In this document: one piece after another, positions 1-64,000 of the stretch | Layout of the letters: each line of letters begins with the position of its first letter | Numbering within the stretch: the first letter of the stretch is position 1 | DNA from: a virus | DNA: 64,000 bases | Direction: 5' to 3' (one strand) | IMG/VR virus record: IMGVR_UViG_3300020056_002272 | Coordinates: 1-64,000 of that record | The notes under the pieces: model-generated | What the model was told of the DNA's origin: nothing | Databases searched by the model: none | The model's input: only the letters and a program-made list of their open reading frames with translations | Made by a program: the position numbers and the translations under genes

Positions 1-1
1 G

Positions 2-1546
2 TTCTGCGTTCAATAGTTCAGCTTCACTTGCGTTAAGTTTTTCTAATACAGTTATCAACTCCTGTTGGCTACTATTAGCTATGCCTTCTGCACCTCCAGC
101 AGCAATTGCAGCTATTTCAGATGGAGTAGCCAATCCGCCTTCTATAGATACGTTTTTGAATATTGCATTTGCATATGCTGCGTCATTGTATATTGCAGAA
201 CTAACATCTAAAATACTGCCTACTGTATTGGCAATCGTATTTCCTATTTCTTCGCCGCCTGGCAGGTTTGCACTGACCGTGTTTAATGCTTCTGTTAATA
301 CTTGTTCTAGCGCAGGCAATCCAGCACCTTGGGCTTCTTTGACCAATTCTCGTAGCTCTGTTTGCAAACCTATTGTTGTCTGAATAGAATTGTTTGCATC
401 ATCTGCTACCCGATCTAATTGCATATCCTCTATTTGACTTAACAAATATTCTATAGCAGGATCTGAGGTATCAACGCCAAGCTGCTCCATGGTTGCTGTT
501 ATCCTGTTACGGAAGGCAAGATTTTCCTCAAGAGCCTGCGCTGATACATCTGCTATTGGGCCTGCGACTCCTCTAAGTTGTGCTTGAAGTGCAAAATCTC
601 GTTCTGTTGTTCTAGCTGTTAACTGACCCATTGCCCTTGATATATCGCCTGTCGAGGCAGTGCCAGCTTTAATTTCATCTGCAAGTGCTTGAAGTGTTCC
701 AAACTCATCGCCTAATGCTGCCGCCAATGCTTTTGTTGTTTCGTCAGTTGGAGTGCCCCTTACAACTAAATCAGTTAACAAGTTGCCAAAATTCTGTCCA
801 AGATTATCATCTAAGGCGCCAGCAGCCGCAACTAGTTGCGCTTGTGCTTCGGTTCCAGCAGTGATACCAAACGCTTGAATATCTCCTTGGCGATTTCGTG
901 TAATTTGAGCTTCAAGCAGTGAGTCTCTACTTTCGCCAGTTAGTTGAGCAATTGTATCTATACCCACTACCATTTGTTCAAAAGCTGCAAGTTGCGTAGC
1001 ATCGTTCAGTGCTTGGCGTGGATCAACTTTGTTAATCTCCGCAAATGCAAGCAAAGATTCGTTGATATCAGAAACTGACAATCCTAATCTTCTTAGATTG
1101 CGTCCTACATCACTGTCAACTGATAGAACTTTATTAGCAACTTCTCTAAATGCTGTGATACTTTGATCAACTGTTCCGCCAAATGCTGCTAATCCGATAT
1201 TGTTTTTTTGGAAAAGCTCTATCATTTCTTCAACAGTGATACCTAGATCAGCAGCAGCACTTTTTATTTCGGTCATTTCTGCGCCAAATGTTGCACCAAT
1301 GCCCGATAGAGTTTGATATTCAGCTAAATTAGCTTCTGCAAACTGTGTTAAACCTTGTATTGCACCTCCCATTTCTTTTAGTAATGGAGTATTGATGCTC
1401 AATGCTTTAGAATATGATGATAAATCTTGACTACCAGATAACAATTCTCCTGATAACCCAACAGCAGATTTTCCAAGGTCACCAAAAGCTCCGGCAACTA
1501 ATCTACTTACATCACCTAATATACCTGTTGCATTTTCTTCAGCCAA
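2..1546 (-). CDS. Tape-measure-like tail protein (partial, runs off the window start)
   Basis: Not in the ORF track. Read manually as an open minus-strand frame from TTG at 1546 (RBS AGAGGA upstream): MAEENATGILGDVSRLVAGAFGDLGKSAVGLSGELL...FGGTVDQSITAFREVA...LRRLGFSVSDINESL... No stop before position 1. Ala/Gly/Leu-rich, helical, and adjacent to a tail chaperone-like pair. Confidence 0.7.
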   Translation of the reverse strand, partial: MAEENATGILGDVSRLVAGAFGDLGKSAVGLSGELLSGSQDLSSYSKALSINTPLLKEMGGAIQGLTQFAEANLAEYQTLSGIGATFGAEMTEIKSAAADLGITVEEMIELFQKNNIGLAAFGGTVDQSITAFREVANKVLSVDSDVGRNLRRLGLSVSDINESLLAFAEINKVDPRQALNDATQLAAFEQMVVGIDTIAQLTGESRDSLLEAQITRNRQGDIQAFGITAGTEAQAQLVAAAGALDDNLGQNFGNLLTDLVVRGTPTDETTKALAAALGDEFGTLQALADEIKAGTASTGDISRAMGQLTARTTERDFALQAQLRGVAGPIADVSAQALEENLAFRNRITATMEQLGVDTSDPAIEYLLSQIEDMQLDRVADDANNSIQTTIGLQTELRELVKEAQGAGLPALEQVLTEALNTVSANLPGGEEIGNTIANTVGSILDVSSAIYNDAAYANAIFKNVSIEGGLATPSEIAAIAAGGAEGIANSSQQELITVLEKLNASEAELLNAE

Positions 1547-1572
1547 AACTTAATCCTCTTGCTTTTTTTGCC

Positions 1573-1600
1573 CATAAATATGGATATATAACTATTTACC
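1573..1600. promoter_or_regulatory. Crossed divergent late-type promoters
   Basis: CATAAATA (+, 1573-1580) upstream of 1615 and GGTAAATA (-, 1593-1600) upstream of 1546; both resemble the T4 late consensus TATAAATA. Confidence 0.6.
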
Positions 1601-1614
1601 TATAGGATGCTCTC

Positions 1615-2451
1615 ATGGAAAACGAAATTAGTCCTCTCAAAAAATATAGAAGACAACCTAAAATTTATGCAAATTTACCCAGTGGTGGTCGATACTATAA
1701 CGATAACATTGTTGCCAACCAAGCATACACAGAAATGCCTGTGTTCAGTATGACAGCAAATGACGAAATACTTTTCAAAACTCCAGATGCACTGATCAAC
1801 GGACAAGCGACTGCACAAAACATTAGAAGTTGTATACCTGGTATATTAGATCCTATGCAACTGGTCACACTAGACATAGACTATATCTTACTTGCAATTA
1901 GAATGGCATCCTATGGACCAAACCTAACTGTTAATGCACCTTGTTCTCATTGCAAAGAAGAAAATCAATATGATATTGAAATACAGGGCTTGTTAGATTA
2001 TTTTTCAAATTTGATCTATGAAGATCAAATTGTTATCAACGGATTTACTTTTACATTACGTCCTTTAACTTACAAACAGTATACAGAATTCCAGCAACAG
2101 AACATTGCACTTGCTAGAGCTATTCAAATTCAAGCAGTTAAAATGGAAGAAGAAGATAGAAAAAAATTTACAAACGATACACTTTTGCAAATTGCAACTA
2201 TCGGTGTTCAAGCAGTGTTACAAATGATATACAGCATTACAGTAGATGGAGTTGAAGAAACCAATAAACAAGAAATCAAAGAATTTTTAGACGACAACGA
2301 TATTTCAATGTTTAACAAAATAAAACAACATGTCGAATCTCAAGTTGCCAATTGGCGTATTCCAAATCAACAGGTTATGTGTGAGCATTGTAGTAAAGAA
2401 AATTCAGTTGCAGTAAGGGTGGACCAAACAGATTTTTTCGTCAAAGGCTAG
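1615..2451 (+). CDS. Baseplate hub / tail assembly chaperone, T4 gp26-like
   Basis: LPSGGRYY, MTANDEI, DIDYILLAIRMASYG, two CxxC pairs and a C-terminal DFF, typical of gp26-like proteins of T4-like phages. Confidence 0.75.
   Translation: MENEISPLKKYRRQPKIYANLPSGGRYYNDNIVANQAYTEMPVFSMTANDEILFKTPDALINGQATAQNIRSCIPGILDPMQLVTLDIDYILLAIRMASYGPNLTVNAPCSHCKEENQYDIEIQGLLDYFSNLIYEDQIVINGFTFTLRPLTYKQYTEFQQQNIALARAIQIQAVKMEEEDRKKFTNDTLLQIATIGVQAVLQMIYSITVDGVEETNKQEIKEFLDDNDISMFNKIKQHVESQVANWRIPNQQVMCEHCSKENSVAVRVDQTDFFVKG
2433..2439 (+). promoter_or_regulatory. Putative -1 ribosomal frameshift site T TTT TTC
   Basis: Canonical X XXY YYZ heptamer in the correct phase; the -1 frame is open and continuous with ORF 2451..2672. 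Confidence 0.65.
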
Positions 2452-2672
2452 TGTCTCTTGACGATAACGAGATTAAGACACTAGCCGATGACTTTGAAAA
2501 TGAAATAAAAGGTATCAAGGATACGGCTTACAGAGTGTCTTGGCACATGCGTGGCGGCGTTAGCGTAGAACAGTTTCTATACGAAATGGATATAGAAGAT
2601 CGAGAAATTATTCAAAAAATAATCAAAGAAAATATTGAAAATACCAAAACAGCCAGAATGCCGTTGGTTTAA
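2451..2672 (+). CDS. Small gp51-like / tail chaperone T-segment, probably the C-terminal part of a frameshift fusion
   Basis: GTG start with only a weak RBS; motif SWHMRGGVSVEQFLYEMDIEDREII; lies in the -1 frame of the upstream gene. Confidence 0.65.
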   Translation: MSLDDNEIKTLADDFENEIKGIKDTAYRVSWHMRGGVSVEQFLYEMDIEDREIIQKIIKENIENTKTARMPLV

Positions 2673-4057
2673 GAAACTTCAGGATCAGCTGTAGCAGTTT
2701 GTGGCTCTATGCCATCTTTTTCGTTTGCTTCCGATCCAAGATCTATTTCGCCAGGTTGTTCATTGTCAGTGTTTTGAGTAAAGGTAATGTTGAACATTTC
2801 AGAAAATTTAGATTGCATTAATCTTCTGCGATCTCCAACTGCTATAAACGGAACTGCCATAACTTTTTGTGGAGGATAAATTACATTTTGGAAAGCTAAT
2901 TTAGCCCATTCGGTGCTGGCATATATTTGAGGATTTTTTTGATCTTTGCTTGCAGAATATTCCCAGCCGCCGTCTCTAAGCAGTTGATCAAATCCCAAAT
3001 CAAACTCTCCTAACGCACCACTTAACGAATTTAAGGCAAGTCCTGTAACTCCCGCAATACCGCCTGTGATTGCACGGGCAATTATATTGTCTAGGAAGCC
3101 GGCTATCCATTCTGCAAGTATACGCTGATTTGCAGGTCTTGTAAGCCACCATTGAACTAAAAAGAATGCTGTCTCTCTTGCTGCCAGCATGGCTATTGCT
3201 CCAGGTAATCCAACACCGGTTCCGGCCATCACGCCTGCCCAAACATTAGAAATAGTCCTTGCCATGGTTAAGAACATGCGTATTCTTCTTACGCCTTTGA
3301 ACATGGTCAAGCAAAGTGCGGATATCTGTGCTCCAAGTGCTGCTTGACTAGACAATATCAAATCATCTACTTCTTCTTGTGTAAGGTCGCCTTGTGCTTG
3401 TAAATCTTGCCAATAAGCACAGTTTGCAACATGAGAATGAAGCAGTGCTGTAGACCAGCCAGCAATCTCAAAAATACTCAATGCTAACTTCATCAAAGGA
3501 TTGGTTAAAATAAATTTTGCAGTGCTATTTTTTTCTAAAAAATCGCCTAGTGTAGAACCAGATGCTCTATAACCTTCCATAAATCTGCTGCCAGCACCTA
3601 ACTGTCTGTCTGCAACATTGTCTAATAATGTTTGTCTTACAGGTTTTGAACCTCTGTTAAAGTCTTCTATAAATTCTGTTGCTGCTTTTTCGTCTGGAAA
3701 TTTAAAAGCGTGTGAACCGATTTTAACCAAAAAGCCTTTTTCTTTGCTTCCTGACCACATTTTTGCATTTGCATCAAGGTTTACGTTGCCAGTCCTAGCA
3801 TTATCGTAATCAGCAGCATTTCCTTGATTGCCAAACTTGGTTCCCAACTCGCTCCACATGGCGTTTAATTGTTTAACTTCATCCTTAAACGCCATCCTTC
3901 CAGGAGAGCCGTCAGGTTTGACCCTCTGCCACATTTGTCCTTTGAATTCAAACGTGTCATCGCCTAGAATATACTGCAAGCCTTTAGGAGGTGTATCTGC
4001 CTCAGCTTCGTTTATTATTACTTTATCATATGAAATTACTTCTAGAAGTTTCACCAT
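2669..4057 (-). CDS. Hypothetical late protein, possible internal head/ejected protein with hydrophobic helices
   Basis: Start revised from 4144 to 4057 because TATAAATA lies at 4087-4094. N-terminus MVKLLEV...IINEAEA; Gly/Ala-rich hydrophobic segments in the C-terminal half. Confidence 0.6.
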   Translation of the reverse strand: MVKLLEVISYDKVIINEAEADTPPKGLQYILGDDTFEFKGQMWQRVKPDGSPGRMAFKDEVKQLNAMWSELGTKFGNQGNAADYDNARTGNVNLDANAKMWSGSKEKGFLVKIGSHAFKFPDEKAATEFIEDFNRGSKPVRQTLLDNVADRQLGAGSRFMEGYRASGSTLGDFLEKNSTAKFILTNPLMKLALSIFEIAGWSTALLHSHVANCAYWQDLQAQGDLTQEEVDDLILSSQAALGAQISALCLTMFKGVRRIRMFLTMARTISNVWAGVMAGTGVGLPGAIAMLAARETAFFLVQWWLTRPANQRILAEWIAGFLDNIIARAITGGIAGVTGLALNSLSGALGEFDLGFDQLLRDGGWEYSASKDQKNPQIYASTEWAKLAFQNVIYPPQKVMAVPFIAVGDRRRLMQSKFSEMFNITFTQNTDNEQPGEIDLGSEANEKDGIEPQTATADPEVS

Positions 4058-4086
4058 GTATGTAGTTATCCAATTAATTGATAATG

Positions 4087-4094
4087 TATTTATA
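4087..4094 (-). promoter_or_regulatory. T4-type late promoter TATAAATA
   Basis: Exact consensus on the minus strand about 30 nt upstream of ATG 4057, flanked by the inverted repeat AATGTAT/ATACATT. Confidence 0.75.
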
Positions 4095-4100
4095 TACATT

Positions 4101-4530
4101 TGAGTTGAACTACGTTCAACTGTGTTTTCGTTTGCACTCAACACAATTATAATTTCTTAATTGATAATGAGAAATGCAATACAACGAAGTGGTATTGCTT
4201 TTAGTATCATTCAGATTGTGAAGTCATAATTCGCCCGTTGCCGGGCGAAGGTAGCTTTTGAGCTTCATTCGAGTCGCTTCAGCCATCTTGTTAAAAGAGA
4301 TTCAACTTTCGTTGTCGGAGGCGGTTGACCTGTATCCCCCTACTCTAGCTTCGTCATATCAACGGAAGGCAGTTATTCCCTAACAAGCGAAAACACTTAC
4401 CCTTGGGTTGCTTTTTCTCAGAGCCCATTCCTTTAAAGCCTATCGTATACTTCTTCACGCGAGCATTCCACGCCACCGGCCACGAGCATTACCTCGGCTG
4501 GATCTTGGAGTTTAATTAGAGCTCGTTATA
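4101..4530 (-). ncRNA. Large structured non-coding element of unknown family (ncRNA and/or origin)
   Basis: Longest non-coding gap in the window. 144/300 G+C (48%) over 4201-4500. Minus-strand stems closed by GNRA loops (TTCGCCCG-GCAA-CGGGCGAA, CAAC-GAAA-GTTG, GT-GCAA-AC) and a potential pseudoknot CTTGTTA/TAACAAG. Confidence 0.65.
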
Positions 4531-4534
4531 TAGC

Positions 4535-4960
4535 CTATTTGTGTTCTAGTAGTGCCTGGCGTAGTTTGTTTGATCCACCAACTCTTACATTGATGATTCC
4601 GTTGTAGTATTCGTCTGTTTCCAATACTCGCCTGTCAAACTGTTCTCGTGCTTCAATGTAACTCATTTCTGCTCTGCTTTGGCAGAAGTAAAGTATTTCA
4701 CGAGTAAAGTTTTTTTCGCCTAGTGTTTTTACATCTTCGTTCAGTCTATCTGAACTTCCCCAGTATTCACGCCAATCGCTTTCTTTGTAGCCTCGACGTT
4801 TGTTCTTTTTGCCTTTTAAAGGTGGCTTGGTTGTTTTAAACTTTGCTAATTTTTTGCCTACATACTTTTGTTGTGTTTTTAAGTTGGTAATAAGGTATAC
4901 AAAGCCTTCATATTTATCGTCAATCTTGTCAACTTTTTCACCATTATATGTCCAACTCAT
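4535..4960 (-). CDS. Single-domain GIY-YIG (Seg-like) endonuclease
   Basis: GFVYLITN...KYVGKK, YWGSS, NFTREIL, conserved E (YIEAREQ) and YYN; no appended DNA-binding domain. Confidence 0.8.
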   Translation of the reverse strand: MSWTYNGEKVDKIDDKYEGFVYLITNLKTQQKYVGKKLAKFKTTKPPLKGKKNKRRGYKESDWREYWGSSDRLNEDVKTLGEKNFTREILYFCQSRAEMSYIEAREQFDRRVLETDEYYNGIINVRVGGSNKLRQALLEHK

Positions 4961-4963
4961 ACT

Positions 4964-5239
4964 TTATGTATTATTTCTTTTGGCTGCCTTTACCTCTTTT
5001 GATTTCTGTGCCTTTGCTTTGTTGCTTGCCCATTTACCAGATGCTCTAACCTGTTCTAAAACTACCAGGTAATGGTCTTGTATTTCGTCTTGCCTTTGTT
5101 TTGCTAGCCTCATAAGATTACGCAATGTGCGTCTTGCGTTCCGTTTTGTTCTATCACTTGGCCCTTGTTCAAACTTTTCGTTTGCTGCAAAATATTCCAA
5201 GTATGCCTTTACCAGTTTATCATGTGTGTCATCTGTCAT
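4964..5239 (-). CDS. Small basic helical protein, possibly nucleic-acid binding
   Basis: Coupled to gp46 by an ATGA overlap; K/R-rich (RTKRNARRTLRNLMRLAKQR) with a basic tail. Confidence 0.55.
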   Translation of the reverse strand: MTDDTHDKLVKAYLEYFAANEKFEQGPSDRTKRNARRTLRNLMRLAKQRQDEIQDHYLVVLEQVRASGKWASNKAKAQKSKEVKAAKRNNT

Positions 5240-7011
5240 TCAACAATCTCTACATCATTTGCATATGAAGTAAAGCCGTTCTCCTTAATAACTTTGAGAA
5301 CATGATTAACTCTACCAACTAGTTCGTCTTTGTGTGAGATAAGGAAAACATTTTTGCTACGCTCTCTGCCCATCTTTTTCAACACACTCAATGCATTTTC
5401 TACACCAGCGGTGTCCATGCCACTATCAATAAGTTCGTCAATAAACATCAAGTTAATGCCTTGATACAGTGATTCCCAAACATCACGGAATGCAAAACTC
5501 ATACCTAGTATAAGTCTGTTGCGTTCACCGCGTGACAAGTTATCAAAGTCTAAGTCTTGACCGAGTTGTGTAATCTCAACATTCAAATCATTTTGGAATC
5601 TAACCTGATGCGGCAGTCCTAGTCTATCTAAATAGTAGGTTAATCTGTTGTTCAAGTATGCCAAGTTCTGATCGATAATCTTTTTTCGAATAAAACTGTC
5701 TTTGTTTGTAAGAAGTTTAAGCAAAAACTCTTGATGATCTTTAATATTTGTTAATTCGTTAACTGGATTCCAGTCGATTTGTTGTATAGCTGTTTCATTT
5801 AGATCATCTATTTGTGTTTGATAAGGATCATCTTCTGTTTTTTTATTTTCCAATGCAATTTTCAAGTTTTCTACATTGTTTCTATGCTCGTATGCTTCTT
5901 TTGCACTTTCATAAAATGTATTTGGGCGTCCGTTGATATCGCCTATGTCGTTTAGTGCTTGCATAGTTGATTCAAGTTTGCCTGCAACTTCGGTTTGGTA
6001 TGCAAGTGCATCACTTAATTCTTTTTGTTTGCGAGTTTCAATTTCTGCTTTCTTGTCTGCATGTAATTCTTGCCCACAGGTGTAACAAACAGCATCATCA
6101 AGTTCTTTAATATCTTTTTCTGCCTTGTCAACAGTCTTTGTTGCCCGCATCAATGCGCTTTCTAGTGTGGCTTTTTCTTTATTCAAGCTGGTTATACGAT
6201 TATTAAGCTCAGTCCAGTTTACAAGTTTGTCATGTGCGTCTAATTCGGCATCGATGTCGAGTTTTTCTAATTCTTCAATGCCTTTTTCTAGTTTTTCAAC
6301 GTCGGTTTTTTGTTTTGCCATCCATGCACGTTGTCTTCCAGCAAGTGTTTCGATACTTTGTTCAATTTTTTTGTTACTAGCCTCGATAGCATTGATTTTT
6401 AGTGTTTCTTCTGTGATAGAATCTTTGGTTTTGCGTGTTTGTTCCTTTAACACATCTGCTTTTTCGGTTAGTATTGTGATACCAAGTAGCTGTTCGATGA
6501 TTGCACGTTGATCATTGGCCCGCATACTCAAGAACGGCTCGGTATAAGTGTTCAATGCAAGTATGTGCTTGAACATGTCATGGCTCATACCAAGTAATTC
6601 TTGCACATCTTCTTGTGTTTTACGGCTATCCCCTTGTGATTCGTCAATGTCTTGTTTTTGTTCTTGATCATTTACATAAAACTTGAATATATTAGGAGAG
6701 CGGCCACGTTCAATGCGGTATCTGTTGCGTCCTTTCTCAAAGTTTAGTGTTACCAACATGCCTTTGCTGTTGGTTTTGTTGATTAGATTGTTTCGTTTGA
6801 TATTTGTTAGGGCAGTTCCGTATAATGCGTAGCTTAGTGCATTAATAATTGTAGTTTTACCAGTTCCGTTACGTGATCCAGTGTCATCACCGCCTTGGTC
6901 TAGGTTCTCACCAAGCACAAGTGTCAGCTGTTCTTCATTGAAGTCAACTGCTTGGGTAACATTACCCACACTCATAAAGTTTTTTACTGTTAAATCTTTT
7001 ATTCTAATCAT
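5236..7011 (-). CDS. gp46: Recombination endonuclease ATPase subunit (Rad50/SbcC-like)
   Basis: KNFMS, Walker A NGTGKT, coiled coil with zinc hook CYTC, signature LSRGE, Walker B FIDE, H-loop ISH. Confidence 0.93.
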   Translation of the reverse strand: MIRIKDLTVKNFMSVGNVTQAVDFNEEQLTLVLGENLDQGGDDTGSRNGTGKTTIINALSYALYGTALTNIKRNNLINKTNSKGMLVTLNFEKGRNRYRIERGRSPNIFKFYVNDQEQKQDIDESQGDSRKTQEDVQELLGMSHDMFKHILALNTYTEPFLSMRANDQRAIIEQLLGITILTEKADVLKEQTRKTKDSITEETLKINAIEASNKKIEQSIETLAGRQRAWMAKQKTDVEKLEKGIEELEKLDIDAELDAHDKLVNWTELNNRITSLNKEKATLESALMRATKTVDKAEKDIKELDDAVCYTCGQELHADKKAEIETRKQKELSDALAYQTEVAGKLESTMQALNDIGDINGRPNTFYESAKEAYEHRNNVENLKIALENKKTEDDPYQTQIDDLNETAIQQIDWNPVNELTNIKDHQEFLLKLLTNKDSFIRKKIIDQNLAYLNNRLTYYLDRLGLPHQVRFQNDLNVEITQLGQDLDFDNLSRGERNRLILGMSFAFRDVWESLYQGINLMFIDELIDSGMDTAGVENALSVLKKMGRERSKNVFLISHKDELVGRVNHVLKVIKENGFTSYANDVEIVE

Positions 7012-8020
7012 GTAACCCGCTGTAAATGTCTAATAACAGTTTCTTATCAAACTGCTCAGTATCAATTGCTTGAATTTCGTTGCTAACAATTTGATCTACA
7101 CTTTCAAACTGTGCAATATCCAAGTCTGTATTGATTTCTTCCATAAGTTTTTGAGGTATAAGTGTAATTTCTCTACACCCATACTGCTCTATAAATGTTT
7201 CTTTAATGTAACTGGCTTCTTCGTAGCTGATATCAATATCCAATGTAACTCTAAGATACATTTTGCTTTGCAAGAGTGTGTCTTTCTCATCAATCAACTG
7301 TGATAGCTTGATTGTTCTATACTTTGGACAGTCTGGCCAGTTGATATACTCTGGCTCAGCATCGTTCAATCTGTCTAGTATCATCATACCACGGTCATCA
7401 TCCCAAGCATCTGCATAGTTGTGTGGAAAAGCATTACCAATGTAGTGGATCTTACCCTGCTTCTGCCGCTTGTGGAAATGTCCACTGAACACATACTCTT
7501 GATTCTTGAAGTGTTCCGACTTTAGTTCACCGTGATCTGGCATCTGCACCATGGCATTCATATAAAAGCTGGGCAGTTCAAAGTGTCCAAACAGATATTT
7601 TGCTTCTAGCTTTTCAATCTTCTTCCATTCTTCGCCTACCAGCCACGGAACCAGTGCTACATCTTGCATAACTGTAATATCATCAACTACTGTTATACCA
7701 GGAATGTGTCTAGCAAACTCAGTAGAGCTTACATCACGCTTGTCTTTGTAGTATAAGTCGTGGTTACCAGAAAACATGTAGAATTGTTCGAACGATTCGC
7801 CTAATTTTTCAAGCAACCGTATGGTTGTATCCATGGTTGTAAGGTTAAGACTGTTTCTATTATGGTGCCAATCGCCGCAAAAAATGCCTGTTTCGCAATT
7901 GTTTGCTTTTGCGGTCTCAATATACCAATCAATATATTCCTCACAGTCTTGATTGTGAACACGTGAGTTGCCTTTCATACCTAGATGTATGTCAGTAAAT
8001 ACTGCTGCTTTTATGAACAA
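7004..8020 (-). CDS. gp47: Recombination endonuclease nuclease subunit (Mre11/SbcD-like)
   Basis: Metallophosphoesterase motifs DIH, GD, GNHD, GH, GHFH; adjacent to gp46. Confidence 0.93.
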   Translation of the reverse strand: MFIKAAVFTDIHLGMKGNSRVHNQDCEEYIDWYIETAKANNCETGIFCGDWHHNRNSLNLTTMDTTIRLLEKLGESFEQFYMFSGNHDLYYKDKRDVSSTEFARHIPGITVVDDITVMQDVALVPWLVGEEWKKIEKLEAKYLFGHFELPSFYMNAMVQMPDHGELKSEHFKNQEYVFSGHFHKRQKQGKIHYIGNAFPHNYADAWDDDRGMMILDRLNDAEPEYINWPDCPKYRTIKLSQLIDEKDTLLQSKMYLRVTLDIDISYEEASYIKETFIEQYGCREITLIPQKLMEEINTDLDIAQFESVDQIVSNEIQAIDTEQFDKKLLLDIYSGLHD

Positions 8021-8042
8021 GATAATACTCCGTTAGACTTAA

Positions 8043-8071
8043 ATTATACGGTAAACAACAATAAAGATCAA
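8043..8071 (-). promoter_or_regulatory. Sigma70-type promoter for the gp47-gp46-GIY-YIG operon
   Basis: TTGATC-17 nt-TATAAT on the minus strand upstream of 8020. Confidence 0.7.
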
Positions 8072-8901
8072 CCTTTATCTTTGTCTAAACCTTCTCTCCG
8101 CATGGCTGCTTCCCATTCGCCATGGTGTAATCTAGTATGACTTGGATTAAGATCGTTCATTTCTAGAATATCATCTCTTATATTTTGATTGCGTTTTTCT
8201 AAGTTAATAACTCTAACAAAACTGTTGGTTACTGCCGCAGTGTAATATGCAAATGGATTATTAGATTTTGATTCGTCAAATTGTAAACCAATTTGTGATA
8301 GTTGTAAAATAGCCTGGCCCTTCATTTCGTCGTTGTATGTGTAGCCTCTAACATTTCCTCTTGTGGCATATCTATCAACTAATTTCATCCACATACGTGC
8401 CAGTTCATTTGTTGCTTTGCCGTGATCTAAACTAAAATATCCGTTTTCCATGCCGCCTTCCCAGTGACTTTTACCAACGCAAACCAACTGATCGTTTTCA
8501 TCAAATTTATAATGTTGAAATGGCGGAAAGTTTAATTTTACTTTTGTATCTGCTATAGTTTTAGGATTTTTCTTGCGTCCAGGTTCTTCGGGTATATGAT
8601 CAAATGTCATTATGCGAAAAATTAGATCAGTTTTTTGTATAGTTCTATAGTCAACTTCAAATTCTACTTGTTTTACTTTTTTATTTACAGCTTTTGCTTC
8701 TTCATATGCAACTGTTGATTGTTTTTTTGCTTTGTTTCGCTTTGCTTCTGCAATAGTTCGTATGTTAATTTTATCTATACTGGGCAAAATTATATCAAAA
8801 GTAGCATATGCTGGATCAACATAGCTACAAAATGTGCTTTTGCTCTTGTGTATTTCTTTCAACATGTCTTTGTTGTTTAAATAATTTACTTTTCTGGCCA
8901 T
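8068..8901 (-). CDS. gp55: Late transcription sigma factor, T4 gp55-like
   Basis: NYLNNKDML, YTYNDEM and FDESKSNNPFAYYT motifs; T4-like synteny gp55-gp47-gp46. Confidence 0.85.
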   Translation of the reverse strand: MARKVNYLNNKDMLKEIHKSKSTFCSYVDPAYATFDIILPSIDKINIRTIAEAKRNKAKKQSTVAYEEAKAVNKKVKQVEFEVDYRTIQKTDLIFRIMTFDHIPEEPGRKKNPKTIADTKVKLNFPPFQHYKFDENDQLVCVGKSHWEGGMENGYFSLDHGKATNELARMWMKLVDRYATRGNVRGYTYNDEMKGQAILQLSQIGLQFDESKSNNPFAYYTAAVTNSFVRVINLEKRNQNIRDDILEMNDLNPSHTRLHHGEWEAAMRREGLDKDKG

Positions 8902-8922
8902 TTATGGTATACCTTTTTTAAT

Positions 8923-8951
8923 ATAATAAACTATGTGTTTAATTTTGTCAA
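8923..8951 (-). promoter_or_regulatory. Sigma70-type promoter for the gp55-like gene
   Basis: TTGACA-17 nt-TATTAT on the minus strand. Confidence 0.7.
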
Positions 8952-8958
8952 CTAAATA
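8951..8958 (+). promoter_or_regulatory. Late-type promoter (ACTAAATA) for the baseplate operon
   Basis: TAAATA followed by CTGTATAGGAG (RBS) and ATG 8976. Confidence 0.6.
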
Positions 8959-8975
8959 CTGTATAGGAGATTGTA

Positions 8976-9821
8976 ATGCCCGAACCATATGATTATAGAG
9001 ATAGATATCCCCAGGTAGCAGAAGAAGACTTATCTAGGATACAAATTATAGAACAAACCGACGGCGCTGCTGCGGCTCGTGCTGAAATACAAAGATTAAA
9101 CGGTAGCGGTAACCGACGCAGCATTGCAACCACAGATATTGCAGATGTAATTGGTGATGTTACCAATCTAATGAGTGTTTGGCGAAGAAGAAATGTTCCG
9201 CCTACATTGAGACAACCTATTTCTGCGGCTGCTCCTGTAAAATTTGCAGATGAAGGCGGAGGAACAACTGATTGGCGTGTAAAAATAAGCAATCCTTTCG
9301 GCGGCAGCGGAGTTTTAGCTCCACTTAAAGGAGCACTTACTTTTCCTATACAACCGCAAATTACAATACAACATCAAGCTAACTACGATGAAGTTGCACC
9401 TATACATAATAATTATGCTTTTCCGGCATATCAGAACAGTAGTCTTGGACAAATTACTGTAGTTGGTGATTTTCCAGTGCAACATCAAGAAGATGGATTA
9501 TATTGGATTGCTGCAACACACATGTTACGAAGTGCAACCAAAATGTATTATGGAAATAGTTCTAACAAAGGCGCACCACCTCCTATTGTTAAATTAAATG
9601 GCTATGGACAATATACATTAAACAATATTCCTTGTTTGGTTGAAAATTTTACTACTGATTTGCCAAACGGAGTTGATTATATTAAAGCAGGCGGGACATG
9701 GGTGCCAACTGACAGTGTTATTTCTGTAGTATTGAAGCCAGTCTACAGCAGAGACAAGGTAAACAGATTCAGTTTAGATGCATTTGCATCCGGCGGATTA
9801 ATTAGTCAAGGATACATTTAA
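8976..9821 (+). CDS. Baseplate / tail-tube initiator-like structural protein
   Basis: FPIQPQI, GAPPPIVKLNGYG, PCLVENF; located before gp53. Confidence 0.6.
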   Translation: MPEPYDYRDRYPQVAEEDLSRIQIIEQTDGAAAARAEIQRLNGSGNRRSIATTDIADVIGDVTNLMSVWRRRNVPPTLRQPISAAAPVKFADEGGGTTDWRVKISNPFGGSGVLAPLKGALTFPIQPQITIQHQANYDEVAPIHNNYAFPAYQNSSLGQITVVGDFPVQHQEDGLYWIAATHMLRSATKMYYGNSSNKGAPPPIVKLNGYGQYTLNNIPCLVENFTTDLPNGVDYIKAGGTWVPTDSVISVVLKPVYSRDKVNRFSLDAFASGGLISQGYI

Positions 9822-10123
9822 TGGTAGAATATGCAAAGTCCAGTCCTTATTTCAAAACAAAGTTTCTTGAAAGCGGCGAATTAGGAGTATTAGAACCAAG
9901 AGAAGTGCCAAGCAGTGACGATGATGCACTTTATACCATAGAAAGTCAATATACCCATCGTCCAGATTTGCTAGCGTATGACATTTATGGTAGTGCAAAG
10001 TATTGGTGGGTATTTGCACAGCGAAATATGGATACAATTAAAGATCCAATCTATGATTTTAAAGCAGGTATAAGCATTTACTTGCCTAATGAAAGCGAAT
10101 TGAAAAAAGCGATAGGACAATAA
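9821..10123 (+). CDS. gp53: Baseplate wedge protein (LysM-like)
   Basis: RPDLLAYDIYGSAKYWWVFAQRN motif. Confidence 0.8.
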   Translation: MVEYAKSSPYFKTKFLESGELGVLEPREVPSSDDDALYTIESQYTHRPDLLAYDIYGSAKYWWVFAQRNMDTIKDPIYDFKAGISIYLPNESELKKAIGQ

Positions 10124-12009
10124 TGCCAAAACCTAATCCGTTGAATGTATATGCAAGTTACAATAATATTTTTACCTTTGGTTGCTTGGACAAAGGACAA
10201 ATTAACGGCGGCGCCCGTCAAGCACCTGCAAATGTCATACTAAAATCAGGCGGAACTGCCGGAGAAAACAAAGTTACCACTTTGAACGAAGCAGCAGCAG
10301 GAATAAATGCCGAATATTTCATTGATAATGTTAGCATGGACAGTATTATTATTCCCACAGAAGGAACAAGAACATCAAATGCTACAAATCTTTCGTTTGA
10401 AGTTATTGAACCATACAGCATGGGTGAATTTTTACAGGCTTGTAAACTGGCAGCAACAGAACTAGGATATACCAATTATCTAGATGCTGGATTTATGTTT
10501 ATGATAGAATTTGTAGGTTGGGATGACAATGGCGGATTCATAGGCAGTGGACAAAATACTAGATACATTCCAGTTAAATTAGTAAACATCACCTTCAATG
10601 TTGATCACCGTGGATCAGTTTACCAAGTTGAATGCATTCCGTGGAATGAGCAAGCTCTAGCAGATCAAACTGAACAGGTAATGACGGATATTTCTATCAC
10701 AGGAAAAGATGTTGAAACTGTGCTTGAAAAAGGCGAAGAAAGTTTAGCAACTATTTTGAATGCAAGATTTGAAGAGTTAAAACAAGAAAACAAAGTCAAA
10801 GAAGGCAACAAATACAAATTTGAATTTCCGCAAGATATTCCAAATGAAATACCTACATCTTTTATAATCAGTGGATTCAATGAAGGCGGCAATGCTCCGA
10901 TGCAAGATACACAAGATGTATTGCAAGACGGTGTAATTGCACAAGAAGAAGCTATTATTCACAATGAAAACAGGAGATTTGAATTTCCAGCATCTACAAA
11001 AATCAGTAGGATAATAGAAGAAGTTGTTATTGCTAGTGACTATGGTAAAGAACTGAAAGACAGAGCACCTGACGGTAACGGAATGGTGCCGTGGTTTAGG
11101 ATTGAAACACAAGTTAAATTTTTAATGAGTAGTGCGCAAGAAGGTGTATACAATGAAGATGCAAAAGAGTATATTTTTAGGATTATACCATATCTAGTTC
11201 ATCATACAATCTTAGCAAAGCCCAATGATGCAGGTAAAGGATATGGCAGTTTACGAGGACAAGCAGTAAAAGAATACAATTACATTTACACTGGCGAAAA
11301 TTCTGATATACTTGATTTTGAAATCCAAATAAATTCAGGATTTTTTACAATGGTAAACTCAGACCATAGTCAAGGCAACCTAGATGATGCAGGCGCACAA
11401 GCAGTAGAGCGCACAGCTTTAGAAATTCAAGAAAGATTTAGACCAAGCGAAGCGTCTCCACAAAATAGCGAAAATGGCGGCGGTATAATGAGAAATTTAA
11501 ACACTACTGCGGTTATGGGCGGCGGTGGCCTAGGTATTGACAATGACAAATTAAGAGTTGCAGCCGAATTCCATACAAATGTTTTACAGGGCGGTGTAGA
11601 TCTTGTTATTTTAGACTTAACAATTCATGGAGATCCTTATTTTATAGCCGACAGTGGAATGGGCAATTACACAGCAGGAATAGCAAGTTTGAATGAAACT
11701 AGCGACGGAACAGTAAATTATCAAACTAGCGAAGTTGATATATTGCTAACATTCAAAACAATTATTGATTACAATGAAAACGGAAATGTCACTTTTAGTG
11801 TTGTTCCTGCTTATAGTGGATTATATAAAGTTACAATGCTGTCAAATAATTGGCAAGGAAATAAATTTTCGCAAACTTTGAAACTTATAAGACGAAGATT
11901 GCAAGACGAGCAACAGATATCAGGTGGCGGAGAGGACAACAGCGTTACAACTGCTATTCCTCAAGAAGAAACACAAGCGAATTATCGTTTGGATACAGTA
12001 AACCCATAA
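10123..12009 (+). CDS. Baseplate hub protein (gp27/GpD-like)
   Basis: LTIHGDP and YSGLYKV...FSQTLKL motifs; lies between gp53 and gp5. Confidence 0.65.
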   Translation: MPKPNPLNVYASYNNIFTFGCLDKGQINGGARQAPANVILKSGGTAGENKVTTLNEAAAGINAEYFIDNVSMDSIIIPTEGTRTSNATNLSFEVIEPYSMGEFLQACKLAATELGYTNYLDAGFMFMIEFVGWDDNGGFIGSGQNTRYIPVKLVNITFNVDHRGSVYQVECIPWNEQALADQTEQVMTDISITGKDVETVLEKGEESLATILNARFEELKQENKVKEGNKYKFEFPQDIPNEIPTSFIISGFNEGGNAPMQDTQDVLQDGVIAQEEAIIHNENRRFEFPASTKISRIIEEVVIASDYGKELKDRAPDGNGMVPWFRIETQVKFLMSSAQEGVYNEDAKEYIFRIIPYLVHHTILAKPNDAGKGYGSLRGQAVKEYNYIYTGENSDILDFEIQINSGFFTMVNSDHSQGNLDDAGAQAVERTALEIQERFRPSEASPQNSENGGGIMRNLNTTAVMGGGGLGIDNDKLRVAAEFHTNVLQGGVDLVILDLTIHGDPYFIADSGMGNYTAGIASLNETSDGTVNYQTSEVDILLTFKTIIDYNENGNVTFSVVPAYSGLYKVTMLSNNWQGNKFSQTLKLIRRRLQDEQQISGGGEDNSVTTAIPQEETQANYRLDTVNP

Positions 12010-12018
12010 GGATAAAAA

Positions 12019-13641
12019 ATGGCAGTTGAAAACATCAGTAAGAATACAATACAACGCACTGTCGACAATGGCAGAGATCTTGGCAAACCAGGACCATATC
12101 TAGGGCGTGTAATTGAACATGTAGATCCAACATATAGAGGCGGGTTGCGTGTAGAGTTGTTAAAATTGACAGAAGCAGGCAACGTAGGCGAAACCCTAGG
12201 ACAAACTGTTCAAGCATACTATGCTAGTCCATTTTATGGTATGGCAAATTCTGTAAGAGGACCAGGACAAAATGATACGTGGGATGATACGCAAAAAAGT
12301 TATGGTTTTTGGATGGTGCCGCCGGATCCTGGCACGTTGGTATTGGTTACTTTTGTAGAAGGTAGAAGAGATCATGCATATTGGTTTGCTTGTGTTCCAG
12401 AGCGCGGAATGACATTTAATATTCCTAACACAGATGCCAGCACAGAAGTTAAATCAGGAATAATTCCCGGCGGTGGCCCTAGATTGCCAACAGGCGAATA
12501 CAACAAACATATTACTGAAGCAACTAGTCAAAATATTAGAAAATATAAAAAGCCTGTGCATGACGAATATGTAGAGCTATTGATTGAACAAGGACTTGTA
12601 GAGGATGATATTAGAGGTATAAGTTCGACCAGTGCGCAACGTGACTTGCCTAGTGCAGTGTTTGGGTTTAGCAGTCCGGGGCCTCTAGACAAGCGCGGCG
12701 GTAAACCTAAAGGCAAAGTTGGGATAAAAGAAAAGAAAGTAGAAATGCATACAAGCCGCTTAGGAAGCAGCAGTATTTTTATTGATGACGGAGATGACAA
12801 ACTGCTACGTGCAGGCAAAGCAGCAGACACGCCATACGAATATTTAGATGCGCCTGCTGGCGATGTCACAGTTCCTCACAATGAAATGATTAGGCTTAAG
12901 ACCAGAACAGGCGCACAAATATTAATGCATACTAGCGAGGATTTGATCTACATTAATAACAGCAGAGGCACTGCTTGGTTGGAGATGACCAGTAATGGTA
13001 AAATAGATATTTACGCAGACGACAGTATTAGCATTCACAGTGAGCAAGATCTTAATATAGTTGCTGATAGAGATGTGAATATTGAAGCAGGTAGAAGTAT
13101 CAATATTAATGCTGTAGAAAATCAATATAATACTGTCGGCAAAAACATGGAAAATCGTGTAGGAGAAACATTCAAGGCTAGTGCAGCAAAAAATGTCGAA
13201 TTGTATGCAGGCGAAAATCTAAATTTATACGGCACTGGTGGTATGGAAGGGATTGCAGGATCAGGCGATATGAAACTGCAAGTTGGAGGCAACATGGAGA
13301 TATTGGTTGGTTCTACAACAAAAATTACCAGCGGCGGTAATTTTGAAGCATTGACATCAGGCAATCATATAGAAACAGCAACAGAAATCCACATGAACGG
13401 ACCAGAAGCATCAGCAGCAAGTGCAGCAACTCAAGCAACTGTAGCTGTATCGGCAGCATTTCCGCAGCGTGTTCCACAACACGAGCCATGGAAAGGACAT
13501 GAGAATTGGAATCCGCCAGCAGTAACTCCAGACAAGACAGAAGCCGTTGCTGAAAGCCAAGATGTTCATTTTTCTCATAGAAAAGGTCCAGGCGACAGAT
13601 CACCAATTGACGGTCCAGACAAGCCAACTATTGTGGAATAA
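12019..13641 (+). CDS. gp5: Baseplate central spike, gp5/VgrG-like (OB fold plus beta-helix, no lysozyme domain)
   Basis: DPTYRGGLRV, SYGFWMVPPDPGTLVLV, IRLKTRTGAQI, short beta-helix repeats, RVPQHEPW. Confidence 0.8.
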   Translation: MAVENISKNTIQRTVDNGRDLGKPGPYLGRVIEHVDPTYRGGLRVELLKLTEAGNVGETLGQTVQAYYASPFYGMANSVRGPGQNDTWDDTQKSYGFWMVPPDPGTLVLVTFVEGRRDHAYWFACVPERGMTFNIPNTDASTEVKSGIIPGGGPRLPTGEYNKHITEATSQNIRKYKKPVHDEYVELLIEQGLVEDDIRGISSTSAQRDLPSAVFGFSSPGPLDKRGGKPKGKVGIKEKKVEMHTSRLGSSSIFIDDGDDKLLRAGKAADTPYEYLDAPAGDVTVPHNEMIRLKTRTGAQILMHTSEDLIYINNSRGTAWLEMTSNGKIDIYADDSISIHSEQDLNIVADRDVNIEAGRSININAVENQYNTVGKNMENRVGETFKASAAKNVELYAGENLNLYGTGGMEGIAGSGDMKLQVGGNMEILVGSTTKITSGGNFEALTSGNHIETATEIHMNGPEASAASAATQATVAVSAAFPQRVPQHEPWKGHENWNPPAVTPDKTEAVAESQDVHFSHRKGPGDRSPIDGPDKPTIVE

Positions 13642-13644
13642 ATA
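13637..13644 (+). promoter_or_regulatory. Late-type promoter AATAAATA
   Basis: Followed by TGTATAGGAG RBS and ATG 13661. Confidence 0.6.
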
Positions 13645-13660
13645 TGTATAGGAGATGTAA

Positions 13661-13822
13661 ATGGGAACGCCAAAGATATACAAGCCAGTAGACTCCAGCG
13701 GTCGAGAAGGAAAAACAGAACCTGAGCGCACAAAAATACTAGATCCAACTGGTGCACCTGTTACAATTACCAAAGATACTTTTAACAGAGGTCCAGCATC
13801 AGCACCTCCTCCAAGGGAATAA
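13661..13822 (+). CDS. 53-aa Pro-rich hypothetical protein (not in ORF track)
   Basis: MGTPKIYKPVDSSGREGKTEPERTKILDPTGAPVTITKDTFNRGPASAPPPRE; AGGAG RBS; fills the gp5-gp25 gap exactly. Confidence 0.7.
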   Translation: MGTPKIYKPVDSSGREGKTEPERTKILDPTGAPVTITKDTFNRGPASAPPPRE

Positions 13823-13825
13823 ATT

Positions 13826-14260
13826 ATGGCAACACGTGATAGAGATTTATACAAAACAACTACAATCAACGGCAGTGTAAAAAAAGCGCCTGTATCTAAG
13901 CGTTATAGAGGAACCAGCACAGTAAGCAATGCAGGATCCTTTTCGTTGTTTGATTTACCTTTGATAAAACAAGATATAGTCAATCATTTCCACATACGTC
14001 AAGGTGAAAAATTAGAAAATCCTACTTTTGGCACAATTATTTGGGATATATTGTTTGAACCTCTAACTGAAGCCCTTAAAGATGCAATAATAAAAGATGT
14101 AGAAAGAATTGTAAATTATGATCCACGAGTTAGCGCCGACTCTGTGTTGATAGATGCTTATGAAACCGGTATACAAATAACATGCGAACTTACATATTTG
14201 CCATACAATATTAGCGAAACATTGTCATTACAATTCGATCAAAGAGCCGGCCTCGTTTAA
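13826..14260 (+). CDS. gp25: Baseplate wedge subunit
   Basis: IRQGEKLENPTFGTIIWDILFEP and YDPRV motifs. Confidence 0.88.
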   Translation: MATRDRDLYKTTTINGSVKKAPVSKRYRGTSTVSNAGSFSLFDLPLIKQDIVNHFHIRQGEKLENPTFGTIIWDILFEPLTEALKDAIIKDVERIVNYDPRVSADSVLIDAYETGIQITCELTYLPYNISETLSLQFDQRAGLV

Positions 14261-14281
14261 ACAGCGCACTTTATTAATTCA

Positions 14282-14289
14282 GATAAATA
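14282..14289 (+). promoter_or_regulatory. Late-type promoter GATAAATA
   Basis: Intergenic, upstream of the gp6-like gene. Confidence 0.6.
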
Positions 14290-14312
14290 TCATATAAAGC
14301 AAGGATAAACCT

Positions 14313-17300
14313 ATGGGTAGCACAGAGCGTCAAAATCGACTTCTTCTAGCAGAAGATTGGAAAAGAATATATCAAAGTTTCAAGTATGCAGATTTTCAAA
14401 GCTATGACTTTGACAATCTACGTAGAACAATGATTAACTACATTAGACAGAACTATCCAGAAGATTTTAACGACTACATTGAAAGCAGTGAATACCTTGC
14501 ACTTATCGATCTTATTGCTTTCCTTGGACAAAATTTATCATTCCGTGCAGATTTAAATGCTAGAGAAAATTATTTAGAAACTGCTGAACGTAGAGAAAGC
14601 ATATTGCGTCTAGCCAGACTTATAAGCTACAACGTTAAACGAAATAGACCAGCTAACGGTTTGTTAAAAGTTGATAGTGTGACTACAACTGAGCGTATTG
14701 TCGACAGTAACGGAGTAAATCTTGCAGGACAAAGTATACAATGGAATGACAGCACTAATAGTGATTGGTTTGAGCAATTTACCAAAATTATAAATGCAGC
14801 ATTGCCAGTTACAAATCCATTTGGAAGACCTTTGAAACTTGAAAAGATTGAAGGTATTTCAACAGAACAATATAGACTTAATTCTAACAGCACAAATATT
14901 CCTGTGTATTCTTTTAACAAACCTATTAATAGTGTAGGAACTAATTTTGAAATTACTAGTTCAAATATAACCGACCAGGAAATATATGAAGAACCACCTT
15001 TGCCAACAAACAAACTTGCGTTTTTATATAGAGATGATGGCAAAGGACCAGGCAGTAACAATACAGGATTCTTTTTTCATTTTAGACAGGGCGAATTAGA
15101 AAACGAAACGTTTAATGTCGAAACAAGTGTGCCTAACACAACTATTAACATTGATTCTGATAATATCAACAACAGCGATATTTGGCTTTATAAATTAGAC
15201 AGCAGCGGTTTTGAAAACGAGCTGTGGGAAAAAGTAGACAATGTAGAAGGCAATAATATAATTTATAATAGCCTACAAAAAGGCATTAGAAGTATCTATA
15301 CAGTTCTTACAAAAATCAATGATAGAGTTAGCCTAGTGTTCAGTGACGGAACATTTGGAGAAATTCCAAAAGGCAATTTTCGTGTTTATTACAGAACCAG
15401 TGATAACAGAGAATTCACAATAAATCCTAGAGATTTATTTGGAATAAATTTACGTATTGCATATACTAGCAAAGCAAACAAAACAGAAACTTTGAATCTA
15501 GTGCTATCACTCAAAGAAAGCATAGACAATGCAGCCGAAAGCGAATCTGACGACACAATTAAACAAAATGCTCCTGCCACTTATTATACACAAAATAGAT
15601 TAATCACAGGCGAGGATTACAATATTGGCGCACTTAATGTGCTACAAGATATTATTAAAACCAAAGCAGTAAACAGAACTAGCAGCGGAATAAGTAGGTA
15701 TTACGATCTGCGTGATGCAAGTGGAAAATATAGTAATACATTGTTGTATGGCAATGACGGTATATTATATAAAGAATTGATAGATAAAGATCAATCATTT
15801 GAATTTGTTACAAAAACAGATATCGAAGGAGTGGTCGAAAATCAAATAGAACCTGTGTTAAGAGACAACAGGCTGAAAAATTATTATTATGATAATTTTC
15901 CTCGTAACGAACAAATTGCTAATTTGAATATAAAATGGAACTCTATATCTTTTGATACAAATAGAAGCACAGGATTGTTTAAAGACTCAAATGATTTTGA
16001 AGTGCAAGTATCTAGTTTTACCACAAGCATTCTCAAATTCATCGAACCTGGTAGTTTGATAAAATTCTCTGCTCCGGATAATTTTCATTTTATGGATGAT
16101 AACACACTTATGGCAGGCTCAGCAGATCACCTAGGATCAAGAGATTACATATGGGTAAAAGTTATTAGTGTTGACGAAGACGGAACGGTTATCGATCCAG
16201 ATACAGGGCTTGGTCCAATTGTGCTAAATGATAGAGTTCCAGACAATTGTAAGATCGAAGAAATTATACCAATATTTAATGACGAATTGTCAACCGATGT
16301 AACAAGACAATTTATTGATCAAGTTTTTGCATATAGAACTTTTGGGTTGCGTTACGACACAAATTTAAGACAATGGCGACTTATTATTAATGAAAACTTA
16401 AATGTTACCGATGATTTCAGTTTAGGCAAGCAAGGAGATGTAACTGGCGAAAGTTTAGATAGCAGCTGGTTGTTACTCTTCGAAACAGACGGAAGAAAAT
16501 ATAGTGTAAAAAGCAGAGGAACACGATATGTATTTGAAAGTGATACTGAAATTAAGTTTTTCTTTGATAGCACAGATGACATTTACGATAGTAAAACAGG
16601 GCGTATAGTAAAAGACACAATAAAACTTTTAAGTGTAAACACACAACCTGATAGCCTTTCACCTTTCACTGTGGATTGGACATGGAAGATAGACAAGGAA
16701 TATAAAAACGTTGCAGGTTACATTAACAGCAAAAAAATAGAAGTTTCATTTTTTGATTCAGATGACGACGGTGTTGTTGATGATCCTGACGTATTTGACC
16801 ATGTGATTGCTCCAGCAACTAATACAAATACAAAATACATCTTCCAAAAACGTTCAGTAATCAATAGAACAGAAACCTATTCATATGTAGATGCTATTGA
16901 AGAAAATATTTCGGTGATTGATTCTGAAACCAACGCTAATCCGTTGAGTCAATGGGCCGACGGCAAAGTTTTTTATATTCCTTTACGAGATGTATTTTTA
17001 GTTTATAATTCTTCTCAAAATAAATTAAATTATACTAATCAATATCATGCATATATTGGGCGTGATGATTTGAAGTTTGAATATAGTCATGCTGCGGACG
17101 AAAATGCTAGGATAGATCCTAGTAGCAGTAATATAATAGATGTATATCTTTTGACCCAAGCGTATGATACTAATTATAGAAATTGGTTGCAAGGAAAAAC
17201 TACATTAATGCCTTTGCCGCCTAGTAGTGATAGCTTATTCTTACAATATGGACAAGATATAAACAAAATAAAAAGTATTAGCGATGATGTAATTTACCAT

Positions 17301-17774
17301 CCGACAAAATACAAACCTTTGTTTGGGAGTAAAGCCGACGTGGATTTACAAGCAAGTTTTAAAATAGTAAAAAACAGTGGAAGAGTAGTAAACGACAACG
17401 ATGTAAAATCAAGAGTAATTGATGCAATCAATACTTATTTTGCATTAGAAAATTGGGATTTTGGAGAAACATTTTATTTCCAAGAACTAGCTGCTTATAT
17501 AACCAATCAATTAGCGCCAGATATTGTAAGTGTGGTAATTGTTCCTACTGCTGCAAATCAAGTGTTTGGTAGTTTGTTTGAAATAAAAAGCGAAAATGAT
17601 GAAATATTTGTTAGTGCCGCAACTGTTGATGATGTGGAAATTATTGACGCTATTACAGCGAGCAGATTACAAGCTAATGGCGAAGTAGTAACAAGTGACC
17701 CTAGTTTAAATACTGGAGTGCAGAGTGAAACTGCAAACGAAAGCATTATTATAACAAGCACAGGAAACTATTAA
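14313..17774 (+). CDS. gp6: Baseplate wedge subunit
   Basis: DFDNLR...YPEDFNDY, ENYLETAERRESILRLA, FSDGTFGEIP, TQNRLITGEDY. Confidence 0.85.
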   Translation: MGSTERQNRLLLAEDWKRIYQSFKYADFQSYDFDNLRRTMINYIRQNYPEDFNDYIESSEYLALIDLIAFLGQNLSFRADLNARENYLETAERRESILRLARLISYNVKRNRPANGLLKVDSVTTTERIVDSNGVNLAGQSIQWNDSTNSDWFEQFTKIINAALPVTNPFGRPLKLEKIEGISTEQYRLNSNSTNIPVYSFNKPINSVGTNFEITSSNITDQEIYEEPPLPTNKLAFLYRDDGKGPGSNNTGFFFHFRQGELENETFNVETSVPNTTINIDSDNINNSDIWLYKLDSSGFENELWEKVDNVEGNNIIYNSLQKGIRSIYTVLTKINDRVSLVFSDGTFGEIPKGNFRVYYRTSDNREFTINPRDLFGINLRIAYTSKANKTETLNLVLSLKESIDNAAESESDDTIKQNAPATYYTQNRLITGEDYNIGALNVLQDIIKTKAVNRTSSGISRYYDLRDASGKYSNTLLYGNDGILYKELIDKDQSFEFVTKTDIEGVVENQIEPVLRDNRLKNYYYDNFPRNEQIANLNIKWNSISFDTNRSTGLFKDSNDFEVQVSSFTTSILKFIEPGSLIKFSAPDNFHFMDDNTLMAGSADHLGSRDYIWVKVISVDEDGTVIDPDTGLGPIVLNDRVPDNCKIEEIIPIFNDELSTDVTRQFIDQVFAYRTFGLRYDTNLRQWRLIINENLNVTDDFSLGKQGDVTGESLDSSWLLLFETDGRKYSVKSRGTRYVFESDTEIKFFFDSTDDIYDSKTGRIVKDTIKLLSVNTQPDSLSPFTVDWTWKIDKEYKNVAGYINSKKIEVSFFDSDDDGVVDDPDVFDHVIAPATNTNTKYIFQKRSVINRTETYSYVDAIEENISVIDSETNANPLSQWADGKVFYIPLRDVFLVYNSSQNKLNYTNQYHAYIGRDDLKFEYSHAADENARIDPSSSNIIDVYLLTQAYDTNYRNWLQGKTTLMPLPPSSDSLFLQYGQDINKIKSISDDVIYHPTKYKPLFGSKADVDLQASFKIVKNSGRVVNDNDVKSRVIDAINTYFALENWDFGETFYFQELAAYITNQLAPDIVSVVIVPTAANQVFGSLFEIKSENDEIFVSAATVDDVEIIDAITASRLQANGEVVTSDPSLNTGVQSETANESIIITSTGNY

Positions 17775-20700
17775 TGGCTAACGACGATAAAACGATTCCA
17801 TTACCAGATGGTAAAAATTACAAAAGATCTTCTGCAGAATTTTTACCCCAGTATTTTAGAACTAACGCTAACAAGAAATTTTTACAAGCCAGTTTAGACC
17901 AGTTTGTATCAGATGGCGTAGTAGAAAAAATAAACGGATTTGTAGGTAAAAAGGAAGCTAAGGCAGTAACTATCAATGATACTTACCTTGCAGAAGTTAC
18001 CGATGATAGAGACAATTATCAGTTTGAACCATATGCTGTATATGAAGACAGTTTAGGCAATACAGAATTTAGTGCGGACTATTTGGATTATATAGGTCTG
18101 ATAAAAACATTTAGAGGAAATACTGATAATCACAGTAAATTGAACGAGCAAGAATTCTATGCATGGAACCCACATATTAATTTTGATAAATTTACAAACT
18201 TTAGAGAATATTACTGGTTACCCAATGGTCCACAGGAAGTGCCTGTAAAAGGACAAAGTAGAGATATTGTAAGCACATATCAAATTACAACAGTTACAGA
18301 CGATGATAATACTGCTTTGCTGTTTACACCAGATGGTAAAACTCGTAATCCTGAAATTAAATTGTTCCGTGGTCAAAAATATATATTTGAAGTAAACACA
18401 GACGGACACCCTATTACTATTTCGTCTGATAGAAAGTTTATTCCTATATTAGGAACTACAGACAAAATTGTTAATGTAAGTGCAACTAATAACATAATAA
18501 CAAAAATATTTGATCAAACACTAACAGCTTGGGTTGAAGGTATAGATTGGCAAAATATATTACTTACTGACAATGATGTTCTAAGTGCAAAAAACAGTCT
18601 AGTATATGAAGATTTTGATAACAATGATTTTGTTGAAACATTAGTTGATACAAGTTTGGATTTATTCAAAGATAGATGGAATTTATTAGTAGAACCATAT
18701 GTAGGAAGTTTAGATTTCCTAGCAATTGAAAAAACACAACTATCTACTACAGAAGGCAACGATACAATAATAGTAGATGGAACACGATATGATAGAGCGG
18801 CTTATGTCGCAGATGCTAACTTTACAAATAGCACATTAGCAATTAAAAATACAATATATCAAGATATTGTAGAAGATGCATTGGCTTCTTATACAAAAAA
18901 TGACAGAGATATTATTGAGAAAGCTCTTTATGATGCAGGTCAGCTTGTATTAGATGCACTGGATTTTGATTATACAATCAAATTGTATTCTTTCTCAGAA
19001 CGCACAGCAAATTCTATTCAGCAAGACGATACCAATGTATCTTTCATATACAATGATGGTGTTAAACTATCTCCTGTTAGTATAGAAGGCGACACTAACG
19101 ATATAAATGACTTTGTTTTTGACGGTTATATAGAAAATGGAATAATAGAATTTACTGTTCCTGATAATGCACCAAACGAACTTTATTTTGTAAGTCAAAC
19201 AAATATTGATACTAGCTGCCGTCTACGTGTATATGATATAGAAGAAAACACCGAAATTGATATTGAAAAAGAAATAATTGGTAAAAAAACTTATACAACC
19301 AGCGACGGTTGGAATTTCAGCAATGGAATGAAAATATATTTTATAGGAAACGTTACACCAGCAAACTATTCAGAAGGTTTTTATTATGTAGAAGGTGTAG
19401 GAGATAGTATAAATCTTGTTCCTGTAAATGAACTTAGTGTCCCTGCAATTTTTACACAAGACACACAAGTTCCTTTTGATACAAACGGCTTTGACAGAGT
19501 TCCTTTTAGTGATGCACTTAGCTTTGCTGGCACAAAAGATTATATTGTTATAAATCGCAGTAGTGCAGATAGAAATGGCTGGACAAGATACAATCGCTGG
19601 TTCCATAAAGATGTTATTCTACAAAGTGCTGAAATTAACTCACAAGACCAGTATGCGTTTGATGAAAGTGCAAGAGCCAAACGACCTATTATTGAATTTG
19701 AATCTGGATTAAAACTATATCAGCATGGCACAAAAGCAAAACAAATTGTTGATTTGGTAGACGATTACACTAGCGATGTTTTTTCAATTATAGAAGGATC
19801 TATAGGATATAATATTGATGGCATAGATCTAGCCGAAGGCATGCGTGTTTTATTCACTGCCGATCCTGATCCTTTGGTAAATGGTAAAATATATGAAGTT
19901 AAGTTTATTGATCATAACAACAAAAAAGATAGAATAAGTCTTGTTGAAACAAGCGACACTCTTCCTACACAAGATGAAACTGTTTTAATTAAAACAGGAG
20001 TAAACTATGCAGGCAGAATGTTCTATTATAATGATGGACAATGGCAAGTTGCTCAGGATAAAAATGCAATAAATCAAGTTCCAAAATTTGACTTATATGA
20101 CGAAGATGGTATTAGCTACAGCGATTTAGATACATATCCATTAACAACATTCAAAGGTAACAATATATTTTCTTACCAAGTTGGCGAAGGTGTAAACGAT
20201 ACAGAATTAGGATTTCCTATTGTTTATAAAAATCTAGTTAATTCAGGCGATATACTTTTTGATTTTAACATGTTAAAAGATTCCTATACTTACGAAGTTG
20301 GAGGTGTAAAAGTAAATCTAGATGCAGATTTAGCATATGTAAAAAAATACGACTTGCAAGGAGACGAGTTTTCATATCAAAATAGTTGGAAAAAAGCAAA
20401 TACAAAAAGCAGCCAGTATGTGATTAGAAAATTTACAGGTAGAGAATTAACAAATAGTTTTCCTGTAGACTTTTTTGATAATAGTGCAGAAATTGCAGAT
20501 TTAAAGATTATTGTATATCATAACAATAAATTACTGATAGAAAATGTTGATTATGAGCAAATTAATATTAATAAGACTAGATTTGTAGTATTTGAAACTG
20601 CTATAGAATTTGACGATATTGTTATAATAAAAGGCAAAAGCAAAACTACAAAAAATAAAAACGGCTATTATGAAACACCTCACAACTTTGAAAGAAATCC

Positions 20701-23700
20701 GTTAAACAATAATATAACTGAATTTACATATGGGCAGGTTGCAGATCATGTAGAAGGATTAATTGTAGAAGTTGATAACTTTGTAGGTTCGCAACCAGGC
20801 AGAAATAACCTAAGAGATTTAGGAAACGTGTATCAATATGGACGCAAATTTGTAAAACATAGCGGACCATTAAATATACCGTTGGTGAATTTAGCACGTA
20901 AAGACAGTAATATTGTTAATGCTATAAGATATGCAAAAAAAGAATACAGTAAATTCAAGCGTGACTTTGTCCAGATAGCAGAAACACTAGGTGTAGATAC
21001 TGCTACAAATCAGCATGTGAATCTTATTCTAGCAGAAATAAAGAAAAACAAAAGAGACAACATGCCATTCTACAATTCAGATATGATAGGATCTGGAGGG
21101 TATAAAAGACTAGAATATACAGTATTAGATATTGATATAAAATATTATGCACTTAGCACACCGTTTGCGTTTACAGTTGATAATAGAAAAGCAGTGTATG
21201 TCTATTTAAATGGTGAGCAATTGTGTTATGGTGTGGATTACACTTTAACCACAGAAGGTTTTGCTTATATAACAAAAACTATTGCAGTTGATGATACAAT
21301 AGAAATACATGAATACGAAACAACTGAAGCAAGTTACATTCCACCAACTCCTACAAAATTGGGAATGTTTCCTGCATATAAACCAGAAAAATTTGTAGAT
21401 TCTACTTATGCAGATCCTGTAAGTGTAATTAGAGGACATGATGGCAGTATTACTATTGCTTATGACGATTTTAGAGATGACTTGTTACTAGAATTAGAAC
21501 GTAGAATTTACAACAATATAAAAGTTACGTATGACACAAGTATATTTGACATTCATGATTATGTAGGAGGTGAATATAGAGATACAGGCATCTCTAAAGA
21601 AGACCTTGATAATGTATTGATTACAGATTTTGTATCTTGGTTAACCACAGCGGGTAATGTTGATTATACAGACAATAGCTTTGTGCAGGAACGTTCTACC
21701 TTAACTTACAATTACAGCAGTAGTGTAAGTCCAAAAGGAAATAGATTACCGGGTTTTTGGAGAGGCGTCTACATTGATTCTTTAGATACAGATTCGCCAA
21801 ATCTACGTCCATGGGAAATTTTAGGATTTAGTGTTCAGCCTAGCTGGTGGGAAACACAATATGGACCAGCTCCTTATACTAAAGATAATCTTATACTTTG
21901 GAAAGATATTGAAGGCGGTATAGTTAGAGAGCCGGGTAAAGAAATTAAAATTAGAAAAAAATATATACGTCCTGGATTGACTTCAAATATTCCAGTTGAC
22001 GAATCAGGAAGAATACGTAGTCCATTAGATAGCAGCTATTCAAGAGAATTTAGTTTTGTAGTTCAAAGAGACAAATTGTTTAAGTTCGGAGATGTTGCAC
22101 CAACTGAATCTGCATGGAGACGCAGTAGTGAATATCCTTTTGCATTAATAGTTGCTTTACTTGCAAACCGTCCGGCTGCTGTATCAGGGCTTTTATTTGA
22201 TAGAAGTAGAATTACTAGGAACAAAGTAGGTAATTTAATTTACACTGATACAAAGAAAGCTATTAATTTAGAAAACGTAGTATTTCCTTACACTGAACAA
22301 GACAGCGTGGTTAATTACACTGCTGGACTTATAAACTATATTGAGTCTTATATACGATCTAGTTTAACTGCTAGTTACGAAGAATATAGAAATACTGTAA
22401 TTAATTTGGACAATAAATTAGGTTTTAAAGTAGGTGGATTTGCAGACAAGTCTAAACTAAAGTTAGTGCTTGACAGTAGAACGCCTTTGAATAAAGGAAA
22501 TGTATTTGTTCCATTTGAAAACTATAGTATCTCGTTAAAAAAGTCTAGTCCAATTGACATTGTTTCTTATAGTGGTGTGATAATAGAAAAATTACCAAGC
22601 GGATATCGCGTGTCGGGTTACGACCAAGAAGATCCTTTTTTCCTAATTAATAAACATGCTATTTCTGCAGGTGATCCTGTTGTAAATGTAGGCGGTATCA
22701 GCGAAAGTTTCTTGGTATGGGACAGTGCAAAAATATTTGATAAAGGACGTATAGTAGAATATTTGAGTGCATATTATAGAGTAAATGAAACACATACTAG
22801 CAATGATACTTTTGATACCTCAAAGTTTTCAAAATTAGCAGAATTGCCTGTGGTAGGAGGTGTTAGTGCTGTATTTAGGAAAAATTTTACAAATACCATT
22901 GATAAAATTGATTATGGCACTGTGTTTCCGTCAGTGCAAGAAGTTGTAGACTTTCTTCTAAGTTATGATGCATATTTAAAATCTATAGGATTTACATTTG
23001 ATTTTAATAACTCTCGTTTTGAAACAATAGAAAATTTTAATCTATTAGCTAGAGAGTTTATGTTCTTTACGACAGAGAATTGGGCTAACAGCACAATCAT
23101 TACACTAAGTCCAGGAGCAAACCAACTAAAATTTGATACAGAATATTCTACTGTAGATGACATTTACGATAACTTTCTTGGATATACAATAAAACAAATT
23201 GACGGAAGAATATTACAGAATAATTTTACAAATACAATCAGAGTTGATGGTAATAGTTTTGGTTTATTTCCTACGAACACTACTGAAGGAATATTCTTTG
23301 CAAAATTAGCACTGGTGCAAAAAGAACATGTAGTGCTAATCGATAACAATACAGTATTCAATGATACGATTTATGATCCTGAATCAGGATATAGACAAGA
23401 AAGAATTAAGGTTGTAGGATATAGAACAGATGCATGGGACGGAAGTCTCAACATTCCTGGATTTATATACGATCAAGCTAAATTTACAATCTGGGAAGCA
23501 TGGCGAGATTATGATATAGCAGAAATTGTAAAATACAAAGAATTCTACTATACCGCAAAATCAAAAATAAGCGGTAGTGCAACGTTTGATCCTGAAGAAT
23601 GGAATTTGCTTGCAGAAAAACCTGAAGAAACAGTGAAACCAAACTTTGATTATAGAGCTAATCAGTTTATAGATTTTTATGATTTAGATACTGATAATTT

Positions 23701-26700
23701 TGATAGCGAGCAGCAGCGTTTAGCGCAGCATTTAATCGGCTACCAAAAAAGAGATTATTTGTCAAATATTATTGTAGATGATGTAAGTCAGTATAAATTT
23801 TACCAAGGCTTTATACAAGACAAAGGCACAAAAAATTCCTTAACAAAATTATTTGATAAGTTAGGCAGTGCTGATAAAGACAGCTTAGAATTTTTTGAAG
23901 AATGGGCATTTAGAAACGGACAATATGGTGCTACCTCTGCGTATAAAGAAGTAGAGTATGCTCTTGATGAATCTAAATTTAGAATTGAGCCTCAGCTTGT
24001 AGAACTAGTCCAAACCGAAGATACAACACGCACAGATTTAGTATTCCAGTATCCTGTGAAAGATGTGTATATCAAAGAGCCGGGATATAATCATGCTCCG
24101 TTTCCTGTAAAATATACAGATGATGAAGTGGTAAAAACAGGAGGATATGTTTCTTTAGACCAAGCCGATATTATTGCAAAAACACCACAAGACATAATTA
24201 ACTTAGATGTTAACACAACTGACATAGGTAATATAATATGGGTGCCAGAATATAAAAACTCTTGGAACATATATGAAGTTATAAACGCTCCACTGGGTGT
24301 AGAAAAAATCAGCAAAACTGATACAGGTTTTGAGGTTATTTTTGATAGAAACTGTAATTTTGTTGCTGGTGATATAATAGGTTTACGAAACGTTTCTACT
24401 GAAATTGATGGATATAGATTTGTAGCAAGTGTATCACAAAATCGTGCTACATTTAATGACACAGTTAGTATTGAAGATGCATCTTTAGATTTGTCTGATA
24501 GCTCATTAGGATCAGTCTTACAACTTTTGAGTAAAAGAGTTGCCGACCTTGATGCAATGAATAGTTTAATAAATCTTTATGGATTGCCCGCTAATAGTAA
24601 ATTTTGGGTTGATAATATAGACGATAAATTTGCAGTTTATGAAAGCAGCAGAATATGGTCCGGACAAGAAAATTTAGTAAACAGAGAAGCAGGACCGACA
24701 AGTTGGGCAGAATCATTTGCTGTTAATGGATATAATACTGCATTAGCTGTTGCAGATAAAAATTCTAAAGTCTATCTTTACAAGAGATTGTCCAGTGTTG
24801 TGCCATATGTATACAACCAAACTTTAGCACCAGAATCTACATTGTATGATGCTGATTCTAATTTTGGCGAAAGCATAGAATATACAAAAGATGGCAATTG
24901 GTTAATTATAGGTGCACCTACTGCTACCAATGTAAAAACAAAATACAAAGGAGAAATTGCTCAAATTGCATACACAACTGGCGATATTGTGAGCGATGGC
25001 GGATTATTATTTAAAGCAATCAGAGATATAAATTTTGATAGCAGCACAATCAATACCCAATCACAAGATTGGGAACAGGTTACAGCAATTGAAGCAGATG
25101 AAGAAGGAACAGGCAGCACATTTAACGATCAAGGTGCTATACACATTTATCGCAGGCAAACAGATCAAAGTTTTGCTCTATATCAAACAATTGTATCACC
25201 GTATCCTCAAGCAGATGAAAAATTTGGTATTGCAATAAAAAGTTCGTTTGATCCGAATACACTTTCAACAAGACTGTATGTGCGTAGTGAAAAGAACAAC
25301 GGTAGATTATATTTCTTAGATTTGCCAAATATAAATGATACTTTTGGTTACAGCCGAGATCCGTTGTATCGTGGAAAATTCAATTCAGCTGTAAAGTATA
25401 TTACAGGTGAAATTGTAGAGTATAATACTACAATTTACACAGCAAGTCAAACTGTGCCAGCTGGCAATGAATTTAATGTTACACAATGGAATACAACAGA
25501 ATCTAATATAGATAGATTAGGATATGTTCCTATAATAGGCGACGATGCTGTTGCAGGTTTAGAAGACAGCACAGCCTTTGATAGTAATTTTAGAATTGCT
25601 GAAAACTTTGATGTAAGTGACAATGGAGAAGTATTGGTATTAACCAGTTTATTATCAACTGACGAATATAAAATTGTTGTTTATAGAAAAACTGGCGATA
25701 GATTTGCTTTGCACCAAACTATAAATGCAGAAACTAACGATATTGATTTTGGACACAGTGTAGCAATTAACAGTATTGGAAATATTATTGCAATAGGTGC
25801 AACCTTAGCAGATGATCAAGGAACAGATACTGGTAAAGTATTTGTTTATGAATACAATACATCTGCATTGGTTTTTGAAAAATCTCAAGAACTTGTTACA
25901 CCACAGCCGTCCAAAAATGAAAGATTTGGCTGGCAAGTTGACTTCAGCGAAGATAAACTAGCGGTTACAGGTATAAATGGTGAAAACTCTTTTGCAACAT
26001 TATTTGATACTAATGAAACTTACTTTGATTCAAGGTCAACTGAATTTGTAGAAAAATTTGCAAATCAGTTACAAATATATGTTTTTGAAAAATTGTTTAC
26101 AAAATTTGTTTATGCAGAAACAGTAGATTATGCCTATTATTACACAGACCAAAATGGTAATAGAGTAGCGGCAAAATTAAATGATACTTCAAATCCAAAA
26201 ATTTTATTCAATAAGAATCATATTGTATTAGGACTGCCATTGGTATCCCTGGATGACACTGATTCTATATTTGGTTTAGTTGCAGATTTAACAGCAACAC
26301 AAAATGCAGATAGCTGGCAATTGTTAAGCAGAGCTAAAGATTTTGTTGATTACGAAAAACTCAAAGGTGTATTTTTATATGATAAAGTCAGCGGCGATCT
26401 TATCACCTATTTAGATGTAATTGATCCAATACAAGGAAAAATTGCTAATATTGCTGAACAAGAAATTTTTTATAAAACTCCGTATGATCCTGCTGTTTAT
26501 AGTAATGGAAGCACTGATACCGGAATTAAAAATCCTTGGACAAATAATTATATAGGAAAATTATGGTGGGATTTGAGCACTGTAAAATGGTTAAACCCTT
26601 ACCAAGGAAATATTACAAGCCAAAATAACAAATGGAATAAAATTATTGAAGGATTTAGTGTAGATGTATACGAATGGGTAGAAAGTCCGTATCTACCAAG

Positions 26701-29700
26701 TAAATGGGATGAAATAGCGGATACTACTGAAGGGTTGTCTCAAAATATAAGTGGCACAACTTTATATGGAGATTCCAAGTATAGTGTAGCTCAAACATAC
26801 GATGCGGTAGCAGGAAGATTTAACAATCGTTATTTCTTCTGGGTAAGAAACAGTAAATTGATTCCAAATGTATCAGGTCGTAATGCAAGTTGTGAAACTG
26901 TTATAAACCTAATAGCAGATCCTAAAAACACTGGATATAGATTTATTTCGTTGTTTAACGAAAAAGAGTTTGCATTACATAATGTCAGAAGTTTGATAAG
27001 AGGAAAAGACACAATTATACATTTTGATTATGCAGATGGCCCTGTCAATTTAGGTAATGTGCATAGTGAATATTCTCTACTAACAGAAAATGATGAAACC
27101 AGCGAGCCTAACAATATACTTGTTGACAAATGGTTTGATAGTTTAGTTGGTTATGATGCTAATCTTAACAAGTTACCCGACTTAGATGTAAGTCCAGCAA
27201 GACGCTATGGAATTTTAAATGAGCCATTACAAACTATGTTTGTAAACAAAACAGAGGCTTTGAAACAAATAGTTGAACGTGTAAATCTAGTTTTGTTACA
27301 AAATTTGATTGTTGATGATTTTGATTTGTCTCCTTTAGATGCGATAGATCCGCTACCGAGTGATGTTGCCGGTAAGTATGACGAAAAAATTGACAATGAA
27401 GGACTATTGAGATTTGTAGGCACCAGTAAAATTGAACAAGCTCAAATTAGTTTGACAACCACAGATGGCCGCATTAGTTCAGTTACAATAGAAAACTCTG
27501 GTAGAGGTTACAAAGATCCTTCATATACAGCAGAATCCACTACAAGAAATGGACCAAGTGTAGAAATATTAGGCACAGGATCGGGGGCAGTTATTAAAAC
27601 AGAAATCAATAACCTAGGCCAAATAACAAACGCTACTATAATAAATGCAGGCAACGGCTACACAGATGAAGTAATAGCTATTGTCAGACCTTTTACAGTT
27701 CTTGTAACCAATGACAGTTCAATTGGCGGTTTTTGGGCAACCTATAATTACAATAAAACCGAACAAGAATGGAATAGGCAAAGTATACAATCTTACGACA
27801 CAACATTCTATTGGCAGTATAGAGATTGGTATAAAGAAGGATTTTCTTCTATTACAGCAGTAGATCATTTTATACCAGCAAGTTATGCATTAGATGGGCT
27901 AAATGCTAATATTAATGATATTGTAAAAATTGAAAATATTGGTTCAGGCGGCTGGTTATTACTGCAAAAGATAAATGATATTCCTGAGGTTGATTATACT
28001 GTCAACTATCAAACAGTTGGCAGGCAGAACGGAACGATACAATTAAGCAAACTATTATACAACAATACAGATAGCGGCTTCGATAATCAAATATACGATA
28101 GTGTATTGTATGATAGAGAACCAGTAAATGAAACTCGTATTATATTACGAGCTCTTCAAACTAACATATTTGTTGACCAGCTTAAGATCGAATGGAATAA
28201 ATTGTTTTTCAGCAGTATAAGATATGTTCTTGCAGAACAGCCCACAGTTGATTGGGTGTTCAAAAGTGCATTTATAAAAGCAAAGCACAATGTAGGTGAA
28301 CTAGATCAACGTGTCACATTTAGAAACGATAATTTAGAAAATTATCAAGACTATGTAGCAGAAGTTAAACCATACAGCAGTAAAATTAGAGAGTATGTTA
28401 GCGGATATGAAAAAGTAGATCCTACAGAGACTAGTGTTACAGATTTTGACTTACAACCTAGATACAGTGAATCTCAACGTCAAATAATACCTGAAAGTTT
28501 ACAAATTAACCAAAATGTTGTAGGACCGCTTAACAGTTTTGTGCAAACCTATCCACAAAAACACTGGTTAGATAATTTAGGTTTTGAGATAACTGAACTT
28601 GCAATTGCAAACGGTGGCACAGGTTGGAGTTCAGGACCGGTAGTTACAATTTCCGGCGGTGGCGGACCAACTATAGAAGGAAAAGGTATAATAGCTAGAG
28701 GTGTGCTTGTTGATATAGAAATTGATACCTCCAATGCTTTTTACACCAGCGCACCTGTTGTAACATTGAACGGCTCGCAAGCAGAAGACAGTGAAGATGC
28801 AAGTGTAATTGCAATCTTAGGTAACAGCAAAGTAAGAAGCACACATGTAGCAGTCAAGTTTGATAGAACTTATGGCACTGATATAAATGAAACACTATAT
28901 GCAAATATAGATAAGACTGAAACATTTACAGGTAATGCCGGTATAAGCGCATTTGAACTTGAATGGCCTATGGATCTTACTGCTTCAAACGTAACGGTGA
29001 CTGTAGACAATGTCGAAAGTTTATCAAGCGAATATACAATTAGTAATAAGTTAGATACAACAAAAGGATTTACTAGGTATAAAGGAGTAATTACTTTCTT
29101 TGTAATACCACAACTTGGTGCTAATATTCAAGTTTCGTATAAAATTGCACCACAGCATTTACATGCTGCCGATAGAATACGTTATCATTACAATCCTTCA
29201 ACAGGTATGCTAGGCAAAGATCTATCGCAATTAATGGACGGGGTTGATTATTCAGGCGTTCAAATAGATACAATTGCACTAACTGGTAATCAAGGGTTTG
29301 AAACTACCACATTTGGTGTAGGCGGTTTTGATACATTTGATACAACATTTAACGATATAAAATTCACCGCAGACGGTAGCACACAATTAATTGAATTAGA
29401 CGAACCATTAGAAGCAGGTGTAATTTATACAGTTTATAAAAATAACGTAAGATTAGATGATATTAACTATGATGAATCTGTGGATCAAGCAAGTCAGACT
29501 GCGCTAGTCACTAATCCAAATGCTGTAATTAGAAGTATTACAGGCGATGGCATTCAAACTGTAATAAATCTTGCTGGTTACAATCCACCAATTGAAACTG
29601 TTGACGGAGATATAATTTATATTCGTCGTATTGATAGTGATGGAAGTTTTACACCTGGAGATGCAGCATTTGATACACAATTAACTGGTGGCGATTTAGA

Positions 29701-32416
29701 AACTTTAAGCGGAGCATATACAACTGCAATCGGTCAAAATGCAGGCGAGATTGTTGTTGATGGCGATGGATTTATAAGTATAAACAATAGAGGTCCGGAG
29801 GAACTAGTTCCAGGCACTATATTAGATACTTTAGATATACAAGTTTACAACGCTGTAGAATCTGGACAAGGTATGATTAATGTTTATAATTTTGTAGCAG
29901 ATGGAGAAACTGTAAGTTGGCAATTAGACGAATACCCACAGTCTAATTCAAATATAATAATGAAGATAGATAATGTTGTGCAAGATAGCTCAGTTTATGA
30001 ATTTGATTATCAAACAAAAACATTGAGCATATCTGACAGCTCACTTGTTCCGGCTAATTCTATAGTAAGTATTTTAACTATTGGTAACAACGGTAATGAT
30101 ATTTTAGATAGTGATACTTTTATTGGCGATGGCTATACTACAGCATTCGAAACAGGAATTGCTTATCAAACTCCTATTTCAGCATTTATAACAGTTGATG
30201 GTATAGTATACGAAGAAGGTTACAATTTGATTGCATCAGACAACAATAGAATTACTATTGACTTTGGCGGAGCATTAGGCGAAGGTAGCATAATCACATA
30301 CACAATATATGCAGGAACAACTCAAAAATACAGTCAGATTGTAGTAGATAAAACTTTTGATATTACTGATGATAATCTAAGTCATACTTTCCAGTCGATA
30401 GGATTTCCTTTTAATGAAAGACCTGTTGCTGATAAAATACTTGTTAAGAAAGGCAATACCTTCCTAAATTCAATGTATACTATAACGTATACTGTTACAT
30501 CCAGCAGGTCTTATGATTTAGAAGCCTGGGCTATTAGAGATGTAAATTCTATAAGGAAAGAGGACGTAGTTGTATATCTTAACGGCGAAGTTTTAAATAG
30601 AAATTATTGGATATATGATCCAATAAATTATAGAGTCAATTTATTACAATATAATATAGGTGTAGCCGGAGACGAATTACAAATTAATGTAATTAAAGAC
30701 AGCGAGTATACTTTTATCACAACTCAAATTACTGTTGTAAGCGATCAAAATGTAAATGGACCGACATATGAGATAGCACCAGGCGATTTTGTTAACTTTG
30801 AATTTGCAGACAGCACAAATGTAAGTGGTAGACTTTTAAACAAAAGCATTGGCAGTCGTAATAAAGAAACAATTTTGCAACTGCAAGGATATGTAAGAGA
30901 TTTTGTTTATCATTACCCAGAAACAGATGCTTTTGCAATTGATAATATTTCAAATGCAAATCCTGCAGTTTTAACAACGACTGCTCCACACGGATTTACT
31001 ACAGGTGATAAAGTTCAGATTGAAAATGTAGTAGGCATGACAGAAGTAAATGAGAAAGAATATTTTGTCTCTGTAGTTGATGCTTTAAATGTAGAGCTTT
31101 ATTTAGATGAAAATCTTACAAATACTTTAAACAGTATAGGATTTACACCTTATACTCAGTATGGTATTGTAAGCATTCTTACAGCGAACACTGTAAAAGT
31201 TAGTGCAATAGTAAACAGTCAAGTAGTTGAGTTTGATGGCGAGATTCAGTCTATTGAATACTTGAATACAGATATTCTTTCTTTAAGAGATGCTCCAGAT
31301 GATCAGCCGATTGAAATATTTGTATTTTCTAATCACGATGTAAATGATTTTTCCAGAATCAGTTATGACCTTGATTACAGTAGCAATAAGTTGCCGGTCG
31401 AAAGTCAACAGCATTTAGATAGAAATTTGCTATCTAGAGGTTATGTAAGGTTGCGCAAGCCTGCAATAGCACAGCAATACACATGGGTAATTTTAAATGG
31501 CGAACTGCTATCACCTGAAGTTGATTATAAACTTACAAATAATAATTCGGGGTTACAATTAAATCAGCCTTTACAGGATACAGATCATGTTGAAATACTA
31601 CAATTTGGAGCAAATGTTTCAGAGCAAAAATTTGCATTTAGACAATTTAAAGACATTTTAAATAGAACACATTTTAAACGCATAAATGAAGCTAAGTCAT
31701 ATAGTCTAGCAAGAGATTGTAATTATTATGATAAGTTCATCGAACTTACAAGCTCTGATGGAATTGACGAACCAAGTCCTAATAGATCACTTAATATTCC
31801 TGGTGTAATATGGGTTAACGGTGAACGTATTGAATACATGGTAAAAGATGGTAACTTCCTACGTCAATTGACACGAGGAACTTTAGGAACAAGCATTAAC
31901 AATCTTCTTACTGCTGGAACAAAAATTTATAGTCAAGGAATTGGTGAAAATATTCCATACAAAGATGAAATTATTAAAGATGTAAAAATTGGCGATGGTA
32001 GCACAAGAGATTTTGAATTAGACTTTGATTTGTGGAGTTTTGCTTTAGAATATTATACTAAATTTGAAACTCTATACAGAGATCCAAGTAAGACTTTAGA
32101 TGAAATTCTTGGCAACATCGCCTCGAACTTCATAGACGTTTTTGTAGCAGGAAGAAAATTAAGGAAAAATGAATTAGCAGTTTTTGATGTAACAAGAGCA
32201 CAAGATAGCACAGAAGGAGATGTTATTGTAGAGCCCGAATTTACAGTCAGCAGTAATAATATTATTACACTTGCTAATACGCCGCAAAACTTACAAACAA
32301 TACAGATTGTGAGAAAAAAGGGCAAGGTTTGGAATGATCCAGATACGTCACTAGGCGATAGCGAAAATAGCATAGCAAAATTTATAACAGGTGCAACAAG
32401 TAAGTTACCCCGATAA
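17774..32416 (+). CDS. Giant (4880 aa) baseplate wedge / structural protein at the gp7 position
   Basis: Uninterrupted ORF after gp6. FLPQYF N-terminus, KPYSSKIR, FG-GAP-like propeller repeats, CBM5/12-like repeats, GxGY repeats, many GDG...F Ig-like modules. Confidence 0.75.
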   Translation: MANDDKTIPLPDGKNYKRSSAEFLPQYFRTNANKKFLQASLDQFVSDGVVEKINGFVGKKEAKAVTINDTYLAEVTDDRDNYQFEPYAVYEDSLGNTEFSADYLDYIGLIKTFRGNTDNHSKLNEQEFYAWNPHINFDKFTNFREYYWLPNGPQEVPVKGQSRDIVSTYQITTVTDDDNTALLFTPDGKTRNPEIKLFRGQKYIFEVNTDGHPITISSDRKFIPILGTTDKIVNVSATNNIITKIFDQTLTAWVEGIDWQNILLTDNDVLSAKNSLVYEDFDNNDFVETLVDTSLDLFKDRWNLLVEPYVGSLDFLAIEKTQLSTTEGNDTIIVDGTRYDRAAYVADANFTNSTLAIKNTIYQDIVEDALASYTKNDRDIIEKALYDAGQLVLDALDFDYTIKLYSFSERTANSIQQDDTNVSFIYNDGVKLSPVSIEGDTNDINDFVFDGYIENGIIEFTVPDNAPNELYFVSQTNIDTSCRLRVYDIEENTEIDIEKEIIGKKTYTTSDGWNFSNGMKIYFIGNVTPANYSEGFYYVEGVGDSINLVPVNELSVPAIFTQDTQVPFDTNGFDRVPFSDALSFAGTKDYIVINRSSADRNGWTRYNRWFHKDVILQSAEINSQDQYAFDESARAKRPIIEFESGLKLYQHGTKAKQIVDLVDDYTSDVFSIIEGSIGYNIDGIDLAEGMRVLFTADPDPLVNGKIYEVKFIDHNNKKDRISLVETSDTLPTQDETVLIKTGVNYAGRMFYYNDGQWQVAQDKNAINQVPKFDLYDEDGISYSDLDTYPLTTFKGNNIFSYQVGEGVNDTELGFPIVYKNLVNSGDILFDFNMLKDSYTYEVGGVKVNLDADLAYVKKYDLQGDEFSYQNSWKKANTKSSQYVIRKFTGRELTNSFPVDFFDNSAEIADLKIIVYHNNKLLIENVDYEQININKTRFVVFETAIEFDDIVIIKGKSKTTKNKNGYYETPHNFERNPLNNNITEFTYGQVADHVEGLIVEVDNFVGSQPGRNNLRDLGNVYQYGRKFVKHSGPLNIPLVNLARKDSNIVNAIRYAKKEYSKFKRDFVQIAETLGVDTATNQHVNLILAEIKKNKRDNMPFYNSDMIGSGGYKRLEYTVLDIDIKYYALSTPFAFTVDNRKAVYVYLNGEQLCYGVDYTLTTEGFAYITKTIAVDDTIEIHEYETTEASYIPPTPTKLGMFPAYKPEKFVDSTYADPVSVIRGHDGSITIAYDDFRDDLLLELERRIYNNIKVTYDTSIFDIHDYVGGEYRDTGISKEDLDNVLITDFVSWLTTAGNVDYTDNSFVQERSTLTYNYSSSVSPKGNRLPGFWRGVYIDSLDTDSPNLRPWEILGFSVQPSWWETQYGPAPYTKDNLILWKDIEGGIVREPGKEIKIRKKYIRPGLTSNIPVDESGRIRSPLDSSYSREFSFVVQRDKLFKFGDVAPTESAWRRSSEYPFALIVALLANRPAAVSGLLFDRSRITRNKVGNLIYTDTKKAINLENVVFPYTEQDSVVNYTAGLINYIESYIRSSLTASYEEYRNTVINLDNKLGFKVGGFADKSKLKLVLDSRTPLNKGNVFVPFENYSISLKKSSPIDIVSYSGVIIEKLPSGYRVSGYDQEDPFFLINKHAISAGDPVVNVGGISESFLVWDSAKIFDKGRIVEYLSAYYRVNETHTSNDTFDTSKFSKLAELPVVGGVSAVFRKNFTNTIDKIDYGTVFPSVQEVVDFLLSYDAYLKSIGFTFDFNNSRFETIENFNLLAREFMFFTTENWANSTIITLSPGANQLKFDTEYSTVDDIYDNFLGYTIKQIDGRILQNNFTNTIRVDGNSFGLFPTNTTEGIFFAKLALVQKEHVVLIDNNTVFNDTIYDPESGYRQERIKVVGYRTDAWDGSLNIPGFIYDQAKFTIWEAWRDYDIAEIVKYKEFYYTAKSKISGSATFDPEEWNLLAEKPEETVKPNFDYRANQFIDFYDLDTDNFDSEQQRLAQHLIGYQKRDYLSNIIVDDVSQYKFYQGFIQDKGTKNSLTKLFDKLGSADKDSLEFFEEWAFRNGQYGATSAYKEVEYALDESKFRIEPQLVELVQTEDTTRTDLVFQYPVKDVYIKEPGYNHAPFPVKYTDDEVVKTGGYVSLDQADIIAKTPQDIINLDVNTTDIGNIIWVPEYKNSWNIYEVINAPLGVEKISKTDTGFEVIFDRNCNFVAGDIIGLRNVSTEIDGYRFVASVSQNRATFNDTVSIEDASLDLSDSSLGSVLQLLSKRVADLDAMNSLINLYGLPANSKFWVDNIDDKFAVYESSRIWSGQENLVNREAGPTSWAESFAVNGYNTALAVADKNSKVYLYKRLSSVVPYVYNQTLAPESTLYDADSNFGESIEYTKDGNWLIIGAPTATNVKTKYKGEIAQIAYTTGDIVSDGGLLFKAIRDINFDSSTINTQSQDWEQVTAIEADEEGTGSTFNDQGAIHIYRRQTDQSFALYQTIVSPYPQADEKFGIAIKSSFDPNTLSTRLYVRSEKNNGRLYFLDLPNINDTFGYSRDPLYRGKFNSAVKYITGEIVEYNTTIYTASQTVPAGNEFNVTQWNTTESNIDRLGYVPIIGDDAVAGLEDSTAFDSNFRIAENFDVSDNGEVLVLTSLLSTDEYKIVVYRKTGDRFALHQTINAETNDIDFGHSVAINSIGNIIAIGATLADDQGTDTGKVFVYEYNTSALVFEKSQELVTPQPSKNERFGWQVDFSEDKLAVTGINGENSFATLFDTNETYFDSRSTEFVEKFANQLQIYVFEKLFTKFVYAETVDYAYYYTDQNGNRVAAKLNDTSNPKILFNKNHIVLGLPLVSLDDTDSIFGLVADLTATQNADSWQLLSRAKDFVDYEKLKGVFLYDKVSGDLITYLDVIDPIQGKIANIAEQEIFYKTPYDPAVYSNGSTDTGIKNPWTNNYIGKLWWDLSTVKWLNPYQGNITSQNNKWNKIIEGFSVDVYEWVESPYLPSKWDEIADTTEGLSQNISGTTLYGDSKYSVAQTYDAVAGRFNNRYFFWVRNSKLIPNVSGRNASCETVINLIADPKNTGYRFISLFNEKEFALHNVRSLIRGKDTIIHFDYADGPVNLGNVHSEYSLLTENDETSEPNNILVDKWFDSLVGYDANLNKLPDLDVSPARRYGILNEPLQTMFVNKTEALKQIVERVNLVLLQNLIVDDFDLSPLDAIDPLPSDVAGKYDEKIDNEGLLRFVGTSKIEQAQISLTTTDGRISSVTIENSGRGYKDPSYTAESTTRNGPSVEILGTGSGAVIKTEINNLGQITNATIINAGNGYTDEVIAIVRPFTVLVTNDSSIGGFWATYNYNKTEQEWNRQSIQSYDTTFYWQYRDWYKEGFSSITAVDHFIPASYALDGLNANINDIVKIENIGSGGWLLLQKINDIPEVDYTVNYQTVGRQNGTIQLSKLLYNNTDSGFDNQIYDSVLYDREPVNETRIILRALQTNIFVDQLKIEWNKLFFSSIRYVLAEQPTVDWVFKSAFIKAKHNVGELDQRVTFRNDNLENYQDYVAEVKPYSSKIREYVSGYEKVDPTETSVTDFDLQPRYSESQRQIIPESLQINQNVVGPLNSFVQTYPQKHWLDNLGFEITELAIANGGTGWSSGPVVTISGGGGPTIEGKGIIARGVLVDIEIDTSNAFYTSAPVVTLNGSQAEDSEDASVIAILGNSKVRSTHVAVKFDRTYGTDINETLYANIDKTETFTGNAGISAFELEWPMDLTASNVTVTVDNVESLSSEYTISNKLDTTKGFTRYKGVITFFVIPQLGANIQVSYKIAPQHLHAADRIRYHYNPSTGMLGKDLSQLMDGVDYSGVQIDTIALTGNQGFETTTFGVGGFDTFDTTFNDIKFTADGSTQLIELDEPLEAGVIYTVYKNNVRLDDINYDESVDQASQTALVTNPNAVIRSITGDGIQTVINLAGYNPPIETVDGDIIYIRRIDSDGSFTPGDAAFDTQLTGGDLETLSGAYTTAIGQNAGEIVVDGDGFISINNRGPEELVPGTILDTLDIQVYNAVESGQGMINVYNFVADGETVSWQLDEYPQSNSNIIMKIDNVVQDSSVYEFDYQTKTLSISDSSLVPANSIVSILTIGNNGNDILDSDTFIGDGYTTAFETGIAYQTPISAFITVDGIVYEEGYNLIASDNNRITIDFGGALGEGSIITYTIYAGTTQKYSQIVVDKTFDITDDNLSHTFQSIGFPFNERPVADKILVKKGNTFLNSMYTITYTVTSSRSYDLEAWAIRDVNSIRKEDVVVYLNGEVLNRNYWIYDPINYRVNLLQYNIGVAGDELQINVIKDSEYTFITTQITVVSDQNVNGPTYEIAPGDFVNFEFADSTNVSGRLLNKSIGSRNKETILQLQGYVRDFVYHYPETDAFAIDNISNANPAVLTTTAPHGFTTGDKVQIENVVGMTEVNEKEYFVSVVDALNVELYLDENLTNTLNSIGFTPYTQYGIVSILTANTVKVSAIVNSQVVEFDGEIQSIEYLNTDILSLRDAPDDQPIEIFVFSNHDVNDFSRISYDLDYSSNKLPVESQQHLDRNLLSRGYVRLRKPAIAQQYTWVILNGELLSPEVDYKLTNNNSGLQLNQPLQDTDHVEILQFGANVSEQKFAFRQFKDILNRTHFKRINEAKSYSLARDCNYYDKFIELTSSDGIDEPSPNRSLNIPGVIWVNGERIEYMVKDGNFLRQLTRGTLGTSINNLLTAGTKIYSQGIGENIPYKDEIIKDVKIGDGSTRDFELDFDLWSFALEYYTKFETLYRDPSKTLDEILGNIASNFIDVFVAGRKLRKNELAVFDVTRAQDSTEGDVIVEPEFTVSSNNIITLANTPQNLQTIQIVRKKGKVWNDPDTSLGDSENSIAKFITGATSKLPR

Positions 32417-32419
32417 ATA
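32412..32419 (+). promoter_or_regulatory. Late-type promoter GATAAATA
   Basis: Followed by CAGTATAGGTG and ATG 32443. Confidence 0.6.
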
Positions 32420-32442
32420 CAGTATAGGTGAGACATAAAAAT

Positions 32443-33051
32443 ATGGAAAAAACAACAGATATACAAGGAGTGCATGTTGAAGGACACATAAAAATACACA
32501 ACCCCGAAACAGGGTTTGTATTTGTGGACAAACGCAATGCTATTCACTACGAAAATATGAGTATTGCTTTGGCCGAAAGTTTAGGCAATGCCGGTCAAGG
32601 ATTTATATATGAAATGGCATTTGGTAATGGCGGAACAAGTGTAGACCCTACAGGTATTATTACATACCTTACACCTAATAGCACAGGAACAAATGCAAGT
32701 CTTTATAACCAGACATATACAAAAGTAATTGATGATCGTAGTGTTAACAATGTGGATCCGACAAGAAACAAAATAGAAACAAGACACCTAAGTGGAACTA
32801 ATTATACTGATATTCTTGTAACATGTTTGTTAGATTATGGAGAACCCGACGGGCAAGATGCATTTGATACTGCAAGTGATACTGAACAGCAATATGTTTT
32901 TGACGAATTAGGTCTTAAAAGTTACTCACCAACAGGCGAAGGCCGTTTAATAACACATGTTATTTTTCATCCAGTGCAAAAATCGTTAAACAGATTGATT
33001 CAAATTGATTATACTGTGAGGGTTCAGAGTCTAAGCGGAGGTGTTAATTAA
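32443..33051 (+). CDS. Conserved baseplate/tail structural protein
   Basis: Start revised to ATG 32443. MAFGNGG, FDELGL, THVIFHPVQKSLNR; lies between wedge and fibre genes. Confidence 0.65.
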   Translation: MEKTTDIQGVHVEGHIKIHNPETGFVFVDKRNAIHYENMSIALAESLGNAGQGFIYEMAFGNGGTSVDPTGIITYLTPNSTGTNASLYNQTYTKVIDDRSVNNVDPTRNKIETRHLSGTNYTDILVTCLLDYGEPDGQDAFDTASDTEQQYVFDELGLKSYSPTGEGRLITHVIFHPVQKSLNRLIQIDYTVRVQSLSGGVN

Positions 33052-35108
33052 TGGCATACAATGTTAGATTCAGCGACGAATTGAATAAGGGTGTAATTGT
33101 TGTTGAAGATTCAGAAATTAACACTGATACTAGTTTAGGACTAGTAGGTAGGCAAGTTGCTGATTACGGCGAAACCCTCAACATTAATTTCCTACACCTT
33201 TTAGAAAATTTTGCAAATTCTACCCCTCCAAGAAATCCTGTCGAAGGACAGTTATGGTATGATACTAGAGAAGGTGTAGATCAATTAAAATTATATGACG
33301 GAACAGGCTGGGTAGCAGCAGGCGGTTTGAAAAAAAGCACCACAGAACCATCAAGCACAAATAGTGTCAATGGCGATTTATGGGTGAATACATCGACAAG
33401 CCAATTGTATCTATACAGTGGCGGCTCCTGGATATTAATAGGACCTCAAAATACAAGTAATACAGGTATTATTGCAGCAACTATTGTAGATACACAAAAC
33501 GCTGATCAATCAGTTTTACAAATACTTGTAGATAATGTTGTAATTGGTTTGATTGCAGATGATAATTTTACTCCCAAAAGTCCTATAGCTGGATTTAACA
33601 AAGTTTGGGAAGATACATCTACAATAATTAGGAAAGGTATAAATTTAAGTAGAAGCATAGCCGGCGAGCAAGGAAGATTATCTGGCACAGCAGCATATGC
33701 TGAAAAACTTATATATGGTAACACCGAGATTCCTGCAGAAAATGTTCTACAAAGTAATATTGAAAATTTACTTACAAAAAAATTAAAGATACAAAATAAT
33801 GGCGGTGTTGATATTGGCTCGCCAGCAAACATGCGTATTATTGTTGAAGGCACCGATAGTGTGATTCAACATTTAGGAAGCGGCACATTTGATATTAGAA
33901 ATACTGATTATGCAACACCAGCGTTTAGGGTAAAGGCAGGTATTGCAGATAACAATATAGGTATAAACAATGCATCTCCTGATGCAACACTAGATATTAT
34001 AGGTAATTTAAAAGTTTCTACAACAGCAGAAATTGGTGGCAATGTAAGTCTTAATGGAAATTTATCAGTAACAAATGATATTACTGTAGGAGACAATGCA
34101 ACTATTCAGGGAAATATAACTGGTTATAGTTTATTTCCGGATCAAACCAATAGTTATAACATAGGATCTAACGGTCTTGTATATAATGGTGCGTATATAG
34201 AAACCATAAGAACAAACAACATTATTCCTTTAGATGCCGGAAATGTAATAACAGTTCAAGCAGAGCTACAAGGCAATGCAGATACAGCAACAAAACTTAA
34301 AACACCAGTGCAATTACAAATTGCCGGTGATATGGCAAGCAGTGTTGTGCAATTTGACGGTTCGGGCGTCCAATTAAAAACAATTACAACTAGTATATCG
34401 CCCGACGCTATCAATGCTCAAACATCAGGAGGAACAGCGTTATCCACTGATGAAGTATTAGCATTCAGATCTGGCACAGGTTTAGTAAAAATAACTCAAA
34501 ATGATTTTATAGGCACTATACCGTTTTTTCCTTTAGGAACAATTCTACCTTATGCAGGAACCACTGAACCATTAACTTTATGGAAATGGTGTAACGGACA
34601 AGCATTGCTATGGACAGAATTTAGAGATCTTGCAAATGCACTTGGCATGATAGAAGCAGATTCAACTACATGGAAGTATGGCACTGATGCTAGTTTAGTA
34701 GGCAGTGGCTACTTTAGACTTCCTGATCTACGAGGAAGAAATGCTGTAGGAAATATGAGTATGGCAGATGGAATTAATGTTTTACCTGCAGGCACAACAA
34801 ATAGAATTTCAAATGCAAATATAGAAGGTTATGTAGCAGGCGATGAAACAAAAACAATTACTGAAGCTAATTTACCTGATCATACACACGATTTGAACAG
34901 TCAAAATAGTGAGCAATTTTATGCCTTTACTGAAGCGGTTGCTGACGATACACCAACCGAAGTCTCGGCAGGAGGAGGCATTGATAACGCAACAGGATTC
35001 AAGTTAGACAATTCAGGAGGATTGTCAACAGTTACAAATGATCCAATGGATGTTATCAATCCGTATTTGACTACAAATTATATTATATATGTTGGAGAGG
35101 CAGCATGA
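33051..35108 (+). CDS. Tail fibre / baseplate protein with tail collar domain
   Basis: N-terminal NFLHLLENFA..PVEGQLWYD module; C-terminal GTILPYAG...CNGQ...FRLPDLRGR, HTH and NPYLTTNYIIY. Confidence 0.75.
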   Translation: MAYNVRFSDELNKGVIVVEDSEINTDTSLGLVGRQVADYGETLNINFLHLLENFANSTPPRNPVEGQLWYDTREGVDQLKLYDGTGWVAAGGLKKSTTEPSSTNSVNGDLWVNTSTSQLYLYSGGSWILIGPQNTSNTGIIAATIVDTQNADQSVLQILVDNVVIGLIADDNFTPKSPIAGFNKVWEDTSTIIRKGINLSRSIAGEQGRLSGTAAYAEKLIYGNTEIPAENVLQSNIENLLTKKLKIQNNGGVDIGSPANMRIIVEGTDSVIQHLGSGTFDIRNTDYATPAFRVKAGIADNNIGINNASPDATLDIIGNLKVSTTAEIGGNVSLNGNLSVTNDITVGDNATIQGNITGYSLFPDQTNSYNIGSNGLVYNGAYIETIRTNNIIPLDAGNVITVQAELQGNADTATKLKTPVQLQIAGDMASSVVQFDGSGVQLKTITTSISPDAINAQTSGGTALSTDEVLAFRSGTGLVKITQNDFIGTIPFFPLGTILPYAGTTEPLTLWKWCNGQALLWTEFRDLANALGMIEADSTTWKYGTDASLVGSGYFRLPDLRGRNAVGNMSMADGINVLPAGTTNRISNANIEGYVAGDETKTITEANLPDHTHDLNSQNSEQFYAFTEAVADDTPTEVSAGGGIDNATGFKLDNSGGLSTVTNDPMDVINPYLTTNYIIYVGEAA

Positions 35109-37273
35109 GTTATAAACTAAATTTAACAGACGGATCTTTACTGCTAGAATTAATAGATGGTAAAATTGATAACACATCAACAGATTTAACATTTATAGGT
35201 AAGAATTATCAAGGCTTTGGCGAAGTATTAAATGAAAACTTTATTGCTCTGCTAGAAAATTTTAATAATACTGTTGCGCCTACAGCACCAATACAAGGGC
35301 AATTATGGTATGATAGGACAACAGGTAGATTAAAAATTTACGATGGCTCTGTTTTTAGAAATACTGATAATACAGAGTATGCTAGTAGCCAGCCAACCGA
35401 AAAATTAGCAGGCGATCTCTGGATAAACAGTCAAACAGAGCAATTGTATTTTTATAATGGATCTGAATATGTTTTAGTAGGACCAAAGTTTACAAAAGTA
35501 GAAGGTCAAAACGGATTATTTGCAGACACTGTTATTTCAAAAGAAGATGGTCAAAATAAGGTTATAAACAAATTATTTGTAAACGGTGCTCTTGTAGCTA
35601 TTATTTCTAAGGATGAATTTACACCTATTCCAAGTATCACAGGATTTACAGGGTTATCAGTTGGGTATAACATAAGTCAACTTTATCCAAATTTTTATTG
35701 GAACGGCACAGCATCAACAGCTTTGAACATTCAGGATGCTGACGGAAATATATTTGATACTAATAGTTTTTTGAAAACTAGTCCTATAGGATTCAGTCAA
35801 ACAACTGACGGATTATTACACATAAACAATGATAACGGATTGATTATAGGCACAGGACTAGAATTTAGACAAAGAGTAAATGCTTCTACGATTATACAAG
35901 AGCTTACAGGATTAAATTTAAATTACAAACTTGATTTCCGAGATGGCAATGGAGTTGTAAACGGTATTTTCATTGATAATTCAGCAGATGATAAAAAATT
36001 AATGGGAATCTTTACAGATGGGCCACAGGACTTGTCTCCAACAACAGGCGATGCAAATGTTGTAGATATTGATGCAGATGTTAGAATACGAGGAGACTTA
36101 AGAATACAAGGTGATCAGCTTTACGTTGATACTACTGTGTTACGTGTAGAGGATTATCAGATTGAGCTAGGAGTTAGCGAGGATAGCACTATTCAAGACG
36201 ATTCTGCAATTGACGAAGCAGGTATTGTAGTAAAAAGTTCAGATGGCGATAAAGATTGGGTATGGATTAACGCTAGCACAAGTTGGACATCAAGTGAGCA
36301 CGTTGATTTAAAAACAGCAGATAAAGTTTATAAAATTGCCGGCACAGAAATACTCTCTCAAACTGCACTAGGTGCAACAGTCACCAGCGCACCCGGAATA
36401 ACACAATTAGGCACGTTAACAGAATTACAAGTTGATCAGCTTAATTTCAACGATGATACAATTACAGCAAGTAATGATTTGAATATTAATGTGCCGGGTA
36501 ATATTGTTATTAGCCCAGACAAAGTTATTACTGGAGTTTCTGCTCCTTCTCAAGATAATCAGGCAGCAAACAAGGCTTATGTAGATGATCAAATAGCAAC
36601 ACTACCAGTTTTACTTTCGGTTGACGTTACAGATTTAGGCGTGTCTTACGAAGTAGAATCCGTTGGAAGTTCAGATACTACATTGATAAACAATGTTGTT
36701 ACCATGCTAGAACAAATGGCACCTCCAGGAGATTATTTGGAAGGAACAATAGCAAGAATATTAGCAACACGTTATCAATATACTGCTTACTCGGTGGACC
36801 TAGTTGGAACAGTAGGAGCCACAAAAACTATGACAGCAGCTACTCAGGCTAATCCTGTTGTAGTAACAACCAGTGCTACACACGGATACAACGATGGAGA
36901 TGAAATAATAATACTTAATGTTGTGGGCATGACAGCTTTGAATAATAATAGATATTACGTAAGAGTGGTTGATCCTACAAATATTGAACTATATTTAGAT
37001 TCTACATTATCTACATCTTTAGACGGAACTGCTTTTGCAGCTTATGTTTCAGATGGTGAAATAGCACCAGCAAGTCCGGTATTTGAAGTAACAACAGAAC
37101 CGTTTGATGCAGGCGGAACACTTAACAAGAATGCAGTGACAAGTGCAGGACATATTGCTGAAACAGAAGTTGAAGTTACTCCAACGGTTAGTAGATTGCT
37201 TATATACTTTGAAGAAGAAGGTTCGCAATGGGTGCATAAACCATTACTATCACGGAACGATATACTTGCCTGA
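35105..37273 (+). CDS. Tail fibre-like protein (paralogous N-terminus)
   Basis: ENFIALLENF..PIQGQLWYD, AANKAYVD, and a QANPVVVTT..HG module. Confidence 0.7.
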   Translation: MSYKLNLTDGSLLLELIDGKIDNTSTDLTFIGKNYQGFGEVLNENFIALLENFNNTVAPTAPIQGQLWYDRTTGRLKIYDGSVFRNTDNTEYASSQPTEKLAGDLWINSQTEQLYFYNGSEYVLVGPKFTKVEGQNGLFADTVISKEDGQNKVINKLFVNGALVAIISKDEFTPIPSITGFTGLSVGYNISQLYPNFYWNGTASTALNIQDADGNIFDTNSFLKTSPIGFSQTTDGLLHINNDNGLIIGTGLEFRQRVNASTIIQELTGLNLNYKLDFRDGNGVVNGIFIDNSADDKKLMGIFTDGPQDLSPTTGDANVVDIDADVRIRGDLRIQGDQLYVDTTVLRVEDYQIELGVSEDSTIQDDSAIDEAGIVVKSSDGDKDWVWINASTSWTSSEHVDLKTADKVYKIAGTEILSQTALGATVTSAPGITQLGTLTELQVDQLNFNDDTITASNDLNINVPGNIVISPDKVITGVSAPSQDNQAANKAYVDDQIATLPVLLSVDVTDLGVSYEVESVGSSDTTLINNVVTMLEQMAPPGDYLEGTIARILATRYQYTAYSVDLVGTVGATKTMTAATQANPVVVTTSATHGYNDGDEIIILNVVGMTALNNNRYYVRVVDPTNIELYLDSTLSTSLDGTAFAAYVSDGEIAPASPVFEVTTEPFDAGGTLNKNAVTSAGHIAETEVEVTPTVSRLLIYFEEEGSQWVHKPLLSRNDILA

Positions 37274-37292
37274 TCGTATTATACATAAATGC

Positions 37293-37300
37293 GATAAATA
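37293..37300 (+). promoter_or_regulatory. Late-type promoter GATAAATA
   Basis: Intergenic; GAGGAG RBS follows. Confidence 0.6.
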
Positions 37301-37322
37301 ACATAAAGCACGAGGAGCAGAT

Positions 37323-38858
37323 ATGGCATATATAATTAATAGGTTCGGCGGTGCTCAACTTACCGCAGTTGAAGACGGCACTATTGATCAAACCACAGAC
37401 CTTAAACTGGTAGGTAAAAACTACAGCGGTTATGGTGAAATACAAAACGAAAACTTTATTTTTCTATTAGAAAATTTTAGTGGATCTACACCCCCTACCA
37501 AAGCATTAGATGGACAGGTTTGGTATGATGCTGGCACTACAAAATTAAAGTTTTGGACAGGAACAGCATGGAAGAATGCTGGCGGTGCAGAAGTTGCTCC
37601 TACAGAACCGCCAGGGCTAGACGAAGGCGATTTATGGTGGAACACACAAACCAACCAATTATACGGAAAAACTGAAGAAAATGAATTTGTTTTGATTGGT
37701 CCGCAAGCAGCTGGCGATGGAACTACACAACTAATTTCTGCACTTGTGCTTGATAATGCAGATGTAAGCCATGCTTGTATTATAGCGGTTGTAAATGACG
37801 AACCTGTATATATTATTGCAGACGATCATTTTACACCTGCCGCAGACGGTTCTCAACCGGTTGATATTCAGCCTTATGCAATCTTGACAAACTTTCCTTA
37901 TGTGTCAAAAGGTCTTACCCTTATAAAAACACCCGGAGATCAAGCAGCATTAGGAACTGGAAATGCTGGTATTACGCAAACAGATAGTGATGCTGAAGAT
38001 ACTTGGTTTTGGGGAACAGCAACCAACTCTAAATTATTTGACGGCCAGCCTATAGGCAATTTTGTTACTACAGGTGGACTATACTACGATTTTCCTATTG
38101 ACAACGGAATAAGAATTGGAGACAATTTACCGTTAAGAATTTATATTGAAAATTCTAATAAAGGTGTAATAGAAAACACACAAGGCGACGAAATACGCTT
38201 CAAAGCTACAAGTGCTTCAACTAATGAAAGCATTGCTAAAATAATGCATAACGATACGAATGGCAGCGGTTTCTTTCCAATGGCAGACGATACATATGCA
38301 TTAGGATCAACAACATTAAAATGGAACAATGTTCATTCAACAACATTTACAGGACAAGCAACCGCTGCTGATACAATAGCAGTGCCAGGGTTAGGCAATC
38401 GTGCCGCAACTACTCCGCAATCAACCACTGCTTATAGTGTTGTAGTAAGAGATGCAAATGGCGATGTTTGGGGACGCAAATTCCAAGGAACAGCAACCAG
38501 CGCACAATATGCCGACTTGGCTGAAAAATATACTACAGATAAAGAATATCCCGTTGGCACAGCAATGTGCGTTGGCGGCGATGCTGAAACTACAGCATGT
38601 GGTTCTAGCTGTTTAGCTATAGGTGTCATATCAGACGCTCCTGCATACTTAATGAACAGTGAATGTGACGGACAAGCAATTGGATTAAAAGGGCGTGTTC
38701 CTGTAAGAGTAAAAGGTGCAGTCCAAAAAGGCCAAGCAGTATATGCATGGCAAGATGGTATATGTAGCACAGTGGCAACTACGGCCTTAGTTGGAGTAGC
38801 ACTAGAATCAAGCGATGAAGAATCTGAAAAATTAATCGAGTGTGTTTTAAAAGTGTAA
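37323..38858 (+). CDS. Tail fibre-like protein with C-terminal intramolecular-chaperone-like domain
   Basis: Same N-terminal module (ENFIFLLENF..GQVWYD); C-terminal YADLAEKY...GVIS..PAYLMN...GRVPVRV. Confidence 0.7.
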   Translation: MAYIINRFGGAQLTAVEDGTIDQTTDLKLVGKNYSGYGEIQNENFIFLLENFSGSTPPTKALDGQVWYDAGTTKLKFWTGTAWKNAGGAEVAPTEPPGLDEGDLWWNTQTNQLYGKTEENEFVLIGPQAAGDGTTQLISALVLDNADVSHACIIAVVNDEPVYIIADDHFTPAADGSQPVDIQPYAILTNFPYVSKGLTLIKTPGDQAALGTGNAGITQTDSDAEDTWFWGTATNSKLFDGQPIGNFVTTGGLYYDFPIDNGIRIGDNLPLRIYIENSNKGVIENTQGDEIRFKATSASTNESIAKIMHNDTNGSGFFPMADDTYALGSTTLKWNNVHSTTFTGQATAADTIAVPGLGNRAATTPQSTTAYSVVVRDANGDVWGRKFQGTATSAQYADLAEKYTTDKEYPVGTAMCVGGDAETTACGSSCLAIGVISDAPAYLMNSECDGQAIGLKGRVPVRVKGAVQKGQAVYAWQDGICSTVATTALVGVALESSDEESEKLIECVLKV

Positions 38859-38877
38859 ATATAAAAAAGGATAAATC

Positions 38878-40305
38878 ATGGCAGTAGGCGATATAATTTC
38901 GGCAGCACGTTACAATGTCTTACAAGGAAGAATACAGGCTATAATGGCAACGCCATCGTCTAGTGGTGCGTTAGGTTATAACCAAGGAGTGTTTGGCACT
39001 TTTGCAAGTAGTCAAGTTGCTCAACAAGAAGTTGTAACAACTACACATATGAACAACCTATATACAGATGTTACTAATGCTCGATATCATCAAATAGGTA
39101 ATGCGTTTGATCCTGGAGCAGCTGGACTATTCCAAGTCACAGATCAAGATCAAATCACAGATGCACTGCATACTGCATATGAAACTGTTTTACTAGATGT
39201 AGAAGCAGACAAATATTTATTATCCACAACATTTGCAGAAACAAAAGTAGCAGGAGTGAACAGTGTTAGGCCGGTATCAGAAGCATGGGGCGGTGCGGCA
39301 ACTCCTCAAACAATTACGCACGAATTTACAGTAGACTTTCAAAATGCAAATCATAGAAAAGCATTTTTCAACGCTGGCGGAGAAATACGTTTAGATTTTT
39401 CCATGCAAGATTTGCCAGCAGGCGGAACAGCAAACTTTGCAAAAAGTCAAGATTGGAAAAATTTATTAGAAGATATAGGTTTGGTAAAATTCAAATATAA
39501 CCAAACTGTAAGTAGTGCCTACGAAGCAAATCCAGGAGACAGTCAAGCTGGGACAGGAAGCGCAATTGGAAACTATGAACTTACTGGCAGCTATCAAACT
39601 GTGTTTAACAAAACAGGCGGCGGCGCTCCTGTATATTCTAACAATTATATGAACATAAAGGCAAAAGAAAATAACAGCCAATCTATTAGTTTTAGAATTG
39701 ATTTACAAGACGATGCAAACGTAGGGGCAGACGAAGTAGTAGAAGGCACAATAACAAGTGTTGTTATTCAGCACAGAGCTATAGGAGTTCATGTTGACGT
39801 GCCTACTGCTGCTTATACAAACAATCAAACTTTCGATCAAGCAACAGCGCCAATACCTACTACTTCGGCAGCAACTTGTATTGGCGTATGTGATGAAAGT
39901 AGCAGTCAGACTGATGCTGGTATGGCAAGTAAGTGGACTAACTTTAGAAGTGCATGGCCAAACAGACCTTTCTATTTGTTAGCACCAGGTGGTGCAAGTG
40001 TAGGCGATTTAAGAGTTCCTAGTGCCTTTACTAGTGATTCTATAGCAACAGGTCCTGTAACAGTTAGTAGAGATAACGGTGATGCTGGTTCTGCAAGTGA
40101 TTGGTTTGCAATTTGTGGATTAAACAGTTTATCTCCAGGATCTACAGTAGCATATAGTATTGATAACTCCGGAAGCATGAAAACTAGCACAGTGTCGGCA
40201 AGTATAGCACTCTTGCAAAGTTTATGTGCGCAAAATCAAATAAACTTAGTTGAAGTTGCAATGCGCAGCGAGGATTGGATTTCTCCATTTGACAGAACCA
40301 TATAA
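38878..40305 (+). CDS. Virion structural protein with C-terminal vWA-like segment
   Basis: MAVGDIISAARYN, FFNAGGEIR; C-terminal SIDNSGSM (DxSxS). TGTAAATA upstream at 38854-38861. Confidence 0.6.
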   Translation: MAVGDIISAARYNVLQGRIQAIMATPSSSGALGYNQGVFGTFASSQVAQQEVVTTTHMNNLYTDVTNARYHQIGNAFDPGAAGLFQVTDQDQITDALHTAYETVLLDVEADKYLLSTTFAETKVAGVNSVRPVSEAWGGAATPQTITHEFTVDFQNANHRKAFFNAGGEIRLDFSMQDLPAGGTANFAKSQDWKNLLEDIGLVKFKYNQTVSSAYEANPGDSQAGTGSAIGNYELTGSYQTVFNKTGGGAPVYSNNYMNIKAKENNSQSISFRIDLQDDANVGADEVVEGTITSVVIQHRAIGVHVDVPTAAYTNNQTFDQATAPIPTTSAATCIGVCDESSSQTDAGMASKWTNFRSAWPNRPFYLLAPGGASVGDLRVPSAFTSDSIATGPVTVSRDNGDAGSASDWFAICGLNSLSPGSTVAYSIDNSGSMKTSTVSASIALLQSLCAQNQINLVEVAMRSEDWISPFDRTI

Positions 40306-40317
40306 CTTTGTTATAAT
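40289..40317 (+). promoter_or_regulatory. Perfect sigma70 promoter
   Basis: TTGACA (40289-94), 17 nt, TATAAT (40312-17). Confidence 0.75.
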
Positions 40318-40335
40318 ATACAGTGAGGAAATTTA

Positions 40336-41385
40336 ATGGCCCAAGGCGATCCAATTACAGCAATAGAACATAACAACCTTAGGGGCGTTATTCTACCTGT
40401 TGTAAATAAATATGGCAGAACTCCGACGAGTGCAGATGTTGTAGGCGGATCTACTCCTGGAGTAAGTGATACCGTTACCGAGCAACAATATATAGACCTA
40501 TTTAAAGATGCTCAGGCATGCTATGTTCATCAAACTAATTCAGTTTCGACAGATGCTCTTATTACTCAATTTGCTGAGGGCACACTTATTGAATATAGTG
40601 ATATTACCGATTTGAATTTAATAGCATCAGATATAAGTGCCTTTAGTCCAAATGTATCGCAAGACTTTCCCACAGCAAGTTTTTCGCAAGCAACACTGTT
40701 AACAAATTTAGGTGTATCTACTGCTAGCACAAGAGATGGGTCTACTAACCCCTGGAGCACTAGAATACGACATCGTGTAACAGTAAATTTTGCATCATCA
40801 ACTGCTTTTAATGCTTTTTTTAATGCAGGCGGTATGTTAAAATGGAGCGGAAGTCTTACAGGTGGCACTAGTGGAACTGTAACTTCAAAAGATGGCGATT
40901 GGGCAAGAATTTTAAATCTAGCAGGAGAAATACAAATAGGTGCTGATTTTACATCATCGCCTTTAACTTTTAGAACAATTAGTGCAAATAGCAATGGAAC
41001 AGGTAGTAATGTTGCAATTACAAGCCTTAGCACAAACACAGCACAAGATGCCGGAACACTTATCTATACTATATCTGGTGGATATGTAAGTGGCGGCGGC
41101 CAGAATATTTACGTGAACAATGAATTTGAAATAGGATTAGCAGTTAATAATGCTTCAAATCCAACTGCATTAACAATAGAAGCAAGATTCAACGACGACG
41201 ATACAGGAACCGGATTCCAAATTGAACCTGGTGAAGCAGGCGCACCAGTTGATGAAAGTGTCACTGGATTATTAACCAGCACTTTTTATACATTTACGCC
41301 AGACAGTGAATTTACTATTAGTGCAACCACTTATCCTGCTATCCAGCAAACAGCTCCTGTAGGAACTGTAAACAGTAATCTTTAA
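40336..41385 (+). CDS. Virion structural protein, paralogue of 38878..40305
   Basis: MAQGDPITAIEHNN, FFNAGGMLK, SKDGDW, VDESVTG align with the preceding gene. Confidence 0.6.
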   Translation: MAQGDPITAIEHNNLRGVILPVVNKYGRTPTSADVVGGSTPGVSDTVTEQQYIDLFKDAQACYVHQTNSVSTDALITQFAEGTLIEYSDITDLNLIASDISAFSPNVSQDFPTASFSQATLLTNLGVSTASTRDGSTNPWSTRIRHRVTVNFASSTAFNAFFNAGGMLKWSGSLTGGTSGTVTSKDGDWARILNLAGEIQIGADFTSSPLTFRTISANSNGTGSNVAITSLSTNTAQDAGTLIYTISGGYVSGGGQNIYVNNEFEIGLAVNNASNPTALTIEARFNDDDTGTGFQIEPGEAGAPVDESVTGLLTSTFYTFTPDSEFTISATTYPAIQQTAPVGTVNSNL

Positions 41386-41396
41386 TCAGAACACTG

Positions 41397-41425
41397 TTGA
41401 CAAAACAAATTTCTAAATATATAAT
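41397..41425 (+). promoter_or_regulatory. Perfect sigma70 promoter with CTAAATA in its spacer
   Basis: TTGACA (41397-402), 17 nt, TATAAT (41420-25); GGAGG RBS follows. Confidence 0.8.
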
Positions 41426-41450
41426 ACTAGTATAATTCTCTGGAGGTTTT

Positions 41451-41798
41451 ATGGACGAGCGGCTAGAAAAAGCATTAGATATTAGTAACTATATGGTTAC
41501 ACTAAACAATCAAAAACGTTTGTTAAGCGAACAATACCATGAAAACTTAATCTATTATTATAACGGCGGGCAATTTTCTGTTTCGCAGCAATTGATTAGT
41601 TTTTGTCAAACACTTGTAAATTTAGAACAAGATCAAACTGTGCTAATTGACGACAACGGAATTCCTATTGAAATAGAAAGTTTAAAACCGTTTGTTGAAA
41701 ATTTAGTTACAACTTACTTTGAAGCAGCAAATAGATATTTGTTAGAATATACCAAATTAAAAAATCAAAGATCAGTCGAGAGTATTATGGATCTATGA
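41451..41798 (+). CDS. Hypothetical protein (possible fibre assembly helper)
   Basis: Strong RBS; first gene of a translationally coupled operon. Confidence 0.55.
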   Translation: MDERLEKALDISNYMVTLNNQKRLLSEQYHENLIYYYNGGQFSVSQQLISFCQTLVNLEQDQTVLIDDNGIPIEIESLKPFVENLVTTYFEAANRYLLEYTKLKNQRSVESIMDL

Positions 41799-42625
41799 GC
41801 AAAGGCGTATTACTGTTTGCATTCAATAATGATAGTCTAAATTATTTAAATCAAGCTAGGCATGCTGCAGAGCGTATTAGCAAATTTATGGATTTGCCAA
41901 CCAGTATTGTAACCGATGAAAAAGTAAACATAGAACAATATCCTCATTTTGACAAAATTATTGAAGTAAAAAATGCAGCTATAAACAATACAAGAAAATA
42001 TAATGATGGATCGTTATATAGTAAATCTTTAAATTTTCGTAATTTTGGTAGAGAGCATAGTTACCGTTTGTCTCCATATAAAGAAACTATTGTTATGGAT
42101 ACAGATTTTGTAATTTGCAATAACAAACTTAATAATTGTTTTTTGCAGCAAAATGATTTTTTACTTTACAAAAATTCTAGTCATGTTGGACATAGAAAAA
42201 ATATTTACGAATTTGAACATATTAGCGATACTAGCATTGATTTTTATTGGGCAACTGTTTTTTTCTTTAGAAAAACAAAGCTGAATGAGATATTTTTTAA
42301 TTTAGTTAGCCATATAAGAGAAAATTACATACACTACAGAAATGTATATCAATTTAAAAACACCATGTATAGAAATGATTTTGCATTTAGTATAGCTATT
42401 CATATCATGAACGGATTTCAAAAAGGAAATTTCGCAGCAGAACTTCCCGGAAAAAACTTTTTCAGTTTAGACAAAGACATTCTTACACGTATTACAAATG
42501 ATATAGTGTATATGTTAGTAGAAAAAGAAAACAGCTTAGGCGAGTATACACCAGTAAAACTTAGTGGAAGTAATATACATATTATGAACAAATTTAGCTT
42601 GGAGCGTGTAATTAATGGCAACTAA
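41795..42625 (+). CDS. GT-A fold glycosyltransferase (GT8-like)
   Basis: SPYKETIVMDTD (DxD), YRNDFAFS. Confidence 0.7.
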   Translation: MSKGVLLFAFNNDSLNYLNQARHAAERISKFMDLPTSIVTDEKVNIEQYPHFDKIIEVKNAAINNTRKYNDGSLYSKSLNFRNFGREHSYRLSPYKETIVMDTDFVICNNKLNNCFLQQNDFLLYKNSSHVGHRKNIYEFEHISDTSIDFYWATVFFFRKTKLNEIFFNLVSHIRENYIHYRNVYQFKNTMYRNDFAFSIAIHIMNGFQKGNFAAELPGKNFFSLDKDILTRITNDIVYMLVEKENSLGEYTPVKLSGSNIHIMNKFSLERVINGN

Positions 42626-43463
42626 AAATTTTACAATGCTAGCACAAAACAATGCTAATAATTATGTTTTACAGGCGTGCCTTTCTGCAATGAGTATACA
42701 TGCCTCTAACAAAGATGTTAGTATATGTTTAATAACAAATGATCCAGTCCCGTCTAAATATAAAAAATTATTTGATCATATAGTTGAAATACCTTGGGGA
42801 GATCATGCAGAGCACGAGGATTGGAAAATAAGCAATCGTTGGAAAATATATCATGCAATACCTTATGACGAAACTGTTGTAATTGATACAGATATGCTTG
42901 TGTTACAAGATATATCCAGCTGGTTTGATTTTTTGCAAAACTATGATTTATTTTACACTAGTAAGGTTTATTCATACAGAGGTGAGCTTGTCGACGATAC
43001 AGTGTATAGACAAGCGTTTAATAAATTCAATTTACCAAACTTATATTCGGGATTTCATTATTTCAAAAAAAGCAACTTAGCACATGAATTTTATACATGG
43101 CTTGAAATGATAACAAATAATTGGCAGCAATTTTATAAAGCTCATGCCGGCGGTAAAATTTATCAAAAAGTTTGTAGTATGGATGTAAGTGCTGCTATTG
43201 CAGCAAAAATAATGAATATAGAAAACAAAATTACAAATTCTAATGTAAAATATCCTAGTTTTACACATATGAAACCTCGTATACAAAATTGGAAAACATA
43301 TGTTTCTGATAGATGGCAAGATAGAGTTGAACCATATTTAAGTGACGATCTTACAATCAAGATTGGTAACTATACACAAACTGGCATTCTACACTACACT
43401 GAAAAAGATTTTGTAAGTGAGGAAATTATTCAAGCCTATGAAAAGCATTTAGGAATAAGTTGA
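42615..43463 (+). CDS. GT-A fold glycosyltransferase (GT8-like), paralogue
   Basis: PYDETVVIDTDML, LYSGFHYF, FTHMK, LHY. Confidence 0.7.
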   Translation: MATKNFTMLAQNNANNYVLQACLSAMSIHASNKDVSICLITNDPVPSKYKKLFDHIVEIPWGDHAEHEDWKISNRWKIYHAIPYDETVVIDTDMLVLQDISSWFDFLQNYDLFYTSKVYSYRGELVDDTVYRQAFNKFNLPNLYSGFHYFKKSNLAHEFYTWLEMITNNWQQFYKAHAGGKIYQKVCSMDVSAAIAAKIMNIENKITNSNVKYPSFTHMKPRIQNWKTYVSDRWQDRVEPYLSDDLTIKIGNYTQTGILHYTEKDFVSEEIIQAYEKHLGIS

Positions 43464-44026
43464 TGGAAACAGTAAGCATTGTGACTAAAAGATTTATAGT
43501 ATACGATAACAACGGAACTATTTTATCAATACAGAATTCCGAAGATAAAAATAATAACAATCTGGTAGTAGATTTAAAAGAAGTCACTAAGTTCTTAGAT
43601 GGGTCAGATAGCTTTACAAAATACAGAGTTGAATATGATTTTATAGAAAAAGTTTTTAGATTAGTTAGTATGAAGCAATATCAAGAAACCTTTATGCGCG
43701 AATCTTTTTTGTATAAAATTCCTACTATAGGAAATGAAAACCCGGATATAAAAGTAATTCAAGATAATGTAAATTTATGTTGGAAATTAGAAATTGATCC
43801 AGAACTTCCTCTTGAATTACAAGGAAAATCTATTAACATTGATCCAAAAACACAATTCTATAGTGTAACAAAAAAGAATGATCCTAATGTTTTGTATACT
43901 ATTCTAAATTTTGACGACTCTTTAGAAATACCGTTTGATTCTAATTTTCAATTTGACAACAAACAGGTAAGTGTTTATACTATGCGTAAGTTTAATCTAT
44001 ACAAACACGAGGTAATAAATGACTAA
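43463..44026 (+). CDS. Hypothetical protein
   Basis: Coupled ORF in the glycosyltransferase operon (TGATG overlap); no motif recognised. Confidence 0.6.
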   Translation: METVSIVTKRFIVYDNNGTILSIQNSEDKNNNNLVVDLKEVTKFLDGSDSFTKYRVEYDFIEKVFRLVSMKQYQETFMRESFLYKIPTIGNENPDIKVIQDNVNLCWKLEIDPELPLELQGKSINIDPKTQFYSVTKKNDPNVLYTILNFDDSLEIPFDSNFQFDNKQVSVYTMRKFNLYKHEVIND

Positions 44027-44939
44027 CACATTCCGTGTAATTGACTACGATATCATTTATTTAAGCTACGACGAGCCTAACGCTGAGCAAAACTATGCAG
44101 ATTTGTGCAAAAAAGTTCCGTGGGCCGAACGTATTCACGGCGTAAAAGGCAGCGATAGCGCCCATAAAGCAGCCGCTGAAAAATCTACAACCGATAGATT
44201 TATTACAATTGATGGTGATAACCGTATACATGATTCTTTTTTGACACAGTCGATTGATTTTGACGAAAATACAGATTTAAGTAACAAAGTTATAAGTTGG
44301 ACAGCTGATAATATTATTAATGGTTTGCAATACGGTAATGGAGGTATAAAATGCTGGCCGAAACAGCATGTGTTAAATATGCGCACACACGAAAACGCAC
44401 CCGATGACAATCCACATGCACAAGTTGATTTTTGTTGGGATACCGAATATGTCCAAATGAATGGAACCTTTAGCACTATATATAATAATGCAACACCGCA
44501 TCAAGCATGGCGTGCCGGTTTCCGGGAAGGTGTAAAAATGGCACTAGATCGAGGTATGCGTGTTGATGTAGAAGACTTTTACAAAAATCATTGGAAAAAC
44601 CTGCATCGTTTATACATCTGGCTTATGGTAGGTGCTGATGTTGAAAACGGACGTTGGGCTATATACGGAGCGAGAGAAGGTTTGTATAAAACAATGTGCA
44701 CCGATTGGGATTTTGTAAATGTGCGTGACTTTGACTGGTTAAACACCTTTTGGGATGGCAAAGATCTTAATGAAGATCAAATGGAAGAAGAAACAATAGA
44801 GCTTGGTTATAAATTAATAGAAGAGCTGGATTTGCCTATCGCTGCTGAATCATTAAATGCTAATCAAAGTGCTTTCTTTAAAACTGTCTATCAAAATCCA
44901 GCTCGAGACAATAGCAAAAAGTTTTTAGATAGAGAGTAA
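44019..44939 (+). CDS. GT-A / GT2-like glycosyltransferase
   Basis: YLSYDEPNA, HGVKGSDSAH, ITIDGDN (DxD), YGNGGIK, AWRAGFREGVK. Confidence 0.65.
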   Translation: MTNTFRVIDYDIIYLSYDEPNAEQNYADLCKKVPWAERIHGVKGSDSAHKAAAEKSTTDRFITIDGDNRIHDSFLTQSIDFDENTDLSNKVISWTADNIINGLQYGNGGIKCWPKQHVLNMRTHENAPDDNPHAQVDFCWDTEYVQMNGTFSTIYNNATPHQAWRAGFREGVKMALDRGMRVDVEDFYKNHWKNLHRLYIWLMVGADVENGRWAIYGAREGLYKTMCTDWDFVNVRDFDWLNTFWDGKDLNEDQMEEETIELGYKLIEELDLPIAAESLNANQSAFFKTVYQNPARDNSKKFLDRE

Positions 44940-44942
44940 AAA

Positions 44943-46316
44943 ATGAAACGTAGCGAAAGCGAAGAAATAAAGCGCATTGATGGTATAACAAAAGAAATAT
45001 CACCTACGTTTTGTTTTGCAAAATGGTATCATGCCAACATATATTTTCAAACAGGTGAAACACATAGTTGTTATCACCCTGCTCCCCATAAGATTGATAT
45101 CGAAGCATTAAAAGATAATCCTAGTGCAATTCACAATACAGCACAAAAGAAAGAAGAACGTGCTGCTATGTTACGTGGAGAACAACCAAAAGGCTGTCAG
45201 TATTGTTGGAATATAGAAAATATGGGAGCTGATTACATAAGCGATAGAAAACAACGCAATCAAAGTATATTTTTTAAAGACAGATTAGCAGCAGTAAAAG
45301 AAGGCGGTGCCGAATTTGATGTAAATCCTGAATATTTAGAAGTGTCGTTTGGCAACGAGTGTAACTTTCGTTGCGGATACTGCCATCCAAAAGCCAGCAG
45401 CAGATATTATCAAGAAATAAAACAACACGGCCCATATGATATGGTAAAAAATCATAGATGTGACATTGATTGGTTTAACATTTACCCAGAAGAAAACAAT
45501 CCATATTTAGAAGCATTTTGGCGGTGGTGGCCCGAATTAAGTAAAGAACTTACCATTTTACGTATTACAGGCGGCGAACCTACTATACAACAAAGCACTT
45601 ATAGATTATTTGACATGCTGGATGCAGATCCTAAGCCAGACTTAGAACTTAATTGTAACAGCAACTTAGGTGGCAAACCAAAACAGTTAGAAAAGTTTAC
45701 AAACCGTGTAAACGACTTGTTGACAAACAACAAGATTAGACGATTCAAAATGTTTACAAGTATTGACACTTGGGGCAAACGTGCAGAGTATATACGTGAC
45801 GGATTAGACATTGAAGTGTTTGAGCGTAATTTAGATTACTTTATGCGAAACACCAATGCTCCTATGACACTTATGATTACATTTAATATCTTTAGCGTCA
45901 CTACATTTCGCACACTACTAGAAAAGATACTTGAATGGCGTGGAAAGTATAACGATATAGAAACATATCGTTGGCAGCGGTTAGGATTTGACACGCCTTA
46001 TCTGAAAGAACCACTACAATACGATATCAACATATTGCCAAAAAGTTACATGACTTACATGCAAGACCATTTACAGTTTATTAAAGAAAATGTCGATGAT
46101 AGTCGTAAAGATGCATTTAGCACTATTGAGTATGAAAAGTTTCGACGTGTAGTAGATTATATGGAGACTACAGAATATCCATTACACAAAATTATACAAG
46201 GCAGAACAGATTTTTATAAATTTTTTACTGAACAAGATAAACGCCGTGGTAATAATTTTTCCACAGCGTTTCCTGAAATGTTTGAATTTTTTAAACTTTG
46301 TAAAGAATACACTTAA
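44943..46316 (+). CDS. Radical SAM protein with N-terminal auxiliary Fe-S (twitch-like) segment
   Basis: CNFRCGYC, GGEP; N-terminal CFAKW..SCYH..CQYC. Confidence 0.85.
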   Translation: MKRSESEEIKRIDGITKEISPTFCFAKWYHANIYFQTGETHSCYHPAPHKIDIEALKDNPSAIHNTAQKKEERAAMLRGEQPKGCQYCWNIENMGADYISDRKQRNQSIFFKDRLAAVKEGGAEFDVNPEYLEVSFGNECNFRCGYCHPKASSRYYQEIKQHGPYDMVKNHRCDIDWFNIYPEENNPYLEAFWRWWPELSKELTILRITGGEPTIQQSTYRLFDMLDADPKPDLELNCNSNLGGKPKQLEKFTNRVNDLLTNNKIRRFKMFTSIDTWGKRAEYIRDGLDIEVFERNLDYFMRNTNAPMTLMITFNIFSVTTFRTLLEKILEWRGKYNDIETYRWQRLGFDTPYLKEPLQYDINILPKSYMTYMQDHLQFIKENVDDSRKDAFSTIEYEKFRRVVDYMETTEYPLHKIIQGRTDFYKFFTEQDKRRGNNFSTAFPEMFEFFKLCKEYT

Positions 46317-46918
46317 AGATTCAGAGGAAGTGCAGCTTCTGCCTCAGGCCAACGCTCATCTTCCATTTCTTTGTAATATGCGTCAACTTTAAATTTCCAA
46401 AAACTTTGAAACGTTCCTCTGTATTCTAATTCGATAGGATCTTCTAAAAAGCCTTGTTTTCGCCATTCTGGTGCCCATCGTGTATGCACTGCTCTTTGTT
46501 TAGCTATAGGACTTGCATGAGTGCTTATGTATAAGGGATTATCTCTGCCACAGTGTTCTATACATGCCGGAATTAAAAATTGAGCACTAGGATGGTCATG
46601 CGGCCTAGGAGCATTTCTAAGATTTCGCATTGAAGTGTGCAAACGATCACCTTGCACAAGATGTGATAATACACAGATTCTTGCGCCTATACGGTAAGAA
46701 TTTTTTCCTAATATTTCTAACCCTTTTAATCTATGACTTACTACTGTTCCTATTATATTGTTATTGTTGTAAAGCAAGAAAAGTGTTGCTTCTTCCTCGT
46801 TTTTTAAGGCAGAAAGCAACATGTTAGGATCACTATTATTGTAGTATCTTTTCTTTTCTGCTTCTGCCATAAAGTTTGTTAAATCTTGCGAGCCGTCATA
46901 GGTTTCAATTTTCCACAT
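46313..46918 (-). CDS. Hypothetical protein, possibly GNAT-like
   Basis: LFLLYNNNNIIGTV...RIGARICVL pattern resembles GNAT strands; weak. Confidence 0.45.
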   Translation of the reverse strand: MWKIETYDGSQDLTNFMAEAEKKRYYNNSDPNMLLSALKNEEEATLFLLYNNNNIIGTVVSHRLKGLEILGKNSYRIGARICVLSHLVQGDRLHTSMRNLRNAPRPHDHPSAQFLIPACIEHCGRDNPLYISTHASPIAKQRAVHTRWAPEWRKQGFLEDPIELEYRGTFQSFWKFKVDAYYKEMEDERWPEAEAALPLNL

Positions 46919-47987
46919 AATTTTCCTTTAGGGGTAATTTAAATTCTTTGTTTTGCATTGCATTTACAACAAATGTAATACGGTCTATATAACTGTCGAT
47001 AAAAGGCTGTTGCAAATAAGGCATCCAAGGATCCTCTTGCAAATGTGTGTAATCGTATTGATAACGTAAACACAATCTATTATCGGTGCTGCCTAAGCGT
47101 CTATGCTGTGTAATGCTATTATCAAACAAACACAAATCGCCGTCTTGCTGATACCAATGGTCGTAAATATATTCATCTACTTCCAGTTCGTTTTTTATTT
47201 TTTCAAGCACTTTACGAGCTTCGTTATCGCTCATGCCTTTGATACCTGTAACGGTATTAAAACTGTAATGTAACCCTTTGTGTCCACCTGGACTGCGTAT
47301 TACCATAGGTATTTCTGCATCTGGGTCTGGAGCCATGTTTTTATACATCAAGTTATCTTGAGCACTGTTTAATCCAGGATTAATTTTACCTGGAGTAAAG
47401 TTATGCAACACAACCATTTCGTCTAATTCGCTGCGAAAACTTTCACTTACATTTTGATAGTAATCTACAGTTGTCAAAAATCCAGTTGCACTTGCAGTGG
47501 TGCCTTCCATGCCCAAAAGAGCAACGCCTGGAGCAAATGCAATGTTACCGCTTTCGTTGCTGTGCCATAATAATTCTCCTTCTGCAAACATGCCTATAGG
47601 ATTACCGTATTCATCCTTTTTACCGCTAACACGTATAATGTTACCCATGTCCTGTCCCACACCTTCTCTAACACGGAAGAATCCCCATATACTGTTACGA
47701 TCGTCTTCGCTTACATCAGGATGTGTCATAATACTATCTAGCTTGCCATTCCACCATGGATACTTTTGAAAAAGCAAACCCCAAAAGGTCATACGATCCT
47801 TGCCCCATTTTCTCATCCATTTATAATAGTTGTTTTTGTCAAGATTGGCTCCTCGTATGATAGTAACCATTTCTTGTAGATGTATTTTACCTATTTCCAT
47901 CCACTGATCATCTGACATATTATTAAAGTCAACATCGTCTATGTATACGCCAAAACTTCCGCATCCTGGTATTTTACTTATTCTCAT
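46905..47987 (-). CDS. TauD/TfdA-like Fe(II)/2-oxoglutarate dioxygenase
   Basis: FGVYIDDVD, LLWHSNE, HWYQQDGDLCLFDNSITQHRR, final R. Confidence 0.8.
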   Translation of the reverse strand: MRISKIPGCGSFGVYIDDVDFNNMSDDQWMEIGKIHLQEMVTIIRGANLDKNNYYKWMRKWGKDRMTFWGLLFQKYPWWNGKLDSIMTHPDVSEDDRNSIWGFFRVREGVGQDMGNIIRVSGKKDEYGNPIGMFAEGELLWHSNESGNIAFAPGVALLGMEGTTASATGFLTTVDYYQNVSESFRSELDEMVVLHNFTPGKINPGLNSAQDNLMYKNMAPDPDAEIPMVIRSPGGHKGLHYSFNTVTGIKGMSDNEARKVLEKIKNELEVDEYIYDHWYQQDGDLCLFDNSITQHRRLGSTDNRLCLRYQYDYTHLQEDPWMPYLQQPFIDSYIDRITFVVNAMQNKEFKLPLKENYVEN

Positions 47988-48630
47988 TTAATCTCTCCTT
48001 TGTCCTGATCAGCCATTTGAAATAATATTCTAGTTGTTTTTCATTACGTGGCCCGTCTAGCAATTCTATAGAACCTATGTAATTATCTGGATTAAAGAAG
48101 TCTGCGATATCTATTGAGTAATCTGCTTCGGGTGTAAAGTTAACAGGAACCAACTTATCCCATTTTTCTCTATTTGTATAATAACGTGTGTTAAATCCAA
48201 TATTATACTTTTCCATATCTGTTTCGTTTGTTAGACCAGAATAATATGTAATGACATTTTCTAATAATAAATTTCTCATTACAGGCTTGTAAGTTATGCC
48301 TACAGTTTTTGCATAATCTCCAAAATGCTTTTTTATTATGCGGGCTTGTTTACTTTTAAAATTTCCTATCCAAATCTTTTTATCTGATTTTTCTAATAAT
48401 GACTCGATTTCGCCTAAGCGGTCAGTCCAATCTATATCTCTAAATGTCATTGGATTATTGTCTGTAAAATCTAATACATATTGTTCGTGATTATTATGTA
48501 TTAGATGCCCGGTGCTAGTTATGTCAGGAGTGCATGGCTGCACCCAATCATCACTCCAACCTGCTAGTGTGTTTATGAAAACATCGCAAATTGTTCCGTA
48601 AGGGCATATGCCAAAATAAAGTTTACTCAT
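47974..48630 (-). CDS. Hypothetical protein (weak sulfotransferase/P-loop-like N-terminus)
   Basis: AGGA RBS and its own promoter; fold assignment weak. Confidence 0.5.
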   Translation of the reverse strand: MSKLYFGICPYGTICDVFINTLAGWSDDWVQPCTPDITSTGHLIHNNHEQYVLDFTDNNPMTFRDIDWTDRLGEIESLLEKSDKKIWIGNFKSKQARIIKKHFGDYAKTVGITYKPVMRNLLLENVITYYSGLTNETDMEKYNIGFNTRYYTNREKWDKLVPVNFTPEADYSIDIADFFNPDNYIGSIELLDGPRNEKQLEYYFKWLIRTKERLNENK

Positions 48631-48648
48631 TGTTGATCCTTTTTATTC

Positions 48649-48677
48649 AGTATAGCATAAAAAAGATATATAAGCAA
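48649..48677 (-). promoter_or_regulatory. Sigma70-type promoter with extended -10
   Basis: TTGCTT-17 nt-TATACT with TGn before the -10 box. Confidence 0.65.
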
Positions 48678-48682
48678 CCTTT

Positions 48683-50062
48683 TTAGTGTAAATCAACCCA
48701 TTCTATGCCAGTAAATCCCTGGAATTTTGAACTATTTACATTAAAAATTATCATTCCTGGCTCTGCTGCCATGCCGTCTCTTTGAGCAAATGTTGTTCCT
48801 TGTGCTTTAAAAATAGGAACTTCTAATACCCCGTCTGAACCAAAAACCAATCTATTTTCATCAGTGAAACTAGGTATTTTATTGCCGTCACTTAAACTAA
48901 TGCCAAATTTGCTAGGTATATATGGGTTGTCTTGGTTATGAGGTTTTGTAGAATCTACATATACACCAAAAGCACCGCCTAGTTTTGTGTTAATACCATC
49001 ATATCCGTTTGCTCCAAACACTGCTAATCCGTCATTGCCTGCAACTGGTTGCGGCGCATCCAAATATCCTTTGTGCGCATTTATATGTATCATAGCCTCA
49101 TGCTGTTTTGTTTGCAAGTTAAATACAATATTTTTGCCAGTAACAGTCAATTCTTCATAACCGTATTCGCCTATTTGTATCCAATTGTTTGTAGCAAGTA
49201 GATTAGTCTTGTTTTCTCCAGTTAGCATTATTTGGTTTAAACTATTACATACTTCACCTTGCAGTTTGCCTTTAAACGTAGCTTTATGATCTATTGTTTC
49301 AAGGGTGTTAATTTCAACTACTGTGGTGCCATCTGGATGAACAATATCTCCAAATATTTTTGCAGTCTGTGCCGCTACATCAATGATAGGTGTGCCGTCT
49401 TTTTGATCAGGATGAACTATACCTCCAATCCAAACAGGCTCGTCGTTTATGATAGCAGTAAGAGGAACGCCTTCTTCCCTATACAGAAATCCTTCTACAT
49501 CGCCTATCATCTTACCATTGTGGATACCATGACTATCACCGATTAAATTACCATGAACTGTTCCTACAACATCGGCCTCTACACTACCTGTTATTACGCC
49601 CTGGAATGTTCCGCTAAAGTCGCCTTGCAGATGATTCCCTTCGGCTAAACTGCCATAAAAATCTCCGTATAGATCGCCTTCAATACGTGCTGCGTATATT
49701 GAATAGTTCTCAATGTCAACTATCAAATCGCCAGCACTTCCTAGTATATTACCCTTTACATCCCCGTGGATCAACCCTAGATGACTATCGACTAATATAC
49801 TATCGTCAATGCCAATGACATCTCCTTTAAGATTTATTTCTGCTAATTTACCATCTATATCGATTATAGTGTCTGCAGATGCATTTTCAATGTTACCTAT
49901 AAGAGGACCGTATAATTTACCCTCGCCTGTATCTACCATGACAAGTCCATCTACAGATACTACATCTCCGCGTATTTGACTAGACCAACTATCAACAATA
50001 ATGCTGCTATCGGCACCTACTATGTCAATTCTATATGCATCTCCTGGGGTAAAATCGGTCAT
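48683..50062 (-). CDS. Fibre/spike-like virion protein with Gly-periodic repeats
   Basis: Start revised to 50062 (AGGAG RBS; GATAAATA at 50082-50089). GDV/GNI...IVD repeats, Gxxx repeats, C-terminal GMIIFNVNSSKFQGFTGIEW module. Confidence 0.65.
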   Translation of the reverse strand: MTDFTPGDAYRIDIVGADSSIIVDSWSSQIRGDVVSVDGLVMVDTGEGKLYGPLIGNIENASADTIIDIDGKLAEINLKGDVIGIDDSILVDSHLGLIHGDVKGNILGSAGDLIVDIENYSIYAARIEGDLYGDFYGSLAEGNHLQGDFSGTFQGVITGSVEADVVGTVHGNLIGDSHGIHNGKMIGDVEGFLYREEGVPLTAIINDEPVWIGGIVHPDQKDGTPIIDVAAQTAKIFGDIVHPDGTTVVEINTLETIDHKATFKGKLQGEVCNSLNQIMLTGENKTNLLATNNWIQIGEYGYEELTVTGKNIVFNLQTKQHEAMIHINAHKGYLDAPQPVAGNDGLAVFGANGYDGINTKLGGAFGVYVDSTKPHNQDNPYIPSKFGISLSDGNKIPSFTDENRLVFGSDGVLEVPIFKAQGTTFAQRDGMAAEPGMIIFNVNSSKFQGFTGIEWVDLH

Positions 50063-50101
50063 TTTTATTCTCCTGTGCATATATTTATCATATTTCGAAT
50101 C

Positions 50102-50130
50102 TTGACAAGAATAATATTTTCTACTATAAT
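50102..50130 (+). promoter_or_regulatory. Perfect sigma70 promoter, likely leaderless transcript
   Basis: TTGACA (50102-07), 17 nt, TATAAT (50125-30); ATG at 50138 with no RBS. Confidence 0.8.
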
Positions 50131-50137
50131 TACTAAT

Positions 50138-51787
50138 ATGTATGACGTTTATTTAATTGCAGATAAAAATTTCTATAAAGACGAATTTTTGCTGTTGAAA
50201 AATAAAATTCCAATGTTAAAATGTGTAAGTTCAGTTGAGCAAGCACAAAAGAGTTGTATTACAAAGTTCTTTTGGGCAGTGTATCCTGACTTGGATATTT
50301 GTGAAGATTTTAATTTTGACTATGTTCCTGATGACTGGAGTCAGGATTATGTCCATGTTTTTTTAAACGGTGACAATTATGATGGTATTAGTTTAATACC
50401 AAAAAAAGCAGCGATATCTCAAAAGGAAATTGATTACAGGTTCTTTGTAAATAAAAAATTTATTGAAGTTGTAGCTAGTAATCCAAAACCATATGATTGT
50501 TTCAAAATAGACAATTATGATGATTATTGCTATGCGCTAGAAAATTCAAAAACAGAAATGTTTTGGGGAACAAGTGCAAATATCGATACTAGTGGTTTTG
50601 CATTTGATATGTATTTTGCATACAACAATCAATATGACAGAAAAACAAATCATGCTTTTATACATTTGGTAAATGATAAAAAATTATTCAACGGAGTATT
50701 TCTATTTTCAAAAAAAGCAAAAGTCTCAAAGCGGGAAATAGAACATAGATTTATTGCTCGTAGAAAAGAATGGGATATTGTAGCAAGCACTCCAAAATTT
50801 TATGATAAATTCATAGTTGATACACACACAGAATATTTACATGCATTAGAAAATACTACAACAGAATTGTTTTATACAATACCTACCACCGTAGAAGTAA
50901 ATACCAATTTTAAATTTGACACATACTTTGAACATTCTAATGTATATGATAGAAATGCACACCATGCTTATTTGAATGGCAAATATAATGATGGTATAAT
51001 TTTGTGTAGCAAGCACACCACTATTACTGAAAGAGAATGGCAATACAGATTTTTTGCAGGCAAAAAAGACAACGATATAGTTGCTAGTCGTCCAAAGCCA
51101 TATGATATAGTTTTTATAAGTTATCAAGAACCTAATGCAGATGAAAATTTTGAAAATCTTATGAATAGATTTCCTCATCGTGTTATACACAGAGTGCATG
51201 GTATCAAAGGTATTCATCAAGCACATATTGAAGCAGCCAAAATATGTGACACTCCAATGGTATGGATTGTGGATGGTGATGCTTGCATAGAGGAGGGGTT
51301 TAATTTTGAATACCAAGTTCCAGTTTGGCAATACAGCAATGTTCATGTTTGGCGTAGTAAAAATCCTATTAATGGGCTTGTTTACGGGTATGGAGGTGTA
51401 AAATTGTTTCCAAAACAGCTTACCATGGACATGGATACAAATGCACTAGATATGACAACAAGCATTAGTGATAAATTTATCGAAGTAAACGAAATTAGTA
51501 ATACAACTAATTTTGCCACGGGAAAGTTTGAAACATGGAAAAGTGCGTTTAGAGAATGTTGTAAACTTTCTAGTAGATCAATTGATCGGCAAGAAGATAT
51601 CGAAACACAGCAAAGATTAGAAATATGGACTACAGTAGGTGCTGATAAACCTTATGGCGATGCAGCAATCAATGGTGCTATTCATGGAAAAAAATATGGC
51701 GAAAACAATAAAGGAAATACACAAGCATTGAAAAAAATTAATGACTTTGATTGGTTAGAGGAATATTACAATGATGCAAATTTATAA
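50138..51787 (+). CDS. GT2-like glycosyltransferase with three degenerate N-terminal repeats
   Basis: Start revised to 50138. C-terminal domain paralogous to 44019 (ISYQEPNA, HGIKGIHQAH, IVDGDA, YGYGGVK, WKSAFRE). Confidence 0.7.
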   Translation: MYDVYLIADKNFYKDEFLLLKNKIPMLKCVSSVEQAQKSCITKFFWAVYPDLDICEDFNFDYVPDDWSQDYVHVFLNGDNYDGISLIPKKAAISQKEIDYRFFVNKKFIEVVASNPKPYDCFKIDNYDDYCYALENSKTEMFWGTSANIDTSGFAFDMYFAYNNQYDRKTNHAFIHLVNDKKLFNGVFLFSKKAKVSKREIEHRFIARRKEWDIVASTPKFYDKFIVDTHTEYLHALENTTTELFYTIPTTVEVNTNFKFDTYFEHSNVYDRNAHHAYLNGKYNDGIILCSKHTTITEREWQYRFFAGKKDNDIVASRPKPYDIVFISYQEPNADENFENLMNRFPHRVIHRVHGIKGIHQAHIEAAKICDTPMVWIVDGDACIEEGFNFEYQVPVWQYSNVHVWRSKNPINGLVYGYGGVKLFPKQLTMDMDTNALDMTTSISDKFIEVNEISNTTNFATGKFETWKSAFRECCKLSSRSIDRQEDIETQQRLEIWTTVGADKPYGDAAINGAIHGKKYGENNKGNTQALKKINDFDWLEEYYNDANL

Positions 51788-52817
51788 AATACTAGATAGG
51801 TTTGAATTACTTTATCCGGATGATGAGCGGGTAAGTAATTTACGCAGGGCTTATGTAGATAGAGATTTGTATACGATCTTTAAAATAGTAGATGCACCTG
51901 AAGATTTGCGTAAAGCCATACTAGAAAAAAATATGCACAGCCTTTTTAGAATTATTGGCGACCAGCAAATTAGCGGCAGTGCCGATGACTTAAGAGCAGC
52001 AGTTATAGATCAAAATATGTATGCTATTTTTAGGTTATTGTCCGACGCAGATGATTTAAAAAAGGCTGTGTGTAATGATAATATACACAGTATCTATAGA
52101 TTGATCAATGCCGGAGATATTGCAAAAATAATCGAATATGATAATTATTGGGTGCTTTTTGATACTCTGCAGGAATATACAAAAAGCCAGTTTGTAGCTG
52201 CATTTAGATATATGTATAACGAAAAAATTGAGTTTGAAGAAGACTGTTTCAGTAGAGGACAGTTAGAAAGCAAACTTTGGCTTATTAATGAATTAGTTAA
52301 GGCTGATTTAGATCTAGGTGTAATATTTTTATGCGCAGGATGGTATGGCACATTGGCCACTATGATGTTTGAAAATAATTTAAAATTTGAAAAAATAAGA
52401 AATTTTGATATTGATCCAACAACTGAAAAAATTGCAGAAATCTTTAATAGTCCGTGGGTTATTGATGGTTGGAAATTTAAACACGTAGAGCAAGATATAC
52501 ATGATATCGACTTTGAAGAACATTGCTATACTGTTTCAAAGGGCGAAAATGACTTTGAAGCCTTATGGGATTCTCCAGACACAATTATAAATACTAGTTG
52601 TGAACATATTGAAAATTTTAGTGATTGGTATGGTAAAATTCCTAAAGGTAAGTTAGTTGTTTTACAGTCAAACGATTATATGGACATAGAGGAACATGTC
52701 AATTGTTCACCTTCATTAAAAGATTTTAGTATATCTACGCCAATGGAGACAGTAATTTATGAAGGAGAACTTGGGTTGCATAATTATACAAGGTTTATGA
52801 AAATTGGATACAAATAA
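51771..52817 (+). CDS. Class I SAM-dependent methyltransferase-like protein with N-terminal helical repeats
   Basis: IFLCAGWYG, NFDIDP, QDIHDI, IINTSCEH. Confidence 0.65.
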   Translation: MMQIYKILDRFELLYPDDERVSNLRRAYVDRDLYTIFKIVDAPEDLRKAILEKNMHSLFRIIGDQQISGSADDLRAAVIDQNMYAIFRLLSDADDLKKAVCNDNIHSIYRLINAGDIAKIIEYDNYWVLFDTLQEYTKSQFVAAFRYMYNEKIEFEEDCFSRGQLESKLWLINELVKADLDLGVIFLCAGWYGTLATMMFENNLKFEKIRNFDIDPTTEKIAEIFNSPWVIDGWKFKHVEQDIHDIDFEEHCYTVSKGENDFEALWDSPDTIINTSCEHIENFSDWYGKIPKGKLVVLQSNDYMDIEEHVNCSPSLKDFSISTPMETVIYEGELGLHNYTRFMKIGYK

Positions 52818-53028
52818 TCTTAGTATTAGGGAATTGCAAAAAGAAAGTGCAAGGGCATTAAGCACAATGCAAGCAACTAATAATAATATTTGGCAATTCA
52901 ATAAGAAAGCTCATCATAATAGTCATAAGTGGTATAAGGCCGTTATTGAATGGTATATAAATGAATATGGAGATTTGCCAAGTAAAGTTGGACCGGGTAA
53001 GGATGTTAAGTTAGTATACGATGTATAA
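52804..53028 (+). CDS. Small hypothetical protein (74 aa)
   Basis: TTG start; overlaps both neighbouring genes. Confidence 0.6.
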   Translation: MDTNNLSIRELQKESARALSTMQATNNNIWQFNKKAHHNSHKWYKAVIEWYINEYGDLPSKVGPGKDVKLVYDV

Positions 53029-54100
53029 GTATGAAGATATACGTGTAGTTCATTTAGAAAATACACAAAATTGTCAGGCAAGTTGCCCAATGTGTGATCG
53101 TAATCAAAATGGCGGTGAAGTAAATCCACATATTGATTTAAGCGAACTAACACTTGAAGATTGTAAACGTATATTCGAGCCTGAATTTATAAAACAGTTA
53201 AATACAATGTATATGTGCGGCAACTTAGGAGATCCTATTGTTGCACGAGATACACTAGAAATATTTCGCTACTTTAGACAATACAATAATAATATGTGGC
53301 TGAGTATGAATACAAATGCGGGGGCAAGAGATGAATCGTGGTGGACGGAATTGGCCGAAATATTTGGCCGTATGGGTGCTGTTATTTTTAGTGTGGATGG
53401 GCTTAGAGATACTAATGATGCCTATAGACAGGGTGTATCTTGGGATTCCGTTAGACGATCAATGACAAGTTTTATTGCAGCAGGCGGTAGAGCTCGCTGG
53501 GATTATTTAATCTTTGAGCACAATCAACATCAGGTTGAAGAAGCTAGACGGTTAAGTGAAGAATGGGGATTTGAAAAATTTGTAGCAAAAAAGACAGGAA
53601 GATTTGTTACAGCCACCAGTGAAAAGAAAGAATCCCATCAAGCAGTAAATCGTAAAGGCGAAAAAACTACACAGCTTAAAAAGCCTGTTGAAAAATATCA
53701 GAATGCAGCTATAAAACAATACGATAAAGTCAAAACAAAACATGGAACAATGGATGCATATTATGACAGCGCAGAAATAAGTTGCAAAGTAAAAGATGAA
53801 GGAAGTCTTTTTATAACAGCAGAAGGACTAGCACTGCCATGTTGTTGGACCGCCGGGCGTATGTATAAATGGTGGCATAAAGATCCTAAGGTTGAACAAG
53901 TTTGGAACTTTATTGATGACGTAGGCGGCAAAGATGCAATCAGTGCTAAAAAACATGGATTACGTGCAGTATTTGACACAGGCATATTTGATAATATAGA
54001 ACGCAGCTGGAACAAACCAAGTTGTGCAGATGGCAAGTTAAAAGTGTGTAGTATGAAGTGCGGTGCGGAGTTTGACCCTTTTGCAGCGCAGTTTAAATAA
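53021..54100 (+). CDS. Radical SAM protein with C-terminal SPASM/twitch-like domain
   Basis: CQASCPMC, CGNLGDP, FSVDG, C...PCCW...C..C. Confidence 0.88.
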   Translation: MYKYEDIRVVHLENTQNCQASCPMCDRNQNGGEVNPHIDLSELTLEDCKRIFEPEFIKQLNTMYMCGNLGDPIVARDTLEIFRYFRQYNNNMWLSMNTNAGARDESWWTELAEIFGRMGAVIFSVDGLRDTNDAYRQGVSWDSVRRSMTSFIAAGGRARWDYLIFEHNQHQVEEARRLSEEWGFEKFVAKKTGRFVTATSEKKESHQAVNRKGEKTTQLKKPVEKYQNAAIKQYDKVKTKHGTMDAYYDSAEISCKVKDEGSLFITAEGLALPCCWTAGRMYKWWHKDPKVEQVWNFIDDVGGKDAISAKKHGLRAVFDTGIFDNIERSWNKPSCADGKLKVCSMKCGAEFDPFAAQFK

Positions 54101-55343
54101 GAGATTGCAATTCAGGAAATGTTTGCATAAAACTTGTTCCTCTTAAGTAATCAAATTTTTCTATGCTTTGTGTAAAACGTTTTTTATATATTTCAATTTT
54201 ATCAGAAGGAATAGTATAATTTAAAAACTTTTTTATACTGTGCATTTTGTATGCCCAGGCAAAATCGTTCTTTTTATATTGCATACTATCTAAGATATTA
54301 TTTGCTTTTTCAAATAAATCTTTATTTGTTTGTAGTATTCTGGCACTAAATGTAACCGGTTCGCTCCATTGACCTAGCACCAAATGATCGTCGGAATCTA
54401 ATTCATATCTATAGAAATCGTATAACTCTTGCATATGCAATGCATTAAAAACATTATAACATGTTTGTATATTGATTTCAACATTAGCAGATTTCAATCT
54501 ATTATATGTGTGTTTCCATTTATCTTGTTTGAGTCCATACCTGATGTATTCTCCTCTTTCGCCGTGTAAGTCATGGCTGAGGGTAATGATAGCCTTTTTA
54601 CCCCAGTTTGCCAAATATTGTTCAATTACATCTACGCTTTTGTATTTTGATATACTTCCATTAGTATGGCTCCAAATACGAATGGTTTTATTTAACTGAT
54701 TTTTAAGCAATACCTCTAGCAGTTCATGCACAGGTTCTTGCATAAATGGCTCGCCACCGTTTATATGTAGAGTTTGTATAGTATCTTTGTGCTGCAAGAT
54801 GTAGTCAATAATTTTATCATTGTTGTTTTGCCATTCATTTATGACTTTGGTATCTTCTGGCTTGCCATGCAAAATATTATATGCACTTGAATATTTGCTA
54901 GCAATTGTGCTACTTAAATCGGCACTGCATCCCATACATGCAAAATTACATTTGTTGCTATATAAAATATCTAACCATACAGGTTTTTGTGAATGTATAA
55001 AACCGTTTGTGTCTGTATTTAATACAGCATCAGTAATTGTAGGGAGTCCTAGTCTATTGTTATCATATCTTTCGTTAGCAATTTTACCTGTATTAGATTC
55101 TATGCCGGCACAATGCTTACATGCAGAATGAAATGTATTTTTAATTAAATTTTTCCTTATATCTTGTGCTGTATTGCTATTAATTATTTCTTCTAAAGTT
55201 TTGTTTTCATCTAGATTACCAATTGCAGTAGGCGATGCACAACAAACTCGTATTTCATTATACTGACCTATATACACACTAGTAAAAGGCGCTGCACAAA
55301 ATTTGTTTTGACCAATAATTTTCGGGTCTAAGAAGTTGCTCAT
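54093..55343 (-). CDS. Radical SAM protein with N-terminal twitch-like segment
   Basis: CAAPF..VCC..CKHC, CNFACMGC, GGEP. Confidence 0.88.
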   Translation of the reverse strand: MSNFLDPKIIGQNKFCAAPFTSVYIGQYNEIRVCCASPTAIGNLDENKTLEEIINSNTAQDIRKNLIKNTFHSACKHCAGIESNTGKIANERYDNNRLGLPTITDAVLNTDTNGFIHSQKPVWLDILYSNKCNFACMGCSADLSSTIASKYSSAYNILHGKPEDTKVINEWQNNNDKIIDYILQHKDTIQTLHINGGEPFMQEPVHELLEVLLKNQLNKTIRIWSHTNGSISKYKSVDVIEQYLANWGKKAIITLSHDLHGERGEYIRYGLKQDKWKHTYNRLKSANVEINIQTCYNVFNALHMQELYDFYRYELDSDDHLVLGQWSEPVTFSARILQTNKDLFEKANNILDSMQYKKNDFAWAYKMHSIKKFLNYTIPSDKIEIYKKRFTQSIEKFDYLRGTSFMQTFPELQSLI

Positions 55344-55355
55344 AAATATATTTAT
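55342..55355. promoter_or_regulatory. Palindromic bidirectional late-type promoter
   Basis: ATAAATATATTTAT is a perfect palindrome giving ATAAATA on both strands between divergent radical SAM genes. Confidence 0.55.
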
Positions 55356-55369
55356 TAAATGCGTATATT

Positions 55370-56419
55370 ATGATAAAAAAAGTCGAACTAGAAATAACCA
55401 GTGATTGTAATGCTGCCTGTCCTGGCTGTGCAAGAACACTTAATAAAGATTTACTGAGAATACAAAGTTTTTCGCTGCAAGATTTGCAGAGGATATTTCC
55501 TGCTGACAGTTATGCAGGTGTTGAATTTAAATTTTGCGGAGTTCTCGGTGATCCTATAGTCAATCCAGATTGCCTTGAAATGACTCGTTATTTGGTTGAC
55601 AAAGGCGGATATGTAGAATTTAGCACAAATGGGGGATATAATACAGCCGATTGGTGGCAACAATTAGGAAATATTGCAACACAATACCCAGGCTTATTAC
55701 ATATCCATTTTTGCATAGATGGCCATGCAGAAACCAATCATATATATCGTGTAAATACCAAATGGAATATAATAGAGCGAAACATAGAGGCTTTTTCAAA
55801 GTCGGCTCCTGCCCAACATGCAACATGGATTTATATTATATTTGACCATAACGAGCATGAATTAGAAAATGCAAAAAAACATGCAAACAAATTGCAATTT
55901 CATTTTGCTACTCGCACAGGTATGCGTAACAGTTACCATCAGTGGATTTCGCAGATAGGAAAAAAGAATGACAAAATTACAAAAAAAATTACCACAACCG
56001 GAAATAAAGAACACAGTAAAAAATCCGTAGTAAAAGATCTAGATAAATTCATTCAGCAATATAAAAGCAGTAAAGTTGACAAAATACAAACAGAAAATAT
56101 TATAAATTCTATTGTATGTAAATACATACACGAAGGCGAGATTTTTATTGCTAGCGACCAGACTATGTGGCCTTGTTGTTTTTTATGGGATAGTGCATTT
56201 AAAAACAAAGAAGACATTGTTACTAAATTAAATAATTTCGAACCTAATTGGAATAGTCTAAAGCATTATAGTATTGATGAAATAAGACAGCACCCTTGGT
56301 TTGCCAAACTTTTATCTGCTAGTTGGGATCCTAATCATGAACTGCATTTTACAAGATGTGTAAGGACCTGTGCAAAAAACAAAGCCTATCATAACGAAAT
56401 AAACTACGTAGATAATTAG
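55370..56419 (+). CDS. Radical SAM protein, paralogue of 53021
   Basis: CNAACPGC, CGVLGDP, PCCF, C-terminal CxxxC. Confidence 0.88.
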   Translation: MIKKVELEITSDCNAACPGCARTLNKDLLRIQSFSLQDLQRIFPADSYAGVEFKFCGVLGDPIVNPDCLEMTRYLVDKGGYVEFSTNGGYNTADWWQQLGNIATQYPGLLHIHFCIDGHAETNHIYRVNTKWNIIERNIEAFSKSAPAQHATWIYIIFDHNEHELENAKKHANKLQFHFATRTGMRNSYHQWISQIGKKNDKITKKITTTGNKEHSKKSVVKDLDKFIQQYKSSKVDKIQTENIINSIVCKYIHEGEIFIASDQTMWPCCFLWDSAFKNKEDIVTKLNNFEPNWNSLKHYSIDEIRQHPWFAKLLSASWDPNHELHFTRCVRTCAKNKAYHNEINYVDN

Positions 56420-56431
56420 GTAAGTAATATT

Positions 56432-57826
56432 ATGAGCAGAGTTAGCGACACATTTTGCATTTTACCCTGGGTGCATTTAAGCACAAGGCCTGATGGAAGT
56501 ATGCGGGTTTGTTGCACAGCAAATGCAAGCAGCGTCGGCCCTACAAACGATAAAGAACATGGTGGACAAGTTGGTATTCTTAAGACTGATGACGGCAAGC
56601 CAAACAATCTTAATGTAACAGATTTTCAAACTGCATGGAATAGCAAGTATATGAAAAATGTGCGCAAGCAAATGATGAATGGCGAAAAGCCTCCTAGTTG
56701 TTTGAAGTGCTACAAAGAAGAAGCAGCAGGCCATAATTCAAAACGCATGTGGGAAACTGCCTATTGGAGCCAGCGCACTGATGTAGACGAGCTTATTGCA
56801 AATACAACAGAGGATGGCGAAGTTCCACCTAATCTGGCATATATAGATTTGCGTTTCGGAACAAAATGTCAACTGGCATGTGTGATGTGTAGTCCACATG
56901 ATAGTTCAGGCTGGATCAAAGACTACAAAAAGATTTTTCCCTCTGTGCAGAATGAAAGTCTAAAAGAGACAATGCAATGGCAAGACAAAGGCAGCACAAA
57001 CGGCAGTAGTTATAATTGGCACAAACAGAACCCTATGTTCTGGAATCAGTTTTATGAGCAGATGCCAAGTATGCAGCAAATTTATTTTGCAGGCGGCGAA
57101 AGCCTAATTATAGAGGAACATTATGAAATACTTGAACATGCAATTAAAATGGGATATGCAAAAGATCTGGAAATTCGATATAACAGTAACGGAGTTGAGT
57201 GGAGAGAAGATTTATTTGATTTATGGAAAGAATTTAAACTTGTAAGGTTTCATTATAGTGTAGATAGCATACACGAGATGAATGACTATATACGTTACCC
57301 AAGTAAATGGAAACGCACAGAAGAAGTATTTCATAAATTAGACAAAGAAACAAGCAATAATGTTGAGATTACCATTGCATGTGCAGTGCAAGCACTGAAC
57401 ATATATTACTTGCCAGATTTTATCAAATGGAAACTAGAACAAAAATTTAGTAAAATAAACATGTGGCCTTTTGGTGCAGGAGGCATAAATTATCATTTTG
57501 TTTACCATCCACCGCACTTAAATGTAAAAGTGTTACCCGAATGGTTCAAAGCAAAAGTGCGTAAAAAGTATGAAGAGTTTTATCCTTGGTGGCAAGAAAA
57601 CTGGGAGTTGGGTATTCCTAGTTGGCACAAAGGCAAAATAACCAAAGAAATGTTTGATGCTGCACCTTATGGTATAAAACGATTAAAAGGTATGTTATCA
57701 TTCATGGAAAGCGAAGACTGGAGTATACGATTGCCTGAAATGAAAGAGTTTTTAGATTTATGTGACAAACAGCGTGGTATAACTTTTGACGAAACTTTTC
57801 CTGAAATGAAGGATATATTCAAATGA
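56432..57826 (+). CDS. Radical SAM protein with N-terminal twitch-like segment
   Basis: CILPW..VCC..CLKC, CQLACVMC, AGGES, YIRYP. Confidence 0.88.
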   Translation: MSRVSDTFCILPWVHLSTRPDGSMRVCCTANASSVGPTNDKEHGGQVGILKTDDGKPNNLNVTDFQTAWNSKYMKNVRKQMMNGEKPPSCLKCYKEEAAGHNSKRMWETAYWSQRTDVDELIANTTEDGEVPPNLAYIDLRFGTKCQLACVMCSPHDSSGWIKDYKKIFPSVQNESLKETMQWQDKGSTNGSSYNWHKQNPMFWNQFYEQMPSMQQIYFAGGESLIIEEHYEILEHAIKMGYAKDLEIRYNSNGVEWREDLFDLWKEFKLVRFHYSVDSIHEMNDYIRYPSKWKRTEEVFHKLDKETSNNVEITIACAVQALNIYYLPDFIKWKLEQKFSKINMWPFGAGGINYHFVYHPPHLNVKVLPEWFKAKVRKKYEEFYPWWQENWELGIPSWHKGKITKEMFDAAPYGIKRLKGMLSFMESEDWSIRLPEMKEFLDLCDKQRGITFDETFPEMKDIFK

Positions 57827-58440
57827 AAATAGCAATATTTGGTTGTAGTTATACACACGGTGTTCCAGAAATAGATAATGGAATATCTTGGGTAAAAATA
57901 CTCAGCACAAAATATCCAAATATACAATTCGATAATTATGCCTTTATGGGCTCTAGTGTTTTGTTCCAAATTAATTTGTTTAGGCAATTAAAATTTAAAT
58001 ATGATAAAATTATTTTTCAAATAACCACTCCTGGTAGAATCACTTATTGGCTATCGGATAAAAAAGAGTTTTTAAACAATAGGACAATTATTAACAATTA
58101 TTCTTATTTTAATTACAGCTTAGAGGATATACAAGTTGTCACTCCGGCTATTTTAAATCAATTTAAATTATCGTCACCTTTTTGGAAAACAGATAAAGGT
58201 AAAAGACAATATGCACAGCTACATTATGGTAAGCTAAACCATGAATTAATTGATTGCGAACATGAGATTTATCAAGATTATGTCAAAGCAAATACAGATT
58301 TTTGTTTTACCCAAAAAAATATTGTAGAAGAGTGTAACAAAGATTTTAAAAAAGACTGGGCCGGTCATTTTTATACAGATGGACATAAATGGCAGGCTGA
58401 TTGGGTAGAAAGCCATTGCAAAGAAAAGGGCATATTATAA
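57823..58440 (+). CDS. SGNH/GDSL-like hydrolase or acyltransferase
   Basis: IAIFGCSYTHG, block II G (MGSS), C-terminal DWAGHFYTDGH. Confidence 0.6.
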   Translation: MKIAIFGCSYTHGVPEIDNGISWVKILSTKYPNIQFDNYAFMGSSVLFQINLFRQLKFKYDKIIFQITTPGRITYWLSDKKEFLNNRTIINNYSYFNYSLEDIQVVTPAILNQFKLSSPFWKTDKGKRQYAQLHYGKLNHELIDCEHEIYQDYVKANTDFCFTQKNIVEECNKDFKKDWAGHFYTDGHKWQADWVESHCKEKGIL

Positions 58441-59291
58441 TGTTTGAGCTTGGAAACGGAATAGATATATCAGCTGTAAAAAGCAAACGCTTTGGCCAAG
58501 TTATGGAGTTCTATAATCGTATAGGATTTTTTGATCGATTTCCCCATTTTACAGTAAATGGATTTCCAATATACTTTGACATTACTAAAAAAAGAATTGG
58601 TATAAATTTAAGTTCGGGAGCAGATAGCACCTTGTTAGCATACTTGCTTTGCGAAGCTATCAAAAAAACAGATTGTGATATAAAAATATTTCCTATTACA
58701 TTTGCACGCCACTGGGAACATAATAAATGGAACGAAGATGCTAAAACAGCAGTGTATGAAGATCTTGCAGAGAGATATCCGCAGATTATACAACCTCAAC
58801 TTTGGACAATGTTGCCAACTGCATATGAGTTTACACCTGTTAGCATGTTAATGTTCAACGATGATTATACAAAACCAAGAGAATTAATTGAAATGGATGC
58901 AAAAATAGAATTGTTTCATTTTATGGAGTATAATACCTGGGCAGCAAGACATTATGAATTAGGAGTAATGTATAATGGTAGTAATGTTGTGCCTGAAGTA
59001 GAACTTTCGTCTATGCCTGTTCATAGAAAACACGAAACTTTGACAGCAGGTGATCAGCTAGAGGTAGTTGCGCCAATTGAAAAGTTTGGTGCAAATTTTG
59101 TGCAGGCAAATCCTTTTGGTTTGATTGAAAAGGATTGGGTTATTGCACATTATGATTATTTCGGTATCACAGATTTATTAGAAAAAACAGTGAGTTGCGA
59201 AGCAACACTTCATGGTTGCGGAGCATGTTTTCATTGTGATGAAAGGGCTTGGGCTATAAAAAATAAAAATAGGATTTTAGATGCATTATGA
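58440..59291 (+). CDS. QueC-like PP-loop ATPase
   Basis: Start revised to 58440 (TAATG overlap). LSSGADS, NPF..K, SC...CGACFHC.ER. Confidence 0.75.
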   Translation: MFELGNGIDISAVKSKRFGQVMEFYNRIGFFDRFPHFTVNGFPIYFDITKKRIGINLSSGADSTLLAYLLCEAIKKTDCDIKIFPITFARHWEHNKWNEDAKTAVYEDLAERYPQIIQPQLWTMLPTAYEFTPVSMLMFNDDYTKPRELIEMDAKIELFHFMEYNTWAARHYELGVMYNGSNVVPEVELSSMPVHRKHETLTAGDQLEVVAPIEKFGANFVQANPFGLIEKDWVIAHYDYFGITDLLEKTVSCEATLHGCGACFHCDERAWAIKNKNRILDAL

Positions 59292-59860
59292 ACTCCAGCA
59301 TTGTAACTGTCAATCTATATAGCGGTAGGAAATTACACGAATATTATAATCCGCATACTTGGGATACTTTCTGGAATACAATTAAACATTTAAAATATGC
59401 TGACAAAGTTCATTTAGTATGTTATATTGGTATTGTGCAATTAATGGAATTATCTGATTTAGTCAAAGCAGTAATAGATTTGGAGTGTGATACAGTGCAG
59501 TTTGTAATATTAGAAAAGGAACAAAATCCTGCATTGTTATATGAAAAATTTGAGTCACATGTCAACGGAGAAATTGCGATTGCAAAAAATATTGTAAAAA
59601 AATTTACAAACAAACGCTATCAAAATTTTAATGAAACAAAATTATTAAACACATATAACAATAATACTTGGGATGATGTTGTAGCACTTAAAAATTTATT
59701 AATAAGTTTAGAAGAATTATTCCAAAATCCTGTAAAAAACAGTGACGAATATTGGAGACAATTCACAGATATGTTAGTAAGCAATTTAGAAACTAAAAAT
59801 ATAAACGATTATGTAGATAGTTATAAACTAGTTGGAGGCGAAATATATTCAAATGTTTGA
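59288..59860 (+). CDS. Hypothetical protein
   Basis: Coupled ORF; N-terminus loosely like the C-terminal half of the radical SAM proteins. Confidence 0.5.
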   Translation: MNSSIVTVNLYSGRKLHEYYNPHTWDTFWNTIKHLKYADKVHLVCYIGIVQLMELSDLVKAVIDLECDTVQFVILEKEQNPALLYEKFESHVNGEIAIAKNIVKKFTNKRYQNFNETKLLNTYNNNTWDDVVALKNLLISLEELFQNPVKNSDEYWRQFTDMLVSNLETKNINDYVDSYKLVGGEIYSNV

Positions 59861-60677
59861 ACAAAACAATAAACTATATGACAAATTGCACAAAGATTTG
59901 ATACGAACAAATATAAATGGATTAGACATAATGTTTGATTCAAAATGGAAGCGTATTGGCGTAAATTTGAGCGGCGGCGCTGATAGTTGTTTGCTTACTT
60001 ATTTGCTCTGTAAAATTATATCGGATAATAATTTAGATACAAAGATTGATGTAATTACATATCAACGATGTTGGGAAACTAGACCATGGCAAGGGTATGT
60101 AAGTTTAGAAGTTTATAATTATCTATGTAATTTATTCCCAAATATATTAGCAAATAGATATACTACTTTTATACCTCCAGAATTGGAACACGGTGCTATT
60201 GGTCCTATAATAAACGGCAGAAGTGTGGACCAAGTAATTGTTGGTAGTTTTAATAAATTTGCATCATGGAATTATAACTTAGATGCAGTTTTTAATGCAA
60301 CTAGTAAAAATCCAGATGATACTCGCAGTGATCGTATGCAAAATAGAGATAAAGATGCAGCAGACGGAAAGCTAATAGACTTGTGGATTTATGCAAATAA
60401 ACTTAATACAGTATTTGCTCATCCTTTTAGATTTGTAAAAAAAGATTGGATTGTAGCTCAGTATCATATTTTTGAGATTTTAGATTTATATAATACAACA
60501 CGCAGTTGTGAAGGAGATATAAATCATAATCATGCAGTATCTGATGTTTGCAAGGATTTTACAGAATATTCAGACGGTATGCATATTCCAATATGTAACG
60601 AATGTTGGTGGTGCGAAGAAAGAACCTGGGCAGAATCGCAAGTTGAAAATGTAATTAAGGAAATATATGAGCTTTGA
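59853..60677 (+). CDS. QueC-like PP-loop ATPase, second paralogue
   Basis: LSGGADS, HPF..K, RSCE...CNECWWC.ER. Start 59853 or 59832. Confidence 0.75.
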   Translation: MFEQNNKLYDKLHKDLIRTNINGLDIMFDSKWKRIGVNLSGGADSCLLTYLLCKIISDNNLDTKIDVITYQRCWETRPWQGYVSLEVYNYLCNLFPNILANRYTTFIPPELEHGAIGPIINGRSVDQVIVGSFNKFASWNYNLDAVFNATSKNPDDTRSDRMQNRDKDAADGKLIDLWIYANKLNTVFAHPFRFVKKDWIVAQYHIFEILDLYNTTRSCEGDINHNHAVSDVCKDFTEYSDGMHIPICNECWWCEERTWAESQVENVIKEIYEL

Positions 60678-61842
60678 TACAATAGATTTACTTACCGGAA
60701 AGGTATTTCAAGTAACTTGGGACACAGGCAGACGCTGTAATTATGATTGCAGTTATTGTCCTGCGCATAGGCATGACAATTTTAGTAAACATGCTACACT
60801 TGAAGAACTTAAAAATAATGTTGATTTTCTATTTGAATATGTAGATTTGCATATGAACTATCTAAAGATAAAAAAAGCAAGTTTTGGTTTTACAGGTGGC
60901 GAGCCCACAGTAAATCCAAACTTTATTCCATTCGCACAGTATTTAAAACAGCAGTATGAAGAAAAATATTCAGATAGTTGGTATGCAGGTTTCGCTCTTA
61001 CTACTAATGGCGCAATGAGTGAAAAGATGGGCCAAGCAGTAATGGAAAATTTTGGACATGCTACTGTAAGTTATCATGCCGAAAGCGATAACAAACTGAA
61101 ACAACAGGTTAAGGACCGTATAAAACAATTTTATTTACAAGGTCCATCACACGAATTTACTGTAAGTGTCAATGTAATGTTTCATGCTGCTTACTTTGAC
61201 GAGTGTAAAGAGTTGTGTGATTATTTGCATGAGCTTGGAGTTAGCTACGTTCCTAGAATTATAGGAGAAGAGCCAGATAGTAAAAGTAATTTTGCTCATC
61301 AATATACTGATGAACAATTAGATTACATGAAAAATTATTGGAAATACAAAAATGAAAAGTTAAATGAAACAGCTGAGGAAACAAATATTTTAAGTGCGGC
61401 AGGAAAAAAGACATCAGAAGGTAAAAAACTAGGATTAACAATAGGACGTCCGTGTTGCGGAAGTAGAGAAATGTGTCTTAGCAAAGATGGGGAAAGTAGA
61501 AATGCTACTTTTGTAGACTTTAGAGAATTCAAGGGCTGGAATTGCAGTGTAAACTGGTTCTTCCTACATTTAGAACAACAAACAGATAGCATTTACCATC
61601 ATCAAACCTGTCAAGCTCGGTTTGATAAAACTAGAGGACCTATTGGTAAAATTAGTGAAGGTAAAAAATTAGTAGAAGATTTACGTAAAAAAATGGAATC
61701 CGGAACTTTGCCAACTGTTATTTGTCCGAAACAAACATGCGGTTGTGGACTGTGTGCTCCAAAAAGTTTATACAAAGATAAATTTTTAGAAGTTTTAGGA
61801 AATCATTTAGATTTAGGAGTGTTAGATGATTATAACAGGTAA
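60667..61842 (+). CDS. Radical SAM protein with Cys-rich C-terminus
   Basis: CNYDCSYC, TGGEP, TTNG, SYH, PCC, CPKQTCGCGLC. Confidence 0.88.
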   Translation: MSFDTIDLLTGKVFQVTWDTGRRCNYDCSYCPAHRHDNFSKHATLEELKNNVDFLFEYVDLHMNYLKIKKASFGFTGGEPTVNPNFIPFAQYLKQQYEEKYSDSWYAGFALTTNGAMSEKMGQAVMENFGHATVSYHAESDNKLKQQVKDRIKQFYLQGPSHEFTVSVNVMFHAAYFDECKELCDYLHELGVSYVPRIIGEEPDSKSNFAHQYTDEQLDYMKNYWKYKNEKLNETAEETNILSAAGKKTSEGKKLGLTIGRPCCGSREMCLSKDGESRNATFVDFREFKGWNCSVNWFFLHLEQQTDSIYHHQTCQARFDKTRGPIGKISEGKKLVEDLRKKMESGTLPTVICPKQTCGCGLCAPKSLYKDKFLEVLGNHLDLGVLDDYNR

Positions 61843-62380
61843 CAAGACAGAAGGCGTTGCCGGCGCTTTAGCAAAATTATATCCTGATGCTGAATTTTGC
61901 AGTAGACAAAACGGGTTTGATTTCGGACGTAAAGCCGACCAAGAAAGGCTTGCTGACCTTGTGTGTCATCATGATATATTTGTAAATTGTGCTGCTTTGT
62001 TTAAATTTAATCAGACTACGCTTTTAAACATAGTATATCACAAATGTGTGTTAGAAAAGCATAATTGTCACATAATAAATATAGGCAGCACAACGGATCG
62101 TGTTAAAAAAGGTGGCGCATGGTTGTATAATGCTGAAAAGAAAGCATTACAAGATTATTCAAATACATTAGGCTTGACAGGTGTTTGGGCAAGTGGACCA
62201 AAAGTAAGTTACATTAGTTTTGGAACATTGAGTAACAATGCAGAAAAGCATCCTGAGCGAAAATTACTAGATATTGACAAAGCAGCACAATATATAAAAT
62301 GGATAGTTGAACAACCAAAAGATTTAGTAATTAATGAGCTAAGTATAGATCCTATGCAACCGGAGTTTTGGCACAAATGA
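61826..62380 (+). CDS. Short-chain dehydrogenase/reductase-like protein
   Basis: IITGNKTEGVA, FVNCA, INIGS, YNAEK (YxxxK). Confidence 0.75.
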   Translation: MIITGNKTEGVAGALAKLYPDAEFCSRQNGFDFGRKADQERLADLVCHHDIFVNCAALFKFNQTTLLNIVYHKCVLEKHNCHIINIGSTTDRVKKGGAWLYNAEKKALQDYSNTLGLTGVWASGPKVSYISFGTLSNNAEKHPERKLLDIDKAAQYIKWIVEQPKDLVINELSIDPMQPEFWHK

Positions 62381-63600
62381 ATGACATAGACAAGGTATAC
62401 TGCCCATTGCCCTTTAGGGCATTAGCATTTAAAGAATTTATAAATGGAAAATTATCAGGTGCTACGCCTTGCTGTATGATGCTTAACACGCTAGATGACG
62501 GATTTGAAGATACAACTAAAAGATTTGAAATACCTAATGTAGAAAATTTAACACCAGATGAAATTTTCAATAGCGAACGTATGAAAGAACTGCGACAAAA
62601 CATACTTAATGGTAAAAGAGATTCGGCCTGTAAGGTATGTTGGCAAGCAGAAGACAGAGGCGTTAAAAGTTATAGAGAATATATGAAGGCCGATGAGGTA
62701 AATTTTGAACCTAAATTACGAGAAATAGATCTAAGTATTAGTAATGTTTGTAATTTAGCATGTAGAATGTGTGCTCCTACAAATAGCAACTTGTTACAAA
62801 AAGATCATAAGTTTTTTAAAGACAATGGTAAGTATGGAGAAATATTAAAAGCAACAAATGGACGTTGGTATACTAGTTTTCCATATGATGGCGCAAAATC
62901 AAAGCAATGGCACTGGATTGTTGAAAATATACAACACTTAGAAACATTAAAAATGTCAGGCGGCGAGCCATTTTACGATAGAAAAGTAATAGATCTTTTA
63001 CAAATGTGTGTTGACAAAGGCTATGCAAAAGATATTTCGCTAGAATTTCACACCAATACTATTTGTTTTGACGATAAAATTATTGGATTATTAAAAGAAT
63101 TTAAAAATAGACACACTTTTAGTATAGACGGAGTTGGAAAAGTATATGAATACATCAGGCATCCAGCAACATTTGAGCAGCTTGATGCAAGTTTACAATT
63201 ATATGTCAAACACATGCCTCAAAAAATGTTGCACATAAATTATGTTGTTTCTATACTTAATGTTTTTAGCACAATTGATTTTTTAGACTACATGGAAAGT
63301 TTAAATGTTGAATATCATGTGTTTTTCAGCGAGGTATTTCCTAATACCAGAGGCACAGGGTTGCGGCATTTAAGTTATGATTTACTTGAGCAAGCACACT
63401 GCCTTGTTTTAGACAATTTTGACAAATATGGCAAAGAAACTATGGTAAGATTAGAACAAGTTGTTAAAAATGCAAAAGAAAAATGCAATACAAACCAATC
63501 TCTGGCATTAAAAGAGGTAAAATTATTTGATGAAAGTCGTAATCAGTCTTATGAAGATTATTTGGATAAAAGAATTTGCGAGTGGTTGAATGGAAAATAA
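62377..63600 (+). CDS. Radical SAM protein with N-terminal twitch-like segment
   Basis: Start likely 62377 (ATGA overlap). CPLPF..PCC..CKVC, CNLACRMC, GGEP, SIDG, YIRHP. Confidence 0.88.
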   Translation: MNDIDKVYCPLPFRALAFKEFINGKLSGATPCCMMLNTLDDGFEDTTKRFEIPNVENLTPDEIFNSERMKELRQNILNGKRDSACKVCWQAEDRGVKSYREYMKADEVNFEPKLREIDLSISNVCNLACRMCAPTNSNLLQKDHKFFKDNGKYGEILKATNGRWYTSFPYDGAKSKQWHWIVENIQHLETLKMSGGEPFYDRKVIDLLQMCVDKGYAKDISLEFHTNTICFDDKIIGLLKEFKNRHTFSIDGVGKVYEYIRHPATFEQLDASLQLYVKHMPQKMLHINYVVSILNVFSTIDFLDYMESLNVEYHVFFSEVFPNTRGTGLRHLSYDLLEQAHCLVLDNFDKYGKETMVRLEQVVKNAKEKCNTNQSLALKEVKLFDESRNQSYEDYLDKRICEWLNGK

Positions 63601-64000
63601 CGCTTGGTCTACTAAAACACTAGAATGGATAGATATAGAACTTACCAGTTTTTGCAATATCAGGTGTAAAGGCTGTTTTAGAGTCCTATCGGAACATGCA
63701 GATAAAATTTTAAACACAACCTACTTAGATTTAGAAACAATACAAAATAAATTTAAAAAAGAAATGTTTCCAAACATAAGAATAATTAATTTTTGCGGAA
63801 GTGTAGACGAACCTTGCAGCCATCCCCAATTTTTTGATATTGTAAAACACTTTGCAACATGGAATTGCCACATCAATATTGCCACCAATGGTAGTTTACG
63901 AACAACACAATGGTGGGAAACACTTGCAAAAATACTGCCTAAAAGTCATAGAGTAACTTGGGGCATTGATGGTAGTGATGAACTGTCTGAAGTGTATAGA
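63590..64000 (+). CDS. Radical SAM protein (partial, runs off the window end; not in ORF track)
   Basis: Manual translation MENNAWSTKTLEWIDIELTSFCNIRCKGC...FCGSVDEP...ATNGS...WGIDG; same type as 53021 and 55370. Confidence 0.85.
   Translation, partial: MENNAWSTKTLEWIDIELTSFCNIRCKGCFRVLSEHADKILNTTYLDLETIQNKFKKEMFPNIRIINFCGSVDEPCSHPQFFDIVKHFATWNCHINIATNGSLRTTQWWETLAKILPKSHRVTWGIDGSDELSEVYR

What the first reader, a model, noticed from the sequence alone, without database searches (positions are those of the whole stretch)
4150..4960. Minimal GIY-YIG nuclease followed immediately by a large ornate structured RNA: candidate ribonucleoprotein or RNA-linked nuclease system
Seen: in an otherwise gene-packed window, a non-coding block begins right after the GIY-YIG stop (4535). 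It is 48% GC over 4201-4500, well above the surrounding AT-rich DNA. On the same (minus) strand it folds into many stems: GCCGAG-GTAATG-CTCG(T)GGC; AAGGGTAAGTGTTTTC/GGGAATAACTGCCTT, whose loop CTTGTTA (4381-4387) matches distal TAACAAG (4287-4293) as a pseudoknot; GGGGG/CCTCC enclosing GGT-CA-ACC; CAAC-GAAA-GTTG (4303-4314); TTCGCCCG-GCAA-CGGGCGAA (4230-4249); TGAAG/CTTCA. GNRA loops and G-U pairs favour a minus-strand RNA. The 141-aa nuclease has only the catalytic domain plus a very basic insert (KFKTTKPPLKGKKNKRRGYK) and lacks the DNA-recognition domains usual in Seg homing endonucleases. Inference: the RNA could provide specificity or scaffold for the nuclease, co-transcribed with gp47/gp46 to start recombination-dependent replication. 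Alternatively it is an independent large ncRNA or an origin primer RNA. I do not recognise it as a known family.
Basis: partly seen in the sequence, partly recalled or inferred. Interest (0 to 1): 0.85.

Follow-up and report, generated by a model that had tools for sequence, protein, structure and literature searches.

The report
Twin-box structured RNA behind phage nuclease
The gene-free stretch after a small DNA-cutting enzyme gene of this uncultured marine T4-like phage encodes a real, knotted RNA of about 330-365 bases that shows one 7-letter word twice. It belongs to a widespread, mostly uncatalogued family of unknown function, and nothing shows that it guides the enzyme.

Summary

Single-sequence folding is unremarkable (z = -0.1). 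Comparative evidence is strong. Homologous blocks lie in more than 270 viral contigs. The proposed fold, with pseudoknots, beats the shuffled and slid controls (0/500) on pairing and covariation in two alignments, though not on the count of further pair types.

The 3' domain carries two boxes about 58 nt apart. They hold the same 7-mer in nearly all loci, although at least 15 different words occur. U4 and A6 never vary. In this window the boxes differ at position 7.

No Rfam family matches this window. In freshwater relatives the same 3' domain is preceded by Rfam RF01718 (Polynucleobacter-1).

The 141-aa protein is a real single-domain GIY-YIG nuclease. The guide-RNA reading is not supported:
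- The RNA also follows PD-(D/E)XK nucleases or non-nuclease genes.
- It is sometimes separated from the nuclease by inserted ORFs.
- No nuclease residue tracks the box word.

The most likely reading is an autonomous RNA at the end of an early operon whose two boxes are read by an unknown trans factor.

This scan has found the same family before on other DNA (the 'twin-box RNA' notes).

The parts
4535..4960 (-). Single-domain GIY-YIG nuclease gene (141 aa)
   Evidence: PF19835, E 2e-32. Model matches the I-TevI catalytic domain at Z 8.1. 46 invariant residues among 29 homologues of 55-93% identity. Syntenic after gp46 and a 91-aa ORF in all 78 loci with enough upstream DNA held.
4203..4534 (-). 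Body of the structured RNA (RNA position 1 = window 4534; position = 4535 minus the coordinate)
   Evidence: 81-95% identical in 24 loci. Fold supported by covariation. The 3' half (4351-4206) scores 86.7 bits with model R1, but it was in the seed.
4460..4525 (-). Helix A1 (4525-4521 with 4464-4460), enclosing the GCCGAG...CUCG(U)GGC hairpin (4501-4476)
   Evidence: Three of five A1 pairs show compensatory changes (CG/UA, AU/GC, GC/AU).
4435..4453 (-). Hairpin A4
   Evidence: G-C to A-U compensatory change in 7 of 18 sequences.
4404..4427 (-). Helix A5 with an A-rich loop, the counterpart of helix H4 of the other types
   Evidence: UGGG/CCCA, GUGG/CCAC and GCGG/CCGC variants. H4 has 5 of 7 pairs with compensatory changes.
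4367..4403 (-). Long imperfect hairpin. Its loop CUUGUUA (4387-4381) pairs with UAACAAG (4293-4287) as a pseudoknot.
   Evidence: Stem 100% paired with one compensatory pair. Pseudoknot 100% paired with one-sided changes only.
4296..4346 (-). Core: helix Y (4346-4343 / 4299-4296), hairpin GGGGG/CCUCC (4340-4317) with the invariant AGGUCA loop, and the variable CAAC-GAAA-GUUG hairpin (4314-4303)
   Evidence: GUAGG..G..A.AGGUCA....CC is invariant in 95 sequences. The variable hairpin is replaced by 28-68-nt hairpins in relatives.
4264..4270 (-). Box 1: GAAUGAA, preceded by the invariant ACUC
4230..4249 (-). Hairpin UUCGCCCG-GCAA-CGGGCGAA
   Evidence: One compensatory pair among close relatives. 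The homologous hairpin H9 has 3 compensatory pairs.
4219..4226 (-). UGACUUCA: the 3' partner either of AGGUCA (4331-4326, pseudoknot PK1) or of UGAAG (4281-4277)
   Evidence: Both pairings are possible and overlap. PK1 is kept in marine types. Compensatory examples for the second pairing were seen by eye in other clades.
4206..4212 (-). Box 2: GAAUGAU, preceded by the invariant AAUCU
4176..4198 (-). Terminator-like hairpin GCAAUAC...GUAUUGC followed by AUUUCUCAUU. Probable 3' end of the RNA.
   Evidence: Sequence. Relatives have clear hairpin plus U-tract terminators at the same place. Homology to relatives ends at 4196. The strict terminator scan did not call it.

Best explanation
Window 4534 to about 4170 (minus strand) encodes an autonomous structured non-coding RNA of about 330-365 nt.

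It is the marine 'type A' member of a large family found in uncultured aquatic T4-like, often giant, phages. The family shares a conserved, pseudoknotted 3' domain. The 5' domain is swappable, and in freshwater relatives it is the Rfam motif Polynucleobacter-1.

The RNA is most likely made as the last part of the early or middle transcript gp47-gp46-orf91-GIY-YIG and ends at the hairpin at 4198-4176.

Its working surface is probably the pair of boxes A-YYY-NNN-U-R-A-N-R (4270-4264 and 4212-4206). The scaffold would present them to two copies of one and the same trans-acting reader. The variable box positions stay identical to each other across at least 15 different words, and no complement exists in the RNA or within 3 kb. 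The RNA would then act as a bivalent guide, or as a decoy for it.

The GIY-YIG nuclease is a fixed neighbour rather than a partner. It is either a domesticated homing-type endonuclease that settled beside an ultra-conserved RNA gene, or an early DNA-metabolism enzyme.

Shown here: the RNA exists, its fold co-varies, the boxes change together, and it occurs without the GIY gene.
For: Family and conservation:
- Every one of 109 contigs that hold the 24-mer core and more than 800 nt upstream shares the locus, even where gp46 is only 53% identical.
- 279 loci carry twin boxes.

Fold:
- On 95 sequences: 86.9% of cells paired against 79.0 shuffled; 505 double-sided changes against 171; covariation score 0.196 against 0.111; 0/500 shuffles reach each; slid controls at most 41%.
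- The long-range pseudoknot helix has 5 of 5 compensatory pairs.
- The window's own type.

Twin boxes:
- Identical in 132 of 140 loci and in 49 of 56 loci of a second clade.
- Box positions 3 and 5 share full mutual information only with the partner box.

Relation to Rfam: RF01718 scores 88-120 bits directly 5' of R1 matches in freshwater relatives.

Independence from GIY: PD-(D/E)XK (PF24608, E about 1e-25) or other genes lie upstream in 7 of 100 loci, and ORFs are inserted in about 20 more. No GIY residue tracks the box word.

Transcription: RNA-library contigs of four studies cover 4196-4918 and bridge 4535. No promoter-like site lies before the RNA, and one lies after the hairpin.
Against: - No transcript ends were mapped. 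The runs are assembled contigs, which cannot show ends, strand or level, and DNA carry-over cannot be excluded.
- MFE z-score is about 0.
- In 93-100% of loci some small nuclease gene (GIY-YIG, or PD-(D/E)XK in its place) lies just upstream. This fits a functional link as well as repeated homing.
A protein reader, or a structural reason for the identity of the boxes, is not excluded.
- In this window the two boxes differ at position 7.
- All contexts share ancestry, so linkage counts are not independent events.
Confidence: 0.6

Rival explanations
1. RNA-linked nuclease system. The RNA is the specificity or scaffold subunit of the adjacent small nuclease, and the twin 7-mers act as guides for a DNA or RNA target.
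For: The nuclease has a catalytic domain only, plus a basic hairpin insert. The RNA starts within 10 nt of its stop codon. The two probably share a transcript. A small nuclease lies upstream in 109 of 109 and 97 of 100 loci. The boxes are variable islands between invariant flanks, like specificity determinants.
Against: The same RNA scaffold follows two unrelated nuclease folds and, in three loci, no nuclease. Inserted ORFs separate them in about 20 loci. A close GIY homologue lives without the RNA in Melnitz. No protein residue tracks the boxes. Words of 7 nt with two fixed positions are very short guides. No target or complement was found nearby.
Confidence: 0.08
2. Cis-acting 3'-UTR element. 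It would be a riboswitch-like or protective structure that controls the stability of the upstream mRNA, or read-through of the terminator into the downstream late region.
For: It is probably co-transcribed and is followed by a terminator. Mutually exclusive pairings of UGACUU (PK1 versus the UGAAG helix) could form a switch. Weinberg et al. 2010 list Polynucleobacter-1 as possibly cis-regulatory (PMC2864571).
Against: It is 330-490 nt long, with several pseudoknots and an invariant 24-mer core. It is kept behind different upstream genes. The downstream gene is hypervariable and has its own sigma-70-like and late promoters. The concerted twin boxes have no cis partner.
Confidence: 0.15
3. Self-processing RNA (ribozyme) or processing substrate. 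The two identical boxes are twin cleavage or ligation sites that release or circularise the segment of about 58 nt between them.
For: Ultra-conserved pseudoknotted core. Two identical sites at a fixed spacing of 56-63 nt. RNA contigs of two studies end at 4261-4265, at box 1.
Against: Those contig ends coincide with a strain-variable site, which breaks assemblies. Contigs of two other runs run through, and no joint skips the segment. No known ribozyme family matches. Identity of the variable positions is not needed for cleavage directed by structure.
Confidence: 0.08
4. The conservation reflects a DNA-level element (an origin, a packaging site or a homing-endonuclease target), not an RNA.
For: It lies next to recombination genes and to nucleases that typically recognise conserved DNA.
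Against: Compensatory changes keep pairing. Seven positions are dominated by G-U on the minus strand only. Variable-length hairpins are inserted at fixed points. An intrinsic terminator follows in relatives.
Confidence: 0.04

Closest known systems
Polynucleobacter-1 RNA motif (Rfam RF01718; Weinberg et al. 2010, PMC2864571)
   Same: In freshwater relatives RF01718 starts 10-50 nt after the homologous GIY-YIG stop (88-120 bits; gathering score 37). It is followed about 90 nt later by the 3' domain homologous to window 4351-4206. Its function is unknown, and it is reported from fresh water and estuaries.
   Different: The window's own 5' domain gives no RF01718 match even at E up to 10, nor do 18 marine loci at the gathering score. 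The Rfam model covers only the first 141 nt and lacks the twin-box domain.
'Twin-box structured RNA' of earlier notes in this scan (unpublished AI notes, for example e1-6005924, e1-5934755, e1-6037103)
   Same: Same family by sequence look-up. I re-derived the same hallmarks here: a knotted fold, a 7-mer present twice that changes in concert, and occurrence behind PD-(D/E)XK nucleases.
   Different: The claim of copies in bacterial genomic islands could not be reproduced. The core-pattern scan of 185,579 species genomes gave only two real hits, both phage-like contigs with the GIY gene.
Large ornate phage-associated RNAs of unknown function (GOLLD, ROOL; cryo-EM in bioRxiv 10.1101/2024.12.08.627333)
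   Same: Several hundred nucleotides, many helices and pseudoknots, phage-borne, no known function.
   Different: No Rfam match to either. Not next to tRNA genes. The twin-box feature is not described for them, as far as I know.
OMEGA/TnpB- and IscB-type guide RNAs (HEARO), and IS110 bridge RNAs
   Same: A structured RNA encoded directly beside a small nuclease gene, with short variable segments between conserved scaffold parts.
   Different: Different nuclease folds. No long variable guide at an RNA end. The RNA is not tied to one protein family. No transposon ends are present. The resemblance is one of layout only.
I-TevI / Seg-type GIY-YIG homing endonucleases and T4 endonuclease II
   Same: Same catalytic fold (Z 8.1 to I-TevI, 4.9 to EndoII) and the Pfam SegE_GIY-YIG domain. 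The size is close to EndoII (134-residue chain).
   Different: No linker or DNA-binding domain as in I-TevI or the Seg proteins. A conserved basic beta-hairpin insert at residues 40-60. Fixed in synteny rather than sporadic.

Membership tests
Rfam RF01718 Polynucleobacter-1 | Covariance-model score of at least 37 bits (gathering score) | tested here: not met
   No match in the window at the gathering score or at E up to 10 over 3900-5300. Met in 9 of 20 freshwater relatives.
GGCU ... CUC-box ... UGAC ... AAUCU-box | tested here: met
   Window 4351-4206 scores 86.7 bits, E 4e-21, but it was one of the 54 seed sequences. As an independent check, R1 finds 59 of 62 loci of a clade that was not in the seed.
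Twin-box phage RNA family | The two boxes carry the same 7-mer | tested here: inconclusive
   GAAUGAA and GAAUGAU: 6 of 7 identical, differing at position 7. Edge mismatches (position 1 or 7) occur in 5 of 56 other members.
Twin-box phage RNA family | Pseudoknotted fold supported by covariation | tested here: met
   Pseudoknots PK-A and PK1 are kept but show no double-sided changes among the close relatives.
GIY-YIG nuclease superfamily (Pfam PF19835 SegE_GIY-YIG) | Profile match above the curated cut-off, and the GIY-YIG fold | tested here: met
   112.4 bits against a cut-off of 25. The top four structural matches are GIY-YIG domains.
GIY-YIG nuclease superfamily | Conserved catalytic Tyr, Tyr, Arg, Glu and Asn | tested here: inconclusive
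   Y22, Y33, R56, R87, E103 and N120 are invariant, and E88 nearly so, in 29 homologues. Which of them are the catalytic residues is inferred by position, not from a residue-level superposition.
Seg / I-TevI-type homing endonucleases | C-terminal DNA-binding domain, and sporadic presence among close relatives | tested here: not met
   The Pfam domain fills residues 3-123 of 141. The gene is present in 109 of 109 and 93 of 100 related loci.
RNA-guided nuclease systems (OMEGA-like) | Obligate pairing of one nuclease family with the RNA, and a variable guide matched by a target | tested here: not met
   The RNA occurs with GIY-YIG, with PD-(D/E)XK, or with neither. No complement of the boxes was found in cis or within 3 kb. 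No protein covariation. Binding was not testable.
Group I intron carrying a GIY-YIG gene | Match to the intron model, P3-P9 topology, flanking exons | tested here: not met
   No RF00028 match at E up to 10. The hairpin lies between the 5' strands of the crossing helices, not where P8 would be (structure). A terminator and promoters follow instead of an exon.
tmRNA / tRNA-like RNAs | Detected by ARAGORN or by the Rfam tmRNA models | tested here: not met
   ARAGORN finds nothing in 64 kb. No Rfam match.

The most novel reading that the evidence does not exclude
The RNA is the programmable subunit of a new kind of RNA-directed nuclease. A conserved knotted scaffold recruits an interchangeable minimal nuclease (GIY-YIG or PD-(D/E)XK) encoded just upstream. 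The twin 7-mers pair with two copies of a short target word in competitor-phage or host nucleic acid, which sets where the enzyme cuts.
Probability: 0.07. Interest if true: 0.95.

Novelty: new variant of a known kind. Interest (0 to 1): 0.62.

Why it matters
Large, intricately folded RNAs with no known function are rare, and each one solved so far has revealed new biochemistry. This family is abundant in aquatic giant T4-like phages: hundreds of contigs, and present in RNA libraries of four marine, salt-marsh or other aquatic studies.

Two results stand out. First, the orphan Rfam motif Polynucleobacter-1 turns out to be only the front end of a longer RNA. Second, the RNA carries a pair of short words that evolve in concert, which is what one expects of a specificity determinant read by something that itself varies between phages or hosts.

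It would also settle whether the ever-present neighbouring nuclease is involved.

Tried and rejected
- Rfam at the gathering score on the window, 6 loci, 12 divergent loci and 20 freshwater loci, and at E up to 10 on two stretches. Only RF01718 matched, and only in the freshwater loci.
- ARAGORN: no tRNA or tmRNA.
- MFE z-scores gave no signal.
- Group I intron reading: rejected on topology, the lack of a model match and the lack of exons.
- Small ORFs ending at the boxes (positions 4-6 are always UGA or UAA): the upstream frames are not conserved and have no start codon.
- Anti-box search in cis, mutual information with all columns, and a third copy or complement within 3 kb in 216 unique loci: nothing.
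- Box word in the window: 14 occurrences against about 28 expected, so not enriched.
- Covariation of GIY residues with the box word: none.
- Cultured phages:
  - blastn of the window stretch and of a type-B RNA against 50,697 phage records found no RNA match.
  - Model R1 found nothing real in Melnitz, PA5oct or Phosso. The weak Melnitz hit lies inside a CDS.
- Bacterial copies:
  - The core-pattern scan of genome contigs gave 3 chance hits and 2 phage-like MAG contigs.
  - RF01718 was not found in 151 sampled Gammaproteobacteria genomes, and the controls were silent, so this is uninformative.
- Read laying: parts without cover (orf91, most of gp46, 4105-4165) may only reflect the 90% identity filter. 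The contig ends at 4261-4265 coincide with a strain-variable site. Depths cannot rank the RNA against the gene.
- Formal counting of the UGAAG/CUUCA helix on the model-fitted alignment failed because the unpaired columns are poorly aligned.
- Literature searches found no description of this RNA.
- phmmer against PDB sequences and Foldseek gave no significant match for the nuclease. VIA-align did.
Full report
WHAT IS THERE

The window comes from an 84.7-kb IMG/VR contig of an uncultured T4-like myophage. On the minus strand the order is as follows:

| Feature | Window coordinates |
|---|---|
| late sigma factor gp55-like gene | 8901-8068 |
| gp47 | 8020-7004 |
| gp46 | 7011-5236 |
| 91-aa ORF | 5239-4964 |
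| 141-aa GIY-YIG gene | 4960-4535 |
| gene-free block | about 4534-4058 |
| terminator-like hairpin | 4198-4176 |
| sigma-70-like promoter | 4173-4146 |
| two conserved hairpins | 4144-4103 |
| TATAAATA late-promoter word | 4094-4087 |
| large ORF, start probably ATG 4057 | 4057-2669 |

- The closest gp46 proteins in cultured phages are those of Pseudomonas phage PA5oct (50%) and Sinorhizobium phage Phosso (47%). Neither has the nuclease or the RNA at that place.
- The block is GC-richer than most of its surroundings. Its longest ORFs are 40-41 aa.

IS THE RNA REAL?

Folding the single sequence says nothing: z is -0.10 on the minus strand and -0.91 on the plus strand. The comparative evidence is decisive.

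- A protein-anchored search found more than 600 close GIY homologues in viral contigs. In all 78 of the 80 kept loci that hold enough upstream DNA, the gene sits after gp46 and the small ORF.
- The first 339 nt of the block are 81-95% identical in 24 loci ('type A').
- Most other loci carry a different-looking block ('types B and C'). It shares an invariant core and the whole 3' domain with type A.
- A 24-mer of that core occurs in at least 120 further contigs. All 109 with enough upstream sequence have the GIY gene just before it, although gp46 falls to 53% identity. A non-coding word that stays exact while flanking proteins diverge this far is under strong selection.
- Variable-length hairpins are inserted at fixed points. 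For example, the window's CAAC-GAAA-GUUG hairpin is replaced by hairpins of 28-68 nt.

I wrote a fold with 15 helices, three of them pseudoknots, on a 95-sequence alignment:

| Measure | Observed | Shuffled | Shuffles reaching it |
|---|---|---|---|
| Cells paired | 86.9% | 79.0% | 0/500 |
| Double-sided changes | 505 | 171 | 0/500 |
| Covariation score | 0.196 | 0.111 | 0/500 |

- Partners slid by 1-3 columns pair in at most 41% of cells.
- The number of further pair types did not beat the shuffles (160/500).
- The long-range helix that crosses helix Y has compensatory changes at all five pairs.

For the window's own type, 74 pairs on 18 sequences give 96.1% paired against 94.0, and 42 double-sided cells against 16.2 (0/500). 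Slid controls reach at most 47.7%.

Seven pair positions are mostly G-U on the minus strand, which fixes the strand. Relatives end the block with clear hairpin plus U-tract terminators.

- The CUUGUUA/UAACAAG pseudoknot is kept but shows only one-sided changes.
- UGAAG/CUUCA overlaps the alternative AGGUCA/UGACUU. Both partners are invariant among close relatives. Other clades show compensatory versions of the first helix by eye (CUGG/CCAG, CUGGU/ACCAG, CUGCGGUCAC/GUGACCACAG), while the second is kept in marine types. The two may be alternative states.

THE TWIN BOXES

In the 3' domain, a 7-mer follows the invariant ACUC (box 1, window 4270-4264). A second 7-mer follows the invariant AAUCU (box 2, 4212-4206), 56-63 nt further on.

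- The two are identical in 132 of 140 loci of the first set (nine identical words) and in 49 of 56 of a second clade (six more words).
- Over 279 loci, 12 different six-letter cores occur.
- Positions 1, 2, 3, 5 and 7 vary. U4 and A6 never do, so positions 4-6 always read UGA or UAA. Position 7 is never C.
- Mismatches between the boxes occur only at the edges (position 1 or 7). The window is such a case: GAAUGAA against GAAUGAU.
- Box positions 3 and 5 share full mutual information only with the partner box.
- There is no complementary word in the RNA or its flanks.
- No conserved ORF ends at the boxes.
- There is no third copy or complement at a fixed place within 3 kb.
- The word is not enriched in the window.

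A reader that touched only the fixed letters would let the two boxes drift apart. Their concerted change argues for a reader whose own specificity varies, which most simply means a nucleic acid. This step is inference.

RELATION TO KNOWN FAMILIES

No Rfam family reaches its gathering score in the window or in 18 marine loci, and nothing relevant appears at E up to 10.

Earlier notes of this scan called the same family the 'twin-box RNA' and named Polynucleobacter-1 as its nearest catalogued relative. I tested this.

- I stepped outward with a 55%-identical GIY homologue, which gave a freshwater clade on contigs up to 347 kb.
- Nine of 20 loci scanned hold RF01718 over its full length (88-120 bits; gathering score 37), starting 10-50 nt after the GIY stop.
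- A covariance model built only from marine 3' domains (R1) finds 59 of 62 loci of that clade, downstream of RF01718 where it is present.

So the orphan motif of Weinberg et al. 2010 (PMC2864571) is the 5' domain of longer RNAs that share the window's 3' domain. The window's own 5' domain is a different module.

THE NUCLEASE, AND WHETHER IT IS A PARTNER

The protein is a bona fide GIY-YIG domain.
- Pfam PF19835, E 2e-32.
- AlphaFold model with pLDDT 87.6.
- Best structural matches: I-TevI catalytic domain (Z 8.1), PD-T4-3 (7.2), UvrC N-terminal domain (5.1), T4 endonuclease II (4.9).
- It has no further domain. The basic insert is a confident beta-hairpin that is well conserved, though N53 and R56 are its only invariant residues.
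- 46 of its residues are invariant among homologues down to 55% identity.
- It is thus a functional, vertically kept gene in this clade, not a decaying homing gene.

Five results speak against a private partnership.
1. With the freshwater core as probe, 93 of 100 loci have GIY upstream. In about 20 of these it lies 0.9-2.2 kb away, with ORFs inserted (for example a 337-aa ORF in L218).
2. Seven loci lack GIY. In four of them the gene in the same slot after gp46 is a PD-(D/E)XK endonuclease (PF24608, E about 1e-25). In one it is phosphorylase-like, and in one a 98-aa unknown.
3. Phage Melnitz has a 68%-identical GIY gene beside nrdB with no RNA, and no R1 match anywhere in its genome.
4. No GIY residue co-varies with the box word.
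5. One RNA scaffold serving two unrelated folds is unlikely for a ribonucleoprotein.

What remains striking is that a small nuclease of one kind or the other precedes the RNA in almost every locus. Two readings fit:
- Homing-type nucleases repeatedly settled beside an ultra-conserved target.
- There is a loose functional link.
I cannot separate them.

EXPRESSION

- Ten RNA-library runs from nine studies hold part of the stretch.
- Laid contigs of four studies cover 4196-4918. Four contigs bridge the stop codon, which fits one transcript for gene and RNA.
- The scan finds no promoter-like site before the RNA.
- Contigs cannot show ends, strand or abundance, and DNA carry-over is possible.

VERDICT

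The element is a real member of a widespread, largely uncatalogued phage RNA family with a knotted, co-varying fold and two concertedly evolving boxes.

- Most likely it is an RNA gene in its own right, read in trans by an unknown partner (confidence 0.6).
- The RNA-guided-nuclease reading stays possible but weak (0.07-0.08).
- Its function remains open. The next steps above would decide.

Noticed in passing
window 4144-4085 (minus strand): Between the RNA's terminator and the late gene lie a conserved hairpin with a 12-nt loop (GUGUU-GAGUGCAAACGA-AACAC; in relatives GUUUGAGCGWWAGCGAAAAC), a second hairpin of variable sequence (AGUUGAAC-GUA-GUUCAACU), and then the late-promoter word TATAAATA (4094-4087). 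The arrangement is kept across marine clades. The GTG that the ORF listing uses as the start of the 491-aa ORF lies inside the first hairpin.
   Followed up: partly
window 4173-4146 (minus strand): A sigma-70-like promoter (TTCTCA, 16 nt, TATAAT; 10 of 12 matches) lies directly after the RNA's terminator hairpin. Relatives have TATAAT-like words at the same place.
   Followed up: partly
window 2669-4057 (minus strand): The gene after the RNA is hypervariable. Relatives have ORFs of 173-563 aa in this slot with no tblastn match to the window's protein, and many contigs end within 0-200 nt of the GIY stop. This suggests strain-level variation that breaks assemblies.
   Followed up: partly
L315, L347, L361, L374 (for example L347:11831-12349): In these relatives a PD-(D/E)XK endonuclease (PF24608) occupies the slot of the GIY-YIG gene, between gp46 and the RNA. 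An unrelated nuclease has replaced it at one locus.
   Followed up: yes
L208, L209 (PBPT01000016.1 and PBPT01000082.1, 'Candidatus Neomarinimicrobiota' MAG): Two contigs of 335 kb and 153 kb in a bacterial MAG carry the phage GIY gene and the RNA. They look like giant-phage contigs binned with a bacterium.
   Followed up: no
L204:6906-7930 (Sinorhizobium phage Phosso): A 1-kb stretch without annotated genes lies between a Holliday-junction resolvase gene and RNase HI. It is GC-rich with many hairpins. Model R1 does not match it.
   Followed up: no
L153 (about 100 nt between the GIY stop and the RNA): Three tandem A/C-rich repeats of about 17 nt (CAGACACMAAGTCAAAC) precede the RNA in this locus.
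   Followed up: no
The 1615-2451 ORF matches Pfam T4_baseplate. The frameshift itself was not examined.
   Followed up: no
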